64,000 nt of DNA, from the NCBI GenBank assembly GCA_951406725.2, contig OX597826.1:43090001-43154000 (forward strand). Reading direction: 5' to 3'. The position numbers and the translations under genes are program-made. Shown in pieces: positions 1 through 64,000 of this stretch. The notes under the pieces were generated by a model that saw nothing but the letters and a program-made list of their open reading frames with translations, was not told the DNA's origin and did not search any database. Position 1 is the stretch's first letter. Each line of letters opens with the position of its first letter. This DNA is from Octopus vulgaris (lineage: Eukaryota).

Positions 1-1952
1 ATTGCTAAATGTGACCAGAACTTGTGGAAGAGGGAAACCCGGGAAGAGATGAGATGAAGTGGTTAAGCCTGATAGAGGAGACAACATAAATCTGAGATCC
101 CTGGCAATATGAGGTTCTTGCAAAGACTGCTTCCTTGTCAGCAAAACTGAGTTCTGGAAGTGCTGTTATAGTAACTCATCCCCCACCACTCCCATGCATT
201 AGACCTGTGGCTTCTCATCCCCAGCACCAGTTCCCGGAGACTACCAACCATGTCATCCCTCTCCCTTGTCTTCCCCACCTGACAACTGTATCATCTTTAC
301 AACTCTTGCTACCTGACCTCTCTCTCTTCTGCATCTCTTTATCCCCTCCCAACTTATGGCTCTTTGCTCATCCACCCTCAATCCACCCTACACCTGGCAA
401 TCTGCCTACCCTTCCCATCCACTCAATCTCTTTCTCATACAAACTTGCAAACTGATACATCAGCCAACCTTGTGTCTTGTGGGGCCAATTAGGCACTGCA
501 TTGCTGTTATCTATCTATCTCTCGCAGTTCCTACTGTTCATTTTCCCTTTCCTTTCCCTTCTCCTACTAGATGTGAGTAACCAAGCAGATCCTCTACAAG
601 AACCAGCACTACACCCACTTCTCACACTTCAGTCCTCTCATCAACCAGCAAGAAGCCGACCTCCACCCCAACAAGGGTTTGTAGTTCTGTGAGCTGCATA
701 GCAACCACAATAGTGCAGGTAGCATGAGAAAAGCACCCAGTCCACACTGTAAAGTGGTTGACATTAAGAAGAGCATCTGACAGTAGAAACCATGCCGAAA
801 CAGACATTGGAACATGATGCAGTCCTTGGAGACATACGATCCTGTCAAATCGTCCAGTCCATGACAGCATAGAGGTTGGATGTTAAACAATGGTGATAAT
901 ATACTTCATATAAAAAAACAAAAAAACTATTGCATTCCAAGCAGTGAAATTTTTTGTCATTTCTTTATCAACATGTGATTCACTGGCTTTGAATTGTCAA
1001 ACACATGTGAAGTAACAGATCTTTTACTTGAAAAGTGAAGAACGAGAGAAGGTTAGTGACAGGAAGGGCATTTGGCTATAAAACAATACTTCAATACATA
1101 TTCAGCTAACACATCCATGGAAAAACATAAGTAAAATCATTGAAGAATTTATGTGTGTGCATGTGTGTGTGTGTGTGCATTTATCTCTCACTGTTTGACA
1201 GACTGGTATTGGTTTATTTACATTCCTTTAAGTCAATGGTTTGGCAGACAAAAAGATGCCACTAGAATAAATACAAGACAGAAAATTAGCACTGGGATCA
1301 ATTAAACTGACTAAACTTTTCAAGGCAGAGCCCCAGCATGGCTGCTGTCCAATGACTGAAACAAGTGAAATAATAAAAGCATGTATTCTTGCTGTATGTT
1401 TGCTCAACCAATGAGAGTTGCTGGCTGGGTGCTGTTCCTGTTGCTAATCCTCACCTGCTTCAAAGCAAGCTAATTTTCCGAACAACTGGACTAATTTTAA
1501 TGGAAGATTGGGAATGAATGACATCCTTTGTATGATGCTGACACTCACCTACAGATGTCCCTTGATGTTAGGATACAGAAACACACAAACACACACAATG
1601 GGCTTCTCTCAGTTTCTGCCTCCTAAGTCCACTCACAAGGCTTTGATTAGCTTGGGGTCACAGTAGAAGACACTTGCCCAAGGTGCCACATAGTGGGACT
1701 GAACCTGAAACCACATGGTTGGGAAGCAAGCTTTTTAACCATACAACCATGTCTGTCTCTCAGAAACTGTGCCAGTCCACCTTCTTTAAAAATGTAACAG
1801 TAAATTAAATTAAATTGATTTTTTGCATAAACAAATGACCAAAAATTTTAGTGGGAGGGAACAAATAATTATATGAACCCCAGTATTGGTCCGATTCTTT
1901 ATTTCTATTGACCCTAGGAGAATTAGAGGCAAAGTTGATCATTGTGTGATTT

Positions 1953-2456
1953 GAACTCTTTAGCATTCAGATTATTCTGTTAAATGTAATGCTTATTTAT
2001 TCACATTCTTAAAAAGCAATTATTCATGATCTCATAGCTTTGAGATTTTAACAATGTGATTGTTTACTTTTAGTATGATAATAAATAAAATAAATGCGCC
2101 CTTTTAAAGCGTAGCCAGGCTCATGGGCCCGGCTTCCTGGTTTCTATGGCATATGTATTCTTCAGCTGGACGGGACACCAGTCCATCGCAGTGTTACTCA
2201 TTTTTGCCAGCTGAGTGGACTGGAGCAACGTGAAATGAAGTGTTTTGCTCAATAACACAACACGTTGCCTGGTCCAGGAATCGAAACCACAATCTTACGA
2301 TCATGATGCTGACACCCTAACCACTAAGCCATGAGCCTCCACTTTTAGTATGATACTGTAGGGAAAGTGTAAGAGACGGGATCTGGCCAGTTTGAACATA
2401 AACTGGTAGAATATTTGGCTTAGATATGGCTGGTTAAAATGCTGCTAAAGGGTTAA
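1953..2456. mobile_element. TTAA-flanked (piggyBac-type) MITE interrupted by a SINE
   Basis: Degenerate ends ctctttagcatt...gctaaagggTTAA; same family at 18197-18632 (two copies) and 44579-44803. Confidence 0.7.
2081..2340 (-). mobile_element. tRNA-derived SINE (family D) with 15-bp TSD
   Basis: A box tggcttagtggtt and B box ggtttcgattcc. TSD acttttagtatgata at 2066-2080 and 2341-2355. Related copy at 46769-47010 (+); same head with different tails at 31563-31810 and 56887-57230. Confidence 0.85.
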
Positions 2457-2513
2457 ATTAGATTAATATCAAATAACACATGTTTATTGTCTGTTCTATG
2501 CTATCCAACCATT

Positions 2514-3110
2514 TTATACTATATTCTTCAGAGAGAGTGTGCTAATACTGTTGGACATAACGAAGGAATATGTTAGAGGAAAAGAGCTTTGAGAAACACT
2601 GTAGTAAGGTACAGCATTTATTTTTTTAAGTTTGTTTCCCAGTGCTCTGCACTTATAGTCACCTTCATCTTCTGAAAAGAAGATGGTGATTATAGCTCTA
2701 GGCAAAAATTGGAAAAGTTTCCACACTGGATTGACTTGGGAGCTTTTACGTACTGATAACAGAGTTCTTATTGCAGAATCTGTCAAATAGCTACAGGAAA
2801 AAAACCAAAAAAAAAAAACTTCCAAATGAGGAAGAGTGGCTTAAAGGTTTAAAGATCAACACAGCAAAGACCTAAGTAGCACTTAGTCGCAGGGGAGCAT
2901 GAAAACAAAATAACATCTGGGAGATAACCATGAGGCCAGGATAAATAGGTGAAAAGGAAAATTTTCTTGACTCCATACTGTGTATTTGGTGCAGAAAATA
3001 CAGGGAAGATACAAGCGCAGTAAGATCACTGGTAGATTGCCAGGCGTGGTAGGGAAAAATAAGCTTCCGTGAATTGTGCACCAATGAAATGAAACATACA
3101 ACCTGGAGCT
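2514..3110 (-). pseudogene. Dynein-like exon remnants, AAA6 lid (2872-3110 and 2514-2790)
   Basis: VCFISLVHNSRKLIFPYHAWQSTSDL resembles LCFFHAVVQERRKFG..GW...YEFNESDL. Strong acceptor tttttcctgtag at 2791-2792, followed by an open frame of about 90 codons. Confidence 0.4.
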
Positions 3111-3179
3111 CTTATGGAGAGAGAAAGAATTTAGTACTGAGTTGTGGGAAGCAGTCTTAAAAATTAAATGATGTAAGCA

Positions 3180-3514
3180 CAGGGGTTCTCAACCATATTT
3201 TATCTATGGACCCCTTTCATTACTATTTTATTCTGGTGGACCCCCATAGCCATCTGGTGTTTAAAATTATAGAAATGTCTTTCAAAATTCCTATTTTGGT
3301 TTTCACATTAAATTGTTTAGGTGGATCTATGCAAAATGTTAGAGAAAGAAACCTATCTGTTTCTTACAATACATCTCATACATCTCAATAAAAATTTTTT
3401 CAGGGTCCCTTAAAATATTATTGTGAATTCCAAATTTACTATCTTATTACGTGGATCCCCAAAAATCTTATATAGACCCTCAGGGGCCACATGAACCTTG
3501 GCTGAGAACCACTG
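3180..3514. mobile_element. hAT/Charlie-like MITE
   Basis: TIRs CAGGGGTTCTCAACC and GGCTGAGAACCACTG; degenerate 8-bp TSD. Confidence 0.75.
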
Positions 3515-3707
3515 GTTTAGCATAATAATTGATTTCGATATATTTGTTGGATAGTATTTCAGCTCTTTATGTTCTGAAGTGTCTAAAACAAGAAATCATT
3601 ATAATCACTAAGTAGCAGAGACAGATGATATACAAGACAGTGTATGGTATGGTTCTATTGGGTTGTCCGGACTCTCTCTCACACACACAATTATTATTAT
3701 TATTAAG

Positions 3708-4128
3708 GCAGAGCGTGATCGTTGCCAGAGCAACAAACTGGCTTCCATGCTGGTGGCATGTAAAAAGCACCATTCGAGCGTGATCGTTACCTGCATTGCC
3801 TTACTGGCACTTGTGCTGGTGGTACGTGAAAAAAAACATTTGACCGAGGTTGTTGCCAGTGCCGCTGGACTGGCTCCTGTGCAGGTGCCACATAAAAAGC
3901 ACCATTTGAGCATGGCTGTTGCCAGTACAGCCTGACTGGCTCTCGTACCGGTGGTATGTAAAAGCACCCACTACACTCTCTGAGTGGTTGGCATTAGGAA
4001 GGGCATCCAGCTGTAGAAACTTTGTCAGATCAGATTGGAGCCTGGTGCAGCCAACTGGTTAGCCAGTCTTCAGTCAAATCGTCCAACCCATGCTAGCATG
4101 GAAAGCGGACGTTAAATGATGACGATGA
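3708..4128 (+). mobile_element. Non-autonomous retroposon with tandem ~62-bp modules and (GAT)n tail (RTE-like 3' part)
   Basis: Four GCCAG..CTGGC / GGTG..TAAAAAG CACC-type modules, then gagtggttggcattaggaagggcatccagctgtag...ggacgttaaatgatgac. Copies at 41290-41590 (-), 57910-58398 (+) and 62539-62800 (+). Confidence 0.8.
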
Positions 4129-5084
4129 AAGCAGTGAGCTAGCATGCAAGACAAAATGCTCAGTAGCATTTTGTTCATCCTCAGATTCTGGGTTCAGATT
4201 CTGCTGAAGTTGACTCTGCCTTTCATCCTTTCAGGTTTGATAAAGTAAGTACCATTAGAACACTGGGGTTGATGTAATTGATTAGCACTCAACCACCTCA
4301 AGATTTCAGGTCTTGTGGCTATAGTAGAAAGTACCATTATTATTATGCACTCAAAAGTGTATTTGCTATTGTATCACCAGAACTTTTTCAATGTAGTTCA
4401 GATATGTTTTTTGCTCACACGGCTTTACTTCATCAAATACACACACATTTTCACTACTATAGACACACACATACATTGGCTCTTATACATATACACAATC
4501 CCTTTCATTCCTACACACACACACCTTCACTCCCACATATACATTTACTCCCAATACACCCTTACTTCAATACACACACACACACACACATTCACTTTCC
4601 AATACACATACATACACTCATTCACCGTTGCTTCCCTCATACTCCTACACATACAGTTTACTCCCCCCCGAACACACTTTTATACACACACACACACACA
4701 CACCGTCACTCCTATACATAATGTATATGCAGATACACAACCTTACTGTTACACACACACACAAAGCTTACACATATAGAGCATATTGATCTGTACATCT
4801 ACTTTTCTCTCTCTCTCACACACACAGACAGACAGACACACAAATACACGTGGAAAAAAAAACTTCCCAAAAACAATACTTGCAGCTTTGCATCTCACAC
4901 AATACAATACATGTACTCAAAGATGCATCAAGAGAAATGTCTTTTGAAGCAGTTATTTATATGAAATGCACGAGTAGAAGACATGCAAAATGCATATATT
5001 GAACTAAATAAATAATCAATAGAAAAATTTTGACCTAAATATTAGTTAATTTTTGATATTTGTAAAAAAAAAAAAAAGTATGTG

Positions 5085-5164
<80 letters not shown>

Positions 5165-5185
5165 TGAGAGTGGGGTAGTTTTCAC

Positions 5186-5662
5186 CTTTCCATTAAACTT
5201 GTGTAAATCTTCCATGCTGTTTTGTTTGGAAAGAAGAGAAATGTTATTAAAAGGAGTAAATGGTAAGATTGTAAGAATGTGAAAAGAAAAAGTCTTCTAG
5301 TTTTCCTTTATATAATAAACAAAAGTTCCCTTAAATTGAGCAAGAATGGCAGTAAGTGCTCTGGGAATACTTTTATCTGGAGAAGATCACAGTTGATTAA
5401 TTGAAAAGCAATCCTTTAATCAGAGAATCGCAGAACAGCCTCTTAGAATTGGATCACAAGTAACAAACGGAATTCTTCTGATATTCTGATATCTGTGTCA
5501 AACTGGGAGACAAAGAGTGTGCGAGTGGAAGATGGGAGAGAGGAGAGAGAGAAGAGAGAGGAGGAAAGAAAGAGACAGGGAAATAGTGTGAGAGGGAGAG
5601 AGAAAAGAGAAGGGACGAGAATATGGCAGAGAAAGAGAGTGAGAATGTGTGTGGGAGAGAGA

Positions 5663-5696
<34 letters not shown>

Positions 5697-5800
5697 AATA
5701 GCTTGGTGTGATGAGGAAGAAATGACATTAGTGCAAGATCCAGCAATCTGCTCTTCCAGCATAATCTAGTAGGATTCACAATGAACTAGGTTAACAATAG
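5186..5800 (-). pseudogene. Dynein-like exon remnants, AAA6 (about 5700-5800 and 5186-5502)
   Basis: HCESY*IMLE resembles G.WVMLQN. After acceptor tctcccag, ISEEFRLLLV resembles HPDFRLWLT. In-frame TAA stops follow. Confidence 0.4.
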
Positions 5801-6179
5801 CCTGGAGCTCAGAGCTGGGTTGTGTGATATGAGGTAGCAGGGGGAAAAAAAAAAACAAACAAAAAATAACCAAAAAAACAACAAAAAAATCCAGATAAAG
5901 AGAGATTTCAATAACTACGTTTCAGGAGCAATGGTGATGATTGCTTTTGTTTTTGTTATTTTTTTATCTATTTTCTCTCAGTGTGTGTGTGTGTGTGTGT
6001 GAGGCAGGCTGAGTACACAGGAGAGATGTGTTACAATGCATATGTGTATGTGCATGAATGTGTGTGTGTGTGTGAGATAATGAAGAATGTGTGAAAGCAC
6101 AAACACAAATGTATTGCATAAAAATGTGTATATACAGTGCATAGATCTGAATGCATTGCATAGAAGTATGTATATACAG

Positions 6180-6189
6180 CACATGCATA

Positions 6190-6227
<38 letters not shown>

Positions 6228-6440
6228 CATATATATACATATATATATATATATACATATATATACACACATATATATACACATATATATACACACACAT
6301 ATATATACATATGCACATATATATATACACACGCACACACACACATATATATATACACATATATATAAACACACACACACACATATATATATACACATAT
6401 ATATAAACACACACACATATATATATACACATATATATAA

Positions 6441-6473
<33 letters not shown>

Positions 6474-6522
6474 CACATAATATAAACACACACACACACA
6501 TATATATATATATAATATAAAC

Positions 6523-6553
<31 letters not shown>

Positions 6554-6580
6554 CACAATGCATATATGTGTGTGTGTGTT
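6180..6580. repeat. Compound (AT)n/(AC)n microsatellite
   Basis: Seen directly; it produces the spurious YI/CV-rich ORFs. Confidence 0.95.
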
Positions 6581-6999
6581 CCCATACAAAATATATGTAT
6601 GCGCCTTCATTGAAGCTGTTTCTAATAAACTTAACAGAAGAGACGACAATAACAATGAGATTGTTACACATAATCAGCAAAGAAAATAAAGTATAAATAG
6701 AAAGACAGTGCGGCAGAAGAGGCTGGAGGTAGTGGTGGTGGTGGTGGTGGTGGTGGTGCTGATAGCAGTGGTGGAAATAGTGTACATTTGCTAAGTTTAG
6801 ACTGAAAGAACATAACGAAGACAAAAGTGATTAATGAATACAATTATGTTAAATGACTCAGTCCCACTACAGTATATATCAGGGTTATTGGGAAAACTTT
6901 GCATCTCACATTAAATTTCTTTGTATGGTGGGGAAAAAAAAAAAAAAAAAAAAAAAAAAGATAAGGAAAACATTTTTTTCTTTGTAGATAACGGTTCTA

Positions 7000-7300
7000 T
7001 AATTACTTGAAAATTTCTAATGATTTTTAGATAATAAAAATTCTTTAAAAGGTGAAGAAAATTAATATGAAATAATTAGAGAAGAAATTTAGTGCAATTG
7101 TAAAAGCTGTGAGAGCCCTAAAGACTAGAAACCCTATTTTCCTGATCAGAATGTTTTGTCATAAAGATGACCGATGTAAATTATGAGAACCAATTTCTTA
7201 AAATACGACATGAACAATTAAGAATTTCAGGCTAAATGAATGAAAGCTAACTTCACAGGAATAGATTCTATTAAAATGCCAAACTGTTGCTTTGCACTAG
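7000..7300 (-). pseudogene. Dynein-like exon remnant preceding AAA6
   Basis: Acceptor ttattttcacag; AFIHLA*NS*LFMSYFK...LGLSQLLQLH resembles DNHD1-type F..L......W..Y......LSLLQKLIL. Confidence 0.3.
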
Positions 7301-7975
7301 CTGTGAAAATAAGTCTTCTATTATCTGTTCGAAAAGGAGAGCAGTAAAAAAGACGATAGCTGTGTAAAAGTTTGTCAATATAAAGGAAAGAGGCTGTATT
7401 TATTTATTTTTTTTTGCACCTTTTTTTATGATGTGTTTTTGGAATCTTAGCAATTTGTACAATATCTCTCCGAATTCTTTGAATAGGAAAGATGTGAAAA
7501 AAAAAAAAAAAAAATGCAAAACACCAATCTTCCAGCAATGCACTACTGACATATTCAATACACCAATATTAAAAAAGTCTGATCTATATTTTCTCAACCA
7601 AACAGTTTCACAGCATTAAATGAAATACATATGTATGCGTACGTATGTGTGTGTGTGTGTGTGTGTGTGAGAGAAAGTATATCTGTCTATCTGTCTATCT
7701 ATCTATCTGTATTATAGATATCTATACATTTTTTTCCCCTTTCTGTTTCTGCAAAGTTAATAATTTAATTTAATTTATTGTGATGTAATGTTTAAATGTT
7801 TAATAGGAGCACTTGTGACTCCTGACCAGGTCACACTGCTGACATCCAACTAGAAAGAAATAGTTGTTATAGAGAAATTAAAAGAAAAATTAAAGGTAAA
7901 GAACATTTAGTCAAATAAATGCATAAAGATAATATTGCTTGTTTCTCCAACATCAGTAATGGAATATATATATAC

Positions 7976-8043
<68 letters not shown>

Positions 8044-8045
<2 letters not shown>

Positions 8046-8338
8046 GCACAATGGCCCAGTGGTTAGGGCAGTGGACTCGCGGTCTTAGGATCACAGTTTC
8101 GATTCCGAGACTGGGCGTTGTGACTGTTTATCGAGCGAAAACACCAAAAGCTCCACGAGGCTCTGGCAGGGGGTGGTGGCGATCCCTGCTGTACGCTTTC
8201 GCCACAACTCTCACTCTTTCTTCTGTAGGCCTGCTTGCTTAGCCAGCGAGGTGGCGTCATTTGAAGGCTAAAACAATGCGAAGTGCATTGTGACCAGCCA
8301 TGTGTAGTAACATCTGATAGCCTGGTCAGTCATGTGAT
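8044..8338 (+). mobile_element. tRNA-derived SINE (family C)
   Basis: Head tggcccagtggttagggc...tttcgattcc; second copy at 49689-49949; both lie in dinucleotide repeats. Confidence 0.85.
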
Positions 8339-8776
8339 ATGTGTGTGTATTACACACACGTGTGTATGTGTGTGCATATATGCACCATGCTGCAATTACC
8401 TATGTTATTTTGTGCAATACACTTTGGGCCTGTAATATACTAAGGCATATGTTTTATATTATCAAATGAATTTCTGTAAGGGGAACATTTCATAAGATGA
8501 AGGCTATGCCTAATAGGGACACCAGCTGTGGTGAAGCTTAATGGTAAGGAAGACCAGCATCTATATGCTTGGGTTTAGCATCCCTACCATGCAACCCTTT
8601 GTCTCTGGCATGCACACTATGCATCAGTTTAGGTTACATAATTAGAAGGAGAGTGTAAGGTAAGCTCAGTACATAAACAACACTTATTTTTTTAGGGTGT
8701 TGATGAGTTTCGTATAGAGGTAACTGTTGTCAAGTGCTCAGACATCACCGTAGATGGTAAAGTCCCTCATGTATCT

Positions 8777-8830
<54 letters not shown>

Positions 8831-9489
8831 AGATTGGTGTGTTACATTTTTTAAATCATATCTTTCTATTCAAAGAATTCGGAGAGATATTGTACAAATT
8901 GCTAAGATTCCAAAAACACATAAGAATGGTACAAAAAAAAAAAAAAATAATAAATACAGCCTCTTTTCTTTATATTGACAAACTTTTACACAGCTATTGT
9001 CTTTTTTTTTCTAATTTATATATATATTATATATTGTGAAATTTGATTTAGTATTTCTAAATTGAATTTTTCCCTGTAAGTTTGGAATAATATTCCCTCA
9101 TATTTTATTTATATATATATATATACACACACATATATACTTGTATGCAATGTATAGGGGAGACCTAGTCCTCCAGCAGACTTGGGAAACAATCAGTAAC
9201 TGTAAATAACAAATGACTTGCAATGTGACAACTCATCCAACCCATACCAGCAGGAAAAGCAAATGTAATATGCTGGTACATACACATACAAAAAGAGAAA
9301 GAAAGGGATTAAAAAATCCAGGCAAATATCATTAAAGCACTTGATTTTAAATGAATTTGGTCAACTATATCTAACAATGCAAATAGAAAACACATCCAAG
9401 GTAATTCCTCATGTATGACAAGTAGATCCAAATATCATTTAGAAGAATTGAGAAATTCAGAGTATTAGACAACAAAAGTATGTATGGTA

Positions 9490-9785
9490 TGTATGGAGAA
9501 AATCGCATCTTTAATTGTTGAATTCGCCTTACAAAGCCGACAATTATTTCTATTGTGTTAACATATTTAAATATAGAAAATATCATTGAAGTTAATATTT
9601 CTGAAAATACAGATTAACATAACGTTTTCAAGGTTATCCAAAATTAGTTACATTTAAGTAATTTTTGATTGTCTTGAAAACATGTTAACATGTATTTTCA
9701 GAAATATTAACTTTAATGATATTTTCCATATTTAAATATGTTAACACAACAGAAACAATTATCGGAAGATGTGATTTTCTCCATA
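9490..9785. repeat. AT-rich foldback (inverted repeat) element
   Basis: 9537-9632 is the reverse complement of about 9673-9765; outer arm tatggagaaaatcgcatctt pairs with aagatgtgattttctccata. Confidence 0.85.
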
Positions 9786-10380
9786 TGTATTTATGTTATG
9801 TGTGTGTGTGTGTGTGTGTGTGTGTACACACACATCCCTGGTTACCAACCCTTACCAGTTTCCCATCAAGGTAATAATTTCCCCATGGTTAGACAGGTTT
9901 TCACAAAATACTGGACTGACACTGCTTGTAAGACACTGACACCAATTTGCAACTATCGATGTCAAAATCAGGGGACAAATATTCAAATTTGCACACATGA
10001 AAGGCTTCTTTCATTTTCCATCTACCAAATTCACTTACACGGTTTTGGTCAGCCTAGTGCTACAGTAGAAAAACATTTGCCCAAGGTGCTACACAGTGGG
10101 ACTGAACCTGAAACCATGTGGTTGAGAAGCAGACTTCTTAACCCACACAGCCACACCTGCACTTCATAACCTTGTAAAATAATAACGATGATTATATGTA
10201 CACTCGCACATGAGCAGTATTTCGTTTTATCACAGTCTTGTATGTTAAGTCAACAACAACAACAATAATAATACAGAAGTTAATACAAGAAATTACTTTT
10301 AACAATATTTGTTGGTTGTTGTTAGTTAAATAGTACGTTATGGCAATGTTAGTTGATCTTATTCTATCTTGCTTAGTTAC

Positions 10381-11161
10381 CTTCGCAAGTCTTAACCATG
10401 CTACGAAGCATTTCTTATTCAGTTTTAATCCACCGAGAATTAATCAGCAGTTCCTACTCAGACGCTCTTTGAATATGTCTTTCCAATCCAATTCTATCTT
10501 TAATCTGACACTTGTTTAGTCTATTTTGACAAGGTGAACTATTTCTTCAATGCAAAACTGATTAGAACTAATGAAAAGATTCACAATCTGAAAGCGGGCA
10601 ACATTTGAGTAAGTTGAAGTGAATGCTTTTGAATATCCAGGAAAGTGCTAATATGGAAGAGGTCTTAGAACTCGTATGATTATTACTTCGGTAAAGACAG
10701 TTATATAATTCTAGAGATATTCGTTTTATCTTTCCTAGCAGAACAATTTTAGAATTATATTTGCTACACATTGTCTACGGCAGCAATGGAAAGTTCCTAT
10801 TTACAACAGACTGACATACTTCTTCCACATTCAGTGGCATCCCTTGACTTTATATTCTAAGTGACCTGCGTCTTTTACAAGCAGCATAGAAACGGCATTC
10901 CCTCTAAGCTTATATCTATTTCCAATAAATCCTTTTGTATTGTTTAAGAATGTGTATTTCACTTTTTTTTCTTATAAGGCAGTGATGTATTGTGTGTTAT
11001 TTTTGCAGTAAAACTTCTGTTGTCTAAAATGCATGTCTATATGTGTTTTGTGCAACTGCAAAAATAATATAATTCAATAGAGATTTATGTCTGCTTTCGA
11101 ACAATACACTCACTACATTATATCTAATAAATGCATTAAAAAGACACAATCTTGGCACCAG
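10381..11161 (-). pseudogene. Dynein-like exon remnants between AAA5 and AAA6 (11114-11161 and 10381-11055, short GT-AG intron)
   Basis: EIHILKQYKRIY...RFYAACK...KIKRISLELYNCLYRS resembles E..I...R..Y.PVA...LYF...RL..L.....LY.NV.RSL; many stops. Confidence 0.4.
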
Positions 11162-11982
11162 CTGATGAAATATTTGAAAAGCAGATTTAGAAGAAAAAAA
11201 AAGAAAAAAAAATAGCTAAAGAATAAAACAAATATTGAAGAAGCTTTTATGTAATTATGAGGGTTTCCTTTTTAAATTTGCAGAGTTTAGACAAACAACG
11301 AGAATGGCGATGATAAATACGATACAAAGCATACATATGTAAATATGCAATACAATAAAAACCCTCATATTTCTCTTTCAATCACTGAACAAGACTTGCA
11401 GATTTTTCACTTAACTACAATACTAATATCTAATTTTTTCTCACAGGCACAGACATGGTTGCATAGCAAGAAGTTTGCTTCCTAAGCACATGGTCTTGGG
11501 TTCAGTCCTGCTGCATGACACTTTGGGCAAGTGTCTTCTACTACAGTCCTGGGTAAATCAAAGTCTTGTAAGTGGATTTTGTAGACAGAATACCAGCTTA
11601 ATCATGGCAAAGTTATTTTACTAAATCCTTCATTATTTTCATAATTAACTGAAAGGTAGTGTATTACAGTAGAAATATGGTAGTAAATGGGTTTGTTACT
11701 TCAGAAAAATGGCACCAAATACCTGTAATTATTCATTACACTTGGGTAACAAGTCAGAAACTATGTTCAATAGAAACTAAAGTGAAGCTGCTATTTGCAA
11801 GATGAGTGTGTCTATAAAATACATTCAAAAGTATCTATTTTATATAATGTGTGTGTGTGTGTGTACGTGTGTGTGTGTGTGTGTGTATGTAGTTAAAAAG
11901 CTTGCTTTCCAACTATATGGTTTTGGGTTCAGTTCCCCATTGCAGTAACTTGGGTGAATGGATTTGGTAGATAGAAATTGAA

Positions 11983-12224
11983 AGGTGGTGAAGTGGCAGA
12001 ATCGTTAGCATGGCGGGTAAAATGCTCAGCAGTATTTCGTCTGCAGTTATGTTCTGAATTCAAAATCCGCCGAGGTCGACTTTGCCTTTCATGCTTTCGG
12101 GGTCGATAATAAATTAAGTACCAGTTACGCACTGGGGAGGGGGTCGATGTAATCGACTTAATCCCTTTGTCTGTCCTTGTTTGTCCTCTCTATGTTTAGC
12201 CCCTTGTGGGCAATAAAGAAATAA
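11983..12224 (+). mobile_element. SINE family B (Meta-domain-like core) nested in an older family A SINE
   Basis: Core gtcgactttgcctttcatcctttcggggtcgataaattaagtacc. Other copies at 15958-16155, 22049-22345, 43711-43940 (+) and 49189-49419 (-). Confidence 0.85.
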
Positions 12225-12508
12225 GGAAATTGAAAGAAGCTCATTTTGTGTGTGTGTGTGTGTGTGTACCCTTGTCTCGACATCATGTGATGATTGTAAA
12301 TGAGCATCACTGTCATGTAAATGATGTTGTTTGTTTCCAGTCTTCAGTGGGAAGCAAGTCTGGCCATGCAGAAATATTACCTTGCTTGGAAGCAGGTGAA
12401 GGCTGGTGACAGGAAGGATATCCGACCATAGAGAAAGTCTGCCTCAATAAATTCTGCCCGACCCATGCAAGAATAGGAAAGTGAACATTAATGACGATGA
12501 TGATGATG

Positions 12509-12549
<41 letters not shown>

Positions 12550-12559
12550 AAAGATATGC

Positions 12560-12766
12560 ATAATAAAAGTGAGTTGCACAGAGGTAGTGTTGTCTGTTGT
12601 GTCATTGAAAATGCAGTGAAGCAGTAAGTTACTCCTCATTGAAAACCTATAATCAATGTAGCTATTGTCCACAAAATCCATTTCCATTAATATGCTGAAT
12701 CCCAGCCCTTTGGGAACAAAGTTACTGGGTCAGTAAATTGTATTGTTAAAGCACAACTGACCGGAT
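12560..12766 (-). pseudogene. Dynein-like exon remnant, AAA5
   Basis: TDPVTLFPKG, frameshift, then MDFVDNSYIDYRFSMRSNL; resembles LDPVL.K...GD..V.Y..DFRLYLTTKL. Confidence 0.4.
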
Positions 12767-12864
12767 CTGTACAGCAATGACAACGACAACAACACCAGCA
12801 ACGCTTACAGAATCGATTGAAGACAAAATATAATGGTGAAAGTTGGTGGGGGACATAGTGAAAG

Positions 12865-12895
<31 letters not shown>

Positions 12896-12939
12896 TAATC
12901 TTCTCTATTAAGTCTGAACTTGAATATTTACAATATTGG

Positions 12940-13685
12940 ATAACTGTAATACAATATCTAATAAGCAAGGAACACACTACCTGGTAGTGGATGTATAACA
13001 TGCTATAGTAGAGCTACATAATAATATCAAAGACATGACACACAATAGTAGAAATACAATAAATAATATCAGAGATAGAAGATACAATAGTAAGGAAACT
13101 ATAGCCAATAGAAATATAATAGACAATATCTAATAGTAGAGATATCGTGGGGATACAATACTTAGTATGAAAGATACTACATACAATAGTAGAGATACAA
13201 TATGTTATATAGAGATACAGCATACAATAGCAAATATACAACATATAACAGTAAAGATACAATAGACAATATCAAACAACAAAGAAACAAGTGACAATAG
13301 CTAAGAATATAATACTTAATATGAGAAATGTAATATACAATAGGAGATATGGTATCTTGTAGCAGGTACACAATATAAAATAACAGAGATATACTATACA
13401 ATATCTAAGGGGGTATAATGTATTCAGTAGCAGAGATACAATAGGCAGTGACAACAGCAAGGAATACAATACCCATTAGCAGATATGTAAGATAAAATAA
13501 CAGAGATATACTATACAACATCTAAGGGAATATAATATCTATAGGAAAAGATACAAGCAGAAGTACAATTGATAACATGGAATACAATACCCAATAGTGG
13601 AAATGCAATATCCAGAAGCAGAGACAACAATATCCAAGAAAAGATACAATATACAATAACAGAAATACAGTATCTAATCTATAAT

Positions 13686-13742
<57 letters not shown>

Positions 13743-13860
13743 GCCCTTAAGTGGAGATACAATATTCTATAGCAGAAATACAATATTCTACTGTACAGAT
13801 ACTCTACCCTGTAGCAGAGATGCAATATCCACAAGCAGGTGTGCAATATCTAATAGTTGG
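12940..13860. repeat. Degenerate minisatellite built on tagYagagatacaata
   Basis: Motif (a)tagtagagatacaatat recurs with 20-30 bp spacing over about 900 bp. Confidence 0.75.
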
Positions 13861-14159
13861 GTACCTCCAGCTATAAATTAGATTGAAATAAGCAACACTG
13901 CTTGCAATATTTCCTTTCAAAACTAATTATGCAGTGAGTCAATGAAAGAACTTTTATGTGATTACTGGCCCTGCTGGAAATAGCAGTTAAGTCTGTAAAG
14001 TTACTGTAATGATTAAAAAAAAAAAAAAAAAAAGATACTTTAGACACTCCTGGCTATACAAAAAAGATAGGATGGTAACAGCTGGAACATTCTAGATATA
14101 TATCTGCTTGATCAAGCTTGACCTAGGGGCTAAAAAAAAAAAATTATACAAGATATGTA

Positions 14160-14220
<61 letters not shown>

Positions 14221-14249
14221 GTGTACATGTTTAAATAAAAGTGTTGACA

Positions 14250-14474
14250 TGGTTATGTGCAGATGAGCATGGATGTAAGCAAATTTATATATTGAAAGAC
14301 TGAAGTATTTTTCTTGCACAACTGATGGTGCAATGCAAAGCACAAGAAAGTAATAATGGCAAGCTTTCAGCAAGCAGCAAGTAATAACTGTGATAATGGT
14401 AAAATTCCCAGTTAAATTTCCTTCATTTCCTTTACTCTTCATTCATACAGCTTTCAGTGGCAGTAACAAAATAC
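14250..14474 (-). pseudogene. Dynein-like exon remnant, start of AAA5
   Basis: Acceptor ttcttcag; ILLLPLKAV*MKSKGNEGNLTGNFTII...LCIAPSVVQEKY resembles W...GLP.D..S.EN.II...PL.IDPQ.QA..W. Confidence 0.45.
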
Positions 14475-15229
14475 CTGAAGAATTTTTCTTTTTAATTTCA
14501 TGTCTTTGGTCAGGTTTCATGAAAACAAAGTCTTTGGTACTAACCCAAACCCAGTAACTGCATTCAATTCAAGTACCAGACTAGTTTCATTTTTTTTTTT
14601 TTTTTTTTCTTCTTTATTATTTCATTATCAGACTTCTGTGTCTAACAGAAATAATACTTAGGCAAAAAAAATAAAAATAAAATAAAAATAAATAAAAAAT
14701 ATTTCATCTTGGTCTAAAATTTAATTAAGAAAAAAAAAATCTCATAAGTTATGAGGAGAACAGAAAAAACATCACTAAAACTAGCTGAAATTTGTCTCAA
14801 ATTTGATTGTCTGTCACAAGTTTTGAAGTTTACTTGTTGCACGAATTAGGTAAAAAAAAAAAAAGTAAGCTCATGGCATGGTAGTGTAGCTAAGAAGTTA
14901 ACTTTCCAATCATGTTGTTCAAAAGCTTGTCTCCCAACCACCTGGTTTTTGTGTTCATTTCCATTACACACCACTTTGGGACAAGTATTTTCTACTGTAG
15001 ATCTCAAAGCTATAGGTGACCAAAGCTTTGTTAGTGAATTTGGTAGATAGAAACCGAAAGAAGCCGTGTGTGTGTGTGTGTGTGTGTATAGACAGAGTAA
15101 TCAAAATGCTAAAGGATTAAGAATCTCTCTCTCCCTCCATCAACTCGAATCTTGAGGGCCCTGTAAAGGGTCTTGGACATGGCCTTCCCTCCAGACTAAG
15201 AAGTATAAAAATATTAGACATCTCTGCAT

Positions 15230-15266
<37 letters not shown>

Positions 15267-16346
15267 TGTATATACATTTATTCATATGTAGAGTTATGGA
15301 TACATGCATAGATGAGTATTTACCTACATGTATAGGAAATTGCATATATATATATGGAAATAGTTGCATTGATATTGTTGTGTGTATGTATGTTTGTGTG
15401 TGCAGATGTATGTATGTATAGATAGATATATGCTAACATATTGGACTTCCATTTATTTTGTAATTTTCCAAGTTCTGGTCCATCAGGGAAAAAAATATGA
15501 AAATATAATTACCATGATCAAATTAAATAAAAAAAAAAATTCTCTTTTTTTGTTTCATTTTCAGTAGAGAGAGATTAAATCTTAAGTAAATAAGGTTTAC
15601 TTAAGTACCTTATTGATTAAAAAGGGGACAATTTTCTGTGAGATTAAAATATATCCTGCAAAGGTGTGATTAAGAAATAATGTAAATAAGGAAAAGTTTA
15701 TAATATTTTGTTGACAAAAAGATTAATATAGGTGCAGTGATAGCTGTGTGGTTAAGAAGCTTGTTTGGCATGGAGTCAGATGAGGTGTTCAAATCCACCG
15801 TTGGCCTGTGATTTCTGTTATGGCCTTGGGTTGATCAATCCGTTCTGTGTGAATATTTGTAGATAGAAATTATTTACAAGTCCTTCACACACACACATGT
15901 GTATATCTGTGTTGATACTTGACAACTAGTGTTGGTTTGTTAAAACCCTTTTAACTTGGCGAGCACGCCGGGCGACATGCTTAGCAGTATTTCGTCTGTC
16001 TTTACGTTCTGAGCTCAAATTCCGCCGAGGTCGACTTTGCTTTTCATCCTTTCGGGGTCGATTAAATAAGTACCAGTTACACACTGGGGTCGATATAATC
16101 GACTTAATCAGTTTGTCCCCTCTGTGTGTAGCCCCTTGTGGGTAATAAAGAAATAGGTATGTTGAAAAGATACAGACAAAATAAAAACCCTGCTTCAAAT
16201 CGATGCTCCCGCATGGCCACAGTCCGCTAACTATAATAAATAAAAGAACCACATTTATTTATCTGCCCTCCTCTCTCTCACTACGTACGTACATACATAC
16301 ATACATACATACATACATACGTACATACATACATACATACGTACAT

Positions 16347-16379
<33 letters not shown>

Positions 16380-17209
16380 TACATACAGACACTTAAGCAG
16401 ACACACCGCCATTATTTCTCTTAAGCAATTCATCTTCGCCCTTGGTAAAGTAGACAATTATGATAAATATTGGCTGCTTTGACAACTTGAAAGGAACCTA
16501 GCTATATTAGTTACAGTTGCCACTTCTGTTGGATAGTTTTCTCTCTTGGTTCAGTAAGCTATTTCACTTGTAATAATAATAATAATAATCATAAGAATAA
16601 GACGGCGATGACGACGGGTATGCTTCAATAAATATGGAAAGACATATTAACAATAACAACACAATAAAACTAGACCCCCCGATGTTTGTGTGTTAAAGAA
16701 TTTATTAGCGGCTGGCTTTACAGGTATCATCGTCGTCTTAGCTAAAACCAGTTGTCATATATATATATATATGCAAGTGAAACCTATGTCTATTTAAAAT
16801 CTCATCAAAATTTTAAGAGGCAACACCCCCCCGCCTTTCTGGTCTATTTTTTTTCTTCTTCTTTTATTCGAAAACATATATAATAAGTTCAGGTGGCACC
16901 ATACCATTGAAGAAAAATTAAGCCGGTTATGATTGGTAACAAAAAGCAAAGCTTCAGAAACATGAATTTGAATATATATATTATTTCTTTACGTTCTTTT
17001 TTGTTTTTGTTTTTTTTCTAAAAGTAGGACATTCCACGATTTCTTGAACTCGGTATTTAATTGTTTTTTTAAGGTTGGATGATATCTCTTAACGCTAGCT
17101 AATAGGATTAATTAATACATCTATAGCTAACGTTCTTTGTATCTATTTTTCTATTATCTGTCTGTCTTATCTATTTTCTAACTGGGTGAATTCAATGGTA
17201 GAGTTGTGT

Positions 17210-17324
17210 ACAGTACATTTACATAGTGGTTCCTACATCACGTTTTAAGCAAATACAGTGAAAACTTTACTTCACTAGTGAGCCCAGAATAAGGTGGAAA
17301 CATGACTAGTGTTGTCCTCTATAA
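17210..17324 (-). pseudogene. Dynein-like exon remnant, end of stalk
   Basis: Acceptor ttctttttggcag; PYSGLTSEVKFSLYLLKT*C resembles SYLGPFTSEYR..L...W...C. Confidence 0.45.
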
Positions 17325-17354
17325 CTGCCAAAAAGAAAAAAAGACAAACCATCA

Positions 17355-17741
17355 ACTCTTTACTCTTTTACTTGTTTCAGTCATTTGACTGCAGCCATGC
17401 TGGAGCACTGCCTTTAGTTGAGCAAATCGACCCTAGGACTTATTCTTTGTAAGCCTAGTACTTATTCTATCGGTCTCTTTTGCTGAACCGCTAAGTTAAG
17501 GGGACGTAAACACATCAGCATCGGTTGTCAAGCGATGTTGGGGGGGACAAACACAGACACACAAACACACACACACACATATACGATGGGCTTTTTTCAG
17601 TTTCCTTCTACCAAATCCACTCACATGGCTTTGGTCGGCCTGAAGCTATAGTAGAAGACACTTGCCCAAGGTGCCACGCAGTGGGACTGAACCTTGAACT
17701 ATGTGGTTGGTAAGCAAGCTACTTACCACACAGCCACTCCT
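17355..17741 (-). mobile_element. tRNA-derived SINE family A (CORE-like accttgggcaagt)
   Basis: About 390 bp; head ggagtggctgtgtggtaag, B box ggttcagtccc, tail gaaacaagtaaaagag. Other minus copies at 25744-26144, 33943-34336 and 63263-63460 (partial). Confidence 0.9.
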
Positions 17742-18196
17742 ACTCCTCTAATATAGTTTCCTTTCCTCTTCACATATTTGTTTCCAGTTATACAATATAC
17801 GGTTAATACAAACTTTTTAATATTTGAATCAGTAGACTTTTGCAACACTACTGTATTAAGAAACTATTAAAACCAATTTAAATGAATACCTCGGGAAAAT
17901 CCATCAGTGATTAAAATATTCAGTTTTATATAGTAACAACAAACTGCAAGTAATTAACAATTAAAAGGTATTAATTGAATAAAATACATATTACTCTTTA
18001 ATTATTTAGTTAAATAACAAAATACACATACAGTTATCATCCTCATTATTGTTTCAACGTCTACTTTTCCAGGTTTTCATTGTCATAATTGGCTTCTAAA
18101 ATATTTAATGTAAAGTACTATTAAAAATCAAATGGTAAGATTAACTGATAGGGTCAAATGCTTTGACTGATTGCTAAGATATTCGATCTTTAACAT

Positions 18197-18632
18197 TTAA
18201 CCCTATAGCATTCAGATTATTCTGTCAAATGTCATGCTTAATTAATTCACTTTGTTTTGAATTAATCATGCATTTTCACATGGCTTTGAAATATTCAAAA
18301 TAATTTGACTATTTTTGGAGTGCCATTGTCAGGTAGGTGTGAAAAGCCAGATCTGGTTAGGTTTGAGCCAAAACAGTAGAATATTTGGCCCGGATATGGC
18401 AGGTTTGAATGCCAAAGGATTAAACTGGTTATATCTGGCCCAAATATTCTAACAGTTTTAAGTTCAAATCAATCAGATCCAACCTCTCACACCTACCTGA
18501 CAATATCATTCAAAAAATAAGCAATCACATCATGGAAATCTTGAAGCTATGAGATAATACAGGATTAATTCAAAACGATGTGAATAAAGAAGCATTACAA
18601 TTGATGGAGTAATCTAAATATGAAAGGGTTAA
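18197..18632. mobile_element. Two TTAA-MITE copies in inverted orientation
   Basis: TTAAccctatagcattcag... followed immediately by a reverse-complement copy ending gaaagggTTAA. Confidence 0.75.
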
Positions 18633-19848
18633 AACATGATAAATCACTAATATGAGAGAGCAAAAGGGAAGTTAGACTCACTACAAGCCTGGTTTTTCTA
18701 TTTCCTGTCTCAAATTGGTAGCAGTTTATAATAATGTCTTACAACACGTTTATCATTTAGTTTCCATACATTCTATATTTAGTCTTGATCTAAAATAATT
18801 TTGTGGGGGAGGAAGGCTTATAACCCCTACAAAGAAAACATATGGCTGTCAAAACCAAGGGATCATGACTTTGACCTAGTTGGGCATATCATTTAGACTG
18901 GGTGCAGTCAGAGCCCTGATTAGAATGTTTACATAGCTGCAGGCTAGATCCCCTAACGAGAATTTGGAACCCTAAAATTTTTTTCAGAGCAACACCAAAT
19001 ATATATTCTTACAGATATATAGATATAGAATTCACAAAATTCTGTGGTGTAGGTGTGTTATTTTATTTTTCAGGTTCAAATATTATAATTTCATCAATCG
19101 CAGCAGTAGCACCACCAACACCACTTACAATAATAAGCTGTCTACTAAAGGCACATGGTTGGAAAATTTCCAGGGAGGGTGCTACTCAATTACATGAACA
19201 CCAGTGCATAACTGGTATTTATTTGATTGATCCCGGACGGATGAAAGGCAAAGTTGACCTCAGTGGAATTTCAACTTGATGTTGATGAATGTAAAGATGG
19301 ACAAAATGCTGCTTAGCTTTTTGTTTGGCATGCTAATGATTCTGCCAGCTCACCAAATAATGATAATAATAATAATAATAATCTTTTCTACTACAGGCAC
19401 AAGGCTTGAAATTTTTCGGGAAGTGCTCAACTGGTATTTGTTTTATTGATCCCCAAAAAGATGAAAGGCAAAGACAATCTTGGCAGAATGTAAAAGAAAG
19501 ATAGGAGGCAAAGTTGACCTTGACAGAATTTGAACTCAGAATGTAAAGACAGACGAAATGCCACAAAACATTTTGTCCAGTATCACTAAATAATAATAAT
19601 AATAATAATAATAATGGTTTCAAATTTTGAGGAGAAGTAGAGTTAGTTGCTATCATCAATTCCAGAACTTCACTGGTACTTCATTTTATCAACATAAAAA
19701 GAAAGAAAGGCAAAGTCAACTTCAGTAGGATTTGATCTCAGAAAACAAAGTCAAGGTAGAAGACCAGCGATTCTGAAAGGAGATAATTGATTAATATATT
19801 GGGTCTAGATTTTGGCATGAGGCCAGTAATTTCAGGGAAGGGAATAAG

Positions 19849-20076
19849 TTAACCCTTTTGTTACCAACCCGGCTGAAACTGGCTCCGGCTTTGAGTACAA
19901 ATGTCTTGTTTTCACAAGTTTTGAATTAAAATCTTCCACCAAACCTTAGTCACCATTTATGTCCCTAACACTAGCTTAATGATAACTAAGTTATTTTACT
20001 AAATTCTTTCTTATATTTAAAGTAATTGAAAGAAACACAGAGCATCTCAAAATAAATACAATGACAAAAGGGTTAA
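19849..20076. mobile_element. Second TTAA-flanked MITE family, inserted in a SINE remnant
   Basis: TTAAcccttttgttac...gacaaaagggTTAA; fragments recur at about 11590, 21895, 26145, 34340, 42135, 42780 and 52680. Confidence 0.75.
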
Positions 20077-21064
20077 TTACATTGCCCCCAATGCTCAACT
20101 GGCACTTATTTTATCGACCCTGAGAAGATGAAAGGCAAAGTTGACCTCAATAGAATTTGAACTCAGAATGTAGACAGCAACAAAATGCTGCCAAGCATAC
20201 TGACTGGTGGTACTATCAATTCTGCCAGCTTGCCAATTTGGATTGATCAATACATTATAAAAGATAAACCAATGTTTGATTCTGGATCATTTTATGATAA
20301 TCACTTGAACTTGAGTCAATTATGTCTGAGAAGACAGATGATACTTCTTCATGTGCTGTGCTTACAGATGTTGGTGATCTTGGACTTCCATTTCCTCATA
20401 CACTGTCACACAATTTAGCAAGTTATTGGGTCACTCCTTCCGTAGCCAACTGGTGGGTATGATCATTGAGTAATTAATTACACTAGTAGGAGTAAAATAA
20501 TTGAAAGTCTGAAAGTAGTCACAAACTTTAATGTACCAAGATAGTTTTGATGAGTGTGACATGACATATTTTCTTAAATCATATTTTTTTTTACCTCTAA
20601 TTTTTAATAATCTTCATAGCTATTTCAAATCTCTTAAAACTCTCAGAAACATGGGTTTATATTTCTTTTTTTCATTTTCCTATAAGAACATCTTAGCCAA
20701 TGTATGTTTGCTTATGCTTGTTATCTTTATGTGTTACATTATGATGCTGGAAACCTTAAGCAGGAAGATGATAGGTTCTCGCCACCACCAACACTATCAG
20801 CAGAAAAATAAAACAAAATAAAATAAAATAAAATAGAAATAAACATCATAAAATCAAAGAAATTTTATGGCAATTTTAAAAATCTTAAAATAGTTGCAAA
20901 TTCTGTGAGTGAAATTTTATAGAACACCTGAAATGTTTCTTTGACAATTTATTATTATCATTATTACTATTATTATTATTATTATTATTATTTATCAAGA
21001 TTATATAAATACTGAGAGCCAACTTATTTTCTATTGAGCACATAAAATTGGTTTCTGTTATTCT

Positions 21065-21111
<47 letters not shown>

Positions 21112-21647
21112 ATATAAATGATTTCCCTTTGGCTCTATTTAGAATTTTTAACATAGTTTCTTTTTTTCAAATTTATTTTATTAAAGCTTGAAAGACTGTG
21201 CGACACTGAAATACTGCTTATGAATGAGATGACTGAAGAAGTATTTAGTAAAAGTATAGGAATCAGCGGAAATGAGATTTTGAAAGAATCTCGAATGAAG
21301 GGAAAGAAAATGAAAGAATCAAGGAATAACGATAAGGTTTATGAATACAAGAAATATAACTGAGATCCGTTAGAGTTTGCTAAGGAATTATAATATTTTC
21401 TATTTTGTATTTTAAATCCTTGCTCCATAACTCATAACCTATGAAATCAATAAGTGTATGGATCTTTATAAAAGTTTTAGAACTTGTAGCTTTACCAAAC
21501 CAAAATATAATTTGATGTTATTCAAAAGCAAAGAAAGAGACCTCTGGTATTTAAGACAGAACATGTAATTTTTTAAAACCCTTTTAATAAAAACCTGCTG
21601 AAGTCCACCCTAGATATATGACACACGTTACCTGTTTTAAAGAGATC

Positions 21648-21879
21648 TAAATTAATACCAATGCATTGTGAAAGACATTCAAAAACACACAAAAACTATT
21701 AACTTCACTTAAATATTTATTATTTGGTATCGAAATTTTTGTCACACAATCTGTGACCTGGTCACTGACGTGATTCCACTGTGAATAGAATTTGTGTGCA
21801 TTTGAATGGCATATATGTGTCTTCCACACTCAGTGGTTTTAATTTCAATACATAATCACCTGGCTGGCAAGTACATCAC
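21648..21879 (-). pseudogene. Dynein-like exon remnant, stalk
   Basis: Acceptor ttttttaattcag; CVTKISIPNNKYLSEVNSF resembles A...L..L...DI.EVKSF. Confidence 0.4.
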
Positions 21880-23834
21880 CTGAATTAAAAAACCTCCATC
21901 AAAATTCCTCATTGATTTATGTTCTAAACACCAGTTTGCTAGCAACAAAATTATTTTACTAAATATTTTATTATTTTCAAAATTAAATGAAATAAAGGTG
22001 GTGTATTCTAACGGAAACATGGTAACAAAAGGTTAGTAGATAAGTTTAAGGTGGCGAGCTGGCTTAAACGTTAGCGCAACGGGTGAAATGTTTAGCAGTA
22101 TTTCGTCTGCCGTTACGTTCTGAGTTCAAATTTCACCGAGATCGACTTTGCCTTTCATCCTTTCGGGGTCGATTAAATAAGTACCAGTTACGCAATGAGG
22201 TCGATAAAATAAGTACCAGTTACGCACTGGGATCGATAAAATAAATACCAGTTACACACTGGCTCAATATAATCAACTTAATCCGTTTGTCTGTCCTTGT
22301 TTGTCCCCTTTGTGTGTAGCCCCTTGTGGGGAATAAATAAATAAAATAAGTTGAAGCCAGATAATATATTTTATCAAGCGTTGGGGTGGGATGAAACGCC
22401 ACTAAGCCTTTTGTCCAGCATACTAACTGTTCTGGAAGCTAGCCTCCTAAGACATAGAAATCATAAGGGCTTCTAATTTAAGCACAAGGCCAAAGACTCT
22501 GAGTGGAAGGAGATTAGTCTATACTTTCAACCCCAGTATTTAACTGGTTATACATGTCTAATTTACACACAAAGTCAGTAATTTTGGAGAGGAGGGGGGT
22601 TAGCCATTATCACTGACCCCAGAAGGGTGAAAATTAATGTTGACCTTGGTAGCATTTGAACTCAGAACATAAAGAGGTGTAATGAATAATGCAAGGCATT
22701 TTCTTCCAGCACTCTTTGCCAATTCATTATTCTAATAAGGGGGTAAAGACATTATGATAAATTAGGGGTTTATCATACCCCCATCACCCCACACTTTACT
22801 CAGCACTGTAGACTTGGTGGGTTTTGTTCTTTTTTAATATAATTCATTGTTGCTCATAAATAATAAAGTTCCATTCGCTGAACAATGTTGACATGTGACA
22901 TAAATTAGTCATGAACTAAAATCATACTAATTGCATTGAAGCGAAGAAAATAATTAGCTTTCTTCATTAGCACACACACAAACACGCACACACACACATA
23001 CACCCACCTGTGCATACACACATCTAATAAGAAATAATATACAACCAAAAGAAAAATTATTAGTGGCAGAGTAGTTAAGAAGTTTGCTCTGTAACCAATA
23101 GTATAATAGGTTCAATCCCAGTGTGTGTTGTCTTAGGCAAGTGGCTTTACCATAGCCATAGGTATACACACACACACACATATCCACAAGTGTGTGCATA
23201 TGTTATTAGGAAGTTCATTACACAACCTCCTAATTTTAGAGTTGCTCCTATTATGTGGTACTGAGGGCAGGTGTCTTCCATCATAGTATTGGGCTCATCA
23301 ATGGAATTGGTAGATGGAGATTAAAGGAAGTCCAACATCTCTATCTATATTAAAAGACACCAGTGCAACATGCCCCACAATGGGACTGAACTCACAACCA
23401 CATGGTTGAGAAGCAAACTACTTAACCACAGCTAACTACCCACCTACCTAAGCAACTGACTAACACACCTACTCATGTGTGTGGAATTTAAAAAGTAAGG
23501 ACTTTTTCAAAAGTCTTTTGTTTTAAACAAATAAAGGCAAGATACGCTACCAAACATTCATGTGGTTTCTAGATATTTTTGCTACATTAACACAAAGACA
23601 TTAAGAATAAATTATTTAAATAATGAAACCGTAGCTATTAGTAACCAATGTTCTTTTTCGCGTTTCCTAGAAAAGTCTTTTAAATAAAAGATATCTCAAA
23701 AACAAAGAATAAATAAAAGATATTTCATTTGTTGTTGACTGTGTTGTTGACATTTAGAGTGGAGATAAAAAAAAGCCAGAAGTCTTTTGAGAAAAATCAT
23801 AAATAATTCTTTATATTTAATGATAAAAATGTGA

Positions 23835-24128
23835 ACCTACTATTCCAGTATTAATTATATACAAGATAAACTTTATTTTTCTATGTGGCAAACAATAATG
23901 AAGGTGGCAGAACAAATCATTTGACAAAATTGAAGAAAATATCTTTAATTTTATTAATTGAGATTCTTTCACTGAAAAAGGTAGATTGATAAAGTTCTTT
24001 AATGAACTTTTCTGTTTCCTATTGATAATCCTCACACAGTTTGTGTTACATATTTGTACTTTTATTTGCTTGCGAATTCAATGTTTGTTATGATAACAGA
24101 CAATGTGATGACAAGAGCAACTTAGTTC
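23835..24128 (-). pseudogene. Dynein-like exon remnant, end of AAA4
   Basis: Acceptor atttcag; CEDYQ*ETEKFIKEL resembles IDW/Y..WP.EAL..VA. Confidence 0.35.
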
Positions 24129-26460
24129 CTGAAATAAATTGCAGGAAATAAATAAATAAATAAATAAAAACAAATACTATTTGAATTCTTTAATGCCTGC
24201 ACCCAGCTGACATACCTATTATCTTACATACTAGTTGCAAAAGCTATTTGACCACATATATTTTCTAATACATGCAACACACACACATACACACACACTA
24301 TCCTAATTTTATTCAATGTTTACTTTTCTATGTTTGTATGGGTTAGACAAAATTTATTGAAGCAAATTTTTCTATGGACAAATGCCCTTCTTGACACCTG
24401 TTTCCAAGCAAGTAATAATTCCCTTTGGCCAGACATGTTTTTCATGGAAGACTGGAAATGACTAACATTTTTTACTTGACTGTGTCACTCATTTATAACT
24501 ATCACTCAATGTCAAAACAAGGAGTCACACACACACACACACACATACATACACACACACACACACACACAAAGAGAGGCTTCTTTCAGTTTCTATCTAT
24601 TAAATTCACTTAGAAGGCTTTGGTTGGCCTGGGTCTAAAGTAGAAGAAGGACACTTGCCCAAAGTGCTGTGCTGTGAGATTGAACCCAAAACCATGTGGC
24701 TCAGAAGCAAGCATTTCAATCACACTTGCGGTTGAAATTTCTCCTAGTATGCTGTGCCTAGTATGTTGACCTGTGACCAGGTCAACATTAGTATTTTGGT
24801 ACCAGATAATTAAATGGGAATATTTTGGAAGATTGTTATGAAATGAAGTGGATGTGTTTCGGAAGAATTTAGGCAAGAGATTTTCAAATGTGGAAAGAGA
24901 TGGGGGGAGAGAAAGAAAGGAGAGAAAGGAAGAAAGAAGAAAGAAAAGTCAAAATGGTTCGAAAGGAATATTATTTCTACCATTGTTAAGTAATCTGAAG
25001 CAGGCGTTCTATTGAGAGAGAGAGAGAAGCAAGAACAGATGTTGTTTAAGACAGATTCTTGTTGATGTTTTACTTTTGCAAAGTAAGACGAAATCTAGAG
25101 ATTTATGTATTGAAGTAGGTCTAGCCATGACAAAAACAACAGTGAAGAGGGATTAATTACCGAGATCAGTGAGGGATGGTGCAGCGAAACATTTTAAAAT
25201 ATAGCCCGTCTGGTGTGAGAGCAAGATAACTCTGATTGGAGAGAGATTATTTTCTTTTTAACTGCAGGGTTTTATGTTTTTAATGTTCTGCCGGATCTTA
25301 AGACGATATCAGCCAGGAATCCCTATCAACATATTATTTACAATCAGAAGCTTATTATGACTGATGAAGAGAGAAATATATATGTATATATTTATGTGTG
25401 TTTCAGGAAAGAAAATAAAACAAACTATAATCTACATAGAAACAAGTGATGTTGGCTGGAAAGATCTTTTACTTTACTGATATTATGTAATTCAAGTACA
25501 AGAAGATATTTCAACAACTTCCTTACTTGTTGTTGTTCAGTCCCAGTTCAGCCTTGATCTAGAAGATTTATTACTAAGTCAGACCCATCCATGTCTTTTT
25601 GTAAACTTACAGCTACAATATCTAACGTGTTCTTTATTTTCGCATTAAGATAAGTGATAATTTGGCTGCTATTTCTAACAGGCTGAGCAATAGTACACAG
25701 GCAGCTTCTTCAGCTAAGCTTGCCTCATATTTCTGTTGGAATACTCTCTCTTTTACTTGTTTCAGTCATATGACTGCGGCCATGCTGGAGCACCGCCTTT
25801 AGTCGAGCAAATCGACCCCGGGACTTATTCTTTGTAAGCCCAGTACTTATTCTATCGGTCTCTTTTGCCGAACCGCTAAGTGACGGGGACGTAAACACAC
25901 CAGCATCGGTTGTCAAGCAATGCTAGGGGGACAAACACAGACACACAAACATATGCACACACACACACACATATATATATACATATATACGACAGGCTTC
26001 TTTCAGTTTTCGTCTACCAAATCCACTCACAAGGCATTGGTCGGCCCGGGGCTATAGCAGAAGACACTTGCCGAAGATGCCACGCAGTGGGACTGAACCC
26101 GGAACCATGTGGTTGGTAAGCTAGCTACTTACTACACAGCCACTGTCTTTGTTTCAATTAAATTTGAAGGTAATGATGGATTTAGTAAAATACCCATGTC
26201 CTTATTATGTTGGTGTTTGGCATACAAATTAACATGGAAATTTCATGGAAGGTTTTAAAACTGGAAATTTGTATCATGGAATTGGGGTCAGTCCCAGGCA
26301 GGTTGTTATCAAAACAGTTAAGTAGATAGTCAAATAAATACTAATACAATGCAGTCAACACAATAACTTCAATTTATTCAGGCTGTATCTGAATCTAAAA
26401 GAGGCAAACTCAGTTGAACACTGACTAAATCAACCAAACTGAGGCAAAGGAGACAATTTG

Positions 26461-26816
26461 AAATTGTGTTTTTAAACAAGTTGATGCATCAAATTTCCAA
26501 GCAAATAAGTTTGGAAAGAGGCACTATGCTTTAAATAGCCTTATTTTTGGCAGAAACTTGGACAAACCTAACATGTTTCTACCTTATTAGAGCTCATCTA
26601 GATTGTGAACCCTTGTCTGTCGATGGAAAAAAATTAATATTTAAAAAATTGTGTTTTTAAACAAGTTGATGCATCAAATTTCCAAGCAAATAAGTTTGGA
26701 AGGAGGCACTGTGCTTCAAGTAGCCTTATTTTTGGCAGATACTTGGACAAACCTAACATGTTTCTACCTTATTAGAGATTGTCAACCCTTATCTGTCGAT
26801 GGAGAAAAATTAATAT
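26461..26816. repeat. Tandem duplication of about 180 bp unique sequence
   Basis: 26461-26640 and 26647-26816 match apart from scattered substitutions and a ~10-bp indel. Confidence 0.9.
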
Positions 26817-28896
26817 ATACATGTACAAAGACTGTACATATGCTGGTATGACGAAAAACAATTAATATAGTCTAGTATCTATTTATAGTTAAATAGTTTG
26901 AAGGGGCCTGGAAAACCAGGTTAGAGTCACTTTCATGAGGCAAAAAAAAAAAAAAAAAAAAATTATACACACACACAAATTATACACATGAATTCATGGA
27001 CCGAGTTTGTTGGGTAGCTATTCCAATTTCATGCAGAAAGACATAGTAATGGAATTAGAGGCGGGGATTCTTTTCAGAACTATAACACCCGTTGTATGAA
27101 ACTTAGGGATAAAAAAAAAACAAAAAAACTAAGCCTAATTCTGTGCTTTTTTTCCCGTTCCCTGTGGGTCAGGGAAAAAAAGTTACATTTACCCTTGTTT
27201 CTTTCTTCTAGTTGCACATTTTATCTCACAATCTCTTCCATACAACACAGACAGGGCCTTTCCCCTCAATTTCTCTTACCCCATCGTCCGAAACATTTTC
27301 AGTCGCTTCCCTTTCTGAAGTCGACCGTTGTAAAATACCATCATATACTGTTTGTGTTGTCATGGTGAAAATGTTGCCAATAAACATCTCTTGTAAGGAA
27401 AGCGATATATATTAAATATCTTCTAATATTATGATGGCCCCTTTTACAGTTTCTTCCTATTCTAACCCCCGACGACAGCGTCGTATAAGTTCCCCTACCT
27501 TATCCCAATAAACCCTGGTGAAAGCCAAGCTTCTGTCGCCCTCTTACTCATTTCTTCATAATATCCTTCTCTCCCCTTCTCTCTGACATTTTCTTAAATA
27601 ATTCTCTTTCACCTGACCGTATTGATAATAGTCTAAGCAAGTCAATTCATTATTTGACACAAAAATTCAAGCTTAATCCACGTTGCTGTAGGTTGTTGTT
27701 TGGTCGAACTTAACACATCACCCCCCACAAGAAAAAAAAGCAAAAAAAAAATATTAAGTAACATATATAGAGTTAGTCGTGGTATCTAAAAGATACTCAC
27801 GGATAGGTTTTAGTTACTGAAATAAACCTAACACCTAGTCGAATGTCGAAATGAAAAAAGGGGTAGTGAGGAGGTAAGAGAAATAAATAAATTAGAGATT
27901 GTCACAGGGTGAAGGATTTGCCAAACCAGATGATAATGCGTTCATGTCAAGAACAGACATGTTCTAAGGAGTTTTTAACCCCGTTGACACTGATCCTGAC
28001 CTGAGCTGTTCGAGGTTTTTACAGACAAATAGACGCTGTGTTTTAGACTAGTCAATAAATGAAAAAGCTCTTGTTTTGATTCCAAACGAGAGGAATGTAA
28101 TTAGTCGATGGTCAGAGAAAGCAATATTATACATCAATGGTGAGAGAGATGGGGAGAGAGAGGCGGTTACAAGAAAGAAAAAGGAGAAAATTATTGTGGT
28201 TCCAAGTTCAGTACCACTGCGTGACACCGAGAGCAGTTGTCTTCTACTATAGCCCCGGGCCGTGCAAAGCCTTTAAGTGGATTCGGTAGGCAAGCCTGTT
28301 GTGCGTGTGTGAATAAATGTGTTTGTGACCATCGCTTGATAACCAGCGTTGGTTTGTTTATGCTTCCATATCTTGGCAGTTCGACAAACGTCACTGATAA
28401 TTAATAAGTACCAAATTTCAGTAAAATATAAATACTGGTGCTCTAGTAAGACCGCAGTCCAATGATAAGTAAAATGGTATCTTTATTACGATCACGATGA
28501 TCTTATATAGAATGACCGCTCGGTTCAAAGTCTCGGCCTTGCTTTTTGCTTTTTGAGCAAAAAAATTAACTTAACTTAGGACAAATAAAAGACAAAAATG
28601 TTACATGAGTTCGAATGATTTAAATATTTAAAATTTACTTAAAAAGTATTTTATATACCGATTAAATTTTCCTTTAACTAGAACTTTTTTAAAAATAAAA
28701 CTAAATCAAAGAAAGAAAAACGAACAAAAAGGTTAAAAGATCGAACCCGGCAGCCTATAAAGAGTCCAGCAACGATCTTTTCCTTTCATCAATGATACGT
28801 AAAATGTGGGGGGAGAAAAAAAAAAAAAAAGTAACTGTTTGCAATATAGGACACAAGGCCTCGAAATTTCAACGGGGGAGTGACGGTTAGTCGATA

Positions 28897-29130
28897 AGGC
28901 GGCGAGCTGGCAGAAACGTTGGCACGCCGGGCGAAATGTATAACCGTATTTCGTCTGCCGTTACGTTCTTGAGTTCAAATTCCGCCGAGGTCGACTTAGC
29001 CTTTCATCCTTTCGGGGTCGATAAATTAAGTACAAGTTACGCACTGGGGTCAATGTAATCGACTTGATCCGTTTGTCTGTCCTTGTTTGTCCCCTCTGTG
29101 TTAAGCCCCTTGTGGGTTAGTAAAGAAATA
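28897..29130 (+). mobile_element. Young family B SINE with 12-bp TSD
   Basis: TSD ggttagtcgata at 28885-28896 and 29131-29142. Confidence 0.9.
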
Positions 29131-30003
29131 GGTTAGTCGATATCGCATACCCTAGCACTTGACTGGTACAGGTACATAAACGACCGATTTTCTTAACTCC
29201 TTTAATCCAGATAAATTATAGGAAGGGACTTGAAATTCCCCTGGTCGTCAGTCTAATTAATTGCACTACCACAGATAACATTGTGGTGTTTATACATATA
29301 TTATTTACTCTGCACTCGTTAGTGGACATACCAAAATTTTGAGATATAGATATTTACTATTTAGTTTAAAGTTACCCTAGCAATTTTTCGGTGAAAATAT
29401 ATGACATAGTTTTTCATCTGCTCGAGAGAGCTAAACAGATACACTCACACATACACTCACAAAAAATGCGGATTATATTCGAGGATTTACGTTATATCTT
29501 TTTGGTGTTAATATAATTCACAACGCCTGTTGGGTATGACACTGTATTGTTTCCAAGCAAGGAAATCCTTGCCACTGCCAGACAGGACTTTGCGGAATAC
29601 TGGAAATAAATGACATTCATTTATGACAGTCAAGCGATGTCAAGACAAGAAGACACCTACATGATAATAATGAAAATTTCTGATACAGGCAGGCACAAGA
29701 CTAACAAATTTACGAGGAGTGGGGTTACTTGATTACATCGACTCCAGTACATAACTGGTACTTTGATCGATCCAAAAACGATAAAATAAAAAAAAGTTCA
29801 CGTCGGCGGGATTTGAACTTAGAGTTTAAAAGTCGAAACAAATACCACAAAGCACTTTTCCCAATGCTTTAATGATTCTGCCAGCTCGCCATAATGATGC
29901 TGATGACGACGATGACAATGATGAGGCGAAAACTAATGGTTGCCTTATCCTGTCCGACCCAGAAGGGAGGGTCTGAAATATTTATGGGCGGTGCCAATCT
30001 TCG

Positions 30004-30063
<60 letters not shown>

Positions 30064-30330
30064 ACGTGTACAAATATCAAAATCTGCCAAACATTACTTG
30101 AAGGAGCACTTAATTCATTTGAGTAGATTATCACAAACACACATACATACACAGCTGCACGGAAACTTCGAAGTTACTGTCGACCTTTTTTTTCCTCGTA
30201 AAAAAAAAACAAAAAAAAAAAAAACGAAAACCGAAAACAAAACACAACGCTAAACCTAATTATGTATCCTATGGAGTATGTGCCGCCATGTGTATATGTG
30301 CGTGCACGTACGTGTATGTATGTATATTAC

Positions 30331-30383
<53 letters not shown>

Positions 30384-31873
30384 CTGCGTCGAGCTGTTGG
30401 CAACAAATTGATTGAGCGTCGGAACTGAAAAAACAGAATCACTCTTAGGCGTCATGGAGTGAATGGTGCTCTATCTTACTCGCCTTTCAATTCAATGCGG
30501 GGAGGAAACGCAAAGACGGTGATAAGACATCAATTAACTTGGATGACCTTCTATTTAAAACTCAGGAAGAAGGAGTATTTGCCCTCCGTTGTTGGTTGGC
30601 TTCAAGAAGGAGGAACGAAGCGGGTGAGTCTCAAGAGTAAACAGGTGCCTTACGCTCTAATCTATAATGTGATACAAACACATAAAGCATAAACATACAC
30701 ACACACACACATTTGTGAGTGTATATACATGCATATACATGTGTGTGTGTGTATATAAATATATATACGCACTCACTCAGCATATATGTACGCGCGAGTG
30801 TATGTATTAAACACACACACACATCTATATATGTGTTTAGAAGTGAGTAAGTGTGTGTGTGTGTGTGTGTGTATGAGAGAGAGTGTGTGTGTGTGTGTGT
30901 GTATGAGAGAGTGTGTGTGTGAGTGTGTGTGTGTGAGAGTGTGTGTGTGTGAGAGTGTGTGAGTGAGAGTGTGTGTGTGAGAGAGAGTGTGTGTGTGTGT
31001 GCGCGTCAGTATGAACGGAGAACGTTGAGCGAAGTTTATGAAGGGACCCTAATGAAATCAGAAAGAAGTGAACAGCGGGTGGTTATTTGTTTATTTATTT
31101 CAAATAAAAATAATAAAAAAGTCCAAAAAAACAAAACAAAAAACGATGGAAATTTCCAGATGACAAAAGTAACCTCCATTACCACCACCATCACCACCAA
31201 TGTCTCCCGCTCCGATAAAATGATGTGCTTCTTTAATAGACAATCGTTTTTGTTTGCTGTATCCGATTTCAGCCCATCATAGTTAAAAAAAAAGGAAAGA
31301 AAAGAAACGTGGGGTTGTTAGCGATAGCAACCCGTGGGGGTCACAGATTCCGAGTTCATCAGTAAATACACTTAAATCAACATTTCTGTTGGCCATAAAT
31401 AAAATTTTTTTTTTTTAAAACCTCTCTCCATAGCTTCTCAGTCATTGCTTTTTGAGCGAGAAAAAAAAAACTGGTTGACACACACACAACGGACACGTAT
31501 GACCTGCAAATGAATTTAAGTTCATATGTGTTAACTTTTTATGGACTGCTTATTAGTGATAGAGCGTGGCTCAGTCGTTAAGGGTGTTGCATTCATGATA
31601 GCAAGAACGTAGTTTCGATTCCAGGACCAGCTGGTGCGTTATGTTCTTGAACAAAGCACTTCGTTTCACGTTGTACAGACAACGTAGACTTGAGAGCAGG
31701 AGTGAGCTTAATACGCAGCTCAAACATTTGATCACTATAAACAAATCATCAGTGAGGGATGTTCAACGAGAAATTGCGAAACCCTCACCTGTTCTTTACG
31801 ACAGGAGAGACGACCGCCATTACTGAATTCAGAATATTTATTTACTATTGTATAATTATTTATCTTTTGTATA

Positions 31874-32379
31874 TCTATATATATAAAACTCTAGTTGTGT
31901 GAGTGTCTGTCCCCTTCGATTTAGATTCCTAACTCCTCCCACATTTTGCGGTGCAGTTTAACCAAATTCGGGTATCTTATAGTCGTGATTCATATCGAGC
32001 CCGTCTGACTATTAGCGCGCGTCAACGATGAGTCTACGATTTTAAAAATAATTTAACATCATTTTTTATTTCATTTTAATGCATAAAATGCATCGTATGT
32101 CGATGGCGGCGGAGTTGGCGTCCACGCTCACAGCTGCACCTGTTTGCTTCTCCCCCTTCCCTCCCTCGTGAAGCTGTGGGGAAGGGAGTGTAAAGAAATC
32201 AACGTCGTAATGCGTTGTGAAGGAAACCAGCGTTCTTTTAGAACAACGACTTCATGGCTTGAAGACACCAAAACAAAAATGGCTAAGAAAGCCCGAATTT
32301 ATAAGGGAAGTAACTCTCTAAAAATGCTTATATAGTTATTTCCCTTACAAACCCGAGCAACGCCGGGCGATACTGCTAG
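31874..32379 (+). mobile_element. Complete non-autonomous Helitron
   Basis: A|TCtatatatataaaa 5' end, subterminal hairpin cccgagcaacgccggg, CTAG|T 3' end, no TSD. Confidence 0.85.
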
Positions 32380-32704
32380 TGTATTATAGGACCTTAGCAT
32401 CTTCAGAAATTCAACTGTATCTTTATTTTTTTTAATCCCTGTAAAGTTTATTATTCAATTCATCGTTTCAATACCGAACGCTTTAAGCTCATGTCTAGCG
32501 TTTCTTTAAGAAAAACATCGAGAACAAATTCCATATCCCCTTTTCTCTCTCACGCCCGTTCTCTCCATCTGTATTGTTGAAGCTATTAACACTATACAAA
32601 TTTACATTAAAATATTCATTTATGTACCATCCTTAACATATACATCATTGACAGGCACGTTGCTGTGGGTTTCGTTTGAGAGAAAAATTTCTTCACAGAC
32701 ATGA

Positions 32705-32921
32705 CGTGTTAAAACACATGTCGGAATAAAACGAACATCGTCTCAGCAGTGATCCATGAAAAAGCTTGATGCATTTCAGCTTCTTTGAGCCTTGTACTCG
32801 CTAAAGTATGTCCCCTACGATATAGAGGAAATAATGGATAATTTATTTCACTGATATTGCGGAAAGCCGTCCGGCTAAATAAAAACTCTGTGTACGCAAA
32901 TGACACAGAATTTGTTTTCCC
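32705..32921 (-). pseudogene. Dynein-like exon remnant, AAA2 lid
   Basis: SFAY, frameshift, then VFI*PDGFPQYQ*NKL; resembles DNHD1-type FALIWGFGAHLPSRFWPIF with both Trp positions as stops. Confidence 0.4.
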
Positions 32922-32929
32922 CTAGAAAG

Positions 32930-33330
32930 TTTCAAACAAGGTGAGAAGTCTCTTGATGCAAGAGACTATGTTGAAAGAGAAATTAAGATGAAAGGAATGA
33001 ATTTACTTTAGACTTGAAAGAGTTGAGGTCATAAGGAGCGGGGAAAACAAACGAAATGACAGTGAGTTTCAAAGTCTGGCAGTTCGAGGAAAAAAGCTAC
33101 GACCACAGAAAGACTTCCTTATTCGTAGAAGTACAATATTTGGATGAAGACGCAGTGAGGCGAGATGGCATAAAGTGATTTGGAACTAGGAGAGACAGTT
33201 CATCAGAACACTTCCTGTGGTAATGAAGATACAGAATACTAAGAGTAGCGACGTCACGTCGATGTGGCAAGGGTTGCAGAATTGAAGCAAGAGAGGGACC
33301 AATCAAATCAGAGACTCGCTTCTAAACCCT
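32930..33330 (-). mobile_element. LINE ORF2 C-terminal fragment (CR1/Jockey-group-like)
   Basis: LQPLPHRRDVATLSILYLHYHRKCSDELSLLVP followed by an FFPRTARL*NSL-like motif. Confidence 0.7.
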
Positions 33331-34779
33331 TTCAACAAGAGAAAGGAACAAAAAAACGTAGGGTTGGATTTATCCTCGATATTTTTGGCTTAAAGAAACA
33401 CTAATCATAAGCTTAAAACGTTGTGTTGAAACGTTGAGTCAGAAATTTTATGGGGATAAAAAAAAAAATAAAGATATGGGAGAAATGACAGAAGATGCAA
33501 AGCCATTTTATGTAGCATATTTAGCGTATATACAACGTTCACAGGCATGATGCTGTAGTTTTTATCAGAGAGAAAAATCTCTTTATAGACATTATAGACA
33601 TGCTGCCATTCATTAAAGCAATAAATACAAGAGATTAAAGCTAGTGATTAGCTTCTGCGTGAAAAGTGCAACTCCAGCGGAAAGCTGTCTTAAATCAGTC
33701 TGTAATTAAGAAATGCTGACCTAGTACGATTAATTAATGTAATGAAGCAAGCGTCTAAAGGGGATTTCATCAGCTACAGCAGAGAAGTAAGTAGGATTAC
33801 AGTAAATAATGAATTTTAGCATACGTTGAGGTTGCTTATCCCTCGGTTAATACTGACTGAACAGACAGATATTTGATCACAGTTATTCCCACCTGATCAA
33901 GCCGACCTATGATCTTAAGTTATTCTAACCGTGCCTATCAAGTCTCTTTTACTTGTTTCAGTCATTTGACTGTGGCCATGATGGAGCACCACCTTTAGTC
34001 GAGCAAATCGACCCCGGGACTTATTCTTTGTAAGCCCAGCACTTATTCTATCGTTCTCTTTTGCCGAACCGCTAAGTTACGGGGACGTAAACACACCAGC
34101 ATCGGTTGTCAAGCGATGTTGGCGGGACAAACAGACACACAAACATATATACACATATATATATATATACATACATATATACGACAGGCTTCTTTCAGTT
34201 TCCGTCTACCAAATCCACTCACAAGGCTTTGGTCGGCCCGAGGCTATAGTAGAAGACACTTGCCTCAAGGTGCCACGCAGTAGAACTGAACCCGGAACCA
34301 TGTGGTTGGTAAGCAAGCTACTTACCACACAGCCACTTTAACCGTTTTTTGTTATATTTCCGTTGAAATATAGTCTTTGTTTCAATAAAATTTGAAAATA
34401 ATGGTGAATTATTAAGATATTGTTATTAAGCTGGTTTTTTAAATGTAAATTAATGTGGATTCTGGTGGATTTTAATGAAACAGGGAATTTATACTATAGG
34501 ACTTAGGGGCTGTCTCAGGTACGTTGATACCAAAAAGTTGAAGGCATAACTGATTAGGAGGTCTAGGCCTCTACACACAGACACAGCAAGCCCACAGACA
34601 TTTAGACATTCTTGATGCCACCTGAGCCAGTCCGTCCGCTAAAGGTTAAATAGGTCCAGTGCTTTGAGAGTAAACTCGGGGAGGCCAGGAGACTAGTATA
34701 GTAAATAAAATAAACCGGCATTAGACAACAGGATACTACTGAAAAAAAAACATGAAACACCAGACTGGCATAAATGGCC

Positions 34780-34890
34780 ATGATCGCTGACGCCGGAAGT
34801 CATGGCGCACAAGAGGAACGACATAAAAAAAACAAAGAAATGAAAGATGACTTCAAAAAAGGGATTACCGGAAGTAACTTCCGTGGGTTC
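34780..34890. promoter_or_regulatory. Candidate housekeeping-type promoter (ETS/GABP + YY1-like motifs)
   Basis: CCGGAAGT at 34793-34800 abutting CATGGCG; palindromic CGGAAGTAACTTCCG at 34869-34883; CpG-retaining surroundings. Confidence 0.55.
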
Positions 34891-35230
34891 TGGTTAAATT
34901 CTTATTTCAAAGCCGAAAATTCGTTTTCAACTGCTAAATATATTTTAACGTTTAAAACAAAAAGTAATTGAAGATATTTTTAGTTTACATTAAAATTTAG
35001 CTATTTAAAGCTACGTACGTACGTACTGTTTGTTTCTGTTTTGTTTTTATTTTGAAGTGTTTGCAATAGATCAAATAAAAATGTTCTTAAAGAATATAAT
35101 TGAAGTTTTTCAAACAGAAAACATTTTGCAAAATTTAGCTTTAACTTCATTGTAAACATTAAAGAAAAGTGTGGTATAGAGGGCATAAGCCAACTTTTGT
35201 AATATATATATATATATATACACACACACG

Positions 35231-35282
<52 letters not shown>

Positions 35283-35689
35283 CACACGCACAAAAGCACA
35301 CATATAATGTGTGTGTATAGGTTAGATAGAACAGGAGAAATAGAACTCAATACCTGGCCTTTTTATTTTATGTTTTAATTATTCGCATTTCAAAAACGTT
35401 CTACCGATTAGTAAGTACACATATGTGTGTGTTTAGAAGTGGTAAATATTCGTCCGTTTATTGGACACAAGGGCTAACAAAAATCATATATACAATAAGG
35501 AAAGGCTACACGCACACACGTAAAATCTTACAACATACTGGTTTTATTCTCTTTGGTGAAATTTATTGAAAACATTATTCTTTTCTAATTTTTTTTTTAT
35601 TTGTTGTCGGGACAGACGACCGGCCGCAGACTCCACGAATACTAGTGTAAATTGACTTGTGAATCTATGTGTACAGACGGAGAAAGAGA

Positions 35690-36275
35690 GAGACATGAAT
35701 CCTAGGGAAGACGGTGGACAATACAGACAGACGGAAAAAGGTGGTAGGGGAAGGGAAGGGAAGTGGAAAGGCGGGATGGGATGTGTGCGAGGTGTTGTGG
35801 GGGTGTTAAAGTGAAGGGAGCAATGAACGAGAAAGGGGAAAAAATGTAGTGGACGAAAGGGGGGGAGCCCCGGAGTGGGAAAGGACTGAAAATCGAGTGA
35901 GACAGAGCGGGGAGGTGGAATTGAGAATGAGAGCGAGATTAAGATTAGGGGTTAAAGTGAAGAAGGTAAGAGGGATAAGGAGGTGAGAGCGAGAGAAAAA
36001 GAGAGGAGTAGGGGAGGTGAGAGCGAGTGAAAAAGAAGGGTAGAGGTATAGGGAGGAGAGAAAGAAGTAGAGAAAAGGTAGGAGGATAGGGAAGCGAGAG
36101 AGAAAGAGGGGTACATAGAGAGAAAGAAACCAGCGGATAGAGTAATAGAAGGAGGGAAATAAAACGACAGGGAGGAAGGGAGAGAATGAGAGAGAAAGGG
36201 AGAGAGGGAGGAAGGGAGGGAGAGAGTGAGGGAGAAAGAGAGTGAGGGAGGAAGGGAGAGAGTGAGGGAGATAGT
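35690..36275. repeat. Polypurine (GA-rich) low-complexity tract
   Basis: About 580 bp of mostly G/A on the + strand. Confidence 0.85.
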
Positions 36276-36713
36276 TATATAGGTAGCCAAGGAAACCGAA
36301 CGAAGTAGCTGGGACGGCAGAAAAATCCTGCTTAAAACCTGTTATGCCAGACCCCGTCAAACATTTCACACCCGCAAAGTAACAAGCCTAGCCATTAATT
36401 GATGAATGACAAAGTGGTTGAATTTTTTTTTTCTTTTTCGTATCTTCAATATAAAACCGAATAAAACAAATATTTCAATAGAAATATGGTAGGTAGAGAG
36501 TTTAAAAGAGAAGTTAGCTATTAAATTCTTAACGGTTTAAAAATAAATATCAGAACGACCAACACATCTCTGTTCTTCCAAGTGGTTGCTGGTGTCTCTC
36601 GCCCCTCCCCCCTTTTTAATGTTCCTTCGTTTTCTTTAGACTTTTCATTAGAAAAGATTTGTCAAGCTCTGCTAACACCTTCCTCCAGACTATGTGTTGT
36701 ATATAACGTATAT

Positions 36714-37560
36714 ACTCTTTTACTTGTTTCAGTCATTTGACTGCGGCCATGCTGGAGCATCACCTTTAGTCGAGCAAATCGACCCCGGGACTTATTCTTT
36801 GTAAGTCTAGTACTTATTCTATCGGACCCCTTTTTGCCGAACCGCTAAGTAACGGGGACGTAAACACACCAGCATCGGTTGTCAAGCAATGCTAGGGGGA
36901 CAAACACAGACACACAAATATACATATATATATACGACAGGCTTCTTTCAGTTTCCGTCTACCAAATCCACTCAAGGCATTGGTCGGCCCGGGGCTATAG
37001 CAGAAGACACTTGCCCAAGATGCCACGCAGTGGGACTGAACCCGGATCCATGTGGTTGGTTAGCAGGCTACTTACCACACAGCCACTCCTGTGCCTATAT
37101 TGACTTCAAATTTTGGCACAATGGCCAGCTAGTTCGGGGAAGTGGGTAAGTCGATTACATCGACTGTGCAGTGTTCAACTAGTACTTATTTGATCGACCT
37201 CGAAAGGATTGAACGGCAACAAAAATACCACGGCTGAATTTGAAAGCAGAATGTGAAGAAGGACAAAATGTCGCTAAGCATTTCGCCCGGCGTGTTAACG
37301 ATTCGTGCGTGTGCGTGCGTGCGCACAGAAGTTGAAAACTGTATAGTCTTTTTTTTTTTACTCTTTTTACTTGTTTCAGTCATTTGACTGCGGCCATGCT
37401 GGAGCACCGCCTTTAGTCGAGCAAATCGATCCCAGGACTTATTCTTTGTAAGCCTAGTACTTATTCTATCGGTCCCTTTTGCCGAACCGCTAGGTTACGG
37501 GGACGTAAACACACCAGCATCGGTTGTCAAGCGATGTTGGGGGGACAAACAGACACACAA

Positions 37561-37611
<51 letters not shown>

Positions 37612-38302
37612 CGACGGGCTTCTTTCAGTTTCCGCCTACCATATCCACTCACAAAGCTTTGGTCGTCTTGAGGGTGTAGCAGAAGACACTTGCCCAAGGT
37701 GCCACGCGGTGGGACTGATCCCGGAACCATGTGGATGGCAAGCAATGTATATGTTTGTGTGTCTGTGTTTATACCCCCCCCCCATCGCTTGACAACCGAT
37801 GGGAGGGGGGTTGATTTGCGGTGCTCCAGCATGGCCCGCAGTCAAATGACTGAAACAAGTAAAAGAATAGATAGTTTCTAGTACCTGTCTGAGTTTATTA
37901 TAGAAAGAAAGATAGGCGCAGGAGTGGCTGTGTGGTAAGTAGCTTGTTTGCCAACCACATGGTTCCGGGTTCAGTCCCACTGCGTGGCATCTTGGGCAAG
38001 TGTCTTCTGCTATAGCCACGGGCCGACCAATGCCTTGTGAGTGGATTTGGTAGACGGAAACTGAAAGAAGCCTGTCGTATATATGTATATATATATATAT
38101 GTGTGTGTGTCTGTGTTTGTCCCCCTAGCATTGCTTGACAACCGATGCTGGTGTGTTTACGTCCCCGTCACTTAGCGGTTCAGCAAAAGAGACTGATAGA
38201 ATAAGTACTGGGCTTACAAAGAATAAGTCCCGGGGTTGATTTGCTCGACTAAAGGTGGTGCTCCAGCATGGCCGCAGTCAAATGACTGAAACAAGTAAAA
38301 GA
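36714..38302. mobile_element. Cluster of family A SINEs: 36714-37098 (-), 37360-37745 (-), 37750-37867 (+, partial), 37913-38302 (+)
   Basis: Near-identical copies in opposite orientations. Further + copies at 39515-39894, 42353-42779 and 52111-52499. Confidence 0.9.
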
Positions 38303-38905
38303 GAAAAGAGAAAGAGATAGATAAGGAAGGAGGGAGAGATAGAGAGAAAGAGAGTGAGAAACAGACAGACAGACAGAAGAGAATATATATATAACTGTTC
38401 ATGAATGTGAAATAGGAATGAGTGTCGGATGCCAGGCTACCAACCAGGCTGCAAGCTTTAAAGTTATGGGACAAGCACACTGATAAGAGTTTTAAGGACA
38501 ATACTTCAACACTTCACCCTCCTCAACCACCCCTTTTCATACAGGCCTACCACTGACACTTGCGGCTAAAAATAATGCACCTGAATGACTCAAGTTCATA
38601 TGTGTGTGCACGTGTGTGTGTGTGTGTGTGTGTGAAGCTTAAAATAATGCAGGTGACTGAATGGAAGATTAGAGTATGAATACGGTAGGTGTTCGGTTCA
38701 GGTCAACGGTTAAGTTGGCTCATGAACATCTGGAAATAAGGTTTGAAAAAAACAGAAAGAGAGAGAGAGAAAGAAAGAAAACTCCTTGTTCTCTGAAGGG
38801 AGACATCAACTAATTACTTTACAGTGGAGAGATGATAATAATTATAAAGCATAAATAATACTCTTAAATACTTCTTTCATCAATTCATACAGAACAATAA
38901 ATAAA

Positions 38906-39215
38906 TCTCTCTATATATAAAGCTGAAGTTGTCTGTCTGTGTATGGCAGGTTTGGTAGCCTTCAACTAACACTATTTCCTCGGAGACCCTGCGGTGCAAG
39001 TTGACCAAAATTGAGAGTATGATAGAAGAAGGCTTGCTCTTCCTTCTGTAGAAGAAAAAATTCAAATCGGACCATGTTTACACCAAAAATTATTTGCATC
39101 AAAAAGGTGCTTTTTTTTTTCTATGAAAATCCCTGCTTTTTACGATTTTTTTTACTGCTGTGCCGCCATTTTTCGGTGTATTTCAACCAGGAAAATGTTC
39201 ACTTAAAGAGAATAA
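38906..39215 (+). mobile_element. Probable Helitron 5' fragment
   Basis: A|TCtctctatatataaa start; gcggtgcaagttgaccaaa is similar to gcggtgcagtttaaccaaa in the 31874 element; no CTAG end seen. Confidence 0.5.
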
Positions 39216-39234
39216 CAACAACAACAACAACAAC

Positions 39235-39362
39235 CCATGGTTGGAATTTATAAATATTTTAATGCATTGCTATGTTGTTTCCATAAATCAAAAGTTTTTT
39301 AAGGCTGATTTGTAGGAATGTGTGTAGAGATGCATTAAAATATTTATAAATCCAATCCATGG
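39235..39362. repeat. Palindromic MITE-like hairpin
   Basis: ccatggttggaatttataaatattttaatgcat ... atgcattaaaatatttataaatccaatccatgg. Confidence 0.8.
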
Positions 39363-39902
39363 ATCATTATCATTGCTATATTTATCCTACATTATATCAG
39401 TACAGCTTGGTATGAGACCAAAAATCTGGTATTGTCAGTTGGTGTGTCACTAGTTTGTAGCTGGCATAATAAAATAGGAGCTTTTAAATGCATATTCAAA
39501 ATGTTTCCCCGTAAGGAGATGTGGCAAGTAGCTTGCTTACAAACCACATGGTTCCGGGATCAGTCCCACTGCATCGCACCTAGGGCAAGTGTCTTCTACT
39601 ATAGCCTCGGGCTGACCAAAACCTTTTGAGTGGATTTGGTAGACAGAAACTGAAAAGAAGCTCGTCGTATATATATATGTGTGTGTTTGTGTGTCTGTGT
39701 TTGTCCCCCAACATCGCTTGACAACTGATGCTGGTGTGTTTACGTCACCGTAACTTAGTGGTTCGGCTAAAGAGACCGATAGAATAAGTACTAGGCTTAC
39801 AAAGAATAAGTCCTGGGGTCGATTTGCTCAATTAAAGGTGGTGCTCCAGCATGGCCACAGTCAAATGACTGAAACAAGTGAAAGAGTAAAAGAGTATATA
39901 AA

Positions 39903-39961
<59 letters not shown>

Positions 39962-40159
39962 ATACATCTATCTATATATACCTATATATAATTATCTATT
40001 TGTGTGAGTATATGTATGTATCTATCAATATATATATATATATAAAGTGAGAGAGATTAGTGGTAACATATATGCACACACACACACACTAACTCATTTA
40101 TTTGACTTGGGGGTATTACTGAGAACAGAAGTGTCAACTGTCCTAAAGCCTAGTTACCT

Positions 40160-40335
40160 ATTATAATAATAGAGGAGGGTCTGATCAATTTCCCAGCAAC
40201 AAATGAAAATACCTACTTTAGCTCCCTACAGAATTAGTTGGCCTAGTAGTAGAATTAAGTACTTAGATATGTTATCCTAATGGCCAGCTAACAATTTGTG
40301 CTTGCACCCACAGCTGTTTGTAGTAATATGTGTTT
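40160..40335 (-). pseudogene. Possible dynein-like exon remnant, end of AAA2
   Basis: ITTNSCG and AQIVSWP in different frames resemble ATVSRCG...P.V.SW. Confidence 0.25.
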
Positions 40336-40513
40336 CTAAGGTGAGATTAAAAGTGTAGACATTTATGTTGGTAACCAAATCAGAGGACTGTAGAACTGAC
40401 TTCATTTTAAACCTGCCAAGAGTACAGATGTTTGTTTTCTTTTTGAACTATGTGGTTTTGGGGGTTCAGTGCTATTGTGTGGCTCCTCGGATGAATTTCT
40501 ATTACTATAGCCT

Positions 40514-40728
40514 ACAAGGCGGCGAGCTGGCAGAAATGTTAGCACGCTGGGCAAAATGCGTAGCCGTATTTCGTCTGCCGTTACGTTCTGAGTTCAAATT
40601 CCGCTGAGGTCGACTTTGCCTTTCATCCTTTCGGGGTCGATAAATTAAGTAGCAGTTACGCACTGGGGTCGATATCTGTCCTTGTTTGTCCCCTCTGTGT
40701 TTAGCCCCTTGTGGGTGGTAAAGAAATA
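40514..40728 (+). mobile_element. Family B SINE nested in a family A remnant, 13-bp TSD
   Basis: TSD attactatagcct at 40501-40513 and 40729-40741. Confidence 0.85.
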
Positions 40729-42919
40729 ATTACTATAGCCTGGACTGACTGATGTCTTGAGAGTGAATTTGGTGGATGGAAACTGCACTAAATTCCATTG
40801 TCCACACACACACACACACACACACACATGGAACAAGAATAAAAAAACATGGCAGGTTGAAAACAAAGAAACAGGGTACAGTAGGTTTACACTCAAGATA
40901 TGTTTTGGGTATACATTCTTTCTTCTACAGAAACAATAAAGTGAGACAAAATTGGAGACAGTGAAGGACAAACATGTCTCAAACAGACAGTCACTACATG
41001 TTGAAATGACCAGAAAAGGGTGCTACAGAGACCCTCTCAAAGTATTGGTTGGTCCAAGGCTATGGCAGAGGACACTTGTCCAAGGTGCAGTGCAATGGGA
41101 TTGAACTTGAGTGAATTCCATATCTGCAGAGCCATGCCCATACCCAACTTTTTTTTGGGGGGGGTAGCTGAAGGATAAGCAGGTGGGAGAGGATAATGAC
41201 CATTGCCTTTCAGCCCCTCCAAGACTTAGATACAGGTGTAACTAGAAGAGATTAGATTAATTTGAACACATATTGGTTAGTAATTAATCATCATCATTGT
41301 CGTCGTTTCGATGCTAGCATAGGTTGGACGGTTTGACTGTGGGCTGGCGAACCAGATGGCTGCACCAGGCTCCAGTCTTGATCTGGCAGAGTTTCTACAG
41401 CTGGATGCCCTTCCTAACGCCAACCATTCCGAGAGTGTAGTGGGTGCTTTTACGTACCACCGGCATGGGAGCCAGTCAGGTGGTACTGGCAAAGGCCTCG
41501 CTCAAATTTTTTTACACATGCCAACGGCACAGGTGCCAGTAAGGTGATGCTGGTAACGATCCCGCTCGAATGGTGCCTCCTACATGCCTACATACATGAA
41601 AAAAAAAATATTTGGCACAGATAAAATTCTGGGGGGATGCAACTCTATGGTGGGAAATAGAATTAGGTGAAACATTTAATTTGAACTCATTTGAGTAAAT
41701 GAGATAGAGTAAGGCTGACAGAAAAGAGTAGATGCACTGAATGCCTTTAGAGAAAGCAATATAAGGTAAACAGAGACCATTAAAGAATTAGTACAACAGA
41801 CAGTTTGAGGATGCAGACCAATGTTGAGTCAGCAGTTAGGAAGTATAAATAAGTTTTCTGTTTAATGGAGACACTGGTTCAGGTGTGTAAACAGTACTCT
41901 AGTGTAGGATAAAGTTTCATCTTGTATAAAAAAGTTAGTTGGTTTTCAGTGCCAAAATATTTTCTGATTTGGGGGAAATAAATTGAGACATTTTAATCCA
42001 GTCTTTGGTATGTGAAGAATGTGTAGCTGCCTTGAAAACTTTTCAAAATCTGTAATGCCAAGTGTTTAGAAAAGGTGAGGATTTTACCAACCATCCTAAG
42101 ACTTTTCTTGGTTCCATGATTTAAACTTCACGTTTTTTACCCTTTGGTTACTAAACTGTTGTTGAAATACACTAATATTGTTTAAAATAGTTTAGTAAAA
42201 TGGCTGCCATTATCAAGCTGGTGTTTGGGACATAGTTTAATATTAAATTTTGATAACTTTTAAACAGGAATTCATATTATAGGACCAAGGCACAGTTCCA
42301 GGAAGGATGGTATCAAAAATTTAAAGTGATCTAAATTAAAAGCTTTCATCATATAGGCGCAGGAGTGGCTGTGTAGTAAGTAGCTTGCTTACCAACCACA
42401 TGGTTCTGGGTTCAATCCCACTGCGTGGCACCTTGGGCAAGTGTCTTCAACTATAGCCTCGGGCCAACAAAAGCCTTGTGAGTGGATTTGGTGGACGGAA
42501 CTGAAAGAAGCCCATCATATAGCACCAGGTGGTGCTATTAAGTTAGACATGGCCTGGGCCAATAATGGCTGAAACCTATCAAAGTATCAAAGTATATATA
42601 TATATGTATGTGTGTGTGTGTGTGTTCACATCCCCCTAACTTAGCGGCTTGGCAAACGAGACCGATAGAATAAGTACCAGGCTTACAAAGAATAAGTACT
42701 GGGGTCAATTTGTTCGACTAAAGGCGGTGCTCCAGCATGTCCACAGTCAAATTACAAACAAATAAAAGAATAAAAGAATCTAAGTTTTGTGTAAATTTAT
42801 GTTCCAAAATACCAACTTCATAATGACAAAATTATTTTACAAAATTCATCAACCATTTTCAAAATTAATTGAAATAAAAGGAGTGTATTTTAGTAGAAAT
42901 ATGGTAAGTAATGGGTTAA

Positions 42920-43130
42920 TAAAAGTAAATTCAATGTCATGGATATGTTTTCCCTGTTAAGATGTTTAGTGTTTGTCATTTTGGTGCTGTTGAAGCAAAC
43001 TTGTTTGTTAAGTCTCCACAGTAGGATGTCTTCTTGAAAATATGTAGAGTTTGTGTGTGAACAAGAACTGATGACAGATAGTGAAGGAGTGTTGAGTGCT
43101 GTCAATTTGTCCGATGAACAGGTAAGAATG
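42920..43130 (-). pseudogene. Dynein-like exon remnant, AAA2 Walker B region
   Basis: YLFIGQIDS, frameshift, then LNKQVCFNSTKM; resembles WIVFDGPVD...DNKKLCLNSGEI. Confidence 0.45.
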
Positions 43131-43392
43131 TGTGTGTATGTGTGTGTGTGTAATATGCGTGTGTGTGTGTGTGTGTGTGTGTGCTTGGTGAGTAGGCGTG
43201 TGTTGATTGATGAGCAGAAAATAGTGAATAGATAGGTGACATGAAGAATGTGTGTAAAGTGTTACCAAAATGTTAATACATAACCACGCCAAATCATGTT
43301 TCCAACAATTGTTTGTTTATTTTAAAATCTAAGCCACCCAACTCTACAATTTTTTTTTTCTCTAATGGAATGAATCTTTCTTTAGCTTATAC

Positions 43393-43522
43393 CTCCTTCA
43401 ACTAAACACTTTGTTATTCGAATGTTCTGTGATGTCATAAGCACCATTCGGAAAAGCCAAATCAATGAATCACTCCATGTTGTAAGGTCTACCGAGAAGG
43501 TGACTCAGCTGGTTACCGAACA
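43393..43522 (-). pseudogene. Dynein-like exon remnant, AAA2
   Basis: VLFGNQLSHLLG, frameshift, then VDLTTWSDSLIWLFR; resembles VLNPKAIT.GQLYG.FD..T.EWSDGIL...FR. Bounded by AG and GT. Confidence 0.6.
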
Positions 43523-43541
43523 ATACAAAAACCTTGAGATT

Positions 43542-43589
<48 letters not shown>

Positions 43590-44944
43590 ATAAATTCTTT
43601 TATTCTTTTTACTTATTTCAATCATTAGACTTTGGCCATGCTAGTGCACACTGATTTGAAGGGTTTCATCAAACAAATTGATTCTGGTACGTAGTTTGTA
43701 AGACTGTATAGGGTGGCGAACTGGCAGAAGCGTTTGCACGCCGAGCGAAATGCTTAGCGGTATTTCGTCTGCCGTTACGTTCTGAGTTCAAATTTCGCCG
43801 AGGTCGACTTTGCCTTTCATCCTTTCGGGGTCGATAAATTAAGTACCAGTTACGCACTGGGGTCGATATAATCGACTTAATCCGTTTGTGTGTCCTTATT
43901 TGTCCTCTGTGTTTAGCCCCTTGTGGGTAGTAAAGAAATATGTATAGCAAAACTACTAAATTGCAGAGATGTAAACAAACCAATACCAGTTGCCAAGTGG
44001 TGGTGGTGGTGGGGTGGGGGAGGGGGCACAAACAGAAATTTAAAGATACAGACAAACAACACTTGTATTAATCTCACCAGTCTTTAAGGGGTTACAAAAT
44101 CATGGGAACTGTCCCATCTTCTCTAATTATATAATAATAAAAAAAAACTCAGAAAAAGAGGTTTGGTTTACATATACCGAGAGGCTGTAATAAAGTCAAT
44201 AGTGATTGCAAGCAGGGTAAGTTGAAGGTATGATGGTTTTTTTATTGTCTGGGATTCACTGAATGGAATTTGGACATTTGGCATAGCTATCAAACATACA
44301 TGTCTTTTTTTTTTGTTTTTTTTTTTGCTTTAGTGTATAATTCAGGTAATATTACATCTGATGATGTAAAGTAAGATATATATATATATATGATAAGCAC
44401 TTGGGTTGACTAGCTGCCTAAAACTCCAATGTGAACTGTAGCTAAAAGCAGGGATGTCAAGCTGCCTAGTGACAATGGGTTACAGGCAGTTTTTCAATTG
44501 AGCAGGTGCATATATAATAGAATAAAGGTGCAAACAGGTGAACAAATGGTATCGAGTTAGATTATGACATTTATATATTTAACCGTTTAGCATTTAAATT
44601 GGCCATATCTGGCCCAAATATTCTATCTGCTTTATGTTCAAACTGATCGGATCTGACCTCTCACACATACCCTACAATGTCATTTCAAACAATCACATTA
44701 TTGAAATCTAGAAGCTATGAGATAATGCATGATTAACTCAAATTAATGTGATTAAATAACATTACATTTGACTGAGTAATCAGATTGATTGCTATAGGGT
44801 TAAAAACATGTGAGTTGAATTGTTATATGAGTATAAATCATAAGGAAGAACTAAGTAAGATGGTGAGCAAATAGGCCTTTACAGCTGTTTAGAGAATAGA
44901 TGTACAGGGTGCATTTTCCTATAAATGATTAGGAATGAACTTTC

Positions 44945-45558
44945 TTGTCTGCTCTAGGCACAAGGCTCGAAATTCTTTGGGAGAGGGCCAGCCGATTAGA
45001 TCGACCCCAGTGCGCAACTGGTACTTAATTTATTGACTCCAAAAGGATGAAAGGCAAAGTCGACCTCGGTGGAATTTGAACTCAGAACGTAAAGACAAAC
45101 AAAATACTACCAAGTATTTCACCCAGCATGCTAACGTTTCTTATTTCTTTATTGCCCACAAGGGGTCTACACACAGACAGGACAAACAAGGACAGACAAA
45201 CAGAGTAACTGGATTACATCAACTCCAGTGTGCAACTGGTACTTAATTTATTGATCCCAAAAGGACGAAAGGCAAAGTCGACCTCGGCAGAATTAGAACT
45301 CAGAACATAGCGGTAGACGAAATACCTATTTCTTTACTACCCACAAGGGGCTAAACACAGAGAGGACAAACAAGGACAGACAAAGGGATTAAGTCGATTA
45401 TATCGAGTCCAGTGCGTAACTGGTACTTATTTAATCGACCCCGAAAGGATGAAAGGCAAAGTCAACCTCGGCGGAATTTGAACTCAGAACGTAGCGGCAG
45501 ACGAAATACCGCTAAGCATTTCGCCAAGCGTGCTAACGTTTCTGCCTGCTCACCACCT
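44945..45558 (-). mobile_element. Head-to-tail trimer of family B SINEs
   Basis: Three repeats of the gaaaggcaaagtcgacctcgg core. Confidence 0.85.
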
Positions 45559-45809
45559 TGAATGACTATTGAGATAGCAATTTATGCGAACCACATGAGA
45601 GAGAAATGTTTTTAAATTGATAGTGCAGCAGTATTATTATTACTCAGTGTGCTAAAGTGTCTTGATATTTGTAACGACTGGATATGTAGTTACTGTTGTG
45701 ATGAAGTAGAATGCAGACATAGACGATGTTCCACACACACATGTCAATGGTTCTTGAAGAGTGTGCGAATGTGAGTGTGTGTGTGTTCTCTATTGCTGCT
45801 GTTTACACT

Positions 45810-45986
45810 TGTTTGCGAGTTGAAACTGCAGCCATAGAATATAACAATGTTAAATAGAGAACAAATACCATCAACAAAAGGATCTGTCAATAAAATACTA
45901 ATTTGGCTTCAATGTGCTGCTTGTTTTACCAAACTTCTTTCCATAAAGTATCAGAGATTTGAACAAGAACTTTGTATTAATATCAA
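45810..45986 (-). pseudogene. Dynein-like exon remnant, AAA2 P-loop
   Basis: Acceptor tttcag, then DINTKFLFKSLILYGKKFGKTSSTL, resembling RHGLMLVGPTGSGKT. The P-loop is one residue short and a stop follows. Confidence 0.5.
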
Positions 45987-46015
45987 CTGAAATATCTTGT
46001 TCTTAAGAAAGAAAA

Positions 46016-46111
<96 letters not shown>

Positions 46112-48299
46112 GCTGATATGTGGGTTGGCTGGTTGGTTGATTTCTCTTACAGAATGAAAGAGAGATTGAGAGTTAACATAAGAAGTAGGCAATGGCTAAA
46201 GGAATGCCACACACATACACAGAGTGAGAGAGAATGAATCAGAGAGAGGGGGAGATGAGAGGGGAGGAGAAAGAGAGAAGAAAGAAGAGAAAGAAGGGAG
46301 GAGAGAAAGAGGAGAGAGAGAATAACTGACAGAGTATTTATGGGAGGAGTTATACACATGAAAAATAAGAACTTCTCCATAAACGAATTACAACAGTGAA
46401 TAGTATATTCACAACCAAATCTATTGGAACATTAAGAATGAATAAGTATGTTATCATAGTGTTTAAATTTTATTTTAAAGTAATAAACATTTTTCTTTTT
46501 AAAATTAGTATTCATTTAATTATCTTGAATAAGTTCCAAGAAATTTGACGAAAGTTAAATCATAATTATTGTATGTATGCATACCATATTTCCTGATATT
46601 ACCCAAGGTGGCAAAAACATACTTTCAAAAACAACCATCATATGGTAGGTAATACTCTAGGAATATATATCTTACAGGAATATGAAGCCTCAATTTTTAA
46701 GAGAAAGTTGTTGCATTCCTGCCTTTTCTAGGTAATTTTTTTATTACCAGATTCCAACATGAGCCATGTGGAGGCACATGGCTTAGTGGTTAAGATGTTG
46801 AACTCATGATCGTAAGGTTGTGGTTTCGATTCCTGGATCAAGTGATGCGTTGTGTTCTTGAGCAAAACATTTCATTTCACCTTGCTCCAGTCCACTCAGC
46901 TGGCAAAAATGAGTAATCCTGCGACGGACTGGTGTCCTGTCCAGGTGGGGAATTTCTACGCCACTGAAACCGGCCCTTATATGACTGGCATGGCTTGAGA
47001 AGGAACATTTTTTTTTTTAACCTGAGCCACAGCAAGAAAGTCCACTCACCACACCTTTTGGTCCTACATCACTACCACGAGGACCTGGATCAAGATGTCG
47101 ATGTGTGATGATACTTTCTTCTTCTTTATACCACCATAAAGTGAGCTTCACAAGACTAAGTTGGATCCTTCCAGTTCAGGGTGGCACACACAGTGACCAG
47201 ATAGCTGCAGCCAGGTCATTTGTAGTTTAAAGTGATTCTAATTAAAAATAATGATACTGAGGTGATTTCTTGATTTTGTCATAAGGCAAATGGAATTAAG
47301 TGCTATATCCAGAATCAGAACATAATTTCTGTGCTGGGAGTGTGATCAATGGAATTAACCCTTGTTATACTGCAAGTACTTTATTGATCTCAGAAGGACA
47401 AACACAAAGTTGAAACCCTAGTAGGATCTGGACCACAGATTGTAAATGAACATATAAATATAGCAAGGTGCTCTTTTTTTTTTTTTTCTTTTACAAAGTT
47501 CTATCATTTCCTCCATCTAACACTGCCTAGGGAAAAGTACAATTTTGTGTTCAGCAAGAATCCTGAGAAAAATTCTTGAAATTCAAGGAGACTTGTAATA
47601 ACCGAACCTCAAGACAACATCCCTGCTCACTAAGATAATATGTAATAGCCAAAAAAGAATGATAATAATAACACTTTCTACTATAGGCACAAGGCCCGAA
47701 ATTTTGGGGGAGGGGTAGTTGATTCAAATCGACCTCAGTACTCAACTGGTACTCGGTTTATTGACCCTGAAAAGATGAAAGGCAAAGTCAACCTTGGCAG
47801 AATTTGAACTCTGATTGTAAAGACGCATGAAATTCTGCTAAGCCTCTTGCCCGGCATGCTAACACTTCTGTCAGCTTGGCACCTTAAGAATAATGATAAC
47901 AATCCTTTCTACTATAGGCATAAAGGCAGCAATTTTTAGGGGGTGGGGGAAGTTGATTATATTGACTCCTGTGTTTAACTGGTACTTATTTCAATGATCC
48001 CAAAATGATGAAAGGCAAAGTTGACCTTGGCTGCATTTGAACTCAGAATGTGAAGAGCCAGAAGAAATATCACAATGTACTTTGTCTGATGCGCTAATGA
48101 TTCTACCAGCTTGCTGCCTCAATAATAACAACACGAAGAAACTGACAAAGAGTGTAACAGGAAAATGGAATCGATTCTGTTAAATACCTATGTAATATTA
48201 AGATCAATAGTGGATTTTTCCTCCACTCTTGCTTCATGGGATTTGCAGGATACCAGCCATATTGTTACATAGAGTAAAGAAGGCATAAGTTACGAAAGA

Positions 48300-49030
48300 G
48301 AAATGGCATACAATGAAAAAAAAAAAAAGAAAAAAAAAATCGATATTCTATTTATGGATGATTTGAAGTTATTTGTAATGAACGTAGATCAAATAGACGC
48401 CTTAGTTCAAACAGTACAACGGTGGGGTTTAGTGAAGACACTGGGTGGGTTGGTATTTGAGATTAAACTGTGGAGGCTTGGTAACAAATAAGGAGAAATA
48501 GTGGAAAGTAATGGGATAAAAACAGAAAGGCAAGTAAATAAAACAGGTAAGTAGGCAGAAAGAGCTAAAAATACTCAGAAGTGATAGAATGGGATTAGCA
48601 TGAAGAAAGTATTTAGACAAGATATACATAAAAAAACAAAAAACAAAAAAAAATCCTAAATCTAAAATAAATAGTAAGGATTTAACTTTGGCCATAAACA
48701 CATGCCAATTCTGTTTTGGGGGGAGGGGGATAGAAGAGAGAAATCTTAAAGAAAAAAAAGTAAAACAACAAGTTATATTTTGGATAAGAATATCCCAAAA
48801 AGCAATGCTTGATGAATTCATATAACCTGTCTGTGTAAAAGGAAAGGAAAAGACAAATTTATTGTGAAGAGTGCATACAAATAGAGCAAGGAGAACAGTG
48901 TTGTATGATGTAAAAAGTAAGCCATCACTTGCGAACGAGAAGGTATGGTTTGCTTTTGCTAATTGCGTCACAAGTCAGGAGCTTGTGCAGTACTTGTGAG
49001 CAGACGTAGACAATGTTTTGCAACCTTAAC
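48300..49030 (+). mobile_element. Decayed R4/Dong-like non-LTR retrotransposon RT fragment
   Basis: ILFMDDLKLFVMNVDQIDALVQTV (YMDDLKLY-type RT core), then KSKINSKDLTLAINT. A separate SARILRKILEI C-terminal motif lies at about 47550-47585. Confidence 0.7.
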
Positions 49031-49941
49031 CCAAACCAGTGGCACATCCTGGTTTCCATCAACCAAATCCACTTACAAGGCTTTGGCCAGACTGGGGCTA
49101 TAATAGAAAACACTTTGCCCAAGGTGCCATACAATGGGATTGACCCCCTAAACTGCATGATTGGAAAGCAAAACTTAACCCCACAGCCTATTTCTTTACT
49201 ACCCACAAGGGGCTAAACACAGAGAGGACAAACAAGGACAGACAAACGGATTAAGTTGATTGTATCGACCCAAGTGCATAACTGGTACTTATTTAATCGA
49301 CCCCGAAAGGTTGAAAGGCAAAGTCGACCTCGGTGGAATTTGAACTCAGAACGTAACGGCAAAGGAAATACGGCTACGCATTTGCCCAGCGTGCTAACGT
49401 TTCTGCCAGCTCACCGCCTTAACCCCACAGCCATGCTTGTGTTCACGCATGCATGTGTGTATTTATTCATTCTTATACAGCATGAATTGTTTGAAGTGAA
49501 GAGTTCCAAAGGTGACAAACCGAAAATGATATAGATTTTTTTTCTTTATTCAGGGAAATTAGGGTCATTGGGTAAAAAGAAAAAAACCCCTAACGGTTGA
49601 GCTTTTAGTAAGGAATTTGGGCTTATCTGAAAAATGGTCCAGGATAAAACTAACATATTTAATAGCATATATATATATATATATGTGTGGAGGCGCAATG
49701 GCCCAGTGGTTAGGGCAGCAGACTCGCGGTCGTAGGATCGCGGTTTCGATTCCCAAGCCGGGCATTGTATTTATTGAGCAAAAACACCTAAAAGCTCCAC
49801 GACGCTCCAGCAGGAGGGGGGGGGGGATCCCTGCTGTACTCTTTCTTCTGTTGGCCAGCGGAGTGGCTTCATTCAAAGGCTAAAACAATGCGAATGCATT
49901 GTGACCAGCGATGTGTAACAACATCTGATGGTCAGGTCGGT

Positions 49942-49988
<47 letters not shown>

Positions 49989-51410
49989 CATACACACACA
50001 CACAACAGATTTCAATGTATAATAGTCAGATGAGGCTGTATGGCATAACAAGATTTGCACAATAGTAGATCTGTATATCTGAGGAACTTAGTCTTGCAAG
50101 CCACATGACAATCTCACTGATGTTGTAGGTACAAAAAGCAACCTGTACACTCTGTAAAGTGATATCTAGAAAGTCTTCCAGCCACAGAGACCATTCCAGG
50201 GCAGATGATGTTAGAGCATAACCATTGTGGTCTGATCCATCAGATCCTATTTAGCTATCCAACTCATTTCAGCATAGAAGACACAGACATTAAAGCATGA
50301 TGATGATGATGTTGTGGATATATTTGTGTGTATGAGTGTGTGTGTGTGTGTGTATAAGCACACACACACACACATATATATATAAAGACTTCTGAATCCC
50401 TGTTATGTAGAATATGTTGAGAAAGAGTGAAAGCATAAATATAATTGATGAAAATTATGCAGGAAACTGGCCAAGGAGGAGCACAGGAGAAGATACAGTG
50501 TAGTTATCTATTATAATCAGTGTGGAATGGAACGGAATGGAATGTATGATTTCTAAAGAAAAAAGAGAAATGGTATTGTGGTGTAACTGAGAATGGAGAA
50601 GTTGAGAAAATTCCAACCCACCCTTCCATAAGCAAATAGAAACCAGATATTGTTTGAGAGTGTGAAATAAAAATGAGAAGGGTTATTAGGATTGAGATGA
50701 GGATACTGGAAAAATGTTGAAATGCAGCACAAGGCTGCAAGTATGGAAAAGAAATCATACTTGTAAATACCACTAGTGATGGTATGCATGTTTCCGGTGT
50801 TGCTTGGAAATAATTCTGAGATTATAGTCCCCAGAGAGACAGCAAAAACAGACAGTATCAGATGATTTATTCTGAATATCATCAAATGATATATAAATAA
50901 TTTGACTGAGATCATGGGTGGTTCAGACTGCATCTAATTTTTATCAGATGCAACTATCAAGATTGCCTCTTTTAGTTGTTGCATCCATATATATTCTAAT
51001 CATCACCACCAGCATCTACTTTTTCATCCTTCCATGGGTCAGACTGAACTTGTTGAGGCAGACTTTTTACAGCTGGATTCTCTCCCTGTCACCAACCCTC
51101 ATCTGTTTTCAAGCAAGGTGATATTTTCCCCTATGGCCAGAAATGTTTTTCAGGGGAGACATTGTATGATGGTGACAATTACTTACAACAAACAAGTGAT
51201 GCCAAGACGAGGGAACTCGAACACACATGACAGATTTCTTTCGTTTCTGTCTATCGATTCATTCATAAAGTTTTGCTTGGCCCAGGAGTATTGTAGAAGG
51301 CATTTTGCATAAGGATCCAGACAGTGGAAATGAACCAGGAATCATGTATTTGAGAGGTGAATTTCATAACCACACAGCAACTACACCTAACATATATATA
51401 CACATACATT

Positions 51411-51457
<47 letters not shown>

Positions 51458-53252
51458 CTTCATATGGTTTGTAATCTTCTTAATGGTACGATTTTTACTG
51501 CAGTAGACAAATGATATATGTTCTATTAGACAAGGTGAAGCAAGGTTACAGTGTGACATAAGGTTTCAGACGATGCAATGTAAAAGCTCCAGACAAGTTG
51601 ATGTAAGACTTCAGACAAGATGATATATGACTTTCAGACATGGATGGTAAACTTAATCCATCACTCAGCTTAACACCACCATCTGGAACCTTGGTTGTCT
51701 ATAGCAGTACATATGCCATTACAATCATTTGGTGCTTTGGTCTCGTTTTTGAGGATATCTTCTTACCTCATTCTCACTGATCTCAAAGGATCAGCAAAGG
51801 GTCGTGAGCACTGCTTCCCTTCTTGATTATAAGATAAAAACACAGGGCTTCAGAGGATGTAAGGCAAAGGTTTATATAAGGAGATGCTAGAGCCCAGACA
51901 AGGTGATGCTTGGTTCTAGTTAGGGTGGCACCAAGTGCCAGACAAAACAATATAAGGCCAGACATATAAACTCATGTGCCACCAAAACATGGCCACAAAG
52001 AGAGACTACTACAAGACAGAAAATCAACAAATAATGAAGTTAGTTTTCTACAATTTCAGTTTTGTAATAACTGTTTTATTTTAGTCACAATTATTTCTAA
52101 CATCTACACAATAGACGCAGGAGTGGTTGTGTGGTAAGTAGCTTGCTAACCAACCACATGGTTCCGGGTTCAGTCCCACTGCGTGGCATCTTGGGCAAGT
52201 GTCTTCTGTTATAGCCCCGGGCTGACCAATGCCTTGTGAGTGGATTTGGTAGACGGAAACTGAAAGAAGCCTGTTGTATATATATATATATGTATGTGTG
52301 TTTGTTCCCCTAGCATTGCTTGACAACCGATGCTGGTGTGGTTATGTCCCCGTTACTTAGCAGTTCGGCAAAAAGAGACCCATAGAATAAGTACTGGGCT
52401 TACAAAAAGAATAAGTCCCGGGGTCGAGTTGCTCGACTAAAGGCGGTGCTCCAGCATGGCCGCAGTCAAATGACTGAAACAAGTAAAAGAGTAAAAGAAT
52501 ATTTTAGATTTGTGGGGACAGAGGTATGATTTTAATGTGCAATACAAAAAAACCCAGTTCCAATATAGTTTTAAATAAGGCCTTGAAGTAAGGTTATGGA
52601 CTCAGTCTGCAAAAACATAACTATTGCACCAAGGTGGTTCCTATTGGAATTATAGATTTTATGTCATGCAGTTAGCTATTCAACCATTTTGTTGCTGTGT
52701 TTCAATTCAAATAACAGTTTAAGTTAATTTTGAAAATGATAAAGAATTTAATAAAATAGCTTTGTCATTATTAAGCTAGGGATCTGGAACATAAATTAAC
52801 ATGGAATTTTGATGGAAAGTTTGGGTGAAAGAATCAGGGCTGGTCTCGGGCAGGTTGGTATCAAAAACAGAAATAGTTTCAAATGAAAGGTCATTTACTA
52901 AAAAGATTGTTGCATTTTTCTTCAAATGGATTTCCAGTTTAGAGAATAAAAAAAAAGTAAGATGTAGAAACCTGTGACTAAGTCCATTACACTAGACATA
53001 CATAGTCAAATATAATTCCAACACAACACTAAATATATGCATAAATATAGAATTATGTTAATATAACATACATACACACCTGAAGATTGTGTAAATAATA
53101 GAGAAGTAATGAAATATGATAGATTGTATACATACACACACACACACACACATATATATATAAAGTTGATCCAAACATGAAAACACAACAACGCGAGGAT
53201 GTGGAACAAGTATAGTATTATTGGACGCTCAGGAAGGAAGAGAAGAAGGAGG

Positions 53253-53287
53253 GTTTTACGTTTCGAGCGGAGCTCTTCGTCAGAAAC
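53253..53287 (-). ncRNA. Minimal type I hammerhead ribozyme
   Basis: GUUU-CUGACGA-A-GAGC(UCC)GCUC-GAAA-CGUA^AAAC: intact core, stem I GUUU/AAAC, stem II GAGC/GCUC, palindromic ACGU stem III. Confidence 0.75.
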
Positions 53288-53496
53288 ATAGGAAAAGGAA
53301 AGATCCAGAGAAGGGAAGACGGAGGAAAAAAAAAAAAAAAAAATCGCCAACAGTACATACACGGTCACATTTTGAATCATATATATATATACTAGAGTAA
53401 GTACATAAATGTGAAACAAGGTGGAAAAAAAAAGTACTCAAATACCAGAGGTAGAGTAATATGCTTTATTTAAAAGCAGCAGAAATATAACAAAAG

Positions 53497-53534
53497 CTGT
53501 TACTCAGAATTTCACGTTCCCGTTTGTCAGACAG
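53497..53534 (-). ncRNA. Second, mutated hammerhead ribozyme motif
   Basis: CUGU-CUGACAA-ACG(GGAA)CGU-GAAA-UUC(U)GAGUA^ACAG; core G8 changed to A, so likely inactive. Confidence 0.55.
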
Positions 53535-53901
53535 TTTATATATATATATATACACACCAAAATCTCAAGAGGTATAGGAGGTGAATATATATTTATCTAA
53601 CACATGACTTCCATAGGGTTACAGTTGTTTCACAAACTTCTTAATGTAGTATTAATTTCAACTGCATAATTCTCTAAATCCACATCTTATACAACTCATT
53701 TATATCTATATGTGTGTGTGTGTGTGTTGTCCAACCCATCCCAGCATGGAAGATAGTCTCCATCTACCCAATTTCCTCCAAAACTTGTAATAAAGGACAC
53801 TTTCATTAGATGTGGGATGGAACTCAGAATCTTGTGAATGAGCAGCAAACACCTTAACCATTCGGCCATATTGCAGGTCTCTCTCTCTCTCCACACCATG
53901 C

Positions 53902-53955
<54 letters not shown>

Positions 53956-54489
53956 TATATATGTAATTAAGAAATTGTTATCTATTTTGCTCACTCTCTT
54001 TATATACATATATCTGTTTTATGTTTACTTATCTAATCTATCTATCTACACACACACACACGCAAATAGATAATAATTTCTTAATTACATGCCATAACGT
54101 AGATCGTATGAATTAATTCCATATAAGAATACATAGTTCTAACATTGCTCTGAAATTTCTCTTCAGAATTTGGTGAACATGCCTTAGAGCTGAGAATTAA
54201 ATACATATGCATGATGACATTCGTATTTTTCCAAAACAAATTAAAAACAACAACAACAATAATAATAATAATGTTAAATGAGTAGGAGACCTTAGTAAAG
54301 TAGTGTTACCGAACTCTTGACCTGACATACACAGGCCAGAGGGGACGGGGGTTCAATAAGTTATTGAATTAACAACTAAAGTGGAAGCAGCAATTATAAT
54401 TAGGCATTGTTGTGAAGCAGTCACAGATATGTTTTTGCATTAGCTTGTTTCTCAATGCCATATAATTATATTTCATTCATGAGAAACAC

Positions 54490-54660
54490 TATTTAATCAT
54501 AAAGCAGGTAAGCATAAATTGCTTATCAATATAATCTTGATCTGAATGGTATATTTTGAGATATTTTGCAATAGTTTTCGATAACTCATCAGCAAAATAG
54601 CTTCCGAGAGCGTCGTTAGTGATAAAAAAACAAAAATATCTCTAATGAAGTCTTATTAGC
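54490..54660 (-). pseudogene. Dynein-like exon remnant between AAA1 and AAA2
   Basis: DFIRDIF, then after a frameshift DELSKTIAKYLKIYHSDQDYIDK; resembles GLISDLFP...L..AI.......LQ....FIEK. Confidence 0.4.
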
Positions 54661-55303
54661 AATGTTTTCATTTTTATCTTAATCTTATGCTAAATTTTTA
54701 AACGTATGTAAATTCTTATAACATTTGGTAAACATTAATATTATGTACTGGTTAATATTAATTTTTATCAATAAATTATTTAAAACAACAACACAAAAAC
54801 TAATTTTTCAAAATAATTTGTATTTTTGTCTTCAAATTTTCAAAATCAATTGACATCTATTTACATAATTTATTTATAAAATAGCTATCTAAATACCTAT
54901 CTATTATTCCCTAAACATCTACCTGAACATCCATCCATCTATTTATACACATACAAATATACATACATATATATATATATGTACGTACACAGACACATAT
55001 ATATGAATGTATGTAGTTATCAGATACGACTTTGAAGAATGGTAATTTTTATTTATAAAATAAATAACATACAATACAGATAGACTAAAGATTAGCTGAA
55101 TAATAATGATAAATAATAATAAAAATATAATTTTCCAATAATGAAAATATTTTTCCAATTGTCTGTATTTGCTAATTAGTAAAATGAAAGTAATTAAGCA
55201 CAGATATGTTCAATTGAAAAGATTCATTTTCATTGATATTTCACAGTTTAATTTTACACCGTTTCTGTTGTTATTGCTTTTTTATTATTATAGCTGCAGC
55301 TGC

Positions 55304-55336
<33 letters not shown>

Positions 55337-55354
55337 CATCATCATCATTGTCAT

Positions 55355-56200
55355 GGTGGTGATCTGAAAGAATCGTTAACACGCCGGACAAAATGCTTAG
55401 CCTATTTTTATATTATGAGTTCAAACTCCTGCCTTTTATCTTGTTGGGTTGATGAAATAAGAACTGGTTAAGCACTGGGATCGATGTAATTGACTAACCC
55501 CCTTCCCTCAAATTGCAGGCCTTGTGTCTATAGTAAAAAGAATTATTATTATTGCTGGCCTTGTGCAATGAAAACATTAATACTATTAAGACGGCAAGCT
55601 GGCAGAATCATTAGCACGTTGGACAAAATGCTTAGCAGTATTTTGCCTGTCATTCTGATCTGAGTTCAAATCCTGCTGAGGTCAACTTTGCCTTTGATCC
55701 TTTCTGGGTCGATAAATTAAGTACCAGTTGAACACTGTGGTCAATGTAATCAACTCATTCCTTCCCTCAAAATTGCTGCCCTTGTGGCAAAATTCGAAAC
55801 CCTTATTATTATTATTAAGGCAGCAAGCTGACGGAATTGTTAGCATGCTGGACGAAATGCTTAGTAGTATTTTGCATATTGCTATATTCTGAGTTCAAAT
55901 TCTGCCGAAGTCGACTTTGCCTTTCATCCTTTTGGGGTTGATGAAATAAGTACCAGTTGAAGACTGGGGTCGATATAATCGACTCATCACCTCCCCCAAA
56001 ATTGCTGCCCTTGTGGAAAAATTTGAAACTATTATTATTATAATTATTATTAAGGTAGCGAGCTGGCAGAATCGTTAGTGGCATTTCATCCATCCTTATT
56101 TCACAGTTGATTAAATAGGTACCAGTGAAACACTGGGGTTAATGTAATCGACTAGCTTCCCCCCGCCAAATTTCAGGCCTTGTGCCTTTAGTAGAAAGGA

Positions 56201-56215
<15 letters not shown>
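55355..56215 (+). mobile_element. Tandem array of 4-5 family B-variant SINEs with (ATT)n tails
   Basis: Repeated ggcRRYgagctggcagaatcgttag...ccttgtg...attattatt; similar minus-strand arrays at 19140-19760 and 47670-48120. Confidence 0.8.
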
Positions 56216-56235
<20 letters not shown>

Positions 56236-56689
56236 GACTTACCCCTCACTCAAAATTGCTGGCCTTGTGCCAAAATTAAAAATAATAATTTTTTTTTTGT
56301 TTTTATTTTTGAGAGAGATTTCAACTTGCGATATTATTTTACAGCCAAAGAATATATCTTTGGAATCACAGATTCAGTCGGAATCATACCGAAAAACATA
56401 AAAGCAAACAAACATACAAACAATAAATATATCAAGTATTTATGAATATTATTACATCTGACAAACACAATGTTATATATACAAGATATATTTAAAAACA
56501 AGCTTAAAAAAAAAAAAGCAAAAATATTCTGTGGCTATTTGCCAGGGTAATTTTAACATGTGAAATAGTTGGCAGGGTTATTTTGCAGGCACAGTAGTTA
56601 GTTATCAATGATTTTCATTTTCTTCTTTTAAGGGAAGGAGAATGTCTGTAGCTTGGAATATACATCTTATTTAGACATGTCCACCATGC

Positions 56690-56721
<32 letters not shown>

Positions 56722-57380
56722 GTGGCTACTTCAGTCTAGCAACATATTGATATGAATATGTTGGTTTAAGATTGAAGATGTAAAAGAATATCTATCTTCT
56801 CTTGAATTGAAATGATGAGAGCTAGAGGATATATACAGAAATATGTACACGTGTGCACACACGCACACACACACACTCTTATTTATGTGCATTGCTCAGT
56901 GGTTAGAGCATCAGGCTCACAATCACAAGGTAGTGAGTTCAATTCCCGGGCTGGGCTGTGTGTTGTGCTCTTGAGCAAGACACTTTATTTCTTGTTGCTT
57001 CAGTTTACTCAGCTGTAAGAAATGAGTTGCAATATCAATGGTGCCAAGCTGTATCAGCCTTTGCCTTTCCTTGGATAACATCGGTGGTGTGGAGAGGAGA
57101 GGCTGATATGTATGGGTGACTGCTGGTCTTCCATAAACAACCTTGCCTAGACCTGTGCCTTAGAGGGTAACTTTCTAGGTACAATCCCATGGTCATTCAT
57201 AACTGAAGGCTATATTTACCTTTTACCTTTATCCATACACACATGAGTGTGTGTGTGTTATATTTTTTAATTCTTGTACTTGTTTAAGTCATTATGTTGT
57301 AGCCAACCTGGGTTAGCATTTTCAAGTGAATTTTAATCCATCAAGCTGGTCAAATACTCATTTTAAAGTTTGGTACTTAC

Positions 57381-57430
57381 TATTGTATTCGTCTTTTAAG
57401 ATTGAAGATGTAAAAGAATATCTATCTTCT
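57381..57430 (-). pseudogene. Dynein-like exon remnant, AAA1 lid (partly duplicated at 56765-56815)
   Basis: EDRYSFTSSILK resembles QDHYDFGMRAVK; flanked by AG and GTAAGT. Confidence 0.3.
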
Positions 57431-57561
57431 CTTGAATTGAAATGAATACATGTAAACACACACACACACACGTATATACATTACAAGCACACACACACAC
57501 GCGCATATCTTTATATTATATATATATAGACCAAAGTGTACATATGCTGCTATATATATCA

Positions 57562-58398
57562 AATCAAAATAGATGAACATCAATGGAATTTGTATCTTGT
57601 GGTACCAGTGCCAGTGGCACACAAGAAAACCATCCGAACGTGGCCGTAGCCAGTACCGCATCGACTGGCCTCCGTGCTGTGGGCACGCAACAAACACCAT
57701 CCGATTGTGGCCGTTCGCCAGCCTCATCTGGCACCTGTGTCGGTGGCACATAAAAACACCATCCGAAGACCCGGCAAGACTAGTCAGGCCATAACCCGTG
57801 GCCCCTACCTGGGACGTAGTCAGTCCACCTGTGCATACCTTCCTTCTTGTGACACTTGTGAAGACCTGTTGAGGCAAGTGAAAATCAAATCAAATCAAAT
57901 CAAAACAAATCAAAATAGATGAACATCAATGGAATTTGTATCTTTGTGGACCAGTGCCGGTGGCACACAAGAAAATCATCCGAACGTGGCCGTAGCCAGT
58001 ACCGCATAGACTGGCCTCCGTGCTTTGGGGACGTAACAAACACCATCCGATCGTGGCCGTCCGCCAGCCTCATCTGGCACCTGTGTCGGTGGCACATAAA
58101 AACACCATCCGAGCGTGGCCGTCTGCCAGCCTCGTCTGGCACCTGTGTCGGTGGCACATAAAAACACCATCCGAGCGTGGCCGTTCGCCAGCCTCGTCTG
58201 GCACCTGTGTCGGTGGCACATAAAATCACCCACTACACTCTCGGAGTGGTTGGCGTTAGGAAGGGCATCCAGCTGTAGAAACACTGCCAGATCTGACTGG
58301 CCTGGTGCAGCCTTCGGGCTCCCCAGACCCCAGTTGAACCGTCCAACCCATGCTAGCATGGAAAACGGACGCTAAATGATGATGATGATGATGATGAT
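57562..58398 (+). mobile_element. Dimeric retroposon with 62-bp internal tandem modules
   Basis: Two units share about 200 bp of 5' sequence. The first ends in (AAATC)n, the second in (GAT)n. ctgtgtcggt recurs at 58081, 58143 and 58205. Confidence 0.85.
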
Positions 58399-59272
58399 AT
58401 ATGTATAAAAATACAAAATGGAACAAGAACACAAAGCATCCAGACAGTTAGGTGATACAAGAAAGGGACATTAAAACATCCAGATAGACAATACAAAGCA
58501 AACAAGGACGGGTCATTTGGAGTTTTCTTTCCTCAGTCGAGTTCCAAATTATCTTTGCAATTTTGGCTGGTTATACTCAAGATTGCTCCAATCTGGCCAG
58601 CCCCAAGGAAAAACTAAGCTAAGAGCATTAGATTCCTTGGAAGAGAGCAGTGAATGTATACAAAAACAAGGATGGAAAAAAAAAGACGGAGTTGATTACA
58701 CAAATACAAATAACAGGACATAACAACAGGTGTCTTTCGACCAAGGACGAATTAAATTAAGCTGGCATGTGTGGAAGTAAAGCCTTATGGCAGGGATACA
58801 AGGTTTCAAAGGCACAGGGAAGAATATAGATGTTGCAGGGACAGCGGTTGAACCAAGAAATATATGTATATATACTATCTTCTTTTAACTTGTTTCAATC
58901 ATTGGACTACAACCAGGCTAAGGGATTGTCTTGAAGAATTTCATTGAACAAATCGGTTCCAGTACTTTTTTCTTCAAACCTGGTACTTATTCTGTCAGTT
59001 TTGTTGCCAAACTGCTAAAATGTGGAGACAGACAAAGTAAAACTAGTTGTCAAGTGGTGGTAGGGTACAAATACAACAGAAACACACACACACACACACA
59101 ATGGGCATCTTTAGTTTACTAAATCCATCCACAAGACTTTAGTAGGTCCATTGCTTTAGCAGAAGGCACTTACCCAAGGTGCCATGCAGTGGAACTCTGA
59201 ACCAAAGATCACATGGTTTGGGAAGCAAGCTTCTCAAAACCACAAAGCCAAGATTGTGCCTATATATGTGTG

Positions 59273-59303
<31 letters not shown>

Positions 59304-59361
59304 TTGGTGATGCAAACAGGAAAAACAGAACTCAAAATATGAATATATGTATATTTTTAGG

Positions 59362-59476
59362 AATATTTAGCAGAAGCAACAGGATGACTTTAAGGCTTGG
59401 AGTTTCATGTGTTTGATATGTGTCAATGCACAAAACTCTCGGCCCTCGAATCACTCTGTTGCTTCTGCTAAATATT
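59362..59476. repeat. 115-bp hairpin with perfect 21-bp terminal arms
   Basis: aatatttagcagaagcaacag pairs with ctgttgcttctgctaaatatt; imperfect pairing continues inward. Confidence 0.85.
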
Positions 59477-59524
59477 AATATATATGTGTGTGTGTGATAA
59501 TCATCATCATCATCTAATGTGTGT

Positions 59525-59665
59525 ATTTTCCATTCTGTATGGTCAAGAAGTTCTCTTTATAGCTACAATGTCATGGCTTACTTCCACTGCACAAGCGATT
59601 TCTACTACAGCCACATGCTGACCAATAACTTCATAGATGGACACCGCATAGAAGTTAGCAGTGTA
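59525..59665 (-). pseudogene. Dynein-like exon remnant, end of AAA1
   Basis: TSMRCPSMKLLVSMWL** resembles PVAMMVPDYALIAEISL; contains stops. Confidence 0.35.
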
Positions 59666-60223
59666 CACACACACACACATACATATATATACACACATAC
59701 ATATGTCTGTGTAGAAATGAATATGTAAGAAAAATATAAACACCAAACTTATGCAGATGCAAACACATTTTTGTATAAGAATACTACAGATATGGACACA
59801 CACATGCACACACATACGCACACACACACACACACACACATGTACATAGCTATATTGGTTCACTCATTCCCCAGTACATGCACACACATACCTACATATG
59901 CATACACACACTCACACAACATGCTAATATCGAGAAGAAATATATAGATACACACACACAAACACGCACACACACACACACAGACGCAAACACTGAAGTT
60001 TTTGCATACACACAACATTTGCATATAGACACAAATTTGCATATGATGCACACAAACATGCATATATATGTGCATAAAAACCACGTCTATCTAAACATCT
60101 ATCTCTTTTAGATACGTATAATGTTGATATGTTCGTATTAAACGGAGATATTGCTTCATTTTTGGTGTCCAAAAAACACAATAAACAATAAATATATAGT
60201 GTGAGAGATAGATAGATAGATAG

Positions 60224-60255
<32 letters not shown>

Positions 60256-60609
60256 AAAGTGTGTGTGTGTGTGTGCATGAGCATGTGCTTGTGTGTATAG
60301 AACTGATGTGTCAAAGCATATGGTCAGCAGTTACATGTATCAACAAACACACACACACACATCACAAGCATACACAGATGCTCATATACACACACATGCA
60401 CATACTCAGTCACTTTCATATGTATTATTTATTACACAAAACATTGAACACAAATCACCATTTTTACGCAGGAAGTACATTGAAAGAGTGTGTGTATGGG
60501 GGGGGGGGGATTTATCGAGTCATATACATAAATGCTCATACATGTACATACATGCATCAAAAAATGTATAAATGTGTATACACACACACACATATCTATA
60601 GATATGTAC

Positions 60610-61500
60610 ATACACATACACACTTGTATACACAAATATATAGTTATATAGCCACACACACACACACACTTGTATACACAAATATAGTTATATAGCCATA
60701 CACACACACACACTTGTATACACAAATATATAGTTATATAACCACACACACACACACTTGTATACACAAATATAGTTATATAGCCATACACACACACACA
60801 CACACACTTGTATACACAAATATATAGTTATGTAGTCATACACACACATACACACACACAGATCCATCAATACAAGCTCATAGACATGCATAAATATATT
60901 CACACCACACACATGCATACACATACATTCATCAATACATGCATATACACATATATACACATACATGCACATAAACACACACACAAGAGCTTATGTAAAC
61001 ATACATTCAAAGACATGTATGTACATTCATATGCACACAAATGAATGCAGATACACACACACACACACAAATGCATGCACAGATATACACATACACACAC
61101 ACAAATACATGCACAGATATACACATACACACACACAAATACATGCACAGATATACACATACGCACACACAAATGCATGCACAGCTATACACACACAAAT
61201 GCATGCACAGATATACACATACACACACACAAATACATGCAGATATACACATACACACACATACATGCACACACACACACAAATACATACACACACACAA
61301 ATGCATGCAGAGATATACACATACACACACACAAATACATACATACACATTCACAAATACATACATACACACTCACAAATACATACATACACTCACACTC
61401 ACACACAAATACATACATACACACTCACACACAAATACATACATACACACTCACAAATACACACACACACACATACATACATACATACCTACATACATAC
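60610..61500. repeat. Microsatellite-derived minisatellites (about 38-bp and 34-bp units)
   Basis: (ca)n cttgtatacacaaatatatagttatatagc x6 at 60620-60840; acaaatRcatgcacagatatacacatac repeats at 61040-61340. Confidence 0.9.
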
Positions 61501-62233
61501 ATTTCCCAGCACACACAAATGTACATATACATATGGTGAAAGCTTGTTGGAACAATAGAACAGTGAGATGTGATAACCATTACATGTTATCTATTTTGGT
61601 ATCTCTTTCTGACATTCAAATCCTGCTGGAGTGGATCTTAACTGTTGTTTTACCTCGTGTGTTTGATTAAACAGAAAACTGGCAAAATACTACAAGTCTA
61701 TGGAGCTACAACATTTGCTCAGTGAATGTGTGTGTGTGTGTGTGTTTTATCATCATCATCATCATCATCATTTAGTATCCATCTTCGAGGTTGGCATTAT
61801 TACACATACACACTCATACGTACAGATTAGGCTTTTATGGGCCCCATTCTGCAGGTGTAGTACAGCATAATAACACAGAGACAAAAAATTGTTTACCGAC
61901 CAGTGACTTATTAAAAAATGTGTGTGTATGTTTATGTATATATGTATATATATATACACACACATCATTAGTAAAGTGATCCAATTCCATTGTTTAATAG
62001 TATCTCAGCCAGTAGCTGTGAACAGGTTTAACATGCTGAACTCAAAAATTAAAACCCAAATGGAGTTGATTATCATCATCATCATCATCATCATCGTTTA
62101 TGTATATTTAGAGGAAAACCTCTATTAAACAATTCAATAATGAAAGATGTTATTCACACCATATAGAAAACGTACTATAAAAACCTTATTCTAAAAATCA
62201 ATAAAGTACATATATATATATAGATAGATAGAT

Positions 62234-62421
62234 CAGTGCTCTGCAACCGGTATGCCGTGATACAATAGTGTGCCATGAGATGATGCTAGGTGGGCCACAT
62301 TGTAACCTGAATATCATTTTATCCCCCCTATACTTTCAGTTATATTTTTAGTTTAGGTGTGCCACCGAATTTTGAAAAGAATATAAGTGTACCACAAGTG
62401 AAGAAAGGTTGTAGAGCACTG
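62234..62421. mobile_element. hAT-like MITE
   Basis: TIRs CAGTGCTCTGCAACC and GGTTGTAGAGCACTG. Confidence 0.75.
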
Positions 62422-62456
62422 GTACAGACAGATAGACTTCTTGAGCATAGGGAGCA

Positions 62457-62540
<84 letters not shown>

Positions 62541-63716
62541 CACTTGTGCTGGTGTGCAGGTGACACGTAAAAAAAGAAGATTTTTTTTGTGGCCCTTGCC
62601 AGTACCACCTGACTGGCCCTCATGCTGGTGTGGCACGTAAAAGCACAAACTACACTCTCGGAGTGGTTGGCGTTAGGAAGGGCATCCAACTGTAGAAACT
62701 CTGCCAGATCAAGATTGGAGTCTGGTTTGCCAGTCCTCAGTCAAATCGTCCAACCCATGCTAGCATGGAAAGCAGACGTTAAACGATAACGATGATGATA
62801 TATATATATATATATATATTACTACACATGTAATATAAATGTGAATAAGTGCCTATATAATTGTGTATGCATATCTGCACACATATATATATTTGTTACA
62901 CACATATATACATATATACACTGTATGTGTTGTAGGGTAATCAATATAATTGAGTAATGAAGGGGTGTGATAGATTTATTAAAGTATTGTATTAAATATT
63001 TAGAGCATATTTAGCTTTCGCCCTTTATGCTTCCTGTTGAATCTCTGGCAGGGTCACTTCAAATTGCTGTTGTCAGGGGATACCAAAGAAAAAGGAACAA
63101 ACAAAAAAGAAAAAAAGAAAAAAAAAACTAGCAATCAATTGCACTATATACACCCATCAATCTACAGCTTTGTGTCAAAGTAATACATTAATATATTTCA
63201 GTATTGATTTATGATAAACAACTGTATGTGTGTGTGTGTGTATATATATATATTTTTTTTTTCTTTTATTTGTTTCAGTCATTTGACTGCAACCATGCTG
63301 GAGTGCTGCCTTTAGTCAAACAAATCAACCCCAGGACTTACTCTTTATAAGCCTAGTACTTATTCTATTGGTCTCTTTTGCCGAACTGCTAAGTTACGGG
63401 ATGTAAACACACCAACATCAGTTGTCAAGTGATGGCGGGGATGGAGACAAACACAGACACTCACAAATATATACATACACACATTATATTTTCAATCTCT
63501 CATACCAAAGAGGTCTTCAGTTGGTCGTATGCAACATAATTAGTTAGCTGTTAAATTAACAGAAATATTTCAATATGTACCAGTCTCCATATTTTTTGTA
63601 ATTGTTATGTAGTCACACACCTGAAAATATTCATAATCCAATGACATAAGTCAAATTTACCCATCAGAAGAATTAAAGTGGGATTGCTCACCCTAAACTA
63701 CCTTTGGTGTTCTTAC

Positions 63717-64000
63717 TATTTGATATACTTAGCCAGAACCTGGACTATGCCTGAGAGCCCTTATGGTACCAACCTAGATAATCTATCCATATATACCCAT
63801 CATGTATGTGATGGACTCTCCCATCGAAGATGGCGAATGAGAGTTCAGCCTTTTCAAACAAGTTGTACAAATGATTTGTTTATAATGATCAAATGCTTGT
63901 GCTGCACAGTAGCTCACTCTCTCCATCAAATCAACCTTATCTGAACAGGTGTACAGTGTACCACCATGCATCAGGTGTAGAAGTGATTGCAGGGTAACAC
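63717..64000 (-). pseudogene. Dynein-like exon remnant, AAA1
   Basis: VTLQSLLHLMHGG...SMGESITYMMGIYG*II resembles DHC TLMGALHLNLGG...AMGKFFKGLASAGAWAC. The Walker A motif is lost. GTAAGA donor at 63711-63716. Confidence 0.55.

Follow-up and report, generated by a model that had tools for sequence, protein, structure and literature searches.

Tandem units at the locus

The window analysed here is a 64,000-nt stretch of Octopus vulgaris DNA (contig OX597826.1, positions 43,090,001 to 43,154,000 of the forward strand). Toward its right end lies a retroposon copy that contains tandem units of ~62 nt (Table 1). Eight of them fall between 57595 and 58232, four intact and four degenerate. An intact unit has a GCCAG/CTGGC hairpin with a variable loop, followed by a predicted compact H-type pseudoknot: stem S1 encloses a single base (L1) and the word GGTG, which would pair across an A-rich loop with CACC to form stem S2. 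A preliminary description of this DNA had placed such units here and at 3746 and 3944, and we find them in all these places. Its formula S1-N-GGTG-S1′-A-rich-CACC fits half of the eight units fully and the degenerate half imperfectly; the unit that it cited at 57674 as an example has the loop TGTGG instead of N-GGTG. It was right that unit number differs between copies, which ranges from 0 to 11 among 265 elements and reaches 14 and 19 in two long copies.

Table 1. Features of the LINE copy and of related copies in the window
Positions	Strand	Feature	Remarks
57558..58398	+	5′-truncated copy (3′ UTR only) of a young LINE classed here as RTE-type	AT-rich flanks; matches the 3′ end of L032 at 99.5% identity (842 nt)
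57595..57631	+	Degenerate unit, reduced to the S1 core and a GGTG-like loop	Hairpin absent; AACC in place of CACC
57632..57698	+	Unit with hairpin and S1 intact	Loop TGTGG; S2 as described not possible
57699..57760	+	Intact unit, hairpin and predicted pseudoknot
57761..57944	+	Spacer of the ~350-nt higher-order repeat	Opens with a copy of the last ORF codons and stop (57765); closes with (AAATC)n and an A/T-rich stretch
57945..57977	+	Degenerate unit	No hairpin or CACC
57978..58044	+	Unit with hairpin	G-G mismatch in S1; loop TTTGG
58045..58230	+	Three intact 62-nt units in tandem	Starts at 58045, 58107 and 58169
58231..58292	+	Terminal domain, made up of a hairpin, a bulged stem-loop (loop AGGGCA), TAGAAA and TGCC	May form a second type of pseudoknot
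58337..58398	+	Stem-loop of the 3′ tail, then (ATG)n	Lacks poly(A); near-identical tail in L291, similar in L168
3705..4128	+	Older-subfamily copy	Four units, same end
41287..41575	-	Older-subfamily copy
62579..62799	+	Older-subfamily copy

A scan of 57595–58400 for pairing alone returned four compact H-type pseudoknots on the + strand (mean 0.06 and maximum 1 in 300 shuffles) and none on the − strand. The unit at 57978 had decayed already in the source element, since most young copies share its form. Units of this kind are numerous: one exact unit pattern matches 29,950 times in the 2.8-Gb genome. The 600-kb sample that we drew on comes from one contig, chosen for its high unit density.

Other observations concern the surroundings and the tail. 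At 720–890 and 12400–12515 of the window lie much older copies, which have either a single unit or just a terminal-type domain with its tail. A separate repeat at 56885–57220, which we take to be tRNA-headed and SINE-like, lies 340 nt upstream of the LINE copy. In the 3′ flanks of 30 young copies (L001–L030), (AT)n follows in 13 and (ATT)n in two (compare 57550 and 58399 of the window); these raw counts may point to a preference for A/T microsatellites. The tail stem at 58339–58376 has a CG-started closing stem and then an A-rich run, like unit S1, and its letters differ in other taxa (L168, L172, L201).

A young LINE, RTE-type by architecture

All 40 scored hits to 58040–58380 were 100% identical, and the family is therefore young. 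Sequence shared by young copies extends far upstream, with staggered 5′ ends. In four of 14 extended copies (L032, L034, L038 and L039), an open reading frame at least about 1,000 aa long ends 1.9–2.4 kb before the end of the element; most of the others keep a truncated part of it. The longer copies thus combine a ~1,060-aa endonuclease-RT-PHD ORF with a 3′ UTR of 1.7–2.4 kb holding up to 19 units. L032 and L034 each have a single ORF of at least 300 aa. That of L032 matches Exo_endo_phos, RVT_1 and, weakly, PHD; relatives at 45–55% identity are common. Its PHD-like finger (residues 802–845) follows the RT domain and recurs in many relatives.

The window copy is a 5′-truncated LINE, since long copies carry the ORF and it is nearly identical to the 3′ end of one of them. 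A SINE, noncoding and with a tRNA, 5S or 7SL head, was considered and rejected: in long copies the shared sequence runs upstream into the LINE ORF. The preliminary description had correctly seen a retroposon; the carrier is the 3′ UTR of an autonomous LINE and not a free SINE-like element.

The element has one ORF with an APE endonuclease followed by RT, (ATG)n microsatellite ends, and copies truncated at staggered 5′ positions. On this architecture, on its motifs and on the resemblance of its UTR to that of RTE-2_DPl in the available part of PMC5786205, we call it RTE-type. PDB matches of the RT were to L1 and R2 only. The element is one of the most abundant in this genome, mostly as short 3′ fragments, and the family is very likely already in repeat libraries under some name.

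Three side features of long copies may be recorded. Just inside the ORF start of L032, a polypyrimidine run ending in CAG (2310–2332) resembles a 3′ splice site, with an in-frame ATG upstream of it. A near-perfect long inverted repeat in the flank (L032:471–594) is probably a MITE-like element. In several copies (L274–L284, among them L275, G000:C11:7318000-7322300) the 5′ region is made of tandem ~590-nt monomers (>4 kb upstream of the ORF).

The terminal domain

Downstream of the units comes a terminal domain whose pattern has at least 59,898 exact matches in this genome. Its GGAAGGGCATCC stem-loop and the A-rich run after it occur in the 5′ UTR of the related LINEs L165 and L286, about 230 nt and about 150 nt, respectively, before the ORF match. 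The domain is also found in worm bipartite elements, and it is kept in noncoding tRNA-headed and bipartite short elements of other animals (L288–L294). A zebrafish 3′ UTR repeat carries the same stem-loop (available text of PMC5147938). We did not find the domain in the 4.2 kb upstream of the ORF in any of 11 long copies. Given its place in the 5′ UTR of related LINEs and its absence from the element's own 5′ region, this lineage carries a 5′-UTR-type domain at its 3′ end. Capture of a bipartite element, of the RTE kind described in PMC5786205 (in the part available), is the likely route. The domain itself belongs to a known class of RTE 5′-UTR pieces.

Among 12 sequences the terminal-domain stem had one two-sided change (T-A versus C-G) with a score of 12/500, the slid control scoring higher, and four further measures on the same sequences were not above shuffles. 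The TGCC partner is missing in L165 and in the worm elements, which makes a terminal-domain pseudoknot uncertain.

By eye, the 5′ UTR of L165 has a possible H-type pseudoknot (165–200) immediately upstream of its hairpin and terminal-type domain, an arrangement that matches the order in the window copy. Loci L286–L294 are animal-type LINE and SINE sequence in bacterial or archaeal MAG contigs, probably contamination.

Conservation of the stems and the covariation test

Stems vary much less than loops. We compared 23 unit types, from 26 clusters of 450 units (one had no hairpin match, one no S1 region and one a short leader), and found that 8 of 28 paired positions vary, against 26 of 29 unpaired ones (p 2.5e-6). 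Omitting the hairpin loop and leader, where indels inflate the counts, left 8 of 28 versus 7 of 10 (p 0.03). Unit types are related, so these p values overstate independence. The 322 stem cells of the 23 types comprise 307 Watson-Crick pairs, nine G-U pairs and six broken ones. Because the first unit set had been picked partly by stem letters, the test was repeated with units picked without them, in 46 of the 265 elements, selected solely on their terminal domain and leader: columns with ≥8% transversions numbered 0 of 28 paired versus 12 of 38 unpaired (p 0.002). A selected, multimerised structure, as first proposed, is thus borne out as far as conservation of stems against loops goes, but covariation is not its basis.

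Two further patterns are compatible with the predicted pseudoknot, though linear motifs could look alike and the fit is not proof. The single L1 base occurs as each of the four letters, and CACC never changes. At the junction of S1 and S2, C stands in 11 of 22 readable last units of older families (23 of 45 were unreadable) and G in 131 of 136 young ones; with C, one S1 pair would be traded for a fifth S2 pair.

Covariation was claimed in the preliminary description, and this claim fails. The S1 changes that it cited are products of CpG decay: from CGTGC/GCACG, decay of the self-complementary CG step gives either TGTGC/GCACA or CATGC/GCATG. Across 771 aligned units the two sides of S1 are unlinked (odds ratios 1.32 and 1.54, p 0.12 each), and unrelated CpG pairs in the same alignment reach odds ratios of 1.0–2.5. 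When the 2016 column pairs were ranked on corrected mutual information, all 14 proposed pairs fell outside the top 100. The outer S1 pair was linked only in the 153 least-decayed units (C-G versus T-A, odds ratio 4.7, p 8e-5), which is one subfamily-level difference. With 22 of 26 representatives, the covariation score was 0.094 versus 0.102 in shuffles, 437 of 500 shuffles scoring as high, and one of 14 pairs had a two-sided change; 94.5% of pairing cells could pair, versus 24–50% when slid. RNAalifold recovered both hairpin and S1 (covariation term −0.11); it preferred a sixth S1 pair that competes with S2. Single units folded no better than shuffles (z −0.86 to +1.08) under a nested-only model, which excludes pseudoknots, and rival folds were offered.

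As covariation is not significant, a constraint on sequence is inseparable here from one on structure. The conserved words could then be DNA-level or linear protein-binding motifs, such as an internal promoter or factor sites, with pairing incidental. Invariance without covariation would suit such motifs, as would the derivation of the terminal domain from a LINE 5′ UTR, where promoters lie, and its absence from the element's own 5′ region. Yet the conserved positions form three complementary word pairs, their changes mostly preserve pairing, and an H-type knot of this kind was formed by just 9 of 2000 shuffles of one unit. We consider incidental pairing very unlikely.

Architecture and history of the array

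The 3′ UTR is built of a ~350-nt higher-order repeat that begins within the ORF's final codons and contains two or three units each time. After these repeats come a run of intact units, the terminal domain, the tail stem-loop and (ATG)n.

The ORF C-terminus was present upstream in 36 of the 223 elements sampled; excluding ten with an intervening element left 26, which were compared over short alignments. Five elements at 41–51% protein identity have 66–194 nt and no more than one unit before the terminal domain, those at 58–81% have one to four units (one has 12), and those at 86–98% have four to 11. Outside this trend fall an element at 33% whose four repeats are short, a decayed young copy at 42% that has six, and, at 52%, two elements, probably unrelated neighbours, whose gaps measure 1.4–1.6 kb. 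The array has grown: old members of the lineage mostly have one unit or none, and young ones have 4–19. Different sublineages expanded different unit sequences. Exact tandem copies, the duplicated ORF end and S1 deletions between direct repeats suggest growth by RT slippage.

We found no unit homologue outside this genome with either an HMM or a covariance model in 88 relatives' loci (208 kb), nor any in viral contigs. Relatives in metagenomes have short 3′ UTRs that lack the unit; in 79 metagenome loci, a generic scan for pseudoknots produced 13 matches versus six in shuffles, none of them unit-like. Since these relatives retrotranspose even though their 3′ UTRs are short and hold no unit at all, the units are not generally required.

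Only the last unit, or none, might matter, the array being a neutral by-product of RT slippage and the apparent conservation of its stems a result of repeated duplication of one constrained unit. The low unit number of old members is in keeping with this. So is the higher-order repeat, which also copies plainly non-structural ORF-end and (AAATC)n sequence, and so are the decayed ORF-proximal units. Slippage itself has left a trace in six units, versus 78 intact, that lost the S1 region between 6-nt direct repeats. Against neutrality, internal unit types have diverged widely in loops and leader with their stems kept (taken alone, they vary at 5 of 28 paired versus 25 of 29 unpaired positions), and one older subfamily retains four distinct units, three of them fully intact. 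We regard a neutral array as unlikely.

Possible roles of the units

The reading that we prefer, tentatively and at somewhat under an even chance, is that the units are binding handles for the LINE's own endonuclease-reverse transcriptase. The unit RNA would fold as drawn, into the hairpin and compact pseudoknot. The element protein would bind the pseudoknots of its own RNA next to the tail stem, where reverse transcription would start, in the way that a 3′ pseudoknot-hinge-stem is bound by A-clade R2 proteins. Additional copies of the unit would raise avidity, so that the LINE's RNA would be favoured over the numerous short elements with the same tail. Arrays would expand and contract by RT slippage between direct repeats, with tail-proximal units staying intact and ORF-proximal ones decaying. 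Consistent with handles are the ORF with its APE, RT and PHD domains, which precedes the array in L032, L034, L038 and L039, the lower variability of the stems and the retention of the terminal domain in noncoding short elements. The R2 3′ UTR pseudoknot is bound by its element protein and needed for insertion (available part of PMC12180492). Against handles, covariation is not significant, nested-only folding does not favour the drawn fold, RNAalifold prefers a competing sixth S1 pair, relatives do without any unit, and half of the units in the window copy are degenerate.

The knots might instead stabilise the RNA or help to translate it. An RNA with no encoded poly(A) that ends in (ATG)n could use a barrier to 3′-to-5′ decay or a translation enhancer, and tandem pseudoknots in tobamovirus 3′ UTRs offer an analogy. 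The 3′ UTR position, the restriction of knots to the sense strand and the conserved stems all agree with such a role. But relatives with the same kind of end do without units, and the neighbouring terminal domain is kept in noncoding short elements; for the latter reason a role in mobilisation fits better than one in translation. We regard a stability or translation role as unlikely, to the same degree as a neutral array.

The preliminary description also named a ribozyme and an exonuclease block as candidates. Each unit would then be a self-cleaving ribozyme or an Xrn1 block that yields short 3′ RNAs, as the many short 3′ fragments might invite one to think. HDV-like ribozymes can occur at the 5′ end of RTE elements (PMC5786205, in the part available). 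The 5′ ends of 94 truncated copies, however, are distributed uniformly along the unit (chi-square p 0.85, KS p 0.57). These 94 are from 161 elements; the rest end in spacer or ORF or are unassigned (62), end in the terminal domain (two) or are out of range (three). An Xrn1 block would leave a fixed 5′ end upstream of the fold, and the cDNA truncation points, which are ends of DNA copies and not of RNA, are uniform. Long copies with the ORF and 14–19 units were, moreover, inserted whole. There was no hammerhead CUGANGA core on either strand of 57558–58400, and an HDV-like descriptor, run without a positive control, had no match. Rfam gave no match in the window at gathering score and none at E<=10 in 57540–58400; in L275, L032 and L165 it gave only four miRNA-type chance hits in flanks. 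Cleavage or exonuclease blocking by the units is thus disfavoured, and we hold it to be extremely unlikely. Among the functions that the preliminary description put forward, RT recruitment is the best candidate left. The statement that the structure matches no named RNA family agrees with the Rfam searches.

Comparison with known systems

A parallel in layout to the proposed handles is the 3′ UTR of A-clade R2 (PMC12180492, available part). R2 too is a non-LTR element, and at the 3′ end of its RNA a pseudoknot lies directly 5′ of the terminal stem. Its single knot was established through mutation and cryo-EM, and zinc finger 3 binds it. The LINE described here is APE-type and has its predicted knots in a tandem array.

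Within octopus, RTE-2_OV (PMC9115989, available part) is an RTE LINE with one EN-RT ORF of similar size. Its UTRs are reported to be about 600 nt long, and a microsatellite is described as directly following its ORF.

The Deu, Nin-DC, Inv and Snail cores of SINEs (available parts of PMC5786205, PMC4758252 and PMC5804259) have a similar layout by eye: a CG-started stem of 4–5 bp, a loop, the stem partner, TTAAA, and 3–4 bases complementary to the loop. EbuSINE2, SINE2-2_CM, HaSE1/3 and the Snail cores show it, in the few sequences that are printed, and EbuSINE2 and SINE2-2_CM differ by what appears by eye to be a two-sided change in the second stem. For the Deu/Nin-DC core the resemblance, judged by eye from printed sequences, covers about 15–20 nt of 70–120 nt. 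These SINEs differ in being headed by tRNA or 5S, in their longer loops and in lacking the GCCAG/CTGGC hairpin.

In the literature searched, we found neither a description of the array nor one of a pseudoknot in RTE UTRs or Deu/Nin cores; PMC5786205, in its available part, proposes none for RTE elements. The conserved RTE UTR domains and SINE bodies are there said to have an unknown function (available parts of PMC5786205 and PMC5804259). RTE UTRs are also being optimised for RNA-based gene writing (PMC13708176, available part). Should the units be slippage products only, they would amount to an ordinary repeat-annotation detail of a very abundant element.

Close in architecture are RTE LINEs, bipartite RTE elements and RTE-derived SINEs such as HaSE1/HaSE3 and EbuSINE2, which share the order of body, 5′-UTR piece, 3′ tail and microsatellite (PMC5786205, available part). 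The same source reports duplicated 5′-UTR domains in AviRTE. In the octopus LINE, by contrast, the bipartite end stands behind an intact ORF as a 3′ UTR and has expanded in tandem to 19 units. One could speculate that the RTE 5′-UTR domains and the ‘functionless’ Deu/Nin/Inv cores share a working unit, namely a compact pseudoknot (stem, short loop, stem, TAAA-type loop, second stem). It would here have been moved to the 3′ end and multiplied up to 19-fold as an RT avidity tag that outcompetes tail-sharing SINEs. So broad a generalisation is decidedly unlikely. The natural series, from one to 19 copies of a 62-nt unit, amounts to a direct dose test.
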